NCBI GenBank assembly: GCA_965231215.1
Contig: OZ246423.1
Span: 864,001-928,000 of the forward strand
Source: Candidatus Altimarinota bacterium
Lineage (GTDB): Bacteria > Patescibacteriota > Gracilibacteria > UBA4473
Reading direction: 5' to 3'
DNA length: 64,000 nt
The position numbers were made by a program, and so were the translations under genes. Shown here piece by piece: positions 1 through 64,000 of the stretch (within the stretch, counting starts at the first letter, position 1; each line of letters opens with the position of its first letter). The notes below the pieces were generated by a model. That model ran no database searches, was not told the origin of the DNA, and was given only the letters and a program-made list of their open reading frames with translations.

Positions 1-17
1 GAAAATTTATTGAAAAT

Positions 18-959
18 ATGGCACAACCACTTTTGGTGCTCGCCCCTATGGCGGGATATACTGAAAGTCCTTTTAGAAGGCTTATAAAAGAGATTGAACC
101 TTCTACTATTTTGGTATCAGAATTAGTTTCGGCTGAAGCCCTGCGTCGGCGAAATGAAAAAACGTTCCGGATGATTGAGTTTGTAGAGGATGAAAGTCCT
201 TTTTACGGAGTTCAGCTTTTTGGGAGCGAGGTCTCGGCCTTTGTTGAAGCGGCTAAAATAGTAGAAGAAATTGGGGCTGATTTTATTGACCTTAATTTAG
301 GTTGTCCTTCCCCAAAAGTGGTAGGTTCTGGCCATGGATCGGCTTTGCTTCAAAACCCAGGGGCTACCGCCAAGATGATTGAAGCCCTGGTTAAATCTAC
401 AAATCTTCCAGTAACGGTAAAAATGCGTCTGGGATTCTATGATGATTCAGGGCTTATTGATACCGCAAAAAGTTTTGAATCGGCGGGCATTTCGTGGTTG
501 GCGATACATGGTCGAACTACCAAACAAAAATTTACCGGCAACGCTGACTGGACCAAAATTTATGAAGTAAAAGAACACCTCAATATTCCGGTTATTGGAA
601 ACGGAGATGTCACTTCGGCCAAAATAGCTCAGCAGTGGCTCAAAAACTTAGATGGCATTATGATCGGACGAGCTAGTTGGCGAAATCCTTGGATTTTTAA
701 ACAAACGAGAGAGATTTTTGAGGGAAAACCAGTTTCGCCAAAGCCAACTATGACAGACCAAATCAAGTTCTTTCAGCGACATGCCGATCTGGCCATTGAA
801 TTCAAAGATGAAAAGTGGGCCATGATAGAATTGCGGAAACACTTTGCCCACTTCTGCAGAGGATTTAGAGGGGCTTCACAGTTCCGTGATAGACTCATCA
901 AAGTTGAATCTAGAGCCGAAATGGAGCAAATTTTTTCAGAAATTTTAAGCGAGCTTTAG
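18..959 (+). CDS. dusB: tRNA-dihydrouridine synthase (DusB-like)
   Basis: LAPMAG start, DLNLGCP, VTVKMR, AIHGRT, NGDV and GIMIGR motifs of the Dus family. Confidence 0.92.
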   Translation: MAQPLLVLAPMAGYTESPFRRLIKEIEPSTILVSELVSAEALRRRNEKTFRMIEFVEDESPFYGVQLFGSEVSAFVEAAKIVEEIGADFIDLNLGCPSPKVVGSGHGSALLQNPGATAKMIEALVKSTNLPVTVKMRLGFYDDSGLIDTAKSFESAGISWLAIHGRTTKQKFTGNADWTKIYEVKEHLNIPVIGNGDVTSAKIAQQWLKNLDGIMIGRASWRNPWIFKQTREIFEGKPVSPKPTMTDQIKFFQRHADLAIEFKDEKWAMIELRKHFAHFCRGFRGASQFRDRLIKVESRAEMEQIFSEILSEL

Positions 960-984
960 CTTAGTCTGGAAAAAGGAAAAGGGG

Positions 985-1013
985 TTGCAGTTTTGTGCTT
1001 TTTGTGGTACAAT
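985..1013 (+). promoter_or_regulatory. sigma70-type promoter of the 1037-5565 operon
   Basis: TTGCAG-17bp-TACAAT with extended TG. Confidence 0.5.
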
Positions 1014-1036
1014 GGAGGGATAATTTTTATTTCTCT

Positions 1037-1384
1037 ATGAGCATTGCCAACTCTGTGCCTGAAAAGACTCATGTTCTAAGCCTCTTAGAACAATCAAAGC
1101 TGTTTGGTGATCGGCAGAAAAAATTTTTGAATTTAGCCTGGGATAAGCTCCCGAAAGCTAATCAAACTGAGCTTTTTTCGCTTTTAGAAAAAGAGACAGA
1201 ATACCACAAAAAACATGCTGAAGATCTAGAAAATAATTATCGAACACTTCTTCAGAATGCGATTGCTCGTTTGACTGGCGTGAAGCGCGTGGTTCAACGT
1301 CGTCTAATTTCTAGCTCGGAGAGCGTACAAGATTCTGCAAAGAATCCTGATCAAGAATTAATGGAAGCCTTAAAAGACCTCTAA
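1037..1384 (+). CDS. hypothetical helical protein
   Basis: ORF 995-1384; ATG at 1037 lies downstream of the promoter; stop is 3 bp before the next ORF. Confidence 0.65.
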   Translation: MSIANSVPEKTHVLSLLEQSKLFGDRQKKFLNLAWDKLPKANQTELFSLLEKETEYHKKHAEDLENNYRTLLQNAIARLTGVKRVVQRRLISSSESVQDSAKNPDQELMEALKDL

Positions 1385-1387
1385 ATC

Positions 1388-4300
1388 ATGAATCAAAACA
1401 GCCCAGAAGAACGGTTTGCGAATGTGCTTAATAAAGTAGAATTTGAAAAGGCTGAAAATTTAGAAAAGGAATTTGCTCAGCTTCGAGAATCTCAAAAGGC
1501 CGTGGTTGCTGGAGACTCTGAGCTTCAAGCTTTGCTTGACAAGGCTCTTTTGGAGTCGATAGATAAATTGGAAGAAAAAATGTCTGGAGGTGAACTGCCT
1601 CGAGAGCTTATTGAACAGTTTTTAACTTTTTGGGAAAACCTCAACACGGTACCAGCTATTAGAGCCTTGGCTGCCGAGCAGGGATTGGACACCCAAGACG
1701 TGGCCGCTCCTGCTCCAGCAATGAGTATTGGTTTTTCTTTTGAGGTAACCGCGGCAGAAAATTTGAGAGATCCACTCAACCACAATACTCTTTTAGGTCG
1801 AGCTGAAGTGGGACAAATTTTCAAAGTTGTGGGGGAGTTGCCCGCGAGAGGTCAATATGAATATCGTTTGGTTGAGAATCAAAAGGGACAACGGTTTAAG
1901 ATTTGTATTAATGATGATCTTAAATACCGTCTGGCGGCTGAACCGGTTCGGGGAGATGGAAATGATGAAGATAAAGCCGAGTTAGTGTCAGCAGCACCTG
2001 AGCAAGTTGAAGCTCAGCCTTTTTCTGCTCAGGGAGTTGCGCCTGGTCAAAAAATACGGGTATCGGCAGCTGATACTTTAAGAACTTTAGATGGATCAAG
2101 ATCAGGAGTTGCACTTAACGTTGGTGATGAGGTCACGTTTGTGAAAGCTATGGAGGTCAGCTCAAAGGGGTATGAATACTGGGAAGTAGAAGTAAATGGT
2201 GAGCATTATAAGCTGTGTATTAACGATACGTTGGGAGGCACAATTTTATCTGATTCTGAGCGAGTGGTGTCTGGAGCTCAGGCGATTTATATTCCAGACT
2301 CCTCTGGAGGCACTTCTGTCCCGGAAGTTTCTGAAAGAGATCCTAAAACTGAAGCTTTGAGAAAAGCGAACTTGGAAGCATCGGAGTCACTTTTGTCAGA
2401 ACCATTAAGAGCGGTTTATACCGATTTGGTAAATCAAATTCAGGGTTTGAATATTGAAGATAAAAGCACTTTGGGAGCCTCTCCTGTGCACATTACTACG
2501 TTCCGAGGCAGACCAGAGATTTCCTCTGGAAGTTGGCGTAAAGCCGATACTTCATTGGTTTCTGAGACCTGGAATGATCTGACTTCAGAGCAGAGAAAAG
2601 AAGTGGTAGATATGGTCAATCTGTGGTGGAACAGTAATCACGCTGATCTGCTAGAGCCAGGAACCGAGAACCGTAATAGTTACATTACAGATTCGATTTT
2701 GCGATCGCAGTTTTCGGCTTTATCTGCTTCTCCAGAGGCCGAGAATGCAGGGAGCTTAGCCGATCAGGTGATAGAGGGTTTGGTCAACTATGCAGAGACT
2801 AATCTAAATGGAAGATCGGTTTCTTTGGTGGCGGAGGGGTTCCAATTATTAACGGCTAAGATGGGAGCCGAGTACGGAACTAAACTGGCTCAAGCGGTTA
2901 AATCTAATCCTAAAATTGCAATTAGTGAGTTGTATAGCAATTTTTGTGAGGCGGTTGGTAGTGTTGAGACCTCGGCCAATATTCAGGACTTAATTAATGG
3001 CGTTAATTTTTCTGAACTCGGAATCCCGGCTACCTCAAGACCCTTTGTCGTTTCGGGGGATAACTTGGTATACATGGCTAGGACAGGAAAAGTTCAGATT
3101 GATTTAGGCGGCCAGTGGCCAGGGTTGTCAGTAGTAGACAAAGCCGCTGTAATTGGAGGACTAAATGATAAGATTCAGGTTCATGCCAATCGGTACGATC
3201 GATTTGAGGAGGCTTTAGCTAAAGATATTTTAGATCTGTTTAGTGATTATAGTGTAACAGACGCAACTCAAGCGGTTCTGGCTCGTTTACGGCAAGAACC
3301 AAATTTTTTGAATACGTTGCCAGCGGATCGTCAGGACGAGGCTGCCTGTGCCGCTTTTCTGACTCGTTATTTTGATAATGTTTATGGATCAAGGTTTTCT
3401 AGCTTCTCTAATTTAGGAGGAAAGAACGCTTGGGAATATGCTAAGACGCTCATTGATTCTGGCTATGGAAACATGGGGACCGATATTTCTTCTTTTTACA
3501 ATATTGATTCTGTTCGAGCCCAAAACGAAAAAGATAAATCAGCGATTACGCTTGATGATGGCTCACCAGAGTTCCAGGCGAAAATGGAGGAATTTATGCA
3601 GAGCGCTTTTGATCCACAGGCCAATGGTGGAGTAGTAACGTTCCACTATCGATTAACCAGTGCTAATGATAATATTGTTAACACGCCTCATGCTTCTCCG
3701 AATTCTCATGTGACGACTTCTCTGGGCGAAAAAAGTTATGAAGTTGCTTCTACAGGGCGGGCAGTTACTGCTGAGTTAATGCGGTATTTTGCTCAGAAAA
3801 TTGGCCGTCATAGTGTTGGAAAACCAGAATATCTGCAGTATCTGAAAAATGTTAAGGCTGGTGATACACCGCTGATCTACGATTCTTCGAAAGGTGATTT
3901 CGTGGGACCGGATGGAAAAGTCTTCCGTCCACAATCTGGAGAACCTATTACCTTTGATGATGTTGAATTGGCTCATTTTTATCATAAGCACCCAGATGAC
4001 GCAGACCCGGTACGAAGAGATGGATTGGTGGCGCTTATGTCAACAGGGCTGTTTGAGCCGGTTCAGGTGATCAACCTAAATCCTGATGCGGTATCTGTGC
4101 CACCAGCCGGGCGACAATTTAACGAAAGTTTTGTGACGTCTGTTCATCATTCAGAAAAACCAATGAGTCAGACAGATATTGAATCGCTGTATCGACAAGA
4201 ATATGAATCGCTCCTATCTAAACAACCAGGAGGCTCTGAAACCGTTGATTCCTTGGTTGAAAAATCAATGCAATACCTAACTGAAAATTTATACCAAAGT

Positions 4301-4390
4301 ATTTTGGCTCGATCAGATGATCCGACTGAAAAAGTATTTCCGGCAGATTCTCCGCTGCCCATTATAGATTGGAGACAAAAACCTGTTTAG
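1388..4390 (+). CDS. large hypothetical protein with two SH3-like repeats and a putative CHAP/NlpC-P60-like domain
   Basis: 1000 aa ORF; repeat AA(E/D)xLR...G..F.(V)V...G.YEY..V...G..(F/Y)K(I/L)CIND occurs twice; ACAAFLTRY...NAWEY...GVVTFHY...SHV Cys/His pattern. Confidence 0.6.
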   Translation: MNQNSPEERFANVLNKVEFEKAENLEKEFAQLRESQKAVVAGDSELQALLDKALLESIDKLEEKMSGGELPRELIEQFLTFWENLNTVPAIRALAAEQGLDTQDVAAPAPAMSIGFSFEVTAAENLRDPLNHNTLLGRAEVGQIFKVVGELPARGQYEYRLVENQKGQRFKICINDDLKYRLAAEPVRGDGNDEDKAELVSAAPEQVEAQPFSAQGVAPGQKIRVSAADTLRTLDGSRSGVALNVGDEVTFVKAMEVSSKGYEYWEVEVNGEHYKLCINDTLGGTILSDSERVVSGAQAIYIPDSSGGTSVPEVSERDPKTEALRKANLEASESLLSEPLRAVYTDLVNQIQGLNIEDKSTLGASPVHITTFRGRPEISSGSWRKADTSLVSETWNDLTSEQRKEVVDMVNLWWNSNHADLLEPGTENRNSYITDSILRSQFSALSASPEAENAGSLADQVIEGLVNYAETNLNGRSVSLVAEGFQLLTAKMGAEYGTKLAQAVKSNPKIAISELYSNFCEAVGSVETSANIQDLINGVNFSELGIPATSRPFVVSGDNLVYMARTGKVQIDLGGQWPGLSVVDKAAVIGGLNDKIQVHANRYDRFEEALAKDILDLFSDYSVTDATQAVLARLRQEPNFLNTLPADRQDEAACAAFLTRYFDNVYGSRFSSFSNLGGKNAWEYAKTLIDSGYGNMGTDISSFYNIDSVRAQNEKDKSAITLDDGSPEFQAKMEEFMQSAFDPQANGGVVTFHYRLTSANDNIVNTPHASPNSHVTTSLGEKSYEVASTGRAVTAELMRYFAQKIGRHSVGKPEYLQYLKNVKAGDTPLIYDSSKGDFVGPDGKVFRPQSGEPITFDDVELAHFYHKHPDDADPVRRDGLVALMSTGLFEPVQVINLNPDAVSVPPAGRQFNESFVTSVHHSEKPMSQTDIESLYRQEYESLLSKQPGGSETVDSLVEKSMQYLTENLYQSILARSDDPTEKVFPADSPLPIIDWRQKPV

Positions 4391-4404
4391 TAAATTAAAA
4401 ACTC

Positions 4405-5565
4405 ATGTCTAACGAGTATTCACCATCGAATTCAGAAAACCCTCATGATTCAGAGAGAGATAAGGCTTGCGCTGAATTTAGTGCTGAGTGTGCAGATTTG
4501 AGTTCGAGTATTTCGATGGCTAGTACTCAACCAGAAATGAGTGAAGCTTTTAGAGATAACATAAGTTATATTAAGCCTTTTATTGAAGATAAAGTTGATC
4601 TGTCTTATCCGAAGGCCCCTTCTCCGAGGGAAGCCGCGATTCTATTGCAGCCTGAGACGGCTAGAATGGTAGCGACTCTTTTTCAACATTTAGAGGCCGA
4701 AGGTTATCCGAAGTGGTTAATTGATGGAGCGGTGACTATTACTAGTACAGTTCGATCTAAAGAATATACTAATCATATTTATGATCAGTATATTGCTGAG
4801 GCCAAAGCGGCCGGAGATACGGCTACCGCTAATCGTTGGAAAAGGATTAAGGCTCGTCTAGCTAGTGGAGCTCAATTATCTCATACAACGGGGAGAAAGG
4901 TGGACATTGTTGTTTCTCAGAGAAGATTGAATTCTTTGAGTGAGTTTTGGAACCCGAACGGTATTTTCGCGTCTGTAGAAAATTTCTTTAAATCTGGAAA
5001 AGCTTCAGGTTTTAATGCCGATTTTCATGCTGGTCACTTTGATATTTATCCGACCACTCCTAATCCTCGGGACATTCCCTTTGAAACTGACGCCGACATT
5101 AATAATGCTATTGCCGCTCGTAATAACACTTCGCAGAGAAGGGCCTCAGGTAATTATGTAGCAGAGGCGTCTCAAGGCGTTCCGGTGGTGGCCGATTCTG
5201 TTGAACCTGAAGGAGCAGGGCCAGCGGATAAAGTTAGTTTATTCGCTGGACAGGTTGAACCAAAAGGTTCGTCGATAGTTGAGGGAAAAGACCTTCATCG
5301 ATCAGTGATAGTTGATTCTAGAGTCGTTCAAACTCGGCTTAATCTAAGAGATATAGATAATCCAAATAAGGTATTACAGAAGGCTAAAGCTAATGATGTT
5401 TTTGAGTGTTCTCAACCCCCAGCGGTTAAGACTGGTAAAGAATTAGGTCTTGCTGATGAGGATCTTGCTGATCTTAAATTTGTATGTCTTAAGTCTTCGA
5501 AAGGAAAAGTTTGGGCTTGGCTTGATGCTTTTAAACAGGAAGAAGGACCAACAGCAGTTGCTTAG
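4405..5565 (+). CDS. putative M15/LAS-type metallopeptidase with C-terminal SH3-like domain
   Basis: ITSTVRS, SHTTGRKVDI (H-x6-D) and GHFDI motifs; C-terminal LNLR...KVLQKAKAND...GKVWAW. Confidence 0.6.
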   Translation: MSNEYSPSNSENPHDSERDKACAEFSAECADLSSSISMASTQPEMSEAFRDNISYIKPFIEDKVDLSYPKAPSPREAAILLQPETARMVATLFQHLEAEGYPKWLIDGAVTITSTVRSKEYTNHIYDQYIAEAKAAGDTATANRWKRIKARLASGAQLSHTTGRKVDIVVSQRRLNSLSEFWNPNGIFASVENFFKSGKASGFNADFHAGHFDIYPTTPNPRDIPFETDADINNAIAARNNTSQRRASGNYVAEASQGVPVVADSVEPEGAGPADKVSLFAGQVEPKGSSIVEGKDLHRSVIVDSRVVQTRLNLRDIDNPNKVLQKAKANDVFECSQPPAVKTGKELGLADEDLADLKFVCLKSSKGKVWAWLDAFKQEEGPTAVA

Positions 5566-5664
5566 TTTTTATTTAGAAGCCTCGCTTCTTGATCTTTGTT
5601 CAGTTCGGTCTTGAGATTTTTATTTCAATCCGCATAATTTGGGGGATTTTTCCTTGAATTTTTT

Positions 5665-8301
5665 ATGTCTGAAGAAAACCATCTGATTACCGAACGAAAA
5701 GCTAAAATACAGGCCTGGAATGATCTAGGTTTTCCTGGGTATGCCAAAGATTTTGAACGCACTCACACAGCAGCTGAAGCCGTTGAAGACATAAAATCTA
5801 ATGAAGGCGCCTTGCGCGAGGCTCCAGCCATTATGGCTAAACCTCAGCAGGCTCGATCTATGGCCGGTCGTATTGTGGCGAGCCGTGAGATGGGGAAGTT
5901 GGCCTTCCTCAAAATTCGGGATGTATCAGGGAATTTTCAGATTTGTTTGGCCCAAGATTTATTAGGAGCTAATTTCAAAGCGTTATTAAAAGCGTTAGAT
6001 TTGGGAGATTACTGTGGTTTTGCCGGAGAGTTCTTCACGACCAAAAACGGAGAACCTACCCTTATGGCGGTGGAAGTGACGCCTCTTTCAAAGTCGCTAC
6101 GACCGCTGCCCGAAAAATGGCATGGATTAACAGACAAAGAACACTGTTACCGAGAAAGAAACTTAGATCTAATTTCAAATCAAGAATCATTTAAACGGTT
6201 TAAGATTCGGAGTGAAGTGGTAAAAGCCGTACGTAATTTTTATGAAGCACGGGACTTTATAGAAGTGGAAACCTCTATCTTGCAAGCTCAAGCTGGAGGC
6301 GCTATGGCCAAAACCTTTGAAACGCATCACAATGCCTTGGATCATAATTTTCATCTGCGGATTGCGCTAGAACTACCGCTCAAAATAGCCTGCTCAGGAG
6401 GATTTGAACGCATCTTTGAAATCGGAAAATGTTTTCGGAATGAAGGAACCGATCCGTCTCATTTGCAGGAATTTACCATGCTTGAATGGTATGCGGCCTA
6501 CGTCAGCTTTGAACAAAACATGGAATGGAATGAGCAAATGCTGCGTGAAATTGCGACCAAAGTTTTTGGCAAAACGGTTTTCACCGTCAAAGACAAAAAT
6601 GAAACAGATCATGAGATTGATTTTGAAAAGCCCTTCGCCAAGAAACGTTTTGCTGATCTACTCAAAGAGTACGCTGACTTTGATATGTTTAGCGCGAGTG
6701 ATGATGAGGTTCGGGCTAAAGCGGCGGAAGTAGGCGTGGAACAAATCGATGGAGTGGGACGAGCTAATTTGCTCGATGATATCTATAAAAAAACCGCTCG
6801 GCCAAATCTGATTCAGCCAACTTTTGTGTTAGATTACCCAGAAGATCTCAAACCTTTAGCTGCTCCAAACGGAGACGGAACGGCCAGCTGTTTCCAAGTG
6901 CTCATTGCCGGGTGGGAGGTGATTAATGCCTATGGAGAATTGATTGATCCACAAATCCAAAGAGCCTTGTTGGAAAAACAAGCCGAATTCAAAGCCAGTG
7001 GAGACGATGAAGCTATGGAGGTAGATGAAGTTTTTCTCAAAGCCATGGAACACGGATTCCCGCCAATGGCTGGGCAAGGAATGGGGATTGATAGAATTGT
7101 GACCCTGCTTACCGGACAAGACAATCTCCGAGAAGTAGTACTCTTCCCAACGATGCGTCCAGAAACGGGTAAACAAGATAAGGAAACCAAGCTCGCTACA
7201 GCTATTATCAATACCGATCTGATATCTGAAGACTGGCAGGCGCTCAACTCTGTGGGGCATCTGTGTGCGGCCTTTGGAGCGAGAGAAGGAAAATCTCTGT
7301 TCTATCAAGACGAAGTAGAAACCAAAGACGGAAAGACCATTAAACTTAACACCACTCAGGCCATTATGATTAAGGGATGTGACAAAAATCTATCCCTCAT
7401 TGACCTAGCTCAAAAAGCGAAAGCACAAGGATTGCAAGTAGCTGAATTTACCCGAGAAATGCTAGCAACATCAGATGACGCTAAAGTGGCCGAAATTACC
7501 AAAACTAAAAACCTATCTGAGATAGATTTTTACGGCATATTAGTATTTGGTAAAAAATCTGTAGTGGAGAATATGACTAAGGAGTTTGAACTATTAAGAA
7601 GCTTAGAAAATGCTTCCACTAGTCATCCCCATGAAGATGGGGATCCAGATAATAAGAATTCCGATTTAGAAGTAGATTCCCGTATGCACGGAAATGACAA
7701 TTCAGGAGGCGGTTTTGAAATTTTCGATGGAGAATTTGATAGGGATAAAGCTTGGAAGATGGTTAAGTCCCGATGTGATTGGGCCCTCCAAAGACACTTG
7801 GCTCATGTGGCGGTCAGTATGGAAGCTTTAGCGGTGCATCTAGGACACCAAGACCAAAAGGAAACCTGGTACTTAACGGGGCTGCTACATGATATTGACT
7901 GGAATCAAACTATTGAAACGCCAGAACTTCATTGTGGCGAACCTACCATGCAGTACCTGGAAGCCAACGGAGTGCCAGAAGTAATCTACAGAGGAATTCA
8001 ATCTCATCACGAAATCTTTGATCTTCCAATAGATTCAGATCTGCGGAAAGGGCTTTTAGCCGTCGATGAAATCTCTGGATTTGCCGTAGCCGTAGCCCAA
8101 ATGCGCCCCACCAAAATGGAGGGAATTTCACCAAAATCCATTACCAAAAAAATGAAAGACAAGCAGTTTGCAGCTAGCGTAAGCCGTGAGCATATGAAAT
8201 ACTGTGAGCCTTATTTTAACATCCCCGTATCAGAATTTTTACAGATCCTCATTCCCGCCTGGGAGGCTATTGCTCAAGACTGGAAGTTAGTAGGCGAATA
8301 G
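5665..8301 (+). CDS. lysS: class II lysyl-tRNA synthetase fused to DUF2000-like and HD domains
   Basis: OB-fold anticodon domain, RPLPEKWHGL, FRNEG, EFTMLEWY, GMGIDR, LFPTMR; about 380 extra C-terminal aa including GLLHDID. Confidence 0.95.
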   Translation: MSEENHLITERKAKIQAWNDLGFPGYAKDFERTHTAAEAVEDIKSNEGALREAPAIMAKPQQARSMAGRIVASREMGKLAFLKIRDVSGNFQICLAQDLLGANFKALLKALDLGDYCGFAGEFFTTKNGEPTLMAVEVTPLSKSLRPLPEKWHGLTDKEHCYRERNLDLISNQESFKRFKIRSEVVKAVRNFYEARDFIEVETSILQAQAGGAMAKTFETHHNALDHNFHLRIALELPLKIACSGGFERIFEIGKCFRNEGTDPSHLQEFTMLEWYAAYVSFEQNMEWNEQMLREIATKVFGKTVFTVKDKNETDHEIDFEKPFAKKRFADLLKEYADFDMFSASDDEVRAKAAEVGVEQIDGVGRANLLDDIYKKTARPNLIQPTFVLDYPEDLKPLAAPNGDGTASCFQVLIAGWEVINAYGELIDPQIQRALLEKQAEFKASGDDEAMEVDEVFLKAMEHGFPPMAGQGMGIDRIVTLLTGQDNLREVVLFPTMRPETGKQDKETKLATAIINTDLISEDWQALNSVGHLCAAFGAREGKSLFYQDEVETKDGKTIKLNTTQAIMIKGCDKNLSLIDLAQKAKAQGLQVAEFTREMLATSDDAKVAEITKTKNLSEIDFYGILVFGKKSVVENMTKEFELLRSLENASTSHPHEDGDPDNKNSDLEVDSRMHGNDNSGGGFEIFDGEFDRDKAWKMVKSRCDWALQRHLAHVAVSMEALAVHLGHQDQKETWYLTGLLHDIDWNQTIETPELHCGEPTMQYLEANGVPEVIYRGIQSHHEIFDLPIDSDLRKGLLAVDEISGFAVAVAQMRPTKMEGISPKSITKKMKDKQFAASVSREHMKYCEPYFNIPVSEFLQILIPAWEAIAQDWKLVGE
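7622..7698. repeat. palindromic element (GTCAT...ATGAC, RPE/dRS3-like) inserted in frame in lysS
   Basis: GTCATCCCCATGAAGATGGGGATCCAG...GATTCCCGTATGCACGGAAATGAC, translated as SHPHEDGDP...DSRMHGND. Confidence 0.75.
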
Positions 8302-8487
8302 TTTGGGATTTTGAATTTTGCCACGTAGAATATTGTTCTCTGTTAGATTAACAAACGTTTTGGATCAGGTGTTCTGCGAGATACCTACTCCGACATTAAG
8401 TTGCTTGGGCTTTCACTGTCTAGCTTTAGAGCCTGAATTTTTGTCACGACAAAATTTTGTAGACGTATACAATGGGCATAAACACAC

Positions 8488-9597
8488 ATGAAGAAATTAG
8501 TTCTAAGTTTAGGGATTCTATTATTGCCACTTCAGGTATTGGCTGAAGTAGAGCTTTTTCAGTTGGTTATGTTTGATTGGGAGGGAGAAACTAAAAAACT
8601 AAAACTGGTTTCACTGGGTTCAGGAACCTCTATTGGGAAGGATCTTATTATCACCAATAAGCATGTAGTAGAAATTAATGATGAGCCAGCGGATCTTATT
8701 CTACTCTGTCAGGCCAAACAAAAAGCCACGCACAAGGTAGAGTGTAATATCCCAGCAGGAATCTCGATCCTCCATAGAGACTTTGATGTGGCGCTGGTAA
8801 AACCTATTGTTTCAGGAGCTTTTATTCCTCAAGTACGAACCTCTACCGCCATTAAAAGAAAGGGAGATGTGGTGCGAATTGTTGGATTCCCAGCCCCAGA
8901 CGGACAACGGCAAAATTTTGGAGGCCAAGCGACCCTGAACGCCTTTAAAACCTGGGAAGCCGATCCGACCACACCACTGCAAATACGAGGCGATAAACCT
9001 ACCATTACCCGTGGAGAAATCTTGGCGCGGTATAAACTAGAAAATACGGGAGAAACCTTTGCGCTGACTTCAGCCAAAGTGAATTTTGGAAACTCAGGTG
9101 GAGCCGCGTTTGATCAGTTTGGAGATTTTGTTGGGATTCCTTCTTTAAAAGATCGCGAAGGAAATGCCTTTATATTAGAGTACGCCCAAATCTATGATTG
9201 GGTGAATAAAAATTCAGCTAAAAAACCTCAGTTTGATCAGGACGCATTGAATTTTTATAACCAGATATCGAACGCTAAAGCCGCTTCTAAATCCAGCCGT
9301 TGGGCAGGAAGACTTAATAATAAAAGCAGTTCTGCTACCACTGCTACTACTTCAAAGTCAGACCTCAGGGCCAAGCTAAGAGCTCGGTTGCTCGCGCGTA
9401 AAAATGGAATTTCTACCAGCGTTCAAAGTTCTAACACTACCACTAGTAGGGCGAGGCAGAGTTTGAGAGAGCGGCTCAAGGCCCGTTTAGCCGCTAAGCG
9501 AGCACAACTAAAGGCGTCTAAACATAATACAATTTCAACGAATCGATATAACCGGTCTTATTATTTCAATCAGTACCGCCAAGATTTAGCGGATTAG
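8488..9597 (+). CDS. secreted trypsin-like serine protease with basic C-terminal tail
   Basis: signal peptide; GSG, TNKHVV (His), DVALV (Asp), GNSGG (Ser). Confidence 0.85.
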   Translation: MKKLVLSLGILLLPLQVLAEVELFQLVMFDWEGETKKLKLVSLGSGTSIGKDLIITNKHVVEINDEPADLILLCQAKQKATHKVECNIPAGISILHRDFDVALVKPIVSGAFIPQVRTSTAIKRKGDVVRIVGFPAPDGQRQNFGGQATLNAFKTWEADPTTPLQIRGDKPTITRGEILARYKLENTGETFALTSAKVNFGNSGGAAFDQFGDFVGIPSLKDREGNAFILEYAQIYDWVNKNSAKKPQFDQDALNFYNQISNAKAASKSSRWAGRLNNKSSSATTATTSKSDLRAKLRARLLARKNGISTSVQSSNTTTSRARQSLRERLKARLAAKRAQLKASKHNTISTNRYNRSYYFNQYRQDLAD

Positions 9598-9648
9598 CCT
9601 TTTATTTATCAGTTTTTGTGGGGTTTCTAAAAAAGCTCACAAAAGTCC

Positions 9649-9676
9649 TTGACACTCGGTACTAGATTCATATTAT
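9649..9676 (+). promoter_or_regulatory. promoter of rplP operon
   Basis: TTGACA-16bp-TATTAT followed by CGGCCGG. Confidence 0.75.
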
Positions 9677-9681
9677 CGGCC

Positions 9682-9758
9682 GGCTTTAATACGGTATTGC
9701 TACGGACATTACACGTTTTAGCAGCGATCCAAATTTACAGGGGTCAACTATTAAAGCC
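9682..9758 (+). ncRNA. candidate structured 5' leader of rplP operon
   Basis: 10-bp closing stem GGCTTTAATA/TATTAAAGCC enclosing two hairpins (TGCTA/TAGCA; GATCC/GGGTC). Confidence 0.55.
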
Positions 9759-9784
9759 AATTCGTTTAGTGCTTTTATTTAGCT

Positions 9785-10201
9785 ATGCTTCAACCTAAAA
9801 AAACCAAATTCCGAAGACTGCACCGACTACGTTCTCAGCGTAAAGGAGTAGCCAATCGTGGCAATAAAATTGCCTTCGGGGAAGTAGGACTTAAAGCTAC
9901 TACAGCTGGTGAGATTAACGCTCGTCAGATTGAAGCGGCTCGTCGAGCGATTGCTCGGGCTGTAAAACGAGGAGGAAAAATTTGGATTCGAGTTTTTCCA
10001 GACAAAGTACTTACCGCTAAATCAGGGGAAGTACCAATGGGTTCAGGGAAAGGAGCTCCAGATAAATGGGTAGCTCAGGTGCTTCCAGGAAAAGTCCTTT
10101 TCGAAATGGGAGGAGCCGATCCAGAACTTATGAGAGAGGCACTAAAACTCGCTTCATACAAATTATGCGTGAAGTGCAAAGTAGTAACTAATGAAATCTA
10201 G
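9785..10201 (+). CDS. rplP: 50S ribosomal protein L16
   Basis: [34 protein letters not shown]. Confidence 0.98.
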
Positions 10202-10204
10202 GCA

Positions 10205-10396
10205 ATGACTATTCAAGAATTACGTCAGCTCACTCCAAGCAAGTTGTTAGCTCAACTAAAGAAAACTCGTAGAGAGCTAGCCGTTACTCGTTTTCATATT
10301 AAAACGGGTCAAAGCCAAGATACAGCGAGCATCAAAAAATTAAAAAAAGTGATTGCTCAGATCCAAACGCTCATCAATAACCTTAAGCAAAAATAA
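10205..10396 (+). CDS. rpmC: 50S ribosomal protein L29
   Basis: ELR...RF...GQ...IKKLKKVIAQIQT; synteny. Confidence 0.93.
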   Translation: MTIQELRQLTPSKLLAQLKKTRRELAVTRFHIKTGQSQDTASIKKLKKVIAQIQTLINNLKQK

Positions 10397-10635
10397 TGAT
10401 TAGTAAAAAAGGGACGGTTGTGAAAAAATCAGGGGATAAAACTATCCGAGTTGAGGTAAATGAAAGACGACCTCATCCTAAGTACAAGAAACAATACCGA
10501 ATCACTACTAATTACTTAGTACATGATGAAGAAAATAAAGCTAAAGATGGAGATGAAGTGGTAATTACTCAAGCTCGACCAACGTCTAAAAAGAAATCTT
10601 GGAACCTAACTTCTATAGAGAAAAGCGCTCAATAA
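10396..10635 (+). CDS. rpsQ: 30S ribosomal protein S17
   Basis: [27 protein letters not shown]. Confidence 0.97.
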
Positions 10636-11003
10636 TGATTCAACATATGACTCGTCTTCGTGTAACAGATAACACTGGTGCTAAGTGGGCACAGTGTGTA
10701 AAAGTCTTGGGAGGCTCTAAGAGAAGATACGCCCAAGTAGGAGACGTAATTGTTGTGGCCATTAAATCAGCCGCTCCTAAAGGAGTTGTAAAGAAAAAAG
10801 CGGTAGAAAGAGCCGTGATCGTAAGACAGACTAAAAAAATGAAAAGACCAGATGGGTCTTATATAAGCTTTGATGATAACGCTGTTGTGATCATCAACCA
10901 GCAAGGGCAACCTAAAGGAACACGTGTTTTCGGGCCTGTGGCTCGTGAACTTCGTTCTAAAGGGTACCAACCAATACTTTCTAAAGCGCCTGAAGTACTT
11001 TAA
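10635..11003 (+). CDS. rplN: 50S ribosomal protein L14
   Basis: MIQ...[28 protein letters not shown]; ATG at 10635. Confidence 0.98.
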
Positions 11004-11006
11004 AAC

Positions 11007-11372
11007 ATGAAATTCAGAATAGGAGACGACGTCGTTGTGATTACAGGGAGTGATAAAGGGAAAACCGGAAGCATTACCCGTATCCTAGAATCAGAAAACA
11101 AAGTGATTGTTGAAGGCATAAACATGAAAACAAAACACGTAAAAGGACGAGATGGAGTACCAGGAGAAAAAGTTCAATTTGCGGCTCCTATTCAGGCTTC
11201 AAATCTAGCGGTTATAGACGCTAAGACAAAAAAGCCAAGCCGAATAGGATACCTTATCGACAAAAATGGTAACAAAACTCGAATTACTAAAGCTTCTGGT
11301 CAAGAAGTGGTAAAAGCCGCTAAAAAAGAAAAGACCAAAGAAGACAAAGGACCTAAAACTATTAAAGCGTAA
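11007..11372 (+). CDS. rplX: 50S ribosomal protein L24
   Basis: GDDVVVITGSDKGKTG KOW motif, VEGIN. Confidence 0.97.
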   Translation: MKFRIGDDVVVITGSDKGKTGSITRILESENKVIVEGINMKTKHVKGRDGVPGEKVQFAAPIQASNLAVIDAKTKKPSRIGYLIDKNGNKTRITKASGQEVVKAAKKEKTKEDKGPKTIKA

Positions 11373-11378
11373 TTAAAA

Positions 11379-11975
11379 ATGACTGCAAAAGCCAAGAAAA
11401 CTTCCAACGCACATAAGTCACTCCTATTAGAGCGATATGCAAAAGAAATTGCGCCTCAACTTCAAAAAGATTTGGGGATGAAAAACGTAATGGAAGTGCC
11501 TAAGATTGAAAAAGTATGTGTGAATGTAGGTATGGGATCATACCTTCAAAGACTTGGGACGAAAGATTACAGCTTAGTAGAACAAACGCTGCTCCAAATT
11601 ACAGGACGAAAACCTGTCCTGAGAAAAGCTCGACTTTCGGTGTCGAACTTTAAACTCAGAGAAGGGATGCCTGTGGGATTAAGTGTGACGCTTCGAAAAG
11701 ACGAAGCTTACATCTTCCTGGATAAAATAATTAACATTGTGTTTCCTCGGGTGCGAGGCTTCCGTGGTATAAAACGAAACATCTTTGATAAAAGTGGAAA
11801 CTGTTCCTTCGGTTTTGCTGATCACTCTGTATTTCCAGAGATCGATCTAGAAGATGCTCGAAAAGCTCACGGAGTCCAAGTAACCGTTGTTACAAATGCA
11901 AGAGAATCAGCCCATGCCGAAAAATTAATGGAAGCTATGGGTTTCCCTTTTATAAATAATAAGGCTAACAATTAA
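11379..11975 (+). CDS. rplE: 50S ribosomal protein L5
   Basis: [29 protein letters not shown]. Confidence 0.98.
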
Positions 11976-11986
11976 TATTTAACTTT

Positions 11987-12241
11987 ATGGTACGAAAAGC
12001 CCTCCTGATCAAACAACAAAAAATGCTCGCACGAGCTATGGCTAAACGTGAAGATGGTACTTACAACCAAAAAAAACACGCCACAAAGCCAAAAGACAAG
12101 TACAAAACTCGAGCCTACAATCGGTGTAAAGTCACCGGACGCTCTGGTGGATATATGCGAGATTTTGGAATCTCACGTTGTTTGTTCCGGGAATTGGCTG
12201 AGAAAGCTGAAATTCCAGGAGTTCGTAAGAGTAGCTGGTAA
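11987..12241 (+). CDS. rpsN: 30S ribosomal protein S14 (lacks the full 4-Cys zinc motif)
   Basis: NRCKVTGR...[17 protein letters not shown]. Confidence 0.96.
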
Positions 12242-12249
12242 GCTGCTGT

Positions 12250-12309
12250 AACTCCAAAGCCGGTTAAGCCAGGCCAGGAGTTCACTCAATAATAAACTTA
12301 ATGGCTTAA
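12250..12309 (+). ncRNA. candidate pseudoknot RNA between rpsN and rpsH
   Basis: stem AACTCC/GGAGTT plus GCC/GGC; loop TTAAGCCA is complementary to downstream TGGCTTAA. Confidence 0.45.
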
Positions 12310-12335
12310 ACATTTAAACACTTAAACGCTCAAAA

Positions 12336-12710
12336 ATGGTAGACCCAATTGGTGACTTTCTAACTCGAATGCGTAATGCTCAGATGGCTGGGCAAGCAAC
12401 CGTTGTAGCTCCTTACTCAAAACTAAAAGAGCAAATTGCAAAGGTAATGCTAAAAAATAAATTCTTGGACAACGTTGAGGTTGTGGAGAACGGGAACAAA
12501 AAAGATCTCAAAGTAACTTTGCCTGAGAAATCACTCACGCTAAAACGAGTGTCTCGACCAGGGCAAAGAATCTACTGCGGAAGCCAAGATATTCGAAAAG
12601 TGCTTAATGGTCTTGGAATCGCTATTGTTTCGACTTCAAAAGGAGTTATTACTGGGTACGAAGCAAGAAAGCTTGGCGTCGGAGGTGAAATTTTATGTGA
12701 AATCAGCTAA
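12336..12710 (+). CDS. rpsH: 30S ribosomal protein S8
   Basis: DPIGDFLTRMRNA, RVSRPGQRIY, STSKG, GGE. Confidence 0.98.
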   Translation: MVDPIGDFLTRMRNAQMAGQATVVAPYSKLKEQIAKVMLKNKFLDNVEVVENGNKKDLKVTLPEKSLTLKRVSRPGQRIYCGSQDIRKVLNGLGIAIVSTSKGVITGYEARKLGVGGEILCEIS

Positions 12711-12727
12711 CTATATAACTATTTAAA

Positions 12728-13279
12728 ATGTCTAGAGTAGGTAATAAGCCAGTCGTTATCCCCGAAGGAGTAGAAGTACAATTGAGTGACAATGTGCTTA
12801 CAGCCAAAGGGCCCAAAGGAGAACTGTCTCAAAGTTTTGAACCCGCATACGTGGAAGTCAAAATAGAAGGGAATGAAATTTTAGTTTCTCGAAAAAACGA
12901 AACGAAAGAGGCTAAATCTAGACATGGCCTATACCGAAGTTTATTTGAAAACATCGTAGTCGGAGTCAAGACAGGATTCTCTAAATCGCTTGAAGTTCGC
13001 GGGGTTGGATACCGAGTAAATCCAAAAGGAAAAGCTCTGGAATTCAATCTAGGATACTCTCATTCTATTACTTACGATCTACCAGAAGGCGTAGAAGTAA
13101 AATTTGATGAACAAAACCAAAATATCTTTACGCTCTCCGGAGCTGATAAACAGTTAGTGGGACAAACCGCCGCTAACATTCGAAAACTCAGAAAACCTGA
13201 ACCTTACAAAGGAAAAGGTATCAGATACTCAGATGAACATGTAATTATTAAAGCTGGTAAATCTGCTAGCGCTGCTTAA
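12728..13279 (+). CDS. rplF: 50S ribosomal protein L6
   Basis: [26 protein letters not shown]. Confidence 0.98.
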
Positions 13280-13284
13280 TTAAA

Positions 13285-13626
13285 ATGAAATCTATTATAA
13301 AACAGGCACGACTAAAAGCACGAGCAAGGCGTACGCACGCTAAAGCTCGAATTGCCCAACGACCAAGACTCGTAGTATTCAGATCTGGTAAAGCTATTTA
13401 CGCTCAGATTATAGATGATATTCAGAACAAAGTGCTCTGTGGAACCTCAAGCCTTAAAAGCAAAAAATCAGGGATTGAAGCTGCCGCTGAAGTAGGAAAA
13501 GCGCTTGCAGAAATGGCTAAAAAAGCCAAAGTCACTGAAGTCGCTTTTGACCGAAATGGTTATCAATATCACGGGCAAGTGAAAGCGCTCGCTGAAGCCG
13601 CTCGAGAAGGGGGTCTTAAATTTTAA
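13285..13626 (+). CDS. rplR: 50S ribosomal protein L18
   Basis: [27 protein letters not shown]. Confidence 0.98.
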
Positions 13627-13670
13627 ACCGCTCAATAAACTAATTAAAAAATTCTATACTGCCGGTAGGC

Positions 13671-13707
13671 CAACTACCAACTAATAACTACCTACTACCA
13701 ACTAATA
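13671..13707. repeat. degenerate heptamer tandem repeat
   Basis: CAACTAC CAACTAA TAACTAC CTACTAC CAACTAA. Confidence 0.65.
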
Positions 13708-13708
13708 A

Positions 13709-14470
13709 ATGTCAGAAGAAAAAAATGACGCTCCCGTAACGCCTGAGATGGCGGCTCCAGAAGCCACAGAAAACACTGAAAGCACTGAAGCTGCACAAGC
13801 TCCAGCTCAAGGTGGTGATAAAGCTCAAAATGATGCCAAAGACGGTAAAAAAGATCGTCGAGATGGGAACCGTCGTGGACGAGGACGACGTGAAAACCGA
13901 GGAGACAGACAACCAAAAGAATTTGAAGAATCAATCATTCAGATTGACCGAGTAACCCGAGTAACCAAAGGAGGACGACAGCTTCGATTTCGAGTTTCTG
14001 TAATCATCGGAGATCAAAAAGGACGTGTTGGATTTGGAATTGGAAAGTCTTCTGAAGTAATGACTGGAGTACAAAAAGCGATTACTCAGGCTAAAAGAAA
14101 CCTGATTACAGTACCCATCTTTGAAGACACGATTCCTCACAGTGTAACCGCTAAATTTAAATCTTCTAAAGTATTTTTGCTTCCAGCACCAGAAGGTAAA
14201 GGAGTAATTGCTGGAGGAGCCGTGCGTAAAGTTTTGGAACTGGCTGGTATTAAAAATGCCCTTTCTAAAATTCACGGATCACGAAACAAAATTAATACTA
14301 CTTACGCCACTATTCAAGCCCTTCAAATGCTACAAAACAGAGCGCCACATAAAAGCGCTGAAGAGGCTGAAGACACCCCCAAAGAAGAAAAAGCCGAAGC
14401 TAAAGCCGCTGATAAAAAGCCAGCTAAAAAAGCTCCGGCTAAAAAAACGACTAAAAAGAAAGACGCTTAA
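13709..14470 (+). CDS. rpsE: 30S ribosomal protein S5 with long N- and C-terminal extensions
   Basis: RVTRVTKGGR, GDQKGRVG, PAPEGKGVIAGG. Confidence 0.98.
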   Translation: MSEEKNDAPVTPEMAAPEATENTESTEAAQAPAQGGDKAQNDAKDGKKDRRDGNRRGRGRRENRGDRQPKEFEESIIQIDRVTRVTKGGRQLRFRVSVIIGDQKGRVGFGIGKSSEVMTGVQKAITQAKRNLITVPIFEDTIPHSVTAKFKSSKVFLLPAPEGKGVIAGGAVRKVLELAGIKNALSKIHGSRNKINTTYATIQALQMLQNRAPHKSAEEAEDTPKEEKAEAKAADKKPAKKAPAKKTTKKKDA

Positions 14471-14488
14471 TCTAAATTATTCATTCTC

Positions 14489-14956
14489 ATGAAAGTTCAT
14501 CAAACCGCTCCGAATCTAAAAAAACCAGCTCGAAAAAGAAAAGGCCAAGGAAACGCTACAGGTAATGGTACCTATGGTGGTCGTGGTATGAATGGACAGA
14601 ATGCACGAGCCGGAGGCGGTGTGCGACAAGGTTTTGAAGGAGGTCAAACCCCCTTGATCCAACGAATGCCAAAACGACGAGGATTTAAAAACCCAAACCG
14701 AGTAGAAACCCAAGCTGTTGATTTAGGGCAGATTGAAGCCGTATATAAAGACGGGGAAAGCGTAAACCTCGGTACTCTTATTGAAAAAGGGTTGGTCAAT
14801 AATCCTAATAAAAAAGTAAAAATTCTCGCTTCAGGGGAACTGAGCAAAAAAGTAACCGTAGAAGGTGTTCCAGCGTCTAAAACAGCCGTAGCCGCTATTG
14901 AAAAAGCTGGCGGAAAATTTGTCGCTCCAAAAGTAGAAAAAGCCGAAGAAAAATAA
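14489..14956 (+). CDS. rplO: 50S ribosomal protein L15
   Basis: GRGMNGQNAR, GFEGGQTPL, PKRRGF. Confidence 0.98.
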   Translation: MKVHQTAPNLKKPARKRKGQGNATGNGTYGGRGMNGQNARAGGGVRQGFEGGQTPLIQRMPKRRGFKNPNRVETQAVDLGQIEAVYKDGESVNLGTLIEKGLVNNPNKKVKILASGELSKKVTVEGVPASKTAVAAIEKAGGKFVAPKVEKAEEK

Positions 14957-14981
14957 GACTTATACTAAAGAACTAAATCAG

Positions 14982-15004
14982 AAACGCCTTCGGGCGTTTT
15001 TTTT
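14982..15004 (+). terminator. intrinsic terminator after rplO
   Basis: AAACGCC-TTCG-GGCGTTT plus T run. Confidence 0.85.
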
Positions 15005-15095
15005 ATTTCGCAAAGAAGTATTGACATTTTTTCAAAAATATTTATTTAAAATATAATAAAAGAAACATCAAAAGAAAAAACCTTTAATCAACCTT

Positions 15096-15941
15096 TTGAT
15101 GTTGTCTTTGATGCTTGGAATTGCGGCCTCAGTACAAATGGGAACTGTTAGTGTAGAAAACTACCATGCGGTTCACTCTAATGTGATACGTCGTTATAAG
15201 ATCTATAAATCACGTAATATTACGCCTCAATCCACAAGCCGAACCTCAGTGGATCTAAAACCTAAAACGACTCAAAAAAAGAAGCCTTTGAATCTACCTT
15301 GGGACGGGCATTTTTCAGCCAAAAATTTTACAACCTCTACGGATAGAATTGATTTGGAGGGGATTAAGGGAGCTCTTAAAGCGTCAATCTTGATGCTACC
15401 GAAAAACCACACAGGAACTTTAAAAGAACTTGAAATCAGAAATGTAACACATGTATCAAGAGGGCTCGCTAACTCTAAAAAGATTATTCTCCATACCGAT
15501 TCTGTAGAAACAGAGGCAGAGTTGAAGTCAGTGTTTGTCCATGAAATGGGGCACATTGTGGATTTAGGATATTTAAAGGGGCAAAATGGGAACGTTTCTA
15601 CCTTTAAAGACGGGAGACGAGTTATTTATACGGATGATCCGAGTTTGATTTTTTATACCATTTCTTGGCAGGATGAAAAGACGCGTAAAAAAGGAACCCT
15701 CAGAAATGATTTTGTTTCCGGTTACGCTATGCAGAGTCCGTTTGAAGATTTTGCGGAGAGCTATATTTTTTATCGATTACACGGTGAAAAGTTTCGAAAA
15801 ATTGCCAAAGAATCTGACGCCCTTGATCAGAAATACAACTTTATGAAATACCAGGTATTTGCCGGAGTGGAGTTTCAGAAAGAAAAAAATGGGAAGTTTC
15901 TTCACAACCTGATCTGGGATGCTACATTAGTAAAGTCTTAA
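15096..15941 (+). CDS. secreted HExxH zinc metallopeptidase
   Basis: hydrophobic N-terminus; VHEMGHIVD and FVSGYA...EDFAESY. Confidence 0.75.
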   Translation: MMLSLMLGIAASVQMGTVSVENYHAVHSNVIRRYKIYKSRNITPQSTSRTSVDLKPKTTQKKKPLNLPWDGHFSAKNFTTSTDRIDLEGIKGALKASILMLPKNHTGTLKELEIRNVTHVSRGLANSKKIILHTDSVETEAELKSVFVHEMGHIVDLGYLKGQNGNVSTFKDGRRVIYTDDPSLIFYTISWQDEKTRKKGTLRNDFVSGYAMQSPFEDFAESYIFYRLHGEKFRKIAKESDALDQKYNFMKYQVFAGVEFQKEKNGKFLHNLIWDATLVKS

Positions 15942-15946
15942 AAAAT

Positions 15947-16513
15947 TTGATGAAAATAAGTGGAGTACCAGTGGAAATAAAAGGCAATTTTATAAGGCCT
16001 ATTCCAGATAAACCTTTAGATACAGTACCTGTCCCTACAAATGAGAAATCTGCTTTTGGAACATTTCAGTCTCTTCGTTTAGAGATATTGAATCATCCAA
16101 ATTTTGAATTGGTTGCGAAGAAACTAAAGGTTGGTAATTCTGTCCCCACGACGTTGATGTTAAATTTTTTAGTGATGTTGGAGAAAGGATTCATACCTAA
16201 CTCTAATCCTAACTCTGTACAGGCTCAGAACCAGTTAATTCGACTAAAAATAATTCTAACGCGATTTATCTGTAATGAAAATTCTTTTGAATTATCACAG
16301 GCTGAGATTGAGTTTTTAAAAACACTAACAACAGAAATTGGAATGCAGAATTTAGCTCAAAGTGGGGCTTGGTATGATTTTTGTAGCCAATTGTATAAAG
16401 GAAATCCAGTGGAAGTGGCTGATGAAATTTTGATTCAGGTTCGAATGCTTTTTTCTCTTCAGATAAGAGATAGGGTAGAAAAAACTCATTTGAGAATAAG
16501 TTTGGTTCAATGA
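15947..16513 (+). CDS. hypothetical protein
   Basis: 188 aa ORF; ATGA overlap with the next gene. Confidence 0.6.
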   Translation: MMKISGVPVEIKGNFIRPIPDKPLDTVPVPTNEKSAFGTFQSLRLEILNHPNFELVAKKLKVGNSVPTTLMLNFLVMLEKGFIPNSNPNSVQAQNQLIRLKIILTRFICNENSFELSQAEIEFLKTLTTEIGMQNLAQSGAWYDFCSQLYKGNPVEVADEILIQVRMLFSLQIRDRVEKTHLRISLVQ

Positions 16514-17139
16514 AAAAATCTCACTGGAGAAAAACCTACAGAGACAAAGCGCACTTTTGGGCGAAGATTTTGGGAAAATGTCCAGGAGTAGAGGCTCTAT
16601 TTTTATCAGGGAGTTTAGCCCAAGGGAAAGCAAAGCAATCATCGGATATAGACTTTTTTATTATTGCCAAACCAGGGCAAATCTGGACGGCGCGGTTTTG
16701 GACTTTTTCAATCCTTAAATTTTGTGGCCAAATTTCAACAGAGACACATCATTCAGGGAAAATCTGCCCCAATCATCTGATCACTTCAAACGCTCTAGAA
16801 ATCGAAGAAAAAGACGCCTATAGTGCTCATCTTTTTAGTCATAATATCCCCCTTTGGGATCCTCAAAATATTTTTCCCCATTTTGCCGAAGCCAACACCT
16901 GGGTGTGGAAATACAAATATGAGTTTCCTCTGCAGATAGAAACGGGAGAGACTCCCAAATACGAAGCTCCAAAGGTGAAAAAATCATGGAGTGAAGGGTT
17001 TTTAAAATGGATTCAACAAAAGAAAGTTCAAAACAATCCAGATTTTAAAAGACCTGGAGCCAAAATAATTATGACCGATACTGAATTACGGTTTCACCCA
17101 GATCCCAAAAATCAGTACTGGAAAGAAATTAAAAGATAA
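16510..17139 (+). CDS. polymerase-beta-like nucleotidyltransferase domain protein
   Basis: LFLSGSLA...SDIDFFII motif. Confidence 0.8.
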   Translation: MKKSHWRKTYRDKAHFWAKILGKCPGVEALFLSGSLAQGKAKQSSDIDFFIIAKPGQIWTARFWTFSILKFCGQISTETHHSGKICPNHLITSNALEIEEKDAYSAHLFSHNIPLWDPQNIFPHFAEANTWVWKYKYEFPLQIETGETPKYEAPKVKKSWSEGFLKWIQQKKVQNNPDFKRPGAKIIMTDTELRFHPDPKNQYWKEIKR

Positions 17140-17154
17140 CGCCTAGTCTCGGGG

Positions 17155-17258
17155 GGCATTGCGAGGCAAAATTAATTTAAAGAAGTAATCTACTGCCGAA
17201 ATAAAGAATTAGATTGCCATGCTCTTATGCACAATTTTTAACCCTCGCTCTCCATGAC
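17155..17258. repeat. degenerate palindromic element (GTCATTGCGAG...CTCGCAATGAC type)
   Basis: GGCATTGCGAGG...GAAGTAATC...AGATTGCC...CCTCGC...CATGAC. Confidence 0.55.
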
Positions 17259-17288
17259 AAAGAGATAAATTTTTGTTATGGTTAAAAT

Positions 17289-17699
17289 ATGAAATATGCA
17301 ATTACAATCCTGGCTACGGCCATAACGATTTTGCTTATGGATATTATCTGGCTCAAATACATTGCTGGGGGATTTTTTACCAAACATTTAGAAACAATTG
17401 GTCGGTTTAATGCAGATGGAACTTTCAATGTGGAATTAAAGGCCGCGGCTTTAGTCTACGTTACGATGATTGCGGCCATTATTGTGTTTGTAGTTCCGAG
17501 AGCTTCAAACAGCTTAGAAGCGGCAATGTATGGAGGTCTGATGGGATTAGTGCTCTATGCGGTGTTTGACGGGACGAATCTGGCCATCCTCAAAGACTGG
17601 TCTTGGAACTTCGCCGCGGTTGATATAGCGTGGGGGACTTTTCTTTGTGCGGTGACGGGACTGGTGGCGTGGAACGTCTTTCATTACTTTAGCCAGTAA
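17289..17699 (+). CDS. DUF2177-like membrane protein
   Basis: D.IWL, Y.VFD.TNLA.LKDW, DIAWG; four hydrophobic segments. Confidence 0.8.
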   Translation: MKYAITILATAITILLMDIIWLKYIAGGFFTKHLETIGRFNADGTFNVELKAAALVYVTMIAAIIVFVVPRASNSLEAAMYGGLMGLVLYAVFDGTNLAILKDWSWNFAAVDIAWGTFLCAVTGLVAWNVFHYFSQ

Positions 17700-18577
17700 T
17701 GTTTTGGTTTTGGGCGGTTGTGTCAATGCTGGGATATGCCACCCAAAATGTGCTAATGGCTCGTTATGTCAGAAGTATGGATGTCTTGTCCGCTGGGTTT
17801 TATAGAAACCTTACTTTTGTGGTGAGTTTTTTACCCCTGCTTTATTTTGTCTCCACTGAAAAGTACCAAATGATGATCTCCTTTTTGCCACTGATTATAC
17901 TGGCTGGTTTTCTGGGGGCGGCTTCCCAGTGGACTAGATTTTTGGCTTTAAGGTATTTCCCTATAGGGGTTTCGAGTAGTGGTATTATGGGATTTAACGT
18001 GGGTTTAGCCTGGCTTTTGGGGTGGTTTTATTTTGGAGAAGCTTTGAGTTTGCCAGTGTTATTTTCTTTAGTGTTGATTTTGGCAGGGAGTGTTACGTTA
18101 TCGGCGACAAAACAGTGTATGCCACACCTTGAAAGTACTTCAGTCTTGAGGGGGGGGAGTCTTATTTTTGTTACTAGTTTATTGATCACCACAGCTTTTG
18201 TTATTGTGGCTAAGGTAAGTCGTGAAGTAGATCCGCTACTTACGGCTTATGTATGGGAGGTTTTGATTGCCCCAGCGGCTTTAATTTTTATTGGATTTAG
18301 GAAACTGGCTAGAGGCAATGGGTTAGAAAAAATTTCACTTAAAGTCTTTCATAAAATCTTTTGGTGTGTGGCCCCTACGGCTGTTGGTACAGCTGGATTT
18401 GCTTTAGCTGTAACGATGGGGCCAGTAGCGATAGTATCAGCTATATCGGCTACAGGAGTATTAGTAGCAACGTGGATGGCCGTCATTTTGTATCACGAAA
18501 AACTCCAAAAGATTCATTACATTGCTATGGGCATAACCGTACTAGGAGTCATTTGCTTGAAGTTACTCTCCAGCTAA
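17699..18577 (+). CDS. DMT/EamA family transporter
   Basis: about 10 TM segments in two repeats; FGE and YHE motifs. Confidence 0.85.
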   Translation: MFWFWAVVSMLGYATQNVLMARYVRSMDVLSAGFYRNLTFVVSFLPLLYFVSTEKYQMMISFLPLIILAGFLGAASQWTRFLALRYFPIGVSSSGIMGFNVGLAWLLGWFYFGEALSLPVLFSLVLILAGSVTLSATKQCMPHLESTSVLRGGSLIFVTSLLITTAFVIVAKVSREVDPLLTAYVWEVLIAPAALIFIGFRKLARGNGLEKISLKVFHKIFWCVAPTAVGTAGFALAVTMGPVAIVSAISATGVLVATWMAVILYHEKLQKIHYIAMGITVLGVICLKLLSS

Positions 18578-18964
18578 AAAGAGGTCTTTATCAGTAATGT
18601 AGTTTGCTTCTCCAGGAAGATAGTGGGTAGAAGAGAAGCAGAGCATTACCGCGTCTTTAGAGAACTCATAAAATTCATGCCAACACCCTTTGTGCACCAG
18701 TAAGGCTTTACTGGGATGATCGAGTTGGATTTCTTCTTCGTTGTTGCCATTATGAACTTTGGCGGTGATCGTGCCTTTGGCCGCTACAAAAACTTCAGAT
18801 TCTATTTTGTGAGCATGCCCCCCTCGAACGGCTTTTTCGTTCCCAGTTACTAAATACACTCGCTTGGTTTCAAACGGAAAATTTGCATCCAATTCAAAGG
18901 GAGTCAGGGTCCCACGTGAGTCTTCAAAGTGTGGGAAAGTGAGAATTTGGTATTTTTCAGACAT
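18563..18964 (-). CDS. FdtA/QdtA family cupin (sugar 3,4-ketoisomerase, WxcM-like)
   Basis: DSRGTL, PFETKRVY, RGGHAHK, WHE. Confidence 0.88.
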   Translation of the reverse strand: MSEKYQILTFPHFEDSRGTLTPFELDANFPFETKRVYLVTGNEKAVRGGHAHKIESEVFVAAKGTITAKVHNGNNEEEIQLDHPSKALLVHKGCWHEFYEFSKDAVMLCFSSTHYLPGEANYITDKDLFLAGE

Positions 18965-19167
18965 ATCATTGATACTTTAGTGTTCATTTTTTGATTGGTC
19001 AAAAAACGAAGCAAAAAAGACCGCCTTGAAAAGATTTTTGAAAAAAACAATCGATCAAATTCTATAAAGACCAAAGTCGCTTCGCTCCGAAATGCAGGCT
19101 CTTTTTAATGAATTATTCACGGGTTTTTTGGTTCAAAAATCTTCAGACGCGAAAATGAGGAATAGAA

Positions 19168-20091
19168 TTAATTATTGAGATACTGGTTGTGAGTTTTCTT
19201 TAAATCTGCATTGGCCACATGGGTATAGATCTGTGTGGTGGAAATATTAGAGTGGCCGAGCATTTCTTGGACAGACCTGATGTCAGCTCCATTCCGAAGT
19301 AAGGTTGTGGCAAAAGTATGTCTTAGTTTGTGGGGGGTAACAGGCTTGGTAATACCACACTTTCGGCCTCTATTGCGGATCATAATTTCTATAGCGGTAC
19401 GACTAAGACGGCGAGATTCACCATGATTTTCAAATTCATCTTTTCGTGTTCTTGCATTGATAAAAAACGGTCTAAAATTGTCATTCCGGAGGTCTAGATA
19501 GCTCTGGAGAATACGAGTGCAAAGGTCGGTCAAATACACAGTTCGGACTTTGTTGCCTTTCCCTATAATCGAAAATTCTTTGGTTTTCAGGTTTACGTGT
19601 TCGAGGTTGAGCGCACAGAGCTCAGATATCCGTAAACCGGTGGAAAAGAGCATTTCTACAAGCCCTCTATCACGAGCATCTATGAAAGCGTTTTTGCCTT
19701 CACGGTAGTTTCTGAGCGTATCAAGCTCGTCGAGAGTTAGCCCAGAGACATCACTGGGGTTGGTTTTGAGCAGTTCAATTTTTTCTGGATTCATGATGGG
19801 ATCATCCAGTTCTCGTTTGATGGCAAACTTTAAAAAACTCCGAAGGGGAATCAGGTAAATATTTCTCGTCTTTGAAGAGAGTGGCTGTCCTTTGCGGTTG
19901 GTCTTTTGAAACACAAAGTCCTGGTAATCATCTACCGTATGCAGATTTAGGTCTTTTATATGCGCTTTTTCCCCCATAACTTCAACCAAAAACCCCAAAC
20001 TCTTGCTATAGTTTCGGAGCGTATAAGGAGAACTATTTTTTACGTTTTTGAGGTAACGCAAATATTTTTCAATGCCTTGGGTTATAAGCAT
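19168..20091 (-). CDS. XerC/XerD-type tyrosine recombinase
   Basis: SAM-like N-terminus (SPYTLRNY), STGLRISE, GKGNKVR, HKLRHTFAT, LGHSNISTTQIY; likely ATG at 20091. Confidence 0.93.
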   Translation of the reverse strand: MLITQGIEKYLRYLKNVKNSSPYTLRNYSKSLGFLVEVMGEKAHIKDLNLHTVDDYQDFVFQKTNRKGQPLSSKTRNIYLIPLRSFLKFAIKRELDDPIMNPEKIELLKTNPSDVSGLTLDELDTLRNYREGKNAFIDARDRGLVEMLFSTGLRISELCALNLEHVNLKTKEFSIIGKGNKVRTVYLTDLCTRILQSYLDLRNDNFRPFFINARTRKDEFENHGESRRLSRTAIEIMIRNRGRKCGITKPVTPHKLRHTFATTLLRNGADIRSVQEMLGHSNISTTQIYTHVANADLKKTHNQYLNN

Positions 20092-20193
20092 ACAAAGATT
20101 ATATTGTGTTAAGTTAATTGAAGCTAGAAAATTAAAGAATGATATCAAATTTTCTGTTGATGAAATTATCTCAGTGTAGGTTGAGAGCTAGAG

Positions 20194-21111
20194 TTAATGC
20201 ATCATTTTAGTCACGTTTTGGACTTCTTCTTTAGATCCTAAAAAGACGGGACTGGTTTGATGATAGTGTTCCACTTTAGTATCCAAGATATCTGTTCCTT
20301 CTTGATCTTGTCCAATGCCACCGGCTTCTTTCATGATGAAGCTCATCGGAGCACATTCAAACAGCAACCTTAGTTTGCCACTTTCATGTTTAGAATCTCT
20401 TGGATAGCTAAAGACGCCCTGTCCTTTGCATAAAATATGATTAATATCTGGTACCATACCTCCAGAGTAGCGTAGCTTTCGTTGTTGACTGAGCCAGAAA
20501 TCTACCACGGCTTTATACTTAGGGTCTTCGCCATAAGCCCTAAGGTTGCCTGGGGCAAAATATTTTGTATGGGGCTCAATCTGAATATCTGACTGGGTCA
20601 AAATAAACTCTCCTACATCATTGAGTTCAAATTCATGTGTTCCTTTGTCTTTGAGTGCGATAATCAGAGTGATCCGTGGTCCATAAACAGCAAAGCAGGC
20701 AGCAACCATGTTATCGCCCACACGGTGCCCCAAAAGCTCAGGTTTTTCCCAAATTCCAAAGATAGAGCCAATAGAGAGATTGGCATCCACTAGTGAACTT
20801 CCGTCTAATGGGTCATAGGCCACAAAGTAGTTTCCTCTATGCGCTTCGTATTCAATACAGGTTTCTTGTTCTTCACTGGCAATAACTTTAGCGAGTTGAG
20901 ATTTTTCTAGCTCGGTTGAAATGATTTTATCAGCCAGTACGTCCATAGCCATTTGATCTTCGCCAAAGGTATTTTGGGTGGCAATTTTTTCAGTATTTCC
21001 GGCTCGGATAGAGAAGTTAATGTATTTAACGCTTCTGGCTACGTGGTAGAGCAAACTACGAACGTCCCATTCCGCACCGCGTTCCCGAAGAAAATGATTG
21101 AAAGAAAGCAT
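20194..21111 (-). CDS. fbp: class I fructose-1,6-bisphosphatase
   Basis: ASEE, DPLDGSS, SIGSIF, RYSGGMVPD, KLRLLFEC. Confidence 0.95.
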   Translation of the reverse strand: MLSFNHFLRERGAEWDVRSLLYHVARSVKYINFSIRAGNTEKIATQNTFGEDQMAMDVLADKIISTELEKSQLAKVIASEEQETCIEYEAHRGNYFVAYDPLDGSSLVDANLSIGSIFGIWEKPELLGHRVGDNMVAACFAVYGPRITLIIALKDKGTHEFELNDVGEFILTQSDIQIEPHTKYFAPGNLRAYGEDPKYKAVVDFWLSQQRKLRYSGGMVPDINHILCKGQGVFSYPRDSKHESGKLRLLFECAPMSFIMKEAGGIGQDQEGTDILDTKVEHYHQTSPVFLGSKEEVQNVTKMMH

Positions 21112-21175
21112 GGATCAAATAGATTTGTGAGTAATTTTAGATTATATTTTTTGAGCTAAAAATAAACTTTTTTAA

Positions 21176-21634
21176 ATGAAATACTGGTTGTTTAAGTCGG
21201 AGCCTAGTTGTTATTCAATAGACGATTTAAAACGCGATAAAGTGGAACACTGGGATGGAGTACGAAACTACCAAGCCCGAAATATGCTCAGAGATGAATG
21301 CGGGGTAGGGGATTTAATAATTTATTACCACTCTAGCTGTAAAGTGCCCGCCGCTGTAGGCATAGCTGAAGTGGTGACAAATGGGTATCCAGATCATACG
21401 GCTTTTGACCCAAATTCCGCCCATCCAGATTTATCTTCTGATCCCGAAAATCCACGGTGGTATATGGTAGACGTAAAGTTTGTGTCTAAGTTTGCCCGTC
21501 CTGTTAGCCTCAAAGCCATGAAAGACAGGGCAGAATTAGCTGATATGCGGTTGCTACAAAGAGGGAATAGATTGAGCTTGTTTCCCATAGAAAAAGCCCA
21601 TTTTGAGCTGATTAAACATTTGGGGAGGGCATAA
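21176..21634 (+). CDS. EVE domain protein
   Basis: YWLFKSEP, WDGVRNYQARN, YHS, NPRW. Confidence 0.95.
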   Translation: MKYWLFKSEPSCYSIDDLKRDKVEHWDGVRNYQARNMLRDECGVGDLIIYYHSSCKVPAAVGIAEVVTNGYPDHTAFDPNSAHPDLSSDPENPRWYMVDVKFVSKFARPVSLKAMKDRAELADMRLLQRGNRLSLFPIEKAHFELIKHLGRA

Positions 21635-21658
21635 AAAAAGCGCCAGATGGCGCTTTTT
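21635..21658. terminator. bidirectional terminator between the EVE gene and rpsC
   Basis: AAAAAGCGCC-AGAT-GGCGCTTTTT between convergent genes. Confidence 0.85.
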
Positions 21659-21681
21659 ATTTAATTCAGTATTTTGAGGGA

Positions 21682-22326
21682 TTATTCCCCTAGTTTTTCG
21701 TTTTTGAATACGAGTCCGTGATATACCCATACTTTGATCCCGATCATCCCGTACATGGTAGGAGCTTCGGCTGTAGCGTAATCAATGTTAGCTCGCAGGG
21801 TATGGAGTGGCACGGTTCCATGGTTGTAGGTTTCTTTTCGGGCAATGTCTACTCCGTTGAGACGTCCAGAAACAATTACTTTTACCCCTTTTACTCCAGA
21901 ATCTTTAGCTTTATCAACGGCCATTTTTACGACTCGTCGGTACGGGAAACGTCGACTGATTTGGTCGGCGATATTATCGGCAATAAGCTGAGCGTTAGCT
22001 TCTGGTTTTCGGATTTCTTGTACATTGGCTTCAAAGATTTCACCAAAGGTAGCTTTAAGATCTTTTGAGAGTTGTTGGATTTCTTCTCCACCTCGTCCTA
22101 CGATCATTCCTGGTTTAGCGGCGTGAAGGACAACACTAATTTTTCCAGCACTTCTAATGATTTCAATCTTAGAAACACCAGCGTTTTTGTAACGCTTTTT
22201 GAGGTATTTTTTGATCTCTAGATCTTGTAGAAATTTATCTTGGTAATCTCGTTTTGCGTACCATCGAGAATTCCAGGTACGAGTGATTCCAATACGAAGC
22301 GAATGCGGTGAAACTTTTTTTCCCAT
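21682..22326 (-). CDS. rpsC: 30S ribosomal protein S3
   Basis: MGKKV.P..LRIG, KPGMIVG, SGRLNG, PLHTLRANID. Confidence 0.98.
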   Translation of the reverse strand: MGKKVSPHSLRIGITRTWNSRWYAKRDYQDKFLQDLEIKKYLKKRYKNAGVSKIEIIRSAGKISVVLHAAKPGMIVGRGGEEIQQLSKDLKATFGEIFEANVQEIRKPEANAQLIADNIADQISRRFPYRRVVKMAVDKAKDSGVKGVKVIVSGRLNGVDIARKETYNHGTVPLHTLRANIDYATAEAPTMYGMIGIKVWVYHGLVFKNEKLGE

Positions 22327-22658
22327 TAGGCTTTTTTAGGTTCTAGAGTAATAGAAATATTAGAAGTAGGTTTTTGGATTGGTAGAGCTCTTCCTCGAGC
22401 TGAAGGTTGGTATCTTTTGTAGGCAGGACCTTTATTTATAATGATTTCCTTAATCACTAAGTTTTCTCTTTTTTGATTATCATTGTTTTCAGCATTAGCT
22501 ACGGCTGAAGTCAGTACTTTGAACAGTACTTGCGCCGCTTTTTTGGGGGTAAATCGAAGAATATCAAGGGATTCTTCCGCGTTTTTTCCACGAATGAGTC
22601 CAGCCACAATATTGGCTTTCCTTGGGGATATCTGAATTCGTCTGAGATGTGCTTTCAT
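22326..22658 (-). CDS. rplV: 50S ribosomal protein L22
   Basis: SPRKA..VA..IRG, SAVANAEN, ARGRA. Confidence 0.98.
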   Translation of the reverse strand: MKAHLRRIQISPRKANIVAGLIRGKNAEESLDILRFTPKKAAQVLFKVLTSAVANAENNDNQKRENLVIKEIIINKGPAYKRYQPSARGRALPIQKPTSNISITLEPKKA

Positions 22659-22685
22659 TTAAGTTTTAGTTGGACTGATTTTTAA

Positions 22686-22955
22686 TTATTTAGCGAGTTT
22701 TCCTCCATGAGCTCGGAACCGTCTGGTTGGAGCAAATTCTCCGAGTTTATGACCTACCATGAATTCTGTACAGAATACGGGGATATGTTCCTTCCCATTG
22801 TGAACACCGAAAGTGTGACCAATAAATTCAGGAGAAATAGTAGATTTTCTAGACCAAGTTTTAATCACTCGTTTTTGTCCAGAAGCGTCCATCTCCTTAA
22901 TTTTTTTAAGAAGAATTGGATCAATATACGGGCCTTTTTTTGCGGAACGGGTCAT
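22686..22955 (-). CDS. rpsS: 30S ribosomal protein S19
   Basis: [26 protein letters not shown]. Confidence 0.98.
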
Positions 22956-22972
22956 GAATGTAAATTAATTAA

Positions 22973-23818
22973 TTATTTCTTTTTGGCTCTGTGACGAGAG
23001 ACAATAATAAGTTTATCACTGTTTTTATGTCGTGCTCGGGTTTTAACGCCTAGAGCGTGAGCACCCCATGGTGTTTTTGGGTATTTCATCCCGATAGGAG
23101 AACCTCCTTCACCCCCTCCATGTGGATGGTCATTCGGGTTCATGGCTTTACCACGAACGGTAGGTTTACGACCAGCATTTCTTACTCTTCCAGCTTTACC
23201 AATTCGCTGTTGGTTGTGTTCTTCGTTAGAGACAATACCAATAGTGGCAAAGTTGGTTTTTTCAACGTATCTAATTTCTCCAGAAGGGAGTTGTACTTGC
23301 GCTTTTTCTCCGTCCAGAGAAACGAGGGTCGCATATTGACCAGCCGCACGTACGACTTGTCCGCCTTTGTTTGGAGTAATTTCTACGTTGTGGATACTGT
23401 ATCCTACGGGAATGCTCTGAAGTTGCATTCGGTTTCCTTCTTTAATCTTAGCTTTAGTATCTGTAACGGTCTCATCTCCTACTTTGGCGTTTTTATGAGC
23501 CAGAATATACCTTTTGTCACCATCCTTGTAGTGGACAAGTGCGATAAAACACGTTCGTTTTGGATCGTATTCAAGAGCAGCGATCTTCCCTGGGATTCCC
23601 AGTTTTTCAGTTCCGCTAAAGTCTACTTTTCTCCAGTGAGAGCGAGTACCACCCCCTCGGTGTCGAATGGTAATAGTTCCTTTAGATCTACCAGCTAGTT
23701 TTTTACTCTTTTTGAGAAGCGCTTTGTTGGTAGGTTTTTTGGCTGTGACCTGAGCATTATCAGTATAGCTCGTGTCTCTTTGTCCATTCGTAGTCGGTTT
23801 TCGATTTACAATAGCCAT
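22973..23818 (-). CDS. rplB: 50S ribosomal protein L2
   Basis: RHRGGG, EYDP, VRG.AMNP.DHPHGGGEG. Confidence 0.98.
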   Translation of the reverse strand: MAIVNRKPTTNGQRDTSYTDNAQVTAKKPTNKALLKKSKKLAGRSKGTITIRHRGGGTRSHWRKVDFSGTEKLGIPGKIAALEYDPKRTCFIALVHYKDGDKRYILAHKNAKVGDETVTDTKAKIKEGNRMQLQSIPVGYSIHNVEITPNKGGQVVRAAGQYATLVSLDGEKAQVQLPSGEIRYVEKTNFATIGIVSNEEHNQQRIGKAGRVRNAGRKPTVRGKAMNPNDHPHGGGEGGSPIGMKYPKTPWGAHALGVKTRARHKNSDKLIIVSRHRAKKK

Positions 23819-24105
23819 TATTTCATATCATTAAAGTTGAGAGTGCTCCCAGACTTGAGCGTTACAGTTGCTTTTTTGTAAGCCGCTCGTTTTTCAATAA
23901 GTCTTCCACGTCCAACCATTCTTTCTTTTGGTCGAGCGTTAGTGATGTTTACCGCTACGATGTCTACACCGTAGAAATGTTCTACGGCCATCTTAACATC
24001 TTTTTTATTAGCTTCTGGGTGTACTTGGAAAGTATATTTCCCAGGCGCAGCCACCGTTTTTTCTGTGACGATTGGAGCGATAAGAACGTTATCTGTACGG
24101 ATCAT
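23818..24105 (-). CDS. rplW: 50S ribosomal protein L23
   Basis: P.VTEK, YTFQV..ANK, YKKATVTL. Confidence 0.96.
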   Translation of the reverse strand: MIRTDNVLIAPIVTEKTVAAPGKYTFQVHPEANKKDVKMAVEHFYGVDIVAVNITNARPKERMVGRGRLIEKRAAYKKATVTLKSGSTLNFNDMK

Positions 24106-24107
24106 GA

Positions 24108-24743
24108 TTAGTTACTTTTAGATAAGAAAGTTTGTTCTACTACTTCAAGGGAATCCTCTAGGAAGATTACTTGGTCAGCGAGCAATACATCGTATGGGTT
24201 TAGGTAAGAAGCTAGAATTGTGCTTACCCCTGGAATATTGTTACAAGATTTTTCAAAGTTCTCGTCTTTAGCTCCAAGGACGAAAAGATGTTTTTTACCT
24301 TCTGGAAGTTTTCCCAGTAGTGAAACCATCGTTTTAGTTTTTGGAGTTTCAAGTTTAAGATTTTGCAGTACTGATACTTTTTCATCTTTTACTTGAGATG
24401 AGAGCGAAGCAAAGAGGGCCGCTCTTCGTTCTTTTTTGGGCATAGACTTCTCAAAGTGAGCGGTGTTTCGTGGACCATGAGTGACCCCACCACCCCGAAG
24501 GATGTTTGTGCTTCGAGCGCCTCTACGGGCGTTCCCTGTCCCTTTTTGTCGAAAGAGTTTTTTAGTAGAATAGGCGACTTCTCCTCGAGTCTTAGTATGA
24601 GCGATAGGATTTCTTCGGTTGGCGAGTCTCATAACAATCGCACGATGCATAAGATCGGCATTGATTTTGGCACCAAAGATTGCGTCAGACACGTCCTTGC
24701 TTCCTTTTTTACTTCCGTCAGCCGCGTATAGGTTAACTTTCAT
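24108..24743 (-). CDS. rplD: 50S ribosomal protein L4
   Basis: TKTRGEV, RQKGTGNAR, RGGG..HGP; ATG at 24743. Confidence 0.97.
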   Translation of the reverse strand: MKVNLYAADGSKKGSKDVSDAIFGAKINADLMHRAIVMRLANRRNPIAHTKTRGEVAYSTKKLFRQKGTGNARRGARSTNILRGGGVTHGPRNTAHFEKSMPKKERRAALFASLSSQVKDEKVSVLQNLKLETPKTKTMVSLLGKLPEGKKHLFVLGAKDENFEKSCNNIPGVSTILASYLNPYDVLLADQVIFLEDSLEVVEQTFLSKSN

Positions 24744-24747
24744 GAGA

Positions 24748-25338
24748 TTAGTCTGCGCGAATAAATACAAAACTATTTTTAGCTCCAGGAACAGCCCCTT
24801 TTAGAGCAATCAGATTATTTTTTGAGTCAATGTGAATCACTTTTACTCCTCGGAGAGTTACTTGATCACTTCCATAATGCCCCGGAAGTTTTTTCCCTTT
24901 GTTTACTCGGGCTGGTTTAGCACAAGTACCAATAGATCCAGGTTCACGATGATGATGAGAACCATGAGTTTCAGGCCCTCGAGAAAAGTTGTGTCGTTTA
25001 ATGACTCCGGCAAAACCACGCCCTTTAGAGGTTCCAGTGATTTTAACGGTTTCCACGCCTTCAAGTTGAGCGACCGTCATTTTGTCTCCCTTTTTGCAGG
25101 CTTGAGTGTCATCAAGTTGTAGTTCTTGAATGTGTTTATAGTTCTTGTTCGTGTTCTTTCTTTGTTTCGTACGAGGAAAACCAGCAAGTACCGCCGCACT
25201 GTATCCATCACGGTCTTGAGTTTTTACTTGAAGCACGGTGTTTTCAGGCGCTTCGAGTAGTGTCACAGGTGTTACTTTCCCAGATTCTGGGCAAATCACT
25301 CGAGACATTCCGACTTTTCGGGCAATAATTCCTTTCAT
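24748..25338 (-). CDS. rplC: 50S ribosomal protein L3
   Basis: KVGMS, DGY, GTSKGRGFAG, HGSHHHREPGSIG, KGAVPG. Confidence 0.98.
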   Translation of the reverse strand: MKGIIARKVGMSRVICPESGKVTPVTLLEAPENTVLQVKTQDRDGYSAAVLAGFPRTKQRKNTNKNYKHIQELQLDDTQACKKGDKMTVAQLEGVETVKITGTSKGRGFAGVIKRHNFSRGPETHGSHHHREPGSIGTCAKPARVNKGKKLPGHYGSDQVTLRGVKVIHIDSKNNLIALKGAVPGAKNSFVFIRAD

Positions 25339-25357
25339 GGTTTAAATCTTATTTTAT

Positions 25358-25403
25358 GAGGGGATGTGTGAGAGGTTGTAAAGGTTCCAACATCACGCCT
25401 CGG
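25358..25403 (-). ncRNA. candidate structured element between rpsJ and rplC
   Basis: minus strand GAGG-C-GTGA-T-GTTG...CAAC..TCAC...CCTC nested stems. Confidence 0.4.
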
Positions 25404-25426
25404 AAATTCAATTGATTTTGTATAAT

Positions 25427-25789
25427 TTAGGCGGTGAGCATTTTAATTTCTACGTCTACTCCGCCAGGAAGGCTTAGATTTTGTAACGATTCGATCGTTT
25501 TTGGTGTAGGTTCTTTAATATCAATGAGCCGTTTATGAGTACGAATTTCGTACTGATCACGAGCGTCTTTATTAACAAAAAATGATCGATTCACTGTGTA
25601 TTTCTTAATTTTAGTAGGCAACGGAATCGGGCCAGAAACAATAGAACCGTTTCTTTCAGCCGTTTCTACAATTGACTTAGCGGCTTCATCAATGATGGTG
25701 TAATCGAATGATCTAACGATAATTCTTACACGAGAAACTGTAGTTTCTTTAGTTTTTGCCGAATTCTTGGTAGTTGATTTTGTTGCCAT
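25427..25789 (-). CDS. rpsJ: 30S ribosomal protein S10
   Basis: [10 protein letters not shown]...[15 protein letters not shown]; ATG at 25789. Confidence 0.98.
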
Positions 25790-25813
25790 GTGCCTATACA
25801 AAAGAGCCAGCGG

Positions 25814-25841
25814 AATATAGGTTTCCGGTCTTTACTGTCAA
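25814..25841 (-). promoter_or_regulatory. promoter of rpsJ operon
   Basis: TTGACA-16bp-TATATT followed by CCGCTGG. Confidence 0.75.
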
Positions 25842-25852
25842 ATCTTTTTTAT

Positions 25853-25980
25853 GTAAAAACACTGAAAAATGCCGAACTTTGGCGTTGCCCTAAAAGTTTC
25901 CTCAAACGCCTATGCTAAACTATAGGCTTATCTGCGGTACTTTTGGGCGCCTTAAATTTCTTGTTTTTGAGTGTTTTTAC
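25853..25980. repeat. RPE1-like palindromic element (intergenic copy)
   Basis: terminal IR GTAAAAACACT/AGTGTTTTTAC; GGCGTT...GCCTAT..ATAGGC...GCCTT core shared with the guaA insert. Confidence 0.7.
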
Positions 25981-26058
25981 TGCAAAAAGTACTCTATTTC
26001 ATTTTTTGTTTTTTCTACAAAAGTGTGTTATAATGCAGGGTGATTAATTTTTAAAACC

Positions 26059-26430
26059 ATGGCCGACGAAAACCAAAACCAAAATAACGCTGAAGCTCCT
26101 CAGCCAAATGAAAGAGAGCAAGAAAAAGAACAGATCAAAGCCGCCATCGAAGATTCAAAAAAAACGAAACAGCAAGAAATAACCGAAATTGTCCGATATC
26201 CAGCTCTAAAGATGGTTATCCGATTTGCTAAAATGGCCGGAATCATCCTTCTTGTATTTTTCTGGATCGTAGCGATTGTTCAGCTTTTTGTAGCTGAAAC
26301 TTGGGGGGAAGCTATCTTTTACTTCTTTATCTGTTTTATGTTCGGGATCCTTCACTTTATATTGGGGTGGTTCCTAGGGGATTATGTTCAACTTCAGATT
26401 GATATTGAAGAAAATACCCGAAATAAATAA
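26059..26430 (+). CDS. two-TM membrane protein, paralog 1
   Basis: EIVRYPALK..IRFAK, two TMs, QL.IDIEEN; TGnTATAAT promoter upstream. Confidence 0.75.
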   Translation: MADENQNQNNAEAPQPNEREQEKEQIKAAIEDSKKTKQQEITEIVRYPALKMVIRFAKMAGIILLVFFWIVAIVQLFVAETWGEAIFYFFICFMFGILHFILGWFLGDYVQLQIDIEENTRNK

Positions 26431-26460
26431 ACCCTTTTTAAAACCAATAACTTAAAAACC

Positions 26461-26832
26461 ATGTCAGACGAAAACCAAAACGAAAATACTGCACCAGCTG
26501 CAGATCAAAAAGCTGAAGAAAAGGCTCAAGTAGAAAAGGCGATTAATGAATCGCGAAAAACTACAGAACAAGAGCTGGCCGAGATTGTAAGGTATCCAGC
26601 CCTTAAATTTATTATCCGATTCGCCAAAGTAATGGCTATTACTTTCGCTATCCTTTTTGTGATCATCGCCATTGTGATGTTCATTAGCGGATGGTTCCTC
26701 GAAGGGTTAGTAAACTTTATTCTTTTTCTCTCTATTGGCGTTGTGCTTTCAGCACTTACTTGGTGTTTTGGAGACTTCTTCCAATTGCTCATCGATATTG
26801 AAGAGAATGGCCGGAAAAACATAAAAAAGTAA
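26461..26832 (+). CDS. two-TM membrane protein, paralog 2
   Basis: same length and motifs as the upstream gene. Confidence 0.75.
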   Translation: MSDENQNENTAPAADQKAEEKAQVEKAINESRKTTEQELAEIVRYPALKFIIRFAKVMAITFAILFVIIAIVMFISGWFLEGLVNFILFLSIGVVLSALTWCFGDFFQLLIDIEENGRKNIKK

Positions 26833-26881
26833 TTTATCAATTTGGAGGGGGAGGCTTTTTCGGGCTTCCCTCTTTTTTACA

Positions 26882-27976
26882 ATGCAAGAAGCAACGGAGC
26901 AGAGTGGTTTTGAGATTCCTGAGTCGATTAATGAAAACTCAGTGGCTCTTTTTATGGCTGAACATCCAGATTTGCACTCGGGAGTTCCACTTAATATAAC
27001 TAAAGGAATCGCCTTTTTTTTAGTAAAAAAAGACTATTTGAATTCAGAAAATTTTTTAGCCGTTACTGCTAGAGCTGTGAAGCTTATCAATACTTTATAT
27101 TCTTTGATAGGAGAGGACTACTTTAAGTCTAATGTCTTTAGGTATGTTACTGATCGTGAGAACCCATTTGAGGTCTTGGACAGTATTAAAAGTAATGCGC
27201 AGTTCTGGGTTGATATTTATGGGCCGGATTTTTTTAAACGTTATAGTCCTCGTTCAAAAGAGCGAAAAACGCAACTAAGAGCTGATATTGATGATGATTT
27301 TTATTTATCGGCTAAAGGGGGTAACGGTGTGACTAATTTTGGCTTAGATTTGGCTATTGGGGTAAAGTCTCATAAAGTGGCTCCTAATATTCCGAAAGGG
27401 GAGATTTGGCGAATGGGGATGGATACTGAGGTAGTTGAGGATGAACGAATCTTAAGAGTGATTCAGAGTGGATCAGGCGTTCGCCAATCAGCCAAAGGGT
27501 TCGAAGATAAGTCGAAAATGTTTGATAAGTTTAAGAAGCGCTACAAGATTACGCCGCAACGATTATTGGCTTTAATGTCACTGTATGTTGGACATGATTT
27601 GGGATTTGAGCGTGCCCGATCGGTAACACTTTATGGTATTCGGCAAAAGCGTTTAAATTTGACTCAAGGAAGTTGGATTAACTTTGACTATGATGGCCTA
27701 TTTGGGGGTGTTGGATTTCAGAAAACTGACAGTCTTATTTGGAGGGAAACCAACGTTGGTAAGGGATTTTATGATGGCTTAACTGGCAGAGATGGTAGTT
27801 GTTCAGGGCTACAGATACATGAAGTTAAGGCTTTAGATTTAGCCATCAGATCTTTTAATGAATTAAGAGATGTTCTAGATGAAACCCATAGAAATCCAAT
27901 TAGGCTATGTGAAGATGACACCCGAGAGTCTGTGGCAGAGGCGATGAAAGCTTTTGCGAAAATTCATAGAAAATAA
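26882..27976 (+). CDS. hypothetical protein, C-terminal half VirK/YbjX (DUF535)-like
   Basis: F.K.YKITPQRLL....GHDLGFERARSV...INFDYDGLF..VG resembles the DUF535 C-terminal pattern. Confidence 0.45.
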   Translation: MQEATEQSGFEIPESINENSVALFMAEHPDLHSGVPLNITKGIAFFLVKKDYLNSENFLAVTARAVKLINTLYSLIGEDYFKSNVFRYVTDRENPFEVLDSIKSNAQFWVDIYGPDFFKRYSPRSKERKTQLRADIDDDFYLSAKGGNGVTNFGLDLAIGVKSHKVAPNIPKGEIWRMGMDTEVVEDERILRVIQSGSGVRQSAKGFEDKSKMFDKFKKRYKITPQRLLALMSLYVGHDLGFERARSVTLYGIRQKRLNLTQGSWINFDYDGLFGGVGFQKTDSLIWRETNVGKGFYDGLTGRDGSCSGLQIHEVKALDLAIRSFNELRDVLDETHRNPIRLCEDDTRESVAEAMKAFAKIHRK

Positions 27977-28005
27977 AAAGACCGCCAACTTGGCGGTCTT
28001 TTTTT
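27975..28005. terminator. bidirectional terminator after tuf
   Basis: AAAAAGACCGCCA-ACT-TGGCGGTCTTTTTTT. Confidence 0.88.
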
Positions 28006-28025
28006 ATAGTTAAGCGGTCTAAGAA

Positions 28026-29222
28026 CTACTTAAGAATTTTAGTTGCTACTCCGGCTCCTACAGTTCGACCTCCTTCTCGGATGGCGAATCGAGTTCCTTC
28101 GTTAAGGGCAATAGCTTTTCCAAGTGTTACTTTGAATTTAGCGTTGTCCCCAGGCATAACCATTTCAACTCCGTCTGGAAGGTGAATTTCACCAGTCACA
28201 TCCGTAGTTCGGATAAAGAATTGAGGTTTGTAGCCTTTGAAGAATGGAGTGTGTCGTCCTCCTTCTTCTTTTTTAAGTACGTATACTTCAGCTTCAAATT
28301 CAGTATGTGGTGTGATAGTTCCAGGTTTAGCCAGTACTTGTCCACGTTCAATATCTTCTCGTTCAACCCCTCGTAGTAGAAGACCGGCATTATCTCCAGC
28401 TTCTCCTTGGTCTAGAAGTTTTCGGAACATTTCTACTCCAGTAACAGTCGTAGAGGTAGTGTCTTTAAGTCCTACAATTTCAATAGTATCACCCACTTTA
28501 ATGATTCCTTGTTCAATACGTCCAGTAGCCACGGTACCTCGTCCTTTAATAGAGAATACATCTTCAACTGGCATAAGGAAGTCTTTATCAGTGTCTCGTT
28601 TTGGTTCTGGAATTTCAGAATCAAGAGCATCTAGAAGTTCTTTAACTTTGTCTCCCCATTCGCCTCCTGGTTCTTCAAGTGCTTTAAGGGCAGATCCATG
28701 AACGATGATAGCGTTATCACCATCGTATTCTCGTTTAGAAAGTTCTTCTCGAATTTCCATTTCAACCAGTTCGATCATTTCAGCGTCATCAACCATGTCA
28801 CATTTGTTCAGGAAGACCACGATTTTTTCTACCCCTACTTGCCGAGCCAGAAGGATGTGTTCTTTAGTTTGCGGCATTGGACCATCAGTCGCAGCACACA
28901 CAAGGATGGCTCCGTCCATTTGGGCGGCACCCGTAATCATGTTTTTAACGTAATCGGCATGACCAGGACAATCTACATGAGCGTAGTGACGTCCTTCGGT
29001 TTCATACTCTTGATGAGAAGTAGCAATAGTAATACCTCGAGCTTTTTCTTCTGGAGCGTTATCAATTTGATCGAAAGCTACAGATTTGTTACCCGGAAGG
29101 TCTGGATAACGATTGTGAGCTACAGCTGTAATAGCGGCAGTCAAAGTTGTTTTACCGTGATCCACGTGACCGATAGTTCCCACGTTCACGTGCGGTTTGG
29201 TTCTTTGGTAAGCATCTGACAT
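28026..29222 (-). CDS. tuf: elongation factor Tu
   Basis: [40 protein letters not shown]. Confidence 0.99.
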
Positions 29223-29282
29223 TTTAGATGTGGGTTAAGAGAAATAAATAAAATGTAAAATAAAGATGATTTTAACGGGCCG

Positions 29283-29310
29283 ATTCTAAAAATGGGCAGG
29301 GTTTTGTCAA
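29283..29310 (-). promoter_or_regulatory. promoter of tuf
   Basis: TTGACA-16bp-TAGAAT followed by CGGCCCG. Confidence 0.75.
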
Positions 29311-29331
29311 AGTTTTTTTTGAGCCTAACCA

Positions 29332-29976
29332 TTATAGTAAATAGTCGGGCAGTTCCAAGATATTATTGAGTACTTTTTTGCTTTTCGAAAAATCTTGGCT
29401 TTGAGTCAGTTCTGTAGGGATGACCCAACACTCAATTCCAGCTTTAGTGGCCGCCTCTAAACCTCTGGCAGAATCCTCAATAACTAAGGCTTCTTCAGGC
29501 TTTACTCCAGCTTTTTGCAATGCGAGCAGATAAGGTTCTGGGTCTGGTTTGGTATGCTTAACATCTGCTTGATCTACTACAAAATCAATATAATTGAGGC
29601 ATTGGGTTTGGGCGTGAATGAGCTGAAAGTGCTCCCGTTCAGACCCCGTGACAATTCCAAGAGTGTATTTTTGAGACTGATGAAGTTGTTTGAGTATATC
29701 TTCAGCTCCAGGAAGGCTTTTGAGTTGGGTTCTAATAAAACGGCTATAAAGATCATCCCTCTTTTTTCTCAGGGATGGAGCGGCTGATGTATCGGCTCCT
29801 TGCTGGGTTAAAAACCCCGCTATTCCAGTACAGTGTGACATAAAATGTTGAGCGTAATCCTTTCTGGTAAAATCAAATCCCTGTTCGGCGAGAGCGTCTT
29901 GGGTGGCCTTGCAATAAAGCTCTTCGGTATCAACCAAGATTCCATCGTTATCAAAGAAAATAGCTTTCTTATTCAT
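29332..29976 (-). CDS. HAD superfamily phosphatase
   Basis: FDNDGILVDTE, VTGS, KPDPEPY, IEDS. Confidence 0.92.
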   Translation of the reverse strand: MNKKAIFFDNDGILVDTEELYCKATQDALAEQGFDFTRKDYAQHFMSHCTGIAGFLTQQGADTSAAPSLRKKRDDLYSRFIRTQLKSLPGAEDILKQLHQSQKYTLGIVTGSEREHFQLIHAQTQCLNYIDFVVDQADVKHTKPDPEPYLLALQKAGVKPEEALVIEDSARGLEAATKAGIECWVIPTELTQSQDFSKSKKVLNNILELPDYLL

Positions 29977-31216
29977 TTAGCGGGGTTATAGTGATGGTTT
30001 TTTCAATGTAAGCAACGAGATCATCTACCGCTCTTTCAAGATCAAATTCATTCGCATAAAATCGAATAGTATAATCGCCTGGAGTCGTATAGGTATGGCT
30101 TCCTAGTGGGATGATAGTAGATTTTAGCCTGCAGCCTTCTTTGGAGATATCGGCTTGAGCGTAGTCGTCTCTCGTATTTTTAGAGTTATCACCCCAATCA
30201 ACTTTGTATTTTAGACAGGTGGGATGGTACGCATTATAAAAAAGCTCAATGGTGTTTTTGCCTTTAGATTTAAAGGTAAATCGATCATTGATACTGGGGG
30301 TTTCGATTTTTCCAATCAGTGCAAACCAATCACTTTCATCTGAGCTGAGAATTTTGTTTTGAGAAATAAGATCCACAACAATTTTGAAATCATTTTTGTT
30401 CTTGAGAAGTTTTTCCAGGTAGAGGGGTTTATTGAGATTTCCTAAAAGCCTAGTGCGAACCTCTCCCTCGTAAGAAACAGGATGAGTTTGTCTCAGGATG
30501 ACATCGCTATCTCGGTTTATAAGTTTGATTTCTACCCGGGAAGGGCGCAGGGTTTTTACGTGCATCACTATTTCTGGAAAAGACTCATAGCCGTAAACGG
30601 ATTTAAAATCTTGGGTCTCGAGGGTGACCTCGGAGGTGCCATCGCCATCGGTTCCGGGTAAAACCAAGACACTCTCTTGACCTTTCCAATCGATAACAGG
30701 GCTCTTTGTTGCGTCTGGATGCCAGAGTTTAGCGGTGACTAGATACGTTCCAGAAGTGTTGTAAGTATGGGAAAGATTTAAGGCACAAGAATCTCCATCC
30801 TCCCAGTGCCCTTTGGAACCATCTCCCCAATCAATCATAAAGCCACAGCCAAACAAGGGGTGGACTGAGCCTTCTCTTAAATTGGTAAGTTCTGTTGGCC
30901 CGGTGACACTTACTGAGATTGGAGCGGTGCCACCTTTATCACTGAGTTGGAGGACTTTCGCACTCAGCGGAATTGGATCGGCTTTAGAGGTCTCAGGAGG
31001 CGTTTTTTTAGGAGTGGATTTGGGTTGAGAACGAACTTCTTCTGGGGGAGCAGAAGTTGTTTCAGGCTCAGTTTTGATTGGTTGTGTTTGAGATAATTCT
31101 AGTTTGGGGGAAGGCTTAGGGCCTTCCGGTGGATGTAAAAAATCAATCACTTTAAAAAAGTAAAGTCCCACCCCTATCAGAGCGCAGAGCACAAAGCCAA
31201 GAAGAAATCCTTTCAT
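29969..31216 (-). CDS. membrane-anchored protein with Pro/Thr stalk and two PKD-like domains
   Basis: N-terminal TM; DWGD...SHTY..(S/P)G.Y occurs twice. Confidence 0.75.
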   Translation of the reverse strand: MKGFLLGFVLCALIGVGLYFFKVIDFLHPPEGPKPSPKLELSQTQPIKTEPETTSAPPEEVRSQPKSTPKKTPPETSKADPIPLSAKVLQLSDKGGTAPISVSVTGPTELTNLREGSVHPLFGCGFMIDWGDGSKGHWEDGDSCALNLSHTYNTSGTYLVTAKLWHPDATKSPVIDWKGQESVLVLPGTDGDGTSEVTLETQDFKSVYGYESFPEIVMHVKTLRPSRVEIKLINRDSDVILRQTHPVSYEGEVRTRLLGNLNKPLYLEKLLKNKNDFKIVVDLISQNKILSSDESDWFALIGKIETPSINDRFTFKSKGKNTIELFYNAYHPTCLKYKVDWGDNSKNTRDDYAQADISKEGCRLKSTIIPLGSHTYTTPGDYTIRFYANEFDLERAVDDLVAYIEKTITITPLNE

Positions 31217-31292
31217 TTTTGTTTGTGCTTATTGTACCAGAAATAAATTTAGTACTTTATTTTTTTGTATTGTTTTAATAATTCATGAGTAA

Positions 31293-31373
31293 GTTTAGGG
31301 TCTTGTGGGTTCCCTAAACGAAGCGAATTCAATATTTTAAGGGGTTTTGCGTAAGGGGAAGCATTCCCCTTAC
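31293..31373. repeat. pair of perfect hairpins downstream of guaA
   Basis: GTTTAGGG...CCCTAAAC and CGTAAGGGGAA-GCA-TTCCCCTTACG. Confidence 0.55.
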
Positions 31374-31379
31374 GAATGT

Positions 31380-33296
31380 TTACTCCCACTCAATAGTGCC
31401 TGGAGGTTTAGAAGTAACGTCTAAAAATACGGCAGAAACCTCATCATCTTCTAAGATTTCAGTGGACACTTGTTCAAAAAATTCCCAAGGAAGTTTCCCC
31501 ACACTGGCACTCATCGCATCAATAGAGTCAATAGGCCTGAGGATGATAGATTCTTTACCGCTGTGGTTAAAGTTTATGGGCGCCAATACTACTGGAAATT
31601 GCCAGACGTCATTGTAGAGACCCATGGATTGCAGTTTAGAAGTCACAATATGATCAGCCCTTTGGAGTCGAGCCACCCTGGTTTCGTCTACAAAAGACTT
31701 TTCAACATTCATGACCTTAATAGAACCTTCGTAGTTTTTTCCCAGTAGTTTCACGCACCGGTTAATTTCGGTGTAGTGATTGATGAGTTTGGTAGAGAGG
31801 TTCTCTAGTTTAGAAATATCGGTGTCCTGAACCGTCAATAATCCTGGATGGCGGTAGGTTCGAAAATCTCCCTGAACCCCTACTGATTTTAGTGGTAAAA
31901 CCTGGAATGGTTTTTGGCTGGTCTGCAGGGTGAAGGCTTCTACCTTTGGAGCATTGATTTCCTCTATGTTTTCTCCTGCACATAAAATTCTTACTCCCAA
32001 TCCAGGGCCTGGGAAGGGATGCCTCCAGACGAGTTCATGAGGCAGTCCCATAAGTTCTCCAAGAGCTCGAACTTCATCTTTATAGAGATCAGAAAGAGGT
32101 TCTATGACTTTACCTTCATCGATAAGTTTTTGGATTTCAGGGACCCGGTTGTGATGCGTTTTAATCTTGGCAGAATTTTTGGTGCCGCCCGTTTCTATCG
32201 TATCGGGATAGATAGTTCCTTGAGCTAAAAGCCACTCTGTTTGAGGAATTTCGGCGTTATCGTCTGCGGTACTCCCTCGCCCTATTGATTCATAGGGCTC
32301 AGTCTGTTCCTCGTCGCTGCCTTGAACTTCACTCAAACCTAGGGCTTTTCCGTGCTGCGCGAAAAAGTTTCGTTGGACCTCTAAAAAAGTATTTCCAATG
32401 ATTTCTCGTTTAGCTTCTGGATCGTACATATCCTTGAGATTACCGAGGAATCTGTCTGACTCTCGCATAACGGTGAGGTTGGCCCCGATGTCGGTAAGGG
32501 CTTTCTCTACATATTCAACTTCGTCTTGTCGCAGGAGGCCGGTATCTACAAAGAGACCTTGGACTTTGTCGGCCCCCAAAATTTTAGAAAGTAAGGCAAA
32601 AGCAACGGTTGAGTCCACTCCGCCAGAAACAAAGAGGACAATGTGTTTATCACCAATTTGTTTTTTGAGTTTGGCTTGATGGGCTTCATAAAACTTTTCA
32701 ATGGTCCAGTCACCGCTGACTTGGCAGATATCCAGAAAATTTTGGAGGATTAGGTGACCGTATTCTGAATGGGTTACCTCTGGATGAAACTGAATTCCAA
32801 AAAGGTTTTTGGTAGGATGCCACACAGCGGCGTTAGGGCAGAGATCTGTATCTCCACAACCTTCAAACCCGGCTCCTATTTCGGATACTTCATCTCCGTG
32901 GCTCATCCAGAAGGTAGAGGTCGTGGGAATATTTTTAAAAAGAGGGCATTGGCCGTTATGAGTGAGTTCAGCTCGTCCAAATTCTTTTCCAGAGTCTTTG
33001 CCAGGAACTACTTTTCCACCGGTGGCTTGGTTGAGGAACTGGTGTCCATAACAGATACCAAGAACCGGTTTGCCCAGTTCAAAAATAGCCCGATCGCATG
33101 AAGCACTCCCTTCATCATATACACTTTGTGGTCCTCCAGAGAGGATGATGCCCTTAATGAGATCATCTTGGAAAAACGCTAAATCCACTTCATCGGGCTG
33201 ATGAATTTCTGCCAGGACATTTTCTCTTCGTATCCGGCTAGCAATCAGGTGAGCGTATTGTCCGCCAAAATCGAGAATGATGATCTTTTCGTTCAT
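31380..33296 (-). CDS. guaA: GMP synthase (glutamine-hydrolysing)
   Basis: LDFGGQY, ILSGGP, GICYG, QFHPEV, SGGVDS, IKTHHN, HPFPGPG, KPPGTIEWE. Confidence 0.98.
   Translation of the reverse strand: MNEKIIILDFGGQYAHLIASRIRRENVLAEIHQPDEVDLAFFQDDLIKGIILSGGPQSVYDEGSASCDRAIFELGKPVLGICYGHQFLNQATGGKVVPGKDSGKEFGRAELTHNGQCPLFKNIPTTSTFWMSHGDEVSEIGAGFEGCGDTDLCPNAAVWHPTKNLFGIQFHPEVTHSEYGHLILQNFLDICQVSGDWTIEKFYEAHQAKLKKQIGDKHIVLFVSGGVDSTVAFALLSKILGADKVQGLFVDTGLLRQDEVEYVEKALTDIGANLTVMRESDRFLGNLKDMYDPEAKREIIGNTFLEVQRNFFAQHGKALGLSEVQGSDEEQTEPYESIGRGSTADDNAEIPQTEWLLAQGTIYPDTIETGGTKNSAKIKTHHNRVPEIQKLIDEGKVIEPLSDLYKDEVRALGELMGLPHELVWRHPFPGPGLGVRILCAGENIEEINAPKVEAFTLQTSQKPFQVLPLKSVGVQGDFRTYRHPGLLTVQDTDISKLENLSTKLINHYTEINRCVKLLGKNYEGSIKVMNVEKSFVDETRVARLQRADHIVTSKLQSMGLYNDVWQFPVVLAPINFNHSGKESIILRPIDSIDAMSASVGKLPWEFFEQVSTEILEDDEVSAVFLDVTSKPPGTIEWE
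32240..32337. repeat. RPE1-like palindromic element inserted in frame in guaA
   Basis: TTTGAG...CTCAAA ends; GGCGTT...CCCTAT..ATAGGG...GCCTTG core; extra peptide LSEVQGSDEEQTEPYESIGRGSTADDNAEIPQ before WLLAQGTIYPD. Confidence 0.75.
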
Positions 33297-33437
33297 GGGT
33301 TGATGGTAAAGATTTTTTCAAATTTGGAAATACGGAGTTTGTACTTTAGAACTCTGAATCATGCCTGAAAGGGGAACGAGTATTGAGCGTAGATTTTTAA
33401 AAATCTGGCAAGTTGACCGGATAATCAAGAGTACAGG

Positions 33438-34421
33438 TTAAACTTTTTTATACTGCATCCACAAGTCATTGCCTAAATTTTGAGTTTCAGTTAATTCGAA
33501 ACTTTTCAAATCTAATTCTTTGCTAAAAGTGGGTTTTTTATCATTTCCTAAAAAGAGAGGTGCGGTAAAGATTTGGATTTCATCAACGATTCCTAAATTT
33601 AGAAGTTTGGTATTCATTGCTCCTCCACATTCGGTCATGAGAGAGTCTCTATTTTTTTCGATGCAATAGGGGATGAGTTCCTCCACATTATCGACTCGAT
33701 GAATGGCTCTTCCTGGAAGCGCAAAAATTTTGGCTTCTTGTGGTATTTCACTTTTTCCTAAAATAATAATTTCTCCGTCAGAGGCGGGGTGGCTTAATGT
33801 TTTCTCGAGCCTACAGTTAAGGCATGGGTCATCTTTTCTTATAGTTTCGGTTGTAGTTAAAATTGCCGAATATGCGGCTCGCATCTGGTGCACTTTTTGC
33901 CGCGAAATTTCATTCGTGATGTATTGTGTGTCACTGGTGATTTTTCCATCCAAGCTCTGGGCTATTTTGAGCGTGATGTATGGTTTTTTCTGGGTAATCC
34001 AGGTTTCAAAAAAAGGATTAAGCCCTTCACAGTCTTTATTTGGGAGGAGCTCAATATCAAGGCCTTTGGCTTTAAGTTTTTTTATATTTTCACCTTTGAA
34101 ATGCGGATCTATCGATCCTACCCATACTTTTTTTGGCTGCATTTTAACAATCAAATCACTGCAGCTTGGGGTTTTTTTCCCGTGAAAGTGATCACAGGGT
34201 TCTAGGGTAATAAACATCTCTAAATCTTGAGTTGTAGTATCCAAATGTTCATAGGCCATTCTTTCCGCGTGATCTTGCCCAAAAGCTACATGCACTCCCT
34301 GAGACACAACCTGCCCGTGACTGGTCAAAATACAGCCGACTCTTGGGTTAGGGGCGGTTCTATGTGGATCAATTTGAGCGGCTAGTTGTGCGGCTTTGGT
34401 GAGGAAGTCTTGAGGGTTCAT
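33438..34421 (-). CDS. ribD: bifunctional riboflavin deaminase/reductase RibD
   Basis: PNPRVG, HAE, TLEPC..TPSC, AQSLDGK, DDP.LN.R, ECGG. Confidence 0.93.
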   Translation of the reverse strand: MNPQDFLTKAAQLAAQIDPHRTAPNPRVGCILTSHGQVVSQGVHVAFGQDHAERMAYEHLDTTTQDLEMFITLEPCDHFHGKKTPSCSDLIVKMQPKKVWVGSIDPHFKGENIKKLKAKGLDIELLPNKDCEGLNPFFETWITQKKPYITLKIAQSLDGKITSDTQYITNEISRQKVHQMRAAYSAILTTTETIRKDDPCLNCRLEKTLSHPASDGEIIILGKSEIPQEAKIFALPGRAIHRVDNVEELIPYCIEKNRDSLMTECGGAMNTKLLNLGIVDEIQIFTAPLFLGNDKKPTFSKELDLKSFELTETQNLGNDLWMQYKKV

Positions 34422-34432
34422 GTGAGGTGCTG

Positions 34433-37400
34433 TTAAAATCGCACTGTCTGAGCATCAATCCGGTTAAAATTTGGCTGACCTTTGAGTTTCACATAGAGCG
34501 TAATATTGACGTTGCCTCGAGTTGTTCCTTTGGCAACAAAGACTTGTTTGTATTTGGTGATATCAGTCCATTTTTCATCCAGTAATATTTTTTCTGGTTG
34601 ACTAATAACCACCTGTGCGGCTTCAACGGTTTCAGGTTTAGGGAACACCATTTCTACCGACAAGGTTCTGAATTGTTTATCTACCTTCAAAATACTTGGG
34701 TTTTTAGCCTCAATAAGGCCTTCACGAGTAATCTGAATCGGAATAGATTTTTCGCTCAAATTGTCATGAATATCCCAAGCGCGGATCATGAGGAAGGTTC
34801 GTCCCATGCGTTCGGGAGCCTCAAAGTTTCTCGTAAATGGAGCTTGAGTGTTGGTTCCTAAGCTCTGGTTATTTACAAAAAATTCGGCTTTGCTGACCCG
34901 AGATTGATGGTCTTTGATATCGGCTAAAATTTGAATATTGGAATTAATCGGAATATTTTGATTGGCTAGTGGACCGAGGAAAATGATTTCTGGCCCCGCC
35001 GTATCTTGCTCTACATTTACTCGTACCTCATCTTCTCCGGCGGCGAGATTGGCCGAAATAGCCACGGCTCGAATAGTATGGCTAGAACCCAAATCCGTGT
35101 CTTCTGGAATACTAAATCTTCCAGTGAATGGAGGCTTTTGGGCTCGGTAAATGAGTTCATCGTCAAAGTAGTATTCTACGACCTGAATGTTTTGTGGATG
35201 ATAGTTGATTTGAACTTCAACTTCCCCTGGGGTAATGGTATTTCTTGGACTCAAAATAGAGACTTCTGGCGGGTTGGCTTTGGTTTCAAATTGACTCCAA
35301 TCAATAGTCCCTTCACGTTTCATCATGTTTCTCAGTTTTCGCTGCATAAAGGGAGGCAGGTCTTTGAAATAACTTTCGGTCAGGTCGTTCATTGGATCTT
35401 TAGAATTTTCTGCATCATCTTCGTCTTTTGGCGTGTCCATTTCTACCCCGAGAGTGGCAAAGAAAAGTGGATGTTCTTGAATCCATTTTTCTACGGGTTC
35501 AATCCAATTTGGCAGGTCTGGGCGAAGTGAAGTAAGGGAGAGTATAGGGAGTGTTTTTTTGGCAAAGGCCGGTGTACGAAAATCCGCCTTTTCCCCATTA
35601 AAGATATTAATAGTTTTTACGGCTACCGAATCATCGAGTTCTGTAGGCTGGTTAAAGCTGGCAAAGTATTCTGTGACTTTGAGGTTTTCTGGTGTTTGAT
35701 CTGTGGCTAGTTTTCCTGATAACCGATTAATTTCCATAGCCAATAGGGCTTTAGATTCAAGGTATGGCTTGTCTTTGTCCCCCCCCCGCTCTTTAATGAG
35801 TTGGTCATGAGCTCCTTCCATAAAGTTTTTCCAGAGTGGGGCGGCTACAGTCAGTCCAGTAGCTCCGGATTTCATAGGTTTACCACGATTATTTCCTACC
35901 CAAAAGCCAGTTACCAAATGTGGAGAAAACCCAATAGTCCACGAATCTCCTGGGACAGTAATGAATTTTCGGTTTTCGTCTGATTCTGGTTCGGCTTCAT
36001 TAAAGGCTGGATTTTTAGCGACTCGGTTAGAAGTTCCGGTTTTGGCTCCATTGTTAATCCCTTCTATCTGCAAGAAATTATTCCAGTCAAAGTCATTAGT
36101 GGTGGGTCTTGAAGTTTCATCAGTTAATACGTTGCGTACCAAGGCGGCTACTTCGGGATCTACGGCTTCTTTTTGGTTTTGAGTGTTATCGACTTTTTCC
36201 AGGACTTTCCCTTCAGCATTCCTGATTTCCAAGATGGCAGAAGGGGGGAAGTAGGTTCCGTCATTAGTAAAAGTCTGATAAGCAGAAATGTGAGAGAGCG
36301 GTTCTACTTCGGCTACTCCTACCCCAATAGCGACTCCATGAGTATCCGCATCACCCTCGTATTTGATGCCCATTTTTCCTGCCATTTCTAGTACTTTGTT
36401 AGGCGTGGCAAGAACGGCCATTTTTACAGCCGGGATATTGAGACTCCGATTTAAAGATTCTCGGAAAGAAACTGGACCACTAAAACTTTCATCAAAATTT
36501 TGTGGTGTATATCCAGCTCCAAAATCAGTTTTGACATCAAACACCACCGTGCCTGGAGCATACCCAGCTTCAAATCCCGCAGCGTACACTATTGGTTTAA
36601 AGCTTGATCCTGGTTGGCGAGAGGAAGTCAGCACATCTACCTGTCCGTCACTTTCGGTATCAAAGAAATTTTTCCCTCCGATGTAGGCGAGGATTTCTCC
36701 ATTATCTGGATTGATACTGGTCATAGCTACATTTTCTGCGCCGTAAGTACCGACGTAGTGAGCGGTTTTTTCTTTTACCAAAGTCTCAGCCAAATTTTGA
36801 AGATCTGGGTCTAGCGTGGTGTAGATTCTTAACCCTCCTTGGTCTAGGAATTCTTTTCCGTATTTTTCTTCCAGTCTTTCTCGTACATAAAATACAAAGT
36901 GAGGAGCTTTGATATCAGTTCGGGCACGTTTGAATTCGAGTTCCAAACTTTCAGCCCAGGCCTGGTTGAACTGATCTGAAGTCACATAACCCAACTCTAA
37001 CATTCGTTGAAGGACTATGTCTTTTCTCCCTTTTTTATAAGTTCGTGGTCCTTTTGGTTTGGCTTTTTCATCGGCTTCCTCAGCGGACTCTTCGGCAACA
37101 TCAGAGGTTTGGTTTTCCTCTGCGGCTCGGGCTTCGGCCTCAGTGCTGAATTCTTCATATTCATAAAATCCCATTAAGAGATCTTTGTTTGATCCGTAAG
37201 GGCTAAACCGTGTTGGCGCTACGGGGATACTGGCCAGTATAGCACTTTCAGCGATGGTCAGGTCACGAGCGGATTTTCCAAAATAGGTTCGAGCCGCCGC
37301 CTCGATCCCGTAGGCATTGTTACCGTACGAGATTTTATTGAGATAGAGTTCTAAAATTTCATCTTTGGTATAATGCCATTCTAGTTTTATGGCAATGAGG

Positions 37401-37924
37401 AGTTCCTTGAACTTTCTTATAAATTTTCTCTCTGAGCTTAAAAATACTTGTTTAGCGAGTTGTTGGGTGATGGTAGAGCCTCCACGCCTAGGGCCAATAC
37501 CAAAAAATTCATACAAAACAGCTTTTCCGATACCTCCAATATCAAATCCAAAGTGTGAATAAAATTGATCATCTTCAATCGCCAAGGTGGCTTTGACCAC
37601 CCAAGGAGAAATTTCATCTAGAGGAATATATTCCCGATTTTCATCTCCATGGATTACGTACAAGATGTGTTCAGCGGGATTGGCGGCCGGATTCAAAGCT
37701 TCACGATCATAAATAATAGTAGATTCGGCAAAGCTGAGTTCTTCGGCATTGTCTACACTGGGGAGGAAAATAGAACCATAGGCATATAAGGCCACTAAGG
37801 TGACAATGCTTAAAATCAAGATATTTCGTTTCCAGTGTAGGCAGATTGATTTTTTTCGTTCACGCTTAAAAGGATTAAACTTTTTCCACCAGGCTTGTTT
37901 TCGTCGGAAACGTTTTATGCGCAT
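34433..37924 (-). CDS. class A penicillin-binding protein (PBP1A-like) with C-terminal Ig-like domains
   Basis: EDDQF..H.G, GGSTITQQL, RKFKE, SSFK, SLN, KTG; two Big-like domains. Confidence 0.95.
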   Translation of the reverse strand: MRIKRFRRKQAWWKKFNPFKRERKKSICLHWKRNILILSIVTLVALYAYGSIFLPSVDNAEELSFAESTIIYDREALNPAANPAEHILYVIHGDENREYIPLDEISPWVVKATLAIEDDQFYSHFGFDIGGIGKAVLYEFFGIGPRRGGSTITQQLAKQVFLSSERKFIRKFKELLIAIKLEWHYTKDEILELYLNKISYGNNAYGIEAAARTYFGKSARDLTIAESAILASIPVAPTRFSPYGSNKDLLMGFYEYEEFSTEAEARAAEENQTSDVAEESAEEADEKAKPKGPRTYKKGRKDIVLQRMLELGYVTSDQFNQAWAESLELEFKRARTDIKAPHFVFYVRERLEEKYGKEFLDQGGLRIYTTLDPDLQNLAETLVKEKTAHYVGTYGAENVAMTSINPDNGEILAYIGGKNFFDTESDGQVDVLTSSRQPGSSFKPIVYAAGFEAGYAPGTVVFDVKTDFGAGYTPQNFDESFSGPVSFRESLNRSLNIPAVKMAVLATPNKVLEMAGKMGIKYEGDADTHGVAIGVGVAEVEPLSHISAYQTFTNDGTYFPPSAILEIRNAEGKVLEKVDNTQNQKEAVDPEVAALVRNVLTDETSRPTTNDFDWNNFLQIEGINNGAKTGTSNRVAKNPAFNEAEPESDENRKFITVPGDSWTIGFSPHLVTGFWVGNNRGKPMKSGATGLTVAAPLWKNFMEGAHDQLIKERGGDKDKPYLESKALLAMEINRLSGKLATDQTPENLKVTEYFASFNQPTELDDSVAVKTINIFNGEKADFRTPAFAKKTLPILSLTSLRPDLPNWIEPVEKWIQEHPLFFATLGVEMDTPKDEDDAENSKDPMNDLTESYFKDLPPFMQRKLRNMMKREGTIDWSQFETKANPPEVSILSPRNTITPGEVEVQINYHPQNIQVVEYYFDDELIYRAQKPPFTGRFSIPEDTDLGSSHTIRAVAISANLAAGEDEVRVNVEQDTAGPEIIFLGPLANQNIPINSNIQILADIKDHQSRVSKAEFFVNNQSLGTNTQAPFTRNFEAPERMGRTFLMIRAWDIHDNLSEKSIPIQITREGLIEAKNPSILKVDKQFRTLSVEMVFPKPETVEAAQVVISQPEKILLDEKWTDITKYKQVFVAKGTTRGNVNITLYVKLKGQPNFNRIDAQTVRF

Positions 37925-38016
37925 ACAGAGAGGTTGTATCTAAATTATGATAAATTTCAAATACTTAAAACGAAGAAAACGTTTTTTTATGACATTTTTA
38001 AATTTTAGAATTTTTT

Positions 38017-39255
38017 CTATTCATACCGCAACGCTTCAATAGGACTTTTTTTCGCGGCTTGCCTAGCTGGATAAATACCAAAAATCATACCTATAAAAGT
38101 AGCCACTCCCACTCCCAAAAGGGCGCCTGAAATTGGGAAGACGAAAACCCAGTCCATACCGCTAAAAGTATTAATAGCATAGGTTATTAACCAGGATATC
38201 CCGGTGCCCAGCAAAATGCCAATAACGCCTCCTATACCGGTGAGCATTATGGATTCTAATAAAAATTGGGTCAAAATATCGCTCGAAGTCGCTCCTAAAG
38301 CTTTTCGTAGGCCGATTTCTCGGGTTCGTTCAGTTACACTCACCAGCATAATGTTCATAATTCCGATGCCTCCTACAATTAGAGAAATAGCAGCGACGGC
38401 TCCAAGGAAAAGAGTGAGTGTCCCGGTAACGGTACTAATAATGTCAGCGGCTTGATCCATAGTAGATACATGAAAATCGTCTTTATCTGGATCGGTAATG
38501 TCATGTAATTCTCGGATGGTGAGAGTCACATCTTCGGCTACCTGTTTAATATATTTTTCTTCCGTGGCTTTTAGTAAGATCGCCTGAAAATAATTGGTTC
38601 CAGCTAGGTATTCTTGAACCGTTGAATATGGAATGAGAATAAATTTATCTACATTCTGCATTGAAACTGTGCCGGTTTTGGGGAAAGTTCCAACAACTCG
38701 AAACCATTGTCCTTTAATTTTTATTTTTTCACCAATCGCATTGGAGTCCCCAAAAAGATCATCTTTAAGTTGCCAACCCAGAACTACCACTTTGGACTTG
38801 GCTTCAACTTCTTCATCGCTAAAAAGGTTTCCTTTGTCTGGGTAAACGTTGAGAAAGTCCATGTAATGAGCGGTAGAGCCCAAAATTTGCCCCCGGGTTC
38901 TTTCTCCTTTATAAACCACATTTTCCGAAATAATGACAAGCGGAGTAATATTTTCGACATGGGGCACGTTTGAACCTTTACTCACGGCTTCTAAATCTTT
39001 TTTCCCGACCGAATCGGTATAGATTTCAACCCTATCTGACAACCCCTTTGGAGCGGCTCCTGGTTCAAGAGAAATGGTAGTGGACCCCCAACCACTAATC
39101 TGGTTCATAATCATAGTATTTGCCCCTTTTCCAAGCGACATAACAATAATAATAGCCATCACCCCAATCACAATTCCTAAAATCGTCAGAAGTGAACGAA
39201 CTTTGTTCGTCTTCAGTCCGGTAATAGCCGTGAGAAAGGTATAAAAAAGCGACAT
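38017..39255 (-). CDS. MacB/FtsX-like ABC permease
   Basis: RSLLTILGIVIG, GGIGIMNIMLVSVTERTREIG, PIEALRYE. Confidence 0.95.
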   Translation of the reverse strand: MSLFYTFLTAITGLKTNKVRSLLTILGIVIGVMAIIIVMSLGKGANTMIMNQISGWGSTTISLEPGAAPKGLSDRVEIYTDSVGKKDLEAVSKGSNVPHVENITPLVIISENVVYKGERTRGQILGSTAHYMDFLNVYPDKGNLFSDEEVEAKSKVVVLGWQLKDDLFGDSNAIGEKIKIKGQWFRVVGTFPKTGTVSMQNVDKFILIPYSTVQEYLAGTNYFQAILLKATEEKYIKQVAEDVTLTIRELHDITDPDKDDFHVSTMDQAADIISTVTGTLTLFLGAVAAISLIVGGIGIMNIMLVSVTERTREIGLRKALGATSSDILTQFLLESIMLTGIGGVIGILLGTGISWLITYAINTFSGMDWVFVFPISGALLGVGVATFIGMIFGIYPARQAAKKSPIEALRYE

Positions 39256-39974
39256 TATTTGAGGGTGTGTTGATTATGGATAGGCCCAGTTATGGCACGA
39301 TCAGTTCCAACTTTTCCATCTACGATTCGAACTAGACGCTCCGCATATTCGGCCGTGCGGGTTTCATGAGTAATAAGAATGATGGTTTTACCGGCTTTGT
39401 GTAGATCTTTGATAACTTGCATGATGGTGATTCCGGTTTTTGAGTCCAGATTACCGGTAGGTTCATCAGCAAAAACCACTGAAGGTTCACACACCAATGC
39501 TCGGGCAATAGCGACTCTTTGTTTTTCTCCGCCTGAAAGTTGACCCGGATCATGATGTATTCTGTGTGAGAGACCAACAGAATCGATTGCTTTTTCGGCC
39601 ATCGAATGCCATTGTTTGGAAGGAATTTGTGAGTACAGCAAGGGAAGCTTTACATTCTCTAAAACTGAGGTTCGAGGGAGTAAATTAAAAGCCTGAAATA
39701 TAAACCCCATTTGCTGGTTTCGGATTACAGCTTTTTCTTTTTCACTGTAAGTATCAATTTGTTTTCCTTTAAAAAAATATTCTCCATTCGTGAGATCATC
39801 CAGTAATCCAATGATATTAAGCAGCGTAGATTTCCCTGATCCCGAAGGCCCCATAATAGTCACAAATTCACCTTCTTTTATAGTTACATCAATGCCATGC
39901 AAAACCTTAGTTTCCAGGTCGCCTGAAAAGTAGGATTTATGGATATCTTTGAGTTCAATAAGCGAAGATTTCAT
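39255..39974 (-). CDS. ABC transporter ATPase (MacB/LolD-like)
   Basis: [26 protein letters not shown]; likely ATG at 39974. Confidence 0.95.
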
Positions 39975-39978
39975 AGCA

Positions 39979-41535
39979 CTATTCGAGTAAAAGTTTGTCG
40001 CCTTCTTTAAGTCCACTCAGAATTTCAATATGGCCGTTGGTATCTCTAATACCCGTTTGGACTCCAACCTCTACCACTTCTTGTGATTGGTTATGGGTTT
40101 CTAAAATTCGAACAATTTTTTCATTTCCGTCCCGGATAACTCGTCGTTGAGGAACTTTAATAATGTTTTCTTTTCGGGCAGTAATAATGTCGACATCTAC
40201 GGACATACCTGAACGAATTTCGAGTTCAATATCCTTTGGGTCAAGTGCAATTTTTACTTGATAATAAGTGACCCCTCCTACTTCGGTTTCAGCAGGTTCA
40301 ATAAATTTTACAACACTTTCGAAGGTGTGATCATCAAAGGCATCAAACATAATCTCTACCGGATCATCAATATTAATTTTGGCTACATCAATTTCCGGAA
40401 CATTGAGTTCAATTTCATAGCCTTCGCCGATCATCGAAATTAAAATTTCTTTAGCCGTCATCAGTGAAATAACTTCACCTTTTTTAGCATTTACTTTAGT
40501 AATAATTCCATCAAAGGGAGCATAGAGAATGGTTTTATTAATTTGAGCCTGGATTTGAGCCACCCGGGCTTGCGCCCCAAGAACCGCTGCTTCGTACATT
40601 TCAATTTGCTCTTCACGTGTTCCGACCTGGGTAAGATTGAGTTCTTGTGCACTTGTATCAAGTGATTTTTGAGCGATGAGTAAATTTTGCCGAGCGTTTC
40701 TGAGTCCTGAAATAGCGGTGTTAATATTGCTTTGAGTGCTACTGATACTATTTTTCCAGCTATCAAGTTTACTTTGGGATTGAGTAACCGTGACGTGAAA
40801 AGTATGGCTGATACCCACTAAGTCATCCACAAACACTTTTAGTTGATCTAGATTTTTCTCCACCTTTTGTGCCGTAAGGTCAAGATTATGCGTTGTTATT
40901 TTATGCATTTCGCTTTCCCAATTTTTCACCATTTGATCCAAATAAAAAAGCTGGTGATTGAGTTGTCCTAACTCGGTAGTATGGGTAGTGGCAAAAGCGA
41001 TTTTTGAACGGTTGTAGCCAGGATTGTAGGTAAGTCCTCGAAGAGTGTTACGAACAATAAAACTGGCAGTAGTAAAAGCTTCACGGATTTCAATTTCTAG
41101 ATCCTGTTCCGCATTTTTGAGAGTGGTTTCCGAAGAAGATTTTTTAGAAATCTGAATCTGAACTTCTTCTTCACGGTTTCCTTTTTGAGCTTCTTTAAGC
41201 TGTGCCTGAACTTGACGAAGATTGGCAATAGCTTCGGTTTTTTGAGCCCAAAGTTCTTGATTGGTAAGTTTTACAAGGGTGTCTCCACTTTTTACAGAAT
41301 CACCTACTTTTACGTACACTTCCTGAATTTTTCCATTATTTTCAAAGGTCAGGTCAGATTCATCAATGGGTTTGACTTTTCCAGTAACACTCACTTTTTG
41401 AGTGATATCAGATTTTTCAATCGTCTGATATTCATAGTCTTTTTGTTCTTCCTGGAATTTTATAAGATAAAGCGTAGTTCCAACACCCAGTAATATGCTC
41501 AGGAGAAGAAGGCGTTTCCAAGTAAAAAATTTCAT
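39979..41535 (-). CDS. membrane fusion/adaptor protein (HlyD/MacA-like)
   Basis: N-terminal TM, lipoyl halves (VKVGD.VKSGD; APFDG), long coiled coil. Confidence 0.9.
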   Translation of the reverse strand: MKFFTWKRLLLLSILLGVGTTLYLIKFQEEQKDYEYQTIEKSDITQKVSVTGKVKPIDESDLTFENNGKIQEVYVKVGDSVKSGDTLVKLTNQELWAQKTEAIANLRQVQAQLKEAQKGNREEEVQIQISKKSSSETTLKNAEQDLEIEIREAFTTASFIVRNTLRGLTYNPGYNRSKIAFATTHTTELGQLNHQLFYLDQMVKNWESEMHKITTHNLDLTAQKVEKNLDQLKVFVDDLVGISHTFHVTVTQSQSKLDSWKNSISSTQSNINTAISGLRNARQNLLIAQKSLDTSAQELNLTQVGTREEQIEMYEAAVLGAQARVAQIQAQINKTILYAPFDGIITKVNAKKGEVISLMTAKEILISMIGEGYEIELNVPEIDVAKINIDDPVEIMFDAFDDHTFESVVKFIEPAETEVGGVTYYQVKIALDPKDIELEIRSGMSVDVDIITARKENIIKVPQRRVIRDGNEKIVRILETHNQSQEVVEVGVQTGIRDTNGHIEILSGLKEGDKLLLE

Positions 41536-41675
41536 TAATTAAAAAATGGTAGAATTACCCCATTTTATCACATTTCTTGTATATTTACAAAACAAATACA
41601 GGCTGGATCTTTCGGTTCAAAATTGATAATTTTAAATGCATTTGAGTATAGTGTGATCAAATATTATGTTTTTCT

Positions 41676-42311
41676 ATGAAAATTGCGCCCTCCATTCTTG
41701 ATGCGGATTTTGGTAATCTTCAAACAGATATTGATTCTATTGCGACAGCCGATCGTATTCACCTGGATGTTATGGACGGGCACTATGTACCTAATATTAG
41801 TTTTGGTCCGCCGGTTTTAAAAAATATTAAATATCCTGTGCCTTATGAAGTGCACCTCATGGTGGATAACCCAGAAAAATTTGTAGAATATTTTGCCCCT
41901 ATGGGAGTTATGGGAATAACGTTTCATATAGAGAATACAGGGACAGAAAAAGCTCTAGCGCTGCTCGAAACCATTAAGAAAAAAGAAATAAAAGCGGGTA
42001 TTTGTATTGATGGATACACGGAGCCAGAAGCCTTGAGTGATGAAATTTTAGACATCACAGATCAAATACTAGTAATGTCGGTCAAAGCCGGATTTGGGGG
42101 ACAGTCTTTTATGCCCCAGTCAACCGAAAAAATTCAAACACTTCGAGCTCGAGGCTACACCGGAGAAATAGAGGTAGATGGAGGGGTCACCCTGGAGAAC
42201 GTTAAAATACTGAGCGAAGCGGGAGCCGATATAGTGGTAGTAGGAAGTTTTTTAATGAAAAAAGGGATTGAAGAAAGAGCTCAAATCATTAAGAATTTCC
42301 AGGCTATATAA
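41676..42311 (+). CDS. rpe: ribulose-phosphate 3-epimerase
   Basis: APSIL.ADF, HLDVMDG, HLMV, GFGGQ, VDGG. Confidence 0.96.
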   Translation: MKIAPSILDADFGNLQTDIDSIATADRIHLDVMDGHYVPNISFGPPVLKNIKYPVPYEVHLMVDNPEKFVEYFAPMGVMGITFHIENTGTEKALALLETIKKKEIKAGICIDGYTEPEALSDEILDITDQILVMSVKAGFGGQSFMPQSTEKIQTLRARGYTGEIEVDGGVTLENVKILSEAGADIVVVGSFLMKKGIEERAQIIKNFQAI

Positions 42312-42319
42312 GCTCATTT

Positions 42320-42886
42320 ATGTTTACTGGAATTATTCAGCAACTGGGAAAGATTAAAACCATAAAAGGATCACGGTTTGTGATTTCTCATAATTTTACA
42401 GAGGCTCTAGAGATTGGGGAATCGGTGGCCCTGAATGGAATGTGTTCAACGGTGGTAGAATTTTCTGATAAAGATTTGGCTGTAGATATTATGGCTGAAT
42501 CTCGGAGTGTAACTACTTTTGGGACAGCGCAAGCCGGGACCTTGGTAAATCTAGAACGGTCGGCCAAAATGGGGGAACGAAACTCTGGTCATAATGTAAC
42601 TGGACATGTCGATCAAGTCGGGGAAATAGTGAAGATTAAACCCCTGTCAGATTTTTATTTAATACGCGTGAAATTTAATCCGGAAAACCGAAAATTTTTG
42701 GTGCATAAGGGCTCAGTCGCTCTTGAAGGTATCTCCTTAACCATCAGTGGTTTAGGGGATGATTTTTTTGAAGTTTCGATTATTCCACATACTTGGCAGC
42801 ACACAAATCTGTATGATAAAATTGAAGGAGATGGCGTAAACCTAGAGTTTGATATTTTTGGGAAATACGTTCTCAACTTAAAATAA
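42320..42886 (+). CDS. ribE: riboflavin synthase (alpha)
   Basis: MFTGII, SVALNG.C.TV, VNLER, GH.VTGHVD, IIPHT, VNLEFD. Confidence 0.95.
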   Translation: MFTGIIQQLGKIKTIKGSRFVISHNFTEALEIGESVALNGMCSTVVEFSDKDLAVDIMAESRSVTTFGTAQAGTLVNLERSAKMGERNSGHNVTGHVDQVGEIVKIKPLSDFYLIRVKFNPENRKFLVHKGSVALEGISLTISGLGDDFFEVSIIPHTWQHTNLYDKIEGDGVNLEFDIFGKYVLNLK

Positions 42887-42958
42887 GCACTAAAAATTCA
42901 GTCAGTAATTGAGTGACAGCGTATCTTTATTATTTAGGAAAGGCTCTAAACCTACACC

Positions 42959-43222
42959 ATGATAAAAAAAATTCTGAACTTCCCAGATAAACTCATCAGT
43001 CAATTGCTTATTGGCTGCATCCGTGTGTATCAACGTACGATTTCTCCAGATCACTCGGCGCTAGGGAAAACCGAACCTTTTAAGGGCTGTAAGTTCTACC
43101 CGTCTTGCTCACAGTATGCGGTAGAAAGCTTAGAAAAAAAAGGGATTTGGTCTTTACCCAAAATTGTATGGAGGGTTTTGAGGTGTAATCCGTGGAGTAA
43201 AGGAGGCATAGATAAACCTTAA
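42959..43222 (+). CDS. yidD: membrane protein insertion efficiency factor
   Basis: YQ..ISP, CKFYPSCSQY, RCNPW..GG.D. Confidence 0.95.
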   Translation: MIKKILNFPDKLISQLLIGCIRVYQRTISPDHSALGKTEPFKGCKFYPSCSQYAVESLEKKGIWSLPKIVWRVLRCNPWSKGGIDKP

Positions 43223-43266
43223 AATTAAGAATTGCCATTTGATCTGCAATTCTTATCTTTAGGCTG

Positions 43267-44199
43267 ATGGTTTTATTTTCGATTCTCGTTTTCTTTGTGA
43301 TCTTCTCAATCTTGATTCTTATTCATGAGTTTGGGCACTATTACGCCGCCATTAAATCAGGAGTAAAAGTAGAAGAATTTGGATTGGGAATGGGCAAGAA
43401 ATTGTATGGAAAAAAATACGGAGAAACCGAATTTACTTTCAATGCGGTTCCTTTTGGGGGTTTTGTCCGAATGTTAGGAGAGGAAGAAACCTCAAAAGAT
43501 CCACGAAGTTTTGGGCAAGCACCTCTGCTGAACCGAATGATTATTACGCTTGCTGGCGTGTTTATGAATTTTGTACTAGCTATAGGGTTGTTAACGATTC
43601 TTTTTACTATCGGAACCAATCCCATTTTGGTTTCGAAGCAAGATATTGACAGAGCCCATGAAAAAGGCTGGATAGAGTTCCAAAACGAAGCAGGAAACGT
43701 TCTAGAAAAAAATCAGATTGAAGCTGAAAAAGAAGCCGGGAGAACGGTCTCAATCACCTATACTCAAAAGATTAAAAAACCTTTCCCGCAGTCTGTGTGG
43801 TTTGCCACGACCGAAACCGTAAGAATTTCTTATGCCGTGTTGCAGAAAGCGGCCGAGATACCAGTTGAACTGATTAAAGAAAGGCGGATACCAGAAGGGC
43901 TAGCCGGCCCTATAGGGATCGCAGAAGTCACGCATCGGGTTATTCCCCTAGGGTTTTTGGCCTTGGTCAAATTGACCGCACTGCTTTCAATATCTCTTGG
44001 AGTGATGAACCTTTTACCCATTCCAGCTCTGGATGGAGGGCGGTTTATTTTTCAGCTAGTAGAACTGATTTTGAAACCTTTCAAAACCAGACCAAGTGAA
44101 ACTATTGAAAATTTTGTACATTTAGGAGGATTTGTTCTGCTTATGGGGTTGCTGTTGCTCATTACCTGGAACGATATCTATAGGATTTTTGTTTTATAG
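43267..44199 (+). CDS. rseP: site-2 protease RseP (M50), no clear PDZ domain
   Basis: IHEFGH, PFGGFV, GPIGI, NLLPIPALDGG. Confidence 0.92.
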   Translation: MVLFSILVFFVIFSILILIHEFGHYYAAIKSGVKVEEFGLGMGKKLYGKKYGETEFTFNAVPFGGFVRMLGEEETSKDPRSFGQAPLLNRMIITLAGVFMNFVLAIGLLTILFTIGTNPILVSKQDIDRAHEKGWIEFQNEAGNVLEKNQIEAEKEAGRTVSITYTQKIKKPFPQSVWFATTETVRISYAVLQKAAEIPVELIKERRIPEGLAGPIGIAEVTHRVIPLGFLALVKLTALLSISLGVMNLLPIPALDGGRFIFQLVELILKPFKTRPSETIENFVHLGGFVLLMGLLLLITWNDIYRIFVL

Positions 44200-44326
44200 T
44201 CCTGCTGGGTTATTTTGTTTTTGTAAGTATGGACTTCTCACACTACAAGAAAATAGAGAGAGGAATTCCGATATTTCTAGAGGAGAACAATTAGCTCTAG
44301 TTGAAACTACTTGGCTTTATTTCTGT

Positions 44327-44354
44327 TTGACAAAAAATTCCTCACTCCTAAACT
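44327..44354 (+). promoter_or_regulatory. promoter of rplY
   Basis: TTGACA-16bp-TAAACT followed by CGCGCGG. Confidence 0.7.
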
Positions 44355-44376
44355 CGCGCGGCTTATTTGAAGAATA

Positions 44377-45027
44377 ATGGCTGAAACTTTTGCCTTGGCT
44401 GCCGAAAAAAGAGAAATTTCTAAACATTCTGCTCGAAATACTCGTCGTGAATACAAAATTCCTGGCGTGGTGTATGGACACGGCCTTGATCCAGTTCCAG
44501 TATCAGTAGATTATTCAGAATTTTTAAGACTTTTTCGTAAAGCGGGTCAATCTTCAGTTATTGACCTAACTATCGATGGAAAAGCCACAAAAGTTTTAGT
44601 ACAAAAATATGATCTTGATCCGGTAAAAGATACATTTGTTCATGTTGATTTCTTTGCGGTCAACCTCAAAGAAAAAACGATTGTCCGTGTGCCCCTTCAT
44701 TTTGAAGGAGAATCAATGGCCGTTAAAAACCTTGGAGGTATCTTTAATGTGGCTCATCATGAACTTGAGATCCGATGTCTTCCAACCGAAATTCCACACG
44801 ATATTAAAGTAGATATTTCTAGTCTAGAAAATGTCCACGATCATATTTCTATTGCAGACCTAAATCTTTCAGAAACTTTGGAAGTGATGCATCTAGAGGC
44901 TGGAACGGTGCTGTGTACCGTAACAGCGGCTCGAGTTGCGGTCGAAGAAGAAACTACCGCCGGAGGTGAAGAAGGGGAGGGAGCTGAAGGTGCCGATGGA
45001 GGAGAAGCCAAAGCCGAAGACGCTTAG
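44377..45027 (+). CDS. rplY: 50S ribosomal protein L25/CTC
   Basis: IPGVVYG, HVDF, VPLHF.G, IP..I.VDIS. Confidence 0.95.
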   Translation: MAETFALAAEKREISKHSARNTRREYKIPGVVYGHGLDPVPVSVDYSEFLRLFRKAGQSSVIDLTIDGKATKVLVQKYDLDPVKDTFVHVDFFAVNLKEKTIVRVPLHFEGESMAVKNLGGIFNVAHHELEIRCLPTEIPHDIKVDISSLENVHDHISIADLNLSETLEVMHLEAGTVLCTVTAARVAVEEETTAGGEEGEGAEGADGGEAKAEDA

Positions 45028-45072
45028 GGAGTAGTTGCTTATCTCTCGTAATTTATTTAGTTTAGAAGGTGA

Positions 45073-45786
45073 ATGGAGCCTTATGTTTTTGAAACCTTTA
45101 GAACTTTTGATCAGCATAAAATTTTTCAATTAGAAATGCACTTGGATCGACTGTTCCATTCGGCCAGAACTTTGGATATAGAGCTGCCTCAAAATTGCAC
45201 AAAGCCTCATATTTGTACCAAGCTCCAAGAGATATTGAATCTCCATAACCCACAAAAAGATTGGCGTATAAAGATAGAGGCCAGTGCGAAAGACTGGAAG
45301 ATTATTGTGAATCCCTTTGTGCCACTACCAGAAAGTATTTATCAAGAAGGAGTGCGATTGGTAAGTGATAGATGTCTAAGAGATAATCCCACAGCCAAAG
45401 CTAATTCTGAAAGGTACAAGTACTACGCCCAAAAGTGCGAAAAAATCTTTTTTGATGTTATGGTGTTTGATGAAAATCAAAACCTGCTTGAAGGAGGTAT
45501 CACGAATATTTTTGTTGTTTTTGGGAAAACCGTTATAACGCCTAAAGACCATATTTTGTTGGGCACTATGAGGTCTTGGGTTATAACCCAATTGCCTAAG
45601 CTCGGGTATAGCGTTCAAGAAAAAAAAATTACCTATCTGGAGATGAAAAAAGCCAAAGCTATTTTTTGCACTAATGCCCTAAAAGGGGTGGTGCCGGTAG
45701 GTTTCTGGGAAGATTGGGCAAGCCGGGACTTTGAGCTCGCTAAAAAGCTAAACCAAAAACTTCCTTTTCCACGCCCTAAGAGTTGA
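45073..45786 (+). CDS. aminotransferase class IV (PabC/IlvE-like)
   Basis: VFETFR, HLDRL..SA, EG..TNIF, LLGTMR, TNA. Confidence 0.88.
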   Translation: MEPYVFETFRTFDQHKIFQLEMHLDRLFHSARTLDIELPQNCTKPHICTKLQEILNLHNPQKDWRIKIEASAKDWKIIVNPFVPLPESIYQEGVRLVSDRCLRDNPTAKANSERYKYYAQKCEKIFFDVMVFDENQNLLEGGITNIFVVFGKTVITPKDHILLGTMRSWVITQLPKLGYSVQEKKITYLEMKKAKAIFCTNALKGVVPVGFWEDWASRDFELAKKLNQKLPFPRPKS

Positions 45787-45826
45787 AAGATTTGGCTATT
45801 TCTGGTACAATGATCTGGTAAATTTT

Positions 45827-46741
45827 ATGTCCAGTTTTTCTGTTATCATTCCCAGCTATAATGAAGGTGCGTGGCTTGAACGCACTGTTATGGGCGTACT
45901 GGAGAATACCAATTACCCAGAGTTTGAGATCATTATTGTAGCCGATAACTGCACCGATAATTCTACCGATTTTTGTAAACAAAAATCTATTCCCAACGTA
46001 GTGCTCTTGGAAACTTCACACAATTTGGGAGCGATAGAAGCTCGGAATTATGGCGCTTCTATTGCCGAGGGAGAAAACTTAGTCTTTATTGATGCTCATG
46101 AAGTTCCGGAAACCGATAATTGGATTTCGGTGCTATTTGACTTGCTTGAGAAGCCTAATACGGGAGCGGCAACAATACCGATTTCAAGCTTCGAAGACCC
46201 TCAGAGGATTGGGTATGTGTATCGCCTTAAGGATTTGGCGCTAGAGCCTGCTTGGGAGTCGAGAGAATCAAAACATTTACCATTAGTACCGGTTATTCCT
46301 GGGGGGTGTTTTGCCATTAAAAAATCTGTATTTATCGAAACAGGAGGGTTTAATCCTTTGTTAAAAAAGTGGGGGAGAGAGGACCTAGAATATTCGCTTC
46401 GTTTGTGGCGAATGGGATATGATTTGAGGTCGTCAAAGGCAGCTAAGATTGCTCACGCATTTAGCCATAAAAGAGCATTTGAGATTAGTTGGGATCAGGT
46501 GGATCATAATATTTTGCTTATTGCTGATTTATTGTTTTCCTCAGAGGCGTGTAAAAAAGTTTGTACACATTTAAAAAAGATTCGTCCACAGAATTATGAT
46601 AAAATTTATCAACAATTATTAAATAATGAAGCCTACCAAGCTTACAAAGCAAAACTACTGCTAAAGCGTAGTTTTGAGGACTATAAGATCGAGTTTAAAG
46701 ACTATTTACCAAAAAATTATTCTCTTATACCACAAGTATAA
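45827..46741 (+). CDS. GT2 family glycosyltransferase
   Basis: SVIIP.YNE, DN.TD, ARNYG, FIDAH, WGREDLE. Confidence 0.92.
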   Translation: MSSFSVIIPSYNEGAWLERTVMGVLENTNYPEFEIIIVADNCTDNSTDFCKQKSIPNVVLLETSHNLGAIEARNYGASIAEGENLVFIDAHEVPETDNWISVLFDLLEKPNTGAATIPISSFEDPQRIGYVYRLKDLALEPAWESRESKHLPLVPVIPGGCFAIKKSVFIETGGFNPLLKKWGREDLEYSLRLWRMGYDLRSSKAAKIAHAFSHKRAFEISWDQVDHNILLIADLLFSSEACKKVCTHLKKIRPQNYDKIYQQLLNNEAYQAYKAKLLLKRSFEDYKIEFKDYLPKNYSLIPQV

Positions 46742-47979
46742 AACATTCCAAGCCCTATATTTTTCCAGTCATTATCACTTCCAACTCTTAATGGAGTAGT
46801 GCTATAGCCAATATAACTAGGGACGATTGATCCAAGCTCTCCATGGTTTCCACTTCCCCAACACCATAAAGCACCATCATTCTTTATCGCACAAGAGTGA
46901 GAGTATCCTGAAGCAACGCTTTCCCAAGTGTTCTCACTTCCTACCTGTGTAGGAACCCTCTTACTACCTGTATAGCGTTTTCCCTGACCAAGCTGTCCAT
47001 AGTGATCTCCCCCCCAACACCACAAAGTATTATCTGTTTTTATCGCACATAAGTGTCTTTTTCCTATACCAATACTTTTCCAAGTATCGGTACCAACCTG
47101 AACGGGAGTACTTCGATCTATAGCATCATTCTGTCCTAGTTGTCCATAACGGTTATCTCCCCAGCACCACAAGGTATTATTATTTTTAGTCGCACAGGCA
47201 AATTTATTTCCAAGGTAAATATTTTTCCAATCGTTATCGCTACCAACTTGCACAGGGCTCGGTTGGTTATCTGATGGATCATTACTACCAATTCCAAGTC
47301 TTGAATCAGAATTACTCCCCCAACACGACAAAGTATTATCAGTTGTTATTCCACAAGTATGATCTAATCCTGCTGAAACATCTTTCCAAGTACCAGGTAA
47401 TCGCTTAGGGTAATGTTCATACTCATGAATTCCTCCTTTTCTGCCTATTCCTAGCTTCCCAAGGTAAGTGTGTCCCCAACACCATAACGTATTATCATCT
47501 TTTATTGCACAAACATGTCCAGCTAAACCAAATTCTATAGTATCTGCCAGACTACTTAAGTATGAAGGACTCATTCCCCAACATTGAAGATTATTTCCAC
47601 TTGAAATAGCACAAAAGGAATTCACCCCAATTCCAACTTTGTTCCAACTACTACTTTCAAACTGCTCAGGCTCATGAGTATTTGATAATCCTGGAAGAGG
47701 TGAGCTTCCCCAGCACCAAAGAGCCTCTGGAACATGGCATGCCGAAAATTCAATATTTATGGGTTTATTATTCAGAAAAGAGTGCCATCCTGTGGTGGTT
47801 TGAGTTGGAACAAATCGTTCTTTCCCATCCAAGCTCTTAATTTTTTTACAAATTCCATGAGCATTAATTATTTTATCGGCTGTTCCAATACGGAATCCAG
47901 TAAGAATGGTATTAATTGCAAAAACCTCGTCAAAAAGAAGCAATAACGAAAGTAAGAAAAATAATTTTTTTGTTCTCAT
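46717..47979 (-). CDS. secreted RCC1/BLIP-II beta-propeller repeat protein
   Basis: signal peptide; about 7 repeats of H.CAI..D.TLWCWG....GQLG; ATGA-coupled to the upstream fibre gene. Confidence 0.9.
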   Translation of the reverse strand: MRTKKLFFLLSLLLLFDEVFAINTILTGFRIGTADKIINAHGICKKIKSLDGKERFVPTQTTTGWHSFLNNKPINIEFSACHVPEALWCWGSSPLPGLSNTHEPEQFESSSWNKVGIGVNSFCAISSGNNLQCWGMSPSYLSSLADTIEFGLAGHVCAIKDDNTLWCWGHTYLGKLGIGRKGGIHEYEHYPKRLPGTWKDVSAGLDHTCGITTDNTLSCWGSNSDSRLGIGSNDPSDNQPSPVQVGSDNDWKNIYLGNKFACATKNNNTLWCWGDNRYGQLGQNDAIDRSTPVQVGTDTWKSIGIGKRHLCAIKTDNTLWCWGGDHYGQLGQGKRYTGSKRVPTQVGSENTWESVASGYSHSCAIKNDGALWCWGSGNHGELGSIVPSYIGYSTTPLRVGSDNDWKNIGLGMFYTCGIRE

Positions 47980-49853
47980 AGATTCATAACTTCCTTTAAT
48001 TTATTAATTTGTTCTTGTTGATTTTCAATTAATTTCTGTTGTTGATCCGTTAGTTCTTTCATTTCTTTTAAGGCCTCAACAAGTATGGCATTTATATTTC
48101 CATAGCGAACCGACTTCAGCCCATCCACCTCGCTTGTTTCTACGAGTTCTGGTAGGACTCTTTCAACATCTTGAGCAATGAAACCAATAGAATTTTTATC
48201 AGAATTATTCCATTTAAATTTAACACCTTCTAATTGCTGAATAATTTTTATTGGATTTTTGATTTTCAAAATGTCTTTTTTCAAACGCTTATCAGAGGAG
48301 TAAACAAAATCTGTTGCTAGAACTGTTCCTTCAACATCTAGCTTCTGAGAAGGGGCCGTCGTCCCAATCCCGACATTACCCGTATGCGCAACCGTCATGG
48401 AAGGTGTCCCGCCATAATAGGAATTACCAGCAGCACCATCTACATAAAACCGAATATCCCCTGCATTGGACACCAAACGTATCCAGTTGCTTCCACCTTC
48501 AGAATAAAGCCCTAAATCAGTACCAGAAGCCAACCCCGCTTTGTTGATGATGCCCTCTCGAACCCTCAAACCACCACTACCAATATCCAACGTAGCACTC
48601 GGCGTCGCCGTCCCAAGACCAATATAACCATTACCACCATCAAGCGTAAAGTGCGTATTTTCCCCAACACCACCACCCACATTAATCTTGAATTTATGAT
48701 TATCTGACTGATCCAGTCCTACAGAATACCAAGCATTCCACGGATCATGGAAACGAATTTGCGAGTCAGCATCATTATTCTCAACCTCGATATTCCCGCC
48801 GCGTATCTCTAACTTATTATCCGGATCTGCCGTCCCAATCCCGACATTGCCGCCGACAAGCGCCATGTCAGTTGCAACAGAACGTAAGATAGCCGTATTA
48901 TTACTATCTGTTGTTATATCAAGAATTCTTTGGTCACCCGCTTTATCATTATTAAAAATACTAAAAAATTGATTGTCATCTAGACTTCCTGCTGGCGCAG
49001 CGCCAAGAGCCCTGCCTGCCATTATTATCCCTGAAACATTCAACTTCGCATTAGGAGACTCCGTCCCAAGCCCGACATTGCCATTCGCTGCAATACTCAA
49101 ACCATGATACCAATTGGTACCATCATTATTATAGATAGAGAGCGCATTCGGCGCACCATAAGAAGATGGTCTCTTAACAAAATCTGTAAAGTGTGAGCCA
49201 CCATTGCTACTTTGCAAACGTAACGTATGGCCAGTATTATCCGGCGAAAGAACGTGCAACGGCAAACCAGGCGTCGCCGTCCCAATGCCAACCCTACCGG
49301 TTTCTGTCACTCGCATAAGTTCAGCCCAGTTACCGCCTGGGCCAGCGGCATTTTTTCCGATGACGAGGGCTCGGTTATCATTATCATCATTATTCCAGTC
49401 CATAGAAAGATAAACATTGTCTTCCCCATTTAGCTCTAGAGCTCCATTACTGTCATAAATAGTGCCGCCTCTTACCAGCAGTGTACCATCTATTTGAAGA
49501 TCTCCGTCTTCATCAATGTTGGCTTTATCTGCATCGGCTCCTGTTCCAATCTGAAAGAGTTTTTCATTGGCGGTAGGAGAGGCTTTGTGAATTGAAAAAT
49601 GTGCCGGAAAAGTATCGGTTCCAATACCGACTTTCCCATTAAGATAATAGAGGTCTTGACCGCTGAAATTCCAAACCTGATAGCCTAAAATATCAACAGC
49701 GGTAGAGAGGCTTAGGAGATCAGTTCTTACCTTGTTCCAATCTGAGGCCCGAATAAGTTCTCCACTATTGACAGTGGGAGTGGTTATTGTCACCGCAGCG
49801 TAAGAAGTATTTGAGAAACTGAACAACAGCCATGCAAGCAATAGAGTTCTCAT
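47976..49853 (-). CDS. secreted tail-fibre-like trimeric adhesin with C-terminal S74 autocleaving chaperone
   Basis: signal peptide, GNVGIGT repeats, SDKRLKKDI...GFIAQDVE..LPELV..Y..LVEALKE coiled coil. Confidence 0.88.
   Translation of the reverse strand: MRTLLLAWLLFSFSNTSYAAVTITTPTVNSGELIRASDWNKVRTDLLSLSTAVDILGYQVWNFSGQDLYYLNGKVGIGTDTFPAHFSIHKASPTANEKLFQIGTGADADKANIDEDGDLQIDGTLLVRGGTIYDSNGALELNGEDNVYLSMDWNNDDNDNRALVIGKNAAGPGGNWAELMRVTETGRVGIGTATPGLPLHVLSPDNTGHTLRLQSSNGGSHFTDFVKRPSSYGAPNALSIYNNDGTNWYHGLSIAANGNVGLGTESPNAKLNVSGIIMAGRALGAAPAGSLDDNQFFSIFNNDKAGDQRILDITTDSNNTAILRSVATDMALVGGNVGIGTADPDNKLEIRGGNIEVENNDADSQIRFHDPWNAWYSVGLDQSDNHKFKINVGGGVGENTHFTLDGGNGYIGLGTATPSATLDIGSGGLRVREGIINKAGLASGTDLGLYSEGGSNWIRLVSNAGDIRFYVDGAAGNSYYGGTPSMTVAHTGNVGIGTTAPSQKLDVEGTVLATDFVYSSDKRLKKDILKIKNPIKIIQQLEGVKFKWNNSDKNSIGFIAQDVERVLPELVETSEVDGLKSVRYGNINAILVEALKEMKELTDQQQKLIENQQEQINKLKEVMNL
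48364..48616. repeat. 253-bp direct repeat, copy 1 (copy 2 at 51152-51404)
   Basis: identical by eye; encodes GTATPSATLDIGSG...HTGNVGIG in both fibres. Confidence 0.92.
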
Positions 49854-49944
49854 ATTTATTTTTTTTCACACTTTATAATACAGGTATTTGTTTTTAGTTT
49901 AAAGTTAAATTTTCTGACTTGTTTTTTTAAAATTTTGGATGGAT
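49276..49944. repeat. about 670-bp direct repeat, copy 1 (copy 2 at 52304-52971)
   Basis: covers promoter, signal peptide and first ~192 codons; only a few substitutions seen. Confidence 0.95.
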
Positions 49945-50019
49945 ATCAGCAAAATTCTCTGTTGATAAACTTTATCTGATCATTGTATCAGAAAACCCCT
50001 AAAAAATAAAGTGAGGATT

Positions 50020-59005: not shown

Positions 59006-60127
59006 ATGGACTATAAAAAAGCTTCGGTTTTAGCGCGCCAAGAGACAGGAGGACAGATTGAAACGGGTTTAAAAGCCTCACTGGATACGCAGGATGATTT
59101 GGCGACTTTTTACAGTCCTGGGATTGCAGGACCCTGTATGGTTATTGCCGATGATGTTACCCAATCAAAGAAATTAACTATCAGAAAAAATACCGTTGCG
59201 GTTATCTCAGATGGGAGTGCTGTTTTGGGGCTTGGGAACATAGGGCCAGAAGCGGCTTTACCCGTTATGGAAGGAAAGAGTATGCTGCTCAAACACTTTG
59301 GAGGGGTAGATGGATTTCCCATTGTATTGAAGACTCAAGACACAGAAGAAATTATAGAAACGGTTAAAACAATAGCGCCCACTTTTGGGGGGATTAACCT
59401 AGAAGATATAGCAGCGCCTCGTTGTTTTGAAATTGAACAGCGCTTGATCGAAGCCCTAGATATTCCTGTATTTCATGATGATCAACATGGAACCGCTATC
59501 TGTACACTCGCGGCTCTAATCAATGCCCTGAAAGTAGTTGGAAAATCGAAGGAAAATATTCGTGTGGTTATTGCTGGGGCAGGGGCGGCTGGAATTGCGA
59601 CGGCCAAATTGCTTCGCTCTTGGGGAGTAAAAAATCTAGATTTGGTAGATTCTCAAGGGGTTATTGATTGTCGTCGAGAAGGCCTGAATGAAACAAAAAA
59701 AGAATTTTGTAGCTTTAAAACTGGGGATCTGGCTTCAATGCTGATCAAGGCGGATGTATTTATTGGCGTTTCAAAAGCGAATATTTTAACACCAGAAATG
59801 GTCCAATCAATGAACGCTGATCCTATTGTTTTTGCCCTGGCCAATCCCGATCCAGAAATGCCTCCAGATTTGGCTGAAGAAGCCGGAGTTGCGATAATGG
59901 CAACGGGGCGTTCTGATTATCCGAATCAGATTAATAATGTACTTGTTTTTCCTGGATTATTTAGAGGATTATTGGATGCCGGAATTAATAAAGTAGATGA
60001 AAAAATGAAGCTGAAAGCGGCTATCGCTTTAGCGGGCTTGGTTCCTAATCCAAATCCTGGGAAAATCATCCCACAACCATTTGAAGATGGCATTGCTCAA
60101 ACCGTTGCTCAAGCCGTTGGGACCTAA
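59006..60127 (+). CDS. NAD(P)-dependent malic enzyme (short type)
   Basis: YSPG, DGSAVLGLGNIG, PVMEGK, NLEDI, FHDDQHGT, GAGAAG, TGRSDYPNQINN. Confidence 0.95.
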   Translation: MDYKKASVLARQETGGQIETGLKASLDTQDDLATFYSPGIAGPCMVIADDVTQSKKLTIRKNTVAVISDGSAVLGLGNIGPEAALPVMEGKSMLLKHFGGVDGFPIVLKTQDTEEIIETVKTIAPTFGGINLEDIAAPRCFEIEQRLIEALDIPVFHDDQHGTAICTLAALINALKVVGKSKENIRVVIAGAGAAGIATAKLLRSWGVKNLDLVDSQGVIDCRREGLNETKKEFCSFKTGDLASMLIKADVFIGVSKANILTPEMVQSMNADPIVFALANPDPEMPPDLAEEAGVAIMATGRSDYPNQINNVLVFPGLFRGLLDAGINKVDEKMKLKAAIALAGLVPNPNPGKIIPQPFEDGIAQTVAQAVGT

Positions 60128-60226
60128 GTGTAGAGGTTTCATATTTGTCTTTTTGATTCCTATACTTAGAATCAAAAAAGTAGATGTTGGAGACCCAAAA
60201 AATTAAAAACTAAATTAGAAAATTTT

Positions 60227-61636
60227 ATGCCACACTATCAACGAAATATACGATTTATTTTCTTTCTTATACTTCCTATATTGGGATTTTTACTTGGGTG
60301 GAGTTTGAGCCAAAAAAATGCAGCCACAGAGAGTGAAACCCAAATTTCAGAAGTGGCAGAATCTATGGATGAAGCCAATAGCCGAAGCGTTTTGAAATCT
60401 AAGCCAGCGCTTTTTCGCAAGACCGATCCAAAAGATGTAAACTTGGATATTTTTTGGGAAGTATGGCATTTGATGGAAGGCAATTATTTGAACCCAGAAA
60501 ATCTAGAAACCAAAGAACAAGTTTATGGAGCCACGAAAGGACTTGTAGACTCTTTGGATGATCCGTACAGCGTATTTATGACTCCAGATGAAATGGCTGA
60601 ATTTGAAGAGTCTATGTCTGGCGAATTCCAAGGGATTGGAGCTGAAATTGATAAACGTGATAACCAAATCGTAGTCGTGAGTCCGCTCAAAGGAAGCCCG
60701 GCTGAATCTGCCGGTCTCAAAACGAGAGATATTATTTTCAAAGTGAATGATGAACCTACCTTTGGAATGTCTATTGAGGAAGTCGTCACTAAAATTCGAG
60801 GCCCAAAAGGAGAAAAAGTGGTACTCACCATTATCCGAAAAGAGGAAAGAAAACCAATAGAAATTTCGATAGTTCGGGACAACATCATTCTGCCAACATT
60901 GGAATGGAAAATGGAAGACGGAGACATAGCGCATGTTGCTATGTATCAGTTTGGAAACAATGCGGTTAAAGACTTCAAAAAAGCCGTTCCAGAAATTTTA
61001 CTGAAGTCCCCCAAAGGAATCATTATGGATTTCCGCGGCAATGGGGGAGGGCTTTTGGATGCTTGTATAAAAATTCTTTCGGAATTTATAGATAACCAGG
61101 TAGTGGTAAAAACCAAAGGCCGTAAATTTGGAGACACAGGAGATCTTGTGAGTGCTCGTGATGGGGCTTTCTTGGATGTGCCACTTGTGGTTTTAGTAAA
61201 TGAAGGGTCAGCCAGTGCTTCTGAAATTTTTGCAGGCGCTATTCAAGATCACGAGAGAGGGGTCATCCTTGGGCGAAAAACATTTGGGAAGGGGTCAGTA
61301 CAAAATGTAATACCACTCTCAAATGGATCAAGTCTAAAAGTCACAGTAGCCGAATGGCTTACGCCAGACGGGCGGTCTATTCATAAAAATGGAATTACTC
61401 CAGATGAAATAGTTGAAGATGAAGTAGATCCAGAAACTGAATTTGATCCAATGCTTGAGAGAGCGCTTCAGCTCATAGGCACCGAAGAAGCGCTAGAGCT
61501 TATAGCTCAAGAGTCTGAAGCCATAGAAGAAGATACAGGTGAAGTAGCGGAAAAAGTTGAAAATTCGGAGAACAATGATAATACTGAAGATCCAGAACAA
61601 ACCACCGACAAAACTTCAGATGAAGACACTCAATAA
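60227..61636 (+). CDS. ctpA: carboxy-terminal processing protease (S41, PDZ)
   Basis: N-terminal TM, DPYS, GIGA, D.RGNGGG, SASASEI, TFGKGSVQ. Confidence 0.92.
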   Translation: MPHYQRNIRFIFFLILPILGFLLGWSLSQKNAATESETQISEVAESMDEANSRSVLKSKPALFRKTDPKDVNLDIFWEVWHLMEGNYLNPENLETKEQVYGATKGLVDSLDDPYSVFMTPDEMAEFEESMSGEFQGIGAEIDKRDNQIVVVSPLKGSPAESAGLKTRDIIFKVNDEPTFGMSIEEVVTKIRGPKGEKVVLTIIRKEERKPIEISIVRDNIILPTLEWKMEDGDIAHVAMYQFGNNAVKDFKKAVPEILLKSPKGIIMDFRGNGGGLLDACIKILSEFIDNQVVVKTKGRKFGDTGDLVSARDGAFLDVPLVVLVNEGSASASEIFAGAIQDHERGVILGRKTFGKGSVQNVIPLSNGSSLKVTVAEWLTPDGRSIHKNGITPDEIVEDEVDPETEFDPMLERALQLIGTEEALELIAQESEAIEEDTGEVAEKVENSENNDNTEDPEQTTDKTSDEDTQ

Positions 61637-62906
61637 ATTTACATTCTTGATTCTAACCTGCCTATTTACGCTTAGTGCCGGAGCTCAAGAGGTTTCAAAA
61701 TCTGTACCAGGTAATATTCGTTTACTGTTTGGTGATCGAGTTTTAACCCTCAATTTTAAAGCTCATCCAGAATTATTGGTGCAGAGCCCCAAACATTTTT
61801 TTAGGTTTAATGATCAACGGATTCCTCTAGATTTAGACCAAAATTTACCATTTGCCTCAAGCATTCCGCTGGAGACAGAGTTTGTAACCGAGATTGCGCC
61901 TAAATCGTTGGAAAAGTACTTTCAAACCACTTCTATTTTAGGGAACAAAAATCAGAAAAATATGATTGAAATTACTCAAAATAAAAACGGGTATATCAAT
62001 ATTTCTGGACGTCCAACTTCTGGGAATTTTTCTGTAGACATGGATCGGCTAGTAGAACTCATTAATACCGCTATTTTAGAGCAAAATAAATTTGTGAGAG
62101 TCCCCGCTAAAAAGGTGTATGCAGAGGTAGTTGCGGATCAAGATTTAGCCAAAAAAGGAATCCGAGAAATTGTCGCTATTGGGAAATCCAATTTTGAAGG
62201 TTCTTCAGATGCTCGTATTCAAAATATTTTAGCTGGCGCGAGAAAATTTGATGGAACCTTGATTAAGCGCGGAGGTACTTTTTCATTCAACCATATTTTG
62301 AAATCAGTCGAAGAAAAAGATGGGTTTGTCAAAGAATTGGTCATTAAAGGAAACGATACAGAAAAAGAACTAGGAGGAGGGGTATGTCAGGTATCTACAA
62401 CGGTTTTTCGAGCCGCATTTTCAGCCGGTTTGCCCATCGTAGAGAGGCGAAACCATTCTTATGCAGTGCCCTATTACAAGCCTCATGGTCTAGATGCGAC
62501 GATCTATTTAGGTGGGCAAGACTTCCGATTTAAAAACGACACTCCTGGAGATTTATTAGTACAGTCATTCGCGCAAGGCAATGATCTTTATTTTGTGTTT
62601 TATGGAACCCGGGATGACAGAAGTGTGGCCTTTGAGGGGCCATTTATTTCTGAATATAGAAAGGCTCCAGAGCCAGACATTATTGAAACAGTTGAACTGC
62701 CAGAAGGAGAACTAGTAGAGGCTAGTAGCGCTCATGATGGATTCAGAGCTGAATGGGTAAGACGTATCAGAAAAGATGGAGAAAAGACAGAAGAATCCTG
62801 GGCTTCAACGTATCGTCCTTGGGCAGCCAAAATTTTGAGAGGAACCGGGCCAGAAGCAGTCGCTGAAGACCATTTATCATTGCCGCAGGAAATTGCCTCT
62901 GAGTAA
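61620..62906 (+). CDS. VanW family protein
   Basis: signal peptide from ATG 61620; FSFN, GGGVCQVSTT, ER.NHS, G.DAT, DFRFKN. Confidence 0.9.
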   Translation: MKTLNKFTFLILTCLFTLSAGAQEVSKSVPGNIRLLFGDRVLTLNFKAHPELLVQSPKHFFRFNDQRIPLDLDQNLPFASSIPLETEFVTEIAPKSLEKYFQTTSILGNKNQKNMIEITQNKNGYINISGRPTSGNFSVDMDRLVELINTAILEQNKFVRVPAKKVYAEVVADQDLAKKGIREIVAIGKSNFEGSSDARIQNILAGARKFDGTLIKRGGTFSFNHILKSVEEKDGFVKELVIKGNDTEKELGGGVCQVSTTVFRAAFSAGLPIVERRNHSYAVPYYKPHGLDATIYLGGQDFRFKNDTPGDLLVQSFAQGNDLYFVFYGTRDDRSVAFEGPFISEYRKAPEPDIIETVELPEGELVEASSAHDGFRAEWVRRIRKDGEKTEESWASTYRPWAAKILRGTGPEAVAEDHLSLPQEIASE

Positions 62907-62956
62907 AGGCTATCAGGCTTTACATTTCTTCTGGTTTACCGGAAAATACCAGTAAT

Positions 62957-64000
62957 ATGCGGTTTTTGTGGTTTTTTGCTTTTTTTGCTTCTTTTTGCCT
63001 AAGTGGTTTGGCCTTAGCTCAAACGACTTCGTTAAAAATAGTACAGCCTGAAAATATTCGCAGAGTTCCTACTTTAGAAGTACAACCACTTCAAATTTTG
63101 TTAAAAAAACCACATCCAGATATCCCTCTATCTGGAGAAATTTTAGCTCGAAAGCCTTTGAAAGCGAAAGGTATACAGTTTTCTTTGTACAATGATCAAG
63201 GGGCTAAAGTGTGGGAAGATGAGCTAAACTTAGAATATAAAATTTCTAAAATTATTGCGTTTTACTATTCAGACTTAGAGGTGTTTGGCGAATTGACCTT
63301 GAGTGTGAAAGCCTATGATGAATTTTCTAATACTATTGGAGCTGGAGAGCGGAAGATAGTGTTTCCAAAAGGAACCAAAAAGCCAGAAATTTTACACGCT
63401 GATAGTTACCTCTCTGAAGATCGTAAATTACAGTTTTCGCTGTTTGTACAAAACGGAGCCTTTGATCAGATATTATTTCCTCAGGTAAAGGTTTATAGTC
63501 AGGCTATCAATGATGAAAATTTGGTCATTAGCTATGACGCTACTCCTCTGCGTTTGCGCCCAGAACAAAAGCAAAAGATAGAGTTTGCCCTAGAAGAATT
63601 TTTGGCACCAGGAGTCTACGCTACAGAAGTAGGGTTAATAGATTTTAGGACTCAAAAACAAATTTCAGGCCTGCGTACTGACCAAATTTTTAATGATGGG
63701 GATTATTTAAAAATACTCAGCTTTGATAGCTTTGTGGACGAAGAAAATCCACAAAAAGCCGAAGTCAAACTCTTTGGCCTGGCGGTTATTCCAGATGAAG
63801 TCACACTTATGGCCAAAGTGGTGATTAACGTAAAAGGGGAAGTTTTATTTGATAAAACGATTCCCGTTCCCTTGGAGCAGGGATATTTTTCTCAAAATTT
63901 AAAGTTGGATTTTCCAAAACCAATTGATGGTTTTGATGGCACCTTACAGTTTTTCATGGGAAATGAGTTGTTACTTAACAAAGATTTTTCAGTTAATGGA
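62957..64000 (+). CDS. secreted hypothetical protein (truncated by window end)
   Basis: ATG 62957, MRFLWFFAFFASFCLSGLALAQ signal peptide; frame appears open to the window edge. Confidence 0.7.
   Translation, partial: MRFLWFFAFFASFCLSGLALAQTTSLKIVQPENIRRVPTLEVQPLQILLKKPHPDIPLSGEILARKPLKAKGIQFSLYNDQGAKVWEDELNLEYKISKIIAFYYSDLEVFGELTLSVKAYDEFSNTIGAGERKIVFPKGTKKPEILHADSYLSEDRKLQFSLFVQNGAFDQILFPQVKVYSQAINDENLVISYDATPLRLRPEQKQKIEFALEEFLAPGVYATEVGLIDFRTQKQISGLRTDQIFNDGDYLKILSFDSFVDEENPQKAEVKLFGLAVIPDEVTLMAKVVINVKGEVLFDKTIPVPLEQGYFSQNLKLDFPKPIDGFDGTLQFFMGNELLLNKDFSVNG

What the first reader, a model, noticed from the sequence alone, without database searches (positions are those of the whole stretch)
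9682..9758. Candidate new ribosomal-protein leader: three-way junction ahead of rplP
Seen: starting about 6 nt after the -10 box, a perfect 10-bp stem (9682-9691/9749-9758) closes two hairpins and ends 26 nt before the ATG. Known: r-protein operons are often autoregulated by rRNA-mimicking leaders. rplP is normally operon-internal, so I know of no described leader for it. Inference: a lineage-specific r-leader that arose with the operon split; the ligand could be any protein of this operon.
Basis: partly seen in the sequence, partly recalled or inferred. Interest (0 to 1): 0.7.

Follow-up and report, generated by a model that had tools for sequence, protein, structure and literature searches.

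The report
Structured leader of rplP operon mRNA
A folded stretch of RNA at the very start of a ribosomal-protein messenger in an uncultivated Peribacteria bacterium is real and kept by selection, but it is shared with only one sister species, so it is a plausible though unproven local control element.

Summary
The perfect 10-bp stem (9682-9691/9749-9758) exists and closes two hairpins, 26 nt before the rplP ATG. It starts at the predicted +1 of a near-consensus promoter. Its 5' arm begins with GGCTTT. That is the generic start-site motif of this genome's rRNA, tRNA and r-protein promoters, not an rplP-specific signal.

The junction occurs in 2 of 43 family genomes, G000 and sister species G004. 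There it is strongly conserved: 70 of 79 columns outside hairpin 2, against 27 of 68 four-fold sites in rplP. Hairpin 2 is replaced by a different hairpin. No pair covaries, but two sequences give no power.

Three other species of the genus carry an unrelated structured leader of 136-139 nt. In 26 of 39 family loci the leader is only 10-22 nt. The rplP promoter is family-wide, so the leader did not arise with the operon split.

There is no Rfam match, no rRNA similarity, no repeat copy, no terminator and no conserved small ORF.

Best reading (about 0.4): a clade-specific translational operator bound by a trans factor, possibly an r-protein of the operon, whose closing stem also hides the mRNA 5' end. 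Main rival: a stability element only. The start site and any binding are untested.

The parts
9649..9654 (+). -35 hexamer TTGACA of the rplP promoter
   Evidence: 11 of 12 consensus matches. A TTGAC[A/T] -35 is present in 39 of 41 family rplP loci.
9671..9676 (+). -10 hexamer TATTAT
9677..9681 (+). G+C-rich discriminator CGGCC, 5 nt
   Evidence: The same 5-nt G+C-rich spacing is seen in the family rplP loci and in 22 promoters of the own genome.
9682..9687 (+). GGCTTT, the generic R-G-C-T start-site motif. The predicted +1 is 9682 or 9683; this is an inference, with no RNA data.
   Evidence: The same motif lies at the same distance from the -10 at the 16S and 23S rRNA promoters, 6 tRNA units, and the S10, L25 and infA promoters.
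9682..9691 (+). P1, 5' arm (GGCTTTAATA)
   Evidence: Nine of 10 pairs are kept unchanged in G004. Pairing probability of nt 2-7 is 1.0, reached by 0 of 200 shuffles.
9692..9696 (+). Junction J1/2, CGGTA
   Evidence: Four of 5 bases identical in G004 (alignment A3).
9697..9724 (+). P2 hairpin: 6 bp, a bulged C, 4 bp, and the loop ATTACAC. It contains G-U pairs.
   Evidence: The loop is identical in G004 at 7 of 7 bases. Seven of the 10 modelled P2 pairs are unchanged; the other three fall on alignment gaps in G004. The two substitutions and one deletion in G004 are not compensatory.
9726..9745 (+). P3 hairpin: 5 bp with a 10-nt loop. This is the variable arm.
   Evidence: In G004 a different 9-bp hairpin stands here. 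Only 11 of 33 alignment columns are identical.
9749..9758 (+). P1, 3' arm (TATTAAAGCC)
9759..9784 (+). A/U-rich single-stranded tail up to the ATG, with no Shine-Dalgarno-like run
   Evidence: Of the 30 nt before the ATG, 26 are identical in G004, against 8-15 of 30 for nine other genes of the operon. No SD is visible.
9785..10201 (+). rplP (L16), first gene of the transcription unit
   Evidence: Pfam Ribosomal_L16, E 9e-46.
10205..14956 (+). Rest of the unit. rpmC, rpsQ, rplN, rplX, rplE, rpsN and rpsH were checked by Pfam. rplF, rplR, rpsE and rplO were named by position and by eye.
   Evidence: for the first seven. ORF list. Orthologues in G004.
14980..15001 (+). Terminator-like hairpin followed by a T run, after rplO

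Best explanation
The element is the 103-nt 5' untranslated leader of the rplP-to-rplO ribosomal-protein mRNA of a Peribacteria (CPR) bacterium.

Transcription probably starts at G9682 or G9683. The first 10 bases pair with 9749-9758 (P1). P1 closes a three-way junction made of a sequence-conserved hairpin P2 (loop AUUACAC) and a freely varying hairpin P3. A conserved, unpaired A/U-rich tail of 26 nt then leads to the start codon.

I read it as a clade-specific cis-regulatory operator. A trans-acting factor, most plausibly one of the r-proteins encoded downstream, would recognise the conserved junction, the P2 loop and the tail, and lower translation or stability of the operon mRNA when in excess. 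P1 would at the same time bury the 5' end.

Shown: the structure is predicted in both species, it is non-coding, its position relative to the promoter is fixed, and it is under strong selective constraint. Inferred: the start site, the existence and identity of a binding factor, and the direction of regulation.
For: 1. Position. The element lies directly after a near-consensus promoter and before 12 r-protein genes.

2. Purifying selection between G000 and G004.
- Four-fold sites of rplP are 27 of 68 identical, that is saturated.
- Leader columns 1-41 are 38 of 41 identical and columns 75-112 are 32 of 38 identical (Fisher p 3e-10).
- The 30 nt before the ATG are 26 of 30 identical, against 8-15 of 30 for nine other genes of the same operon.
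- The S10 and L25 leaders of the same promoter class diverge right after the GGCT motif.

3. Unpaired bases are conserved (P2 loop 7 of 7, J1/2 4 of 5, tail). P3 is replaced by another hairpin at the same place. This is the pattern of a recognised RNA with a spacer arm.

4. Both species fold into a three-way junction with z -3.4 and -4.0, 0 of 200 shuffles each. The opposite strand gives z -1.6. The G-U pairs fit an RNA of the + strand.

5. There is no conserved small ORF, no repeat copy and no terminator.

6. The abstract of PMC7247131 says that unrelated r-leader structures can serve the same r-protein. An unrelated leader in the sister clade therefore does not exclude this reading.
Against: - The element was found in only 2 of 43 family genomes.
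- Zero of 20 pairs covary. The few changes in P2 are not compensatory.
- Three other species of the same genus have an unrelated leader, and 26 of 39 family loci have leaders of 10-22 nt. Leader-based feedback is therefore not a general need of this operon.
- There is no sequence likeness to the organism's own 23S, 16S or 5S rRNA. The observed score was reached by 126, 190 and 195 of 200 shuffles respectively. A permissive Rfam scan gave nothing.
- The structure ends 26 nt before the ATG and does not cover the start region.
- The start site is predicted only, and no RNA data exist.
- The 5' arm's first six bases are conserved for promoter reasons.
Confidence: 0.4

Rival explanations
1. The element is a stability element only. 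P1 sequesters the 5' end of a long leader and protects the mRNA from 5'-end-dependent decay. The hairpins are passive and no specific factor binds.
For: - P1 begins at the predicted +1.
- The 5' end is paired more than in shuffles in 5 of 12 long rplP leaders of the family: L002, L003, L014, L018 and L019, each reached by at most 6 of 200 shuffles.
- The same holds in 7 of 22 transcripts of this promoter class in the own genome, against about 1 expected. These include the 16S and 23S leaders.
Against: - A passive stem does not explain the conservation of unpaired bases (P2 loop, junction, 26-nt tail) against saturated neutral sites.
- Seven of the 12 long leaders, including those of the three sister-clade species, do not pair their 5' end more than shuffles.
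- Short leaders have no structure at all.
Confidence: 0.25
2. The element is a cis-regulatory RNA that senses something other than an r-protein: a small molecule, another RNA, or a non-ribosomal protein.
For: The same conservation pattern as for the best explanation applies. Nothing identifies the ligand.
Against: - No known riboswitch or other Rfam family matches, even at E up to 10.
- Its occurrence in only two species is unusual for metabolite sensors.
- It is single-copy in the genome, so there is no regulon.
Confidence: 0.12
3. The conserved blocks act at the DNA level, as promoter-proximal or operator sequence for a transcription factor. The RNA fold would then be incidental.
For: The first bases are demonstrably a promoter-linked motif. 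The perfect inverted repeat also exists in the DNA.
Against: - The arms are 57 bp apart.
- Conservation runs to +103, up to the ATG.
- The fold is strand-asymmetric, z -3.4 against -1.6, and has G-U pairs.
- P3 stays a hairpin although its sequence changes.
Confidence: 0.08
4. There is no function. The element would be a chance inverted repeat in a neutral leader insertion.
For: - Perfect 10-mer inverted repeats are common: 16 hits in the window against 8.2 in shuffles.
- With flanks the fold scores z -0.78.
- Leader length is highly variable in the family.
Against: Seventy of 79 columns outside P3 are identical in G004, while four-fold sites (27 of 68), other gene starts (8-15 of 30) and other leaders have diverged.
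Confidence: 0.05

Closest known systems
Ribosomal-protein leaders (r-leaders), e.g. the candidates of Eckert and Weinberg 2020 (PMC7247131; I saw the abstract, the outline and a term search)
   Same: It is a structured domain in the 5' UTR of an mRNA for r-proteins. It is narrow in distribution and unrelated in structure to the leaders of other lineages.
   Different: It is known from only two genomes and has no covariation support. No rRNA likeness was found. The terms L16, rplP and uL16 do not occur in that paper's main text. Its supplementary tables could not be seen.
E. coli spc operon operator for S8 and S10-operon leader for L4 (recalled from textbook knowledge, not tested here)
   Same: They give feedback control of the same block of genes by one of its own products.
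   Different: As recalled, the S8 site lies at an internal gene start (rplE) and the L4 site precedes rpsJ. Here the unit starts at rplP, and the S10 half lies on the other strand with a 19-nt leader.
5'-terminal stabiliser stem-loops of bacterial mRNAs, such as the ompA type (recalled)
   Same: The stem begins at or next to the first transcribed base.
   Different: Here unpaired loop, junction and tail bases are conserved as well, which a mere stabiliser does not need.
Type-2 rplP leader of the sister clade in the same genus (L004, L005, L006)
   Same: It has the same promoter and the same gene, is 136-139 nt long, and has a 5' domain 47-50 of 52 identical against four-fold sites 27-47 of 67-70. 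Seven of its 34 predicted pairs show compensatory change.
   Different: Neither sequence nor fold is alignable with the window's leader. The covariance model of the window's type does not hit these genomes. Its 5' end is not paired above chance.

Membership tests
Ribosomal-protein leader (autoregulatory r-leader) | Lies in the 5' UTR, downstream of the start site, of an mRNA encoding r-proteins | tested here: met
   The promoter is at 9649-9676 and rplP and further r-protein genes follow. The start site is predicted, not mapped (no RNA run).
Ribosomal-protein leader (autoregulatory r-leader) | Consistently present upstream of the orthologous gene across a lineage | tested here: not met
   The covariance model R1 hits 2 of 43 family genomes and 2 of 5 genomes of the genus. 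Twenty-six of 39 family leaders are 10-22 nt.
Ribosomal-protein leader (autoregulatory r-leader) | Secondary structure supported by covariation | tested here: inconclusive
   Zero of 20 pairs change on both sides, but there are only two sequences. P3 is replaced by another hairpin.
Ribosomal-protein leader (autoregulatory r-leader) | Likeness to the rRNA site of the regulating protein | tested here: not met
   Local alignment to the own 23S, 16S and 5S was no better than shuffles: 126, 190 and 195 of 200 reached the score. No rRNA or 5S model hit appeared in a permissive Rfam scan. Structural mimicry without sequence likeness was not tested.
Ribosomal-protein leader (autoregulatory r-leader) | Binds an r-protein of its operon and lowers expression | not testable with these tools
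   This needs binding and reporter assays.
Any described RNA family (Rfam 15) | Covariance-model match | tested here: not met
   There were 0 matches at gathering score in the window. Only two chance-level hits to eukaryotic families appeared at E up to 10 in 9600-9850.
5'-terminal stabiliser stem-loop | Stem starts within a few bases of the mRNA 5' end | tested here: inconclusive
   P1 starts at the conserved R of the start-site motif, but the start site is not mapped.
5'-terminal stabiliser stem-loop | Lengthens mRNA half-life | not testable with these tools
Intrinsic terminator / attenuator | G+C-rich hairpin followed by a U run | tested here: not met
   No terminator-like site was found between 9600 and 9800. 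P1 is followed by AAUUCG.
Miniature repeat element with terminal inverted repeats | Several copies in the genome | tested here: not met
   blastn-short of the leader against the 1.33-Mb genome finds only the leader itself plus matches of 20 nt or less. There is one covariance-model hit per genome.

The most novel reading that the evidence does not exclude
This would be the first r-leader of a Candidate Phyla Radiation bacterium, and the first to head an operon that begins with rplP (L16). It would be a three-way-junction operator recognised by one of the twelve r-proteins encoded downstream. The sister clade of the same genus would have solved the same task with an unrelated leader of 136-139 nt that shows covariation. 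Feedback operators would then turn over completely within a genus, on top of a fixed promoter.
Probability: 0.33. Interest if true: 0.55.

Novelty: new member of a known kind. Interest (0 to 1): 0.38.

Why it matters
If the leader is a protein-binding operator, it would show that CPR bacteria use leader-based feedback on ribosome synthesis, even with reduced genomes and, in this organism, no visible Shine-Dalgarno use. It would also show that such operators can be gained and replaced within a single genus.

It would add a new RNA-protein pair for a gene block whose control is known mainly from E. coli.

Whether or not it regulates, the comparison yields a usable picture of Peribacteria promoters: TTGACA, 16 nt, TAnnnT, a 5-nt G+C-rich discriminator, then RGCT. 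It also gives a predicted start site for their rRNA, tRNA and r-protein genes. That helps annotation of organisms for which no transcript data exist.

Tried and rejected
- Rfam. The whole window at gathering score gave nothing. The region 9600-9850 at E up to 10 gave only two chance hits to eukaryotic families.
- RNA evidence for the start site. No RNA holder is listed. The one read-laying run gave assembled contigs only: one run covered the stretch identically, and the other laid nothing. No start, end or strand can be read from that.
- More relatives of the leader.
  - The genome-contig scan with L16 was swamped by universal peptide words. It kept 80 of 596 hits, mostly unrelated phyla. It was useful only for the organism name, Candidatus Peribacteria.
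  - The metagenome-contig scan with L29 gave one locus, L130, whose leader reads (by eye) almost the same as L120's.
- Repeat or mobile element: rejected.
- Small ORF in the leader: rejected. A 49-codon TTG frame and a 24-codon antisense frame in G000 have no counterpart in G004.
- rRNA mimicry by sequence: no support. A 5S-like three-way junction was considered, because L5 and L18 are in the operon. No 5S model hit appeared, and the 5S alignment was below the shuffle mean.
- A tRNA anticodon-loop likeness of the P2 loop and a pseudoknot between loops and tail were considered by eye only. The candidate tail bases differ in G004, so both were dropped.
- RNAalifold on the two-sequence MAFFT alignment did not return the junction, because the P3 region is misaligned. 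I therefore counted a named structure for P1 and P2 only.
- Homology of the type-1 and type-2 leaders: none was seen by eye or by the covariance model.
- Literature. 'ribosomal leader' with 'rplP' gave 0 papers. 'Peribacteria' with 'promoter' gave 5 irrelevant papers. 'Candidate Phyla Radiation' with 'ribosomal protein' and 'cis-regulatory RNA' gave 0. I know of no printed description of this leader on the strength of these searches only. The supplements of PMC7247131 were not seen.

Full report
**What is there**

The window is part of a single-contig 1.33-Mb genome with 40% G+C. Titles of related public records name the lineage Candidatus Peribacteria, in the CPR/Patescibacteria.

The sequence reads GGCTTTAATA at 9682-9691 and its exact reverse complement at 9749-9758. 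A promoter-like site precedes it: TTGACA at 9649-9654, a 16-nt spacer, and TATTAT at 9671-9676. It is the best in the 9-kb scan, with 11 of 12 consensus matches.

RNAfold closes two hairpins with this stem:
- P2 at 9697-9724: 10 pairs with one bulge, and the loop AUUACAC.
- P3 at 9726-9745: 5 pairs and a 10-nt loop.

The stem ends 26 nt before the ATG of rplP at 9785.

Pfam confirms L16, L29, S17, L14, L24, L5, S14 and S8 downstream. The ORFs that follow run to 14956, and a terminator-like hairpin lies at 14980-15001. Upstream lie a LysRS-like gene and a trypsin-like peptidase gene.

The S10 half of the usual cluster (S10, L3, L4, L2, L22, S3) lies on the opposite strand at 25801-21682.

**Is it more than chance?**

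By energy alone the answer depends on the frame.
- With flanks, z is -0.78.
- Cut at the stem, z is -3.44, with 0 of 200 shuffles folding as well. The opposite strand gives z -1.60. The cut was chosen on the stem, so this test is biased towards the result.
- Perfect 10-mer inverted repeats with a short loop are common: 16 hits in the window against 8.2 in shuffles.

The case therefore rests on comparison with relatives.

**The promoter and the 5' arm**

I collected the rplP upstream region of 41 loci from the same family. Thirty-nine of them have TTGAC[A/T], 16 nt, TAnnnT, a 5-nt G+C-rich stretch, and then R-G-C-T, usually RGCTTTT. One of these, L015, was corrected by eye. One locus had no match and one had no start found.

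The promoter is present also where rpsC still lies upstream. Six of 23 family loci have rpsC within 1.5 kb, with gaps of about 0.2-1.25 kb. Six of six loci from other families of the class have rpsC 60-100 nt upstream. In three of those a promoter-like pair of hexamers is visible by eye.

In the own genome, 22 promoters carry the same -10, 5-nt spacing and RGCT arrangement. They comprise:
- 6 tRNA units, confirmed with ARAGORN;
- the sites 354 nt upstream of the 16S gene and 278 nt upstream of the 23S gene;
- the S10 operon;
- genes I recognise by eye as L25, IF-1, L31, L33, L35, L28, S15, S12, S1 and rpoC (only S10 was checked by Pfam).

The first six bases of the stem's 5' arm are therefore the generic start-site motif of the translation-apparatus promoters. 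The alternation of G and A at its first position fits an initiating purine at 9682 or 9683. This is an inference, because no RNA run holds the region.

**Distribution of the junction**

Leader length, measured from the R to the ATG, falls into these classes:

| Leader length | Loci (of 39) |
|---|---|
| 10-22 nt | 26 |
| 31-80 nt | 7 |
| 103-139 nt | 5 (all in the window's genus) |
| 237 nt | 1 (doubtful) |

A further genome, G015, has a different leader of 33 nt. The short leaders have no predicted structure.

Only G004 has an alignable leader; its L16 is 94% identical to the window's. A covariance model of P1, P2 and the flanking sequence was built and run over 43 family genomes. It hits G000 and G004 at E about 1e-22 and nothing else below E 0.2. 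The leader is single-copy in the genome.

The other three species of the genus (L004-L006) carry an unrelated leader of 136-139 nt. Seven of its 34 predicted pairs show compensatory change.

The junction is thus a two-species feature. The own promoter of rplP is family-wide, so the leader did not arise with the split.

**Selection**

Between G000 and G004, neutral sites are saturated. Third codon positions of rplP are 46% identical, and four-fold sites are 27 of 68 identical.

Against this background:
- Leader columns 1-41 (P1 5' arm, junction, P2) are 38 of 41 identical.
- Columns 75-112 (P1 3' arm and tail) are 32 of 38 identical.
- The P3 region is 11 of 33 identical.

Two controls show that this is special to the rplP leader.
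- The 30 nt before the start codons of nine other genes of the operon are 8-15 of 30 identical, against 26 of 30 for rplP.
- The S10 and L25 leaders, which belong to the same promoter class, are identical only through the start-site motif and then diverge.

A recent transfer cannot explain this, because saturated coding sites and the diverged P3 lie directly beside the conserved blocks.

G004 also folds into a three-way junction, z -4.03, with a 9-bp P3 of different sequence. No pair covaries, 0 of 20. The two substitutions and one deletion in P2 are not compensatory. The conserved positions include unpaired ones: the P2 loop at 7 of 7, the junction at 4 of 5, and the tail.

**What it does**

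The conservation of unpaired bases and of the tail up to the ATG, next to a free-running spacer arm, is what a specifically recognised RNA looks like. The position before twelve r-protein genes makes feedback by one of them the most economical guess, which I put at 0.4.

This is weakened by several points:
- the narrow distribution;
- the lack of any rRNA likeness;
- the fact that most relatives run the same operon with a leader of 10-22 nt.

The abstract of PMC7247131 notes that unrelated leaders can serve one r-protein, so the unrelated type-2 leader is not decisive either way.

The main rival, at 0.25, is a pure 5'-end-protecting structure. The 5' end is paired more than in shuffles in 5 of 12 long rplP leaders. 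The same holds in 7 of 22 transcripts of this promoter class in the genome, against about one expected, and these include both rRNA leaders. In that test the 60-nt windows run into tRNA or coding sequence. This may well be one role of P1, but it does not explain the conserved loop, junction and tail.

The other readings are less likely, for the reasons given under the rival explanations: another ligand, a DNA-level operator, or no function.

The organism seems not to use Shine-Dalgarno pairing. The 16S 3' end reads ACCGCCTTA where the canonical core (recalled) has CCTCC, and none of the 12 genes has a purine run upstream. Control would then have to act on an unstructured A/U-rich landing site. 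That fits the conserved tail.

**Verdict**

The element is a real, selectively maintained, structured 5' UTR. It is new to Rfam and, as far as three searches show, to the literature.

It is a candidate r-leader without covariation, binding or start-site evidence, and it is restricted to two known species. It is a new member of a known kind, of moderate interest.

Noticed in passing
window 9649-9687, 25841-25808 (minus strand, S10 operon) and 44327-44364 (L25); genome-wide list: There is a promoter class with TTGAC[A/T], 16-17 nt, TAnnnT, a 5-nt G+C-rich discriminator and then RGCT. It occurs at 22 sites in the genome: 6 tRNA units, the 16S and 23S leaders, and r-protein, IF-1 and rpoC-like genes. 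It looks like the stable-RNA and translation-apparatus promoter of this lineage, with a fixed start site.
   Followed up: partly
L004:1364-1503, L005:1365-1503, L006:1909-2050 (minus strand): The sister clade of the same genus has an unrelated rplP leader of 136-139 nt. Its 5' domain is nearly invariant (47-50 of 52), and two variable hairpins carry compensatory changes (7 of 34 pairs). On covariation it is a better-supported structured RNA candidate than the window's.
   Followed up: partly
own genome C1:853347-853400 (16S 3' end); window gene starts 9785-14489: The 16S 3' end reads ACCGCCTTA instead of the canonical anti-SD core. None of the 12 genes of the rplP unit has a Shine-Dalgarno-like run upstream; A-rich sequence precedes the ATGs. 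Many promoter-proximal genes have leaders of 16-29 nt.
   Followed up: partly
window 21682-25801 (minus strand) and 21635-21658: The S10 half of the r-protein cluster (S10, L3, L4, L2, L22, S3) is inverted relative to the rplP half and converges on it about 6.7 kb away. A perfect inverted repeat with A and T runs lies just beyond rpsC and looks like a two-way terminator. An EVE-domain gene (21176-21634) lies next to it.
   Followed up: partly
window 12242-12335: A 94-nt spacer between rpsN and rpsH contains an inverted repeat seen by eye. G004 has only 36 nt here, so the insert is species-specific.
   Followed up: no
window 14957-15941: After rplO come a terminator-like hairpin (14980-15001), a promoter-like site (15029-15057) and a weak metallopeptidase-like ORF. 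The secY-adk-map genes usual at this place do not follow. L30 (rpmD) is not seen between S5 and L15.
   Followed up: no
window 5665-8301: An 878-aa ORF joins a class II Lys/Asp/Asn-type tRNA synthetase core and anticodon-binding OB fold to a DUF2000 domain and a further C-terminal part without a Pfam match.
   Followed up: no
window 13709-14470: The S5 ORF is 253 aa as listed, but the match to G004 starts only at residue 66. The real start may lie further downstream, or the N-terminal extension is species-specific.
   Followed up: no

Follow-up and report, generated by a model that had tools for sequence, protein, structure and literature searches.

Tandem S74-type fibre genes on a Patescibacteria chromosome share modules whose ends cluster at a recurring GNVGIGT motif

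A 64,000-nucleotide stretch of DNA (the window) from a Patescibacteria ("Altimarinota") genome was analysed. The genome is a single-contig metagenome assembly and consists of a 1,326,059-bp (1.33 Mb) chromosome that uses the standard genetic code. Genetic code 25 was considered because a congener carries the label Altimarinota, and was ruled out: prfB scored above cut-off, and a UCA anticodon was present in none of the 35 tRNAs found. Two fibre genes (A and B) are tandem neighbours in the window, and a giant fibre gene (C) lies in the same region:

47976..49853, minus strand: fibre gene A, 625 aa, with Peptidase_S74; match to PDB 8OND (Bd2133), E 5.9e-12
48141-48296, minus strand: Peptidase_S74 of gene A, SDKRLK site
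50020..52881, minus strand: fibre gene B, 953 aa, signal-peptide fibre protein with C-terminal Peptidase_S74
50158-50328, minus strand: Peptidase_S74 of gene B, SDARLK site
53114..58840, minus strand: giant fibre gene C, 1908 aa, four C1q domains with Gly/Ser linkers between them

Protein A starts with a signal-peptide-like N-terminus, followed by the N-terminal domain shared with B, four motif-bounded modules and the C-terminal Peptidase_S74 chaperone. Protein B carries the same N-terminal domain, then six modules of mixed origin and then Peptidase_S74; in the congener G004, the syntenic place of gene B is without any gene. Gene C contains two motifs (at 57680 and 58454) with a coding that differs from the 14-mer described below, and also, internally, a domain related to the N-terminal domain of A and B. 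A genome DNA search with A and B matched a domain of gene C at 67% identity. The genes around the fibre locus are housekeeping genes, and a prophage or tailocin setting was ruled out. An Rfam scan of the window matched no RNA family. RecA and a ComEC uptake channel are encoded in the genome.

PF13884 was detected in proteins A and B (56.7 and 58.0 bits, cut-off 22) and in no further protein of the genome. The SDxxxK catalytic site, as defined in the available part of PMC10769870, is readable in both. Phmmer searches with protein A retrieved the solved fibres 8OND (E 5.9e-12), 8OML (4.5e-4), 8OJN (1.1e-3) and 8OL4 (2.3e-3), and the alignments cover GNVGIGTxxPxxKL and are centred on the motif. 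In Bd2133, the beta-helix subdomains G683-E813 and N814-A907 are bounded by the motif (chain offset 661; structure as described in the available part of PMC10769870). M4-like modules (see below) were flanked by GN[VF]GIG in 7/7 retrieved proteins with other architectures. The sole phage match was to a long-tail-fibre S74 chaperone (6F45). Relatives of the Bdellovibrio prey-recognition fibres are encoded by at least eight genes of this genome, and two types of conserved N-terminal domain following a signal-peptide-like N-terminus occur in the genome. Judged by their sequence, A and B are S74-chaperone-type secreted fibre proteins related to Bdellovibrio MAT fibres. Self-cleavage and trimer formation are predicted for them as S74-type proteins, and the fibres may be displayed on the surface and presumably act in attachment to a host cell or in recognising another cell.

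The original prediction had reported a 14-mer, CCAATCCCGACATT, at six exact and two one-mismatch positions. All eight were recovered, in genes A and B only:

48364..48377, minus strand: exact 14-mer (N-V-G-I-G), junction of module M4 and the S74 region, gene A
48835..48848, minus strand: exact 14-mer, gene A
49066..49079, minus strand: one-mismatch copy, gene A, residue altered (GNVGLGT)
50879..50892, minus strand: exact 14-mer, gene B
51152..51165, minus strand: exact 14-mer, gene B, downstream (C-terminal) end of the M4 copy (GNVGIGI)
51401..51414, minus strand: exact 14-mer, gene B, upstream (N-terminal) end of the M4 copy
51917..51930, minus strand: exact 14-mer, gene B
52100..52113, minus strand: one-mismatch copy, gene B, residue altered (GNIGIGT), downstream end of module M1

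Shuffled sequences gave an expectation of 0.04 copies, and eight copies were reached in 0/100 shuffles. Throughout the 1,326,059-bp genome the exact 14-mer occurs six times, always within genes A and B. The copy at 48364 recurs in the G004 orthologue of gene A, within a recently shared segment. Elsewhere in the genome GNVGIGT is encoded 11 times, once in gene C (58454) and ten times at genome 959-968 kb, and the 14-mer is used in 0/11 of these copies; that the giant gene codes the same peptide otherwise had been predicted correctly.

Synonymous identity is confined to four codons (Asn-Val-Gly-Ile). Among the eight copies, codons agreed in all pairs with the same residue (N 27/27, V/I 20/20, G 27/27, I/L 20/20). 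For the flanking invariant residues, agreement was G 8/27, G 11/27, T 7/21, P 5/28, K 6/15, L 5/28 and V 4/11. Over the remainder of genes A and B, GTC encodes 8.2% of valines and GGG 21% of glycines, and the junction codons depart from this background, in line with the conservation proposed originally. Four-codon agreement in seven copies has a chance probability of ~1e-7, if the copies are independent. Exact tracts common to the motif copies measure 20-25 nt only, which is at or below the usual length for RecA exchange.

Segments at 97-100% identity are common to A, B and congener genes. These segments and one more distant relative (M2) are:

46600..48632, minus strand: segment common with congener G004, ~99% identical (flanking genes 72-83%)
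48364..48616, minus strand: module M4 in gene A, 84 aa; identity 100% with 51152-51404, 97% with G004
49276..49944, minus strand: promoter-proximal region and N-terminal domain of gene A, 99% identical to 52304-52971
51152..51404, minus strand: M4 copy in gene B, 253 bp, 100% identical to gene A
51982..52108, minus strand: module M2, gene B, 87% identical to genome 959993-960119
52097..52321, minus strand: module M1, gene B; matched at 98% by a module of two G004 genes
52304..52971, minus strand: promoter-proximal region and N-terminal domain of gene B, 99% identical to 49276-49944

The 253-bp block was indeed 100% identical in A and B with differing neighbours, as claimed beforehand, and the upstream neighbour of M4 is different in each of A, B and G004. 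M1 is shared over 222 bp at 98% between B and two G004 genes, has other neighbours there and ends within a motif on each side. The relative of M2 (127 bp) is part of an 868-aa fibre gene; M2 begins in a motif, and the Gly/Ser linker where it stops is 49 nt away from the following motif. The genome DNA search with A and B returned their own locus, this 127-bp relative in a complete fibre gene and the gene C domain. The N-terminal duplication, described beforehand as ~670 bp ending at GxVGIGT, extends over 672 bp at 98.8%, comprises ~94 bp upstream of the start codons and 578 bp of coding sequence (99%), and stops 2 nt past GRVGIGT. Between gene A and its orthologue in G004, a stretch of 660 bp is 98.6% identical, and the N-terminal domains are 75.5% identical (backbone ~75%). 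The segment 46600..48632 covers the end of a glycosyltransferase gene, an RCC1-repeat gene and, in gene A, both M4 and the S74 region, and its gene-internal end lies at a GYIGLGT motif.

Seven of the ten gene-internal segment ends in A, B and the G004 genes were located within 6 nt of a motif (distances 6, 2, 0, 0, 0, 0, 0, 49, 164 and 24 nt). Positions at most 3 nt from a motif make up only 6-9% of each gene, and the binomial probability for 6/10 ends within 3 nt at p ~0.09 is ~1e-4, the events not being independent. Only one close congener has shared segments, so these events are few and not independent of each other. In-frame module exchange with ends at GxVGIGT, as originally proposed, is seen between the A/B paralogues and with the congener. 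In a second fibre cluster 2/8 segment ends were at a motif, and a 695-bp block (99.9%) begins exactly at the boundary xx/VGIGT. Some segment ends lie at Gly/Ser linkers or other places, and several junctions are without the 14-mer (GYIGLGT, GRVGIGT, GKVGIGT, SRVGIGT). At least one end of the 100%-identical M4 block (GYIGLGT in gene A) was joined with only ~8 nt of common sequence; thus, the 14-mer was not needed there.

Among 42 genomes of the family, the exact 14-mer occurs once each in G004, G015 and G044 and is absent from the 39 others. A 12-motif gene of a congener contains 11 versions that differ from each other, and motif copies in the other loci examined (n = 44) are also diversely coded. 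A scan of the genome collection with protein A returned the congener and one short fragment only. A metagenome scan with protein B returned five loci, all distant (44-66% identity over ~50-100 residues), and accordingly yielded no population alleles.

In run X1, public contigs reach all eight 14-mer copies and the two ends of every repeat and show 0 differences there; none of the public contigs extends across a whole repeat, and the genome may have been assembled from the X1 sample itself. Two joints were found in public contigs. Both correspond to the arrangement of the congener, and a G004-like allele is present in samples of the same study. Other loose contig ends were located at 48243, 49981 and 50992 (X1) and at 46350 and 46543 (X3), and some parts were without cover. 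No alternative module order besides the congener's allele was present in the public contigs of runs X1-X3. Contigs drop rare variants, so rare rearrangements may still occur.

These observations are probably best explained by ordinary mosaic fibre evolution, in which short-homology recombination takes place at a structural motif and the 14-mers are a footprint of recent exchange. On this explanation, GNVGIGTxxPxxKLxV serves a structural function where each beta-helix module has its edge, and its peptide would be conserved for this reason. Since the motif is the only sequence common to otherwise unrelated modules, and a joint there keeps both frame and fold, new gene versions would arise mainly by recombination at the motif. 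Three routes are probable: the tandem paralogues may undergo unequal exchange or gene conversion with each other, and sequence may be exchanged with further fibre genes of this genome or with DNA of co-occurring congeners. The identical 14-mer would most likely be the footprint of several recent exchanges resolved in the motif, amounting to local concerted evolution; it is most likely not the recognition site of a dedicated machine. We infer recombination, its route and the cause of the 14-mer identity from the comparison of finished sequences. Homogenising a 14-nt core without flanking homology is not obviously achieved by recombination alone, and selection for foldable chimeras could set breakpoints at the motif without DNA identity.

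The latter process might account for the locus by itself. Recombination or illegitimate joining would then occur anywhere, only module-edge chimeras would fold as a trimeric fibre and survive, and breakpoints would for this reason appear at the motif; the identical 14-mers would be incidental, e.g. inherited with modules from one donor pool. The position of the motif at subdomain edges in a solved homologue, the junctions without the 14-mer, the Gly/Ser linker junctions (domain edges as well) and the multi-motif genes of relatives without DNA-level identity are all consistent with such a filter. However, it leaves unexplained why four successive codons, an 8% Val codon among them, agree in all eight copies when the neighbouring invariant residues vary, and no donor pool was found in the 42 family genomes or the metagenome scan. 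We give this explanation a minor chance. An unlikely alternative is that the 14-mer is kept because the fibre genes recombine through it, i.e. by a recombinase-free, motif-guided cassette exchange that involves the tandem genes and DNA taken up from relatives living alongside. If true, the modules for host attachment of an episymbiotic or predatory bacterium would be re-sorted over population time scales, in a cellular parallel to the T-even adhesin strategy.

The original prediction went further and proposed a diversity generator that works by crossover at the junctions and represents an undescribed system. Its first part stood, as far as in-frame exchange and ends at the motif are concerned. 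The undescribed dedicated system did not, given that each of the 42 family genomes contains the 14-mer once or not at all and that junctions form without it. A generator that is recombinase-free or still unknown and shuffles at high frequency at the 14-mer within the population would fit the real and local synonymous identity, the in-frame, direct orientation of all copies in two tandem genes and the breakpoints at the motif. It is nevertheless very unlikely: the 14-mer pattern is missing from relatives, there are no inverted copies, no nearby recombinase or RT and no silent cassettes, and the only joints in public contigs (n = 2), which drop rare variants, represent the congener's allele. Selection on the nucleic acid, through a translational pause at module edges or an mRNA or DNA binding site, would agree with GTC and GGG being minority codons and with the copies lying at module starts. 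Yet the codons differ in the 11 other GNVGIGT copies of the genome and in the 44 copies of related loci; the 14-mer coding is therefore required by neither peptide nor fibre, and no RNA family was matched in the window; we consider this explanation highly improbable. The single-contig metagenome assembly, with no public contig across a whole repeat, raises the question of whether assembly or polishing made the repeats look identical. Such an artefact is exceedingly improbable in view of the X1 contigs, which agree at all eight copies and both repeat ends without a difference, and of the same blocks at 97-99% in the independently assembled congener.

Patescibacteria live attached to other cells, and to our knowledge their cell recognition is largely unknown. 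The fibres are concrete candidates for host-recognition proteins, with modules exchanged with a co-occurring congener, and the locus may be read as a natural record of how parts that determine fibre specificity are re-sorted. No description of S74/MAT-type fibres in Patescibacteria or Gracilibacteria was among the literature matches listed, and a literature search found no paper with the motif GNVGIGT.

Several known diversity systems were compared with the locus. No RT or recombinase was found within ~10 kb of the fibre locus, as had been stated originally. A diversity-generating retroelement was rejected on the lack of an RT within this distance and on repeats that are 99-100% identical; the two RT genes at genome 327-329 kb have no sequence in common with the fibre locus. 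A shufflon or invertase switch was rejected as all eight 14-mer copies lie on one strand without inverted copies, and the neighbouring genes include no recombinase. Silent-cassette conversion of the pilE/pilS type was rejected as the genome DNA search returned no promoterless partial A/B copies; apart from M2 there are no further A/B module copies in the genome and hence no silent cassettes. Homology-facilitated illegitimate recombination is known from natural transformation in Acinetobacter and Streptococcus. The ~2-kb G004 segment resembles this pattern: flanking genes that are homologous hold one of its ends, and the other is placed within the fibre gene at a short microhomology. The genome has ComEC and RecA, natural transformation being putative here.

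Among known systems, the S74 subgroup of the Bdellovibrio bacteriovorus MAT (mosaic adhesive trimer) fibres comes closest. It is a chromosomal multi-gene family of signal-peptide fibres with a conserved, beta-rich N-terminal domain of ~130 aa, variable C-terminal parts, S74 with SDxxxK and, at the edges of its beta-helices, the recurring 'capping loop' motif that A and B also carry (Caulton et al. 2024, PMC10769870, available part). Mosaic S74 fibres with the motif are described there and 'tip swapping' is mentioned by the authors (PMC10769870). Compared with the motif of A and B, the printed MAT consensus is shorter by one residue between V-G and P (PMC10769870). Unlike in that part of the MAT account, exchange is seen here at the DNA level, both among paralogues and across species; its breakpoints lie at the motif, the coding of which is locally homogenised. 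MAT fibres belong to a predatory proteobacterium, whereas A and B are encoded in a 1.3 Mb Patescibacteria genome.

In T-even phages, recombination between conserved motifs in the genes for the distal tail fibre and adhesin (g37/g38) was reportedly noted by Tetart et al. 1998. Adhesin motifs of these phages serve as recombination points for module shuffling, as far as the available parts of the sources describe it (Trojet et al. 2011, PMC3157838; PMC12032242). As in g37/g38, short conserved motifs flank variable segments and chimeric receptor-binding proteins result; breakpoints of natural variants lie in or near motifs, here at 7/10 ends and in the second cluster at 2/8. The T-even motifs are glycine-rich and accompanied by His boxes, in contrast to GNVGIGT, and the proteins are unrelated; no gp37/gp38 family was among the Pfam matches. 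The T-even case concerns phage genomes with very active recombination, and the present one a cellular chromosome known from sequence only. Genes A and B appear to resemble T-even motif-mediated shuffling in their working, but are not members of that class. Motif recombination in receptor-binding fibres is established for phages, so a known principle is extended rather than a new one revealed: the mechanism class is already known from phage tail fibres.

The fibre genes compared here are located as follows.

Gene A: 47976-49853, minus strand, 625 aa
Gene B: 50020-52881, minus strand, 953 aa, in tandem with A
Gene C: window 53114-58840, minus strand, giant secreted protein of 1908 aa
Second fibre cluster: source genome 955-970 kb (within 950001-970000), genes of 522, 868, 1241 and >1181 aa

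A recount confirmed six exact and two one-mismatch copies of the 14-mer, all on one strand and inside genes A or B (0.04 expected by shuffling); a search of the whole 1.33 Mb genome returned no others. The product of each copy is the N-V-G-I-G of GNVGIGT, the one-mismatch copies carrying residue changes (GNVGLGT and GNIGIGT). Same-residue codons were compared pairwise among the eight copies. All pairs were alike in the four-codon core (N 27/27, V/I 20/20, G 27/27, I/L 20/20), and codons of the flanking invariant residues were mixed.

Same-codon pairs at residues flanking the core
First G: 8/27
Last G: 11/27
T: 7/21
P: 5/28
K: 6/15
L: 5/28
V: 4/11

Synonymous conservation at junctions, as originally predicted, was thus found, and it involves minority codons: GTC accounts for 12.8% of Val codons across the genome and for 8.2% elsewhere in A and B, GGG for 23% and 21% of Gly codons, respectively. 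Were the seven distinct copies independent, all four codons would agree by chance with a probability of ~1e-7. The synonymous identity of the core is real, and common descent of the modules cannot account for it because adjacent conserved positions are saturated. As noted for the giant gene, the peptide is coded differently outside the gene pair: all 11 other GNVGIGT in the genome use different codons. Related loci likewise code their 44 motif copies otherwise, and a single gene of the congener holds 12 copies in 11 DNA versions. Among family genomes, the exact 14-mer occurred six times here, once in the same-genus congener G004 (within a segment shared with the window), once in each of two other genomes (G015 and G044) and in none of 39 further ones; the multiple-copy pattern was unique to the A/B pair among the genomes compared.

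Both proteins have a signal-peptide-like start followed by a common 192-aa N-terminal domain, modules that each open with GxVGIGTxxPxxKLxV, and a C-terminal Peptidase_S74 chaperone domain with an SDxxxK site (as defined in PMC10769870). They matched solved Bdellovibrio MAT fibres (8OND, E 5.9e-12; also 8OML, 8OJN and 8OL4) in alignments centred on the motif. In Bd2133, the beta-helix subdomains given in that paper (G683-E813 and N814-A907) each run from the first G of one motif copy to just past the following copy (chain offset 661). By this correspondence, the peptide is a structural element at fibre-module edges. GN[VF]GIG bracketed M4-like modules in 7/7 fetched proteins of quite different architectures, one of them named Bacteroidetes tail fibre domain protein. 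Protein B was matched in 19 of 24 other family genomes.

The 253-bp block common to A and B proved 100% identical, as claimed, and the N-terminal duplication (672 bp, 98.8%, taking in ~94 bp ahead of the start codons) indeed ends at a GxVGIGT, 2 nt past GRVGIGT. The syntenic locus of G004 holds an A orthologue alone, without B or C.

Identity of shared segments
A vs G004 orthologue, N-terminal domain: first ~540 bp, 75.5%
A vs G004 orthologue, module M4 and S74: last 660 bp, 98.6%
B vs two G004 genes, module M1: 222 bp, 98%
A vs B, module M4: 253 bp, 100%
B vs G004, module M4: 267 bp, 97%

The neighbours of M1 in B differ from those in the two G004 genes, and the upstream neighbour of M4 exists in three versions, one each in A, B and G004. 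Between about 46600 and 48612 the window is ~99% identical to G004, with flanking genes at 72-83%, which indicates that ~2 kb were transferred recently. The gene-internal end of this segment is a GYIGLGT motif. A gene for an RCC1-repeat secreted protein (46717-47979, minus strand), whose start overlaps the gene A stop by 4 nt, lies inside the segment and was thus exchanged together with the fibre C-terminal part. Elsewhere in the genome, one more fibre gene has 127 bp in common with B (87%).

For the ten gene-internal segment ends in A, B and the G004 genes, the distance to a motif was 6, 2, 0, 0, 0, 0, 0, 49, 164 and 24 nt, and just 6-9% of each gene is within 3 nt of one. The 49-nt end is a Gly/Ser linker and the 164-nt end directly follows the signal peptide. 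Of the eight ends in the second cluster, only two were at the motif, with others at Gly/Ser linkers or inside repeats. Judged from these distances, the motif is the main joint but not the sole one. The proposal that the junctions delimit exchanged modules is partly supported; some junctions formed without the 14-mer. Crossovers mapped so far are near the 14-mer 3' end or just before the V codon; the Gly codon preceding the core goes with the upstream module and the following Gly-Thr codons with the downstream one.

Genes of the second cluster share an N-terminal domain of another type than A/B. The cluster contains a ~3.9-kb tandem duplication (94%) and a 695-bp block (99.9%) common to two genes; in its two long genes, similar repeats follow one another up to a C1q-like tip. 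Gene C encodes four C1q domains, with linkers (Gly/Ser) mutually similar at DNA level, and, internally, a domain related to the one at the A/B N-terminus. The N-terminal 650 bp of gene C match two fibre genes at genome 961-967 kb with 95% identity.

The 14-mers had been proposed as crossover points of an undescribed diversity-generating system, which is not upheld: the 14-mer pattern is confined to one gene pair, junctions also arose without it, all copies are direct with none inverted, and a DNA search with A and B found no silent cassettes in the genome. Neighbouring genes include no reverse transcriptase or recombinase, as had been stated. The genome's two reverse-transcriptase genes, which are adjacent (327388-329326; ORFs of 455 and 674 aa), lie 585 kb from the locus and have no sequence in common with it.

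Three public runs from one study contain the stretch and were compared as contigs, which cannot show rare variants. They gave two joints (48612>52100 and 51400>52100), both of the G004-type order M1-M4; no other rearrangement was seen in the contigs. A common difference at 48534/51322 and loose ends matching G004 exactly mark their origin (loose ends at 50031 and 52321 are G004-like), which implies that the congener co-occurs with the source organism. Other contigs depart to unlike sequence at window 48243, 49981 and 50992 (run X1) and 46350 and 46543 (run X3), which suggests that the same samples hold more related strains, or paralogues, whose fibre loci differ. One X1 contig links the A-B intergenic sequence to a G004 region (L014 4776-5131, genome ~704.8-705.1 kb) with a 118-aa frame, 47% identical to the S74 region of B. 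This frame sits downstream of a fibre gene with a glycine-rich, non-S74 tip and looks like a displaced chaperone remnant after tip replacement.

The genome is one contig of 1,326,059 bp (39.9% GC) with just 35 tRNA genes and one tmRNA (Aragorn, whole genome). A non-standard code was rejected for this Altimarinota-labelled lineage (Gracilibacteria in the wide sense, part of the Patescibacteria): prfB (RF2) is present, and tRNA-UCA, or any tRNA reading UGA, is absent. A prophage setting was rejected because the locus is surrounded by housekeeping genes (ribosomal protein L25, aminotransferase, glycosyltransferase, malic enzyme, protease).

Most probably, general recombination acts on the motif as the only sequence common to the modules, with selection retaining in-frame, foldable joints. 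RecA is encoded, ComEC is also present, and RecA may work on DNA imported via ComEC. Most simply, the identical 14-mers would be a local footprint left when several recent exchanges resolved inside the motif. That is the weakest link of this mechanism; stretches of identity shared by motif copies reach only 20-25 nt. New are the host lineage of such fibres and documented between-species module exchange with locally homogenised junction coding; the A and B proteins themselves fall among the S74 fibres and are similar to the MAT family.
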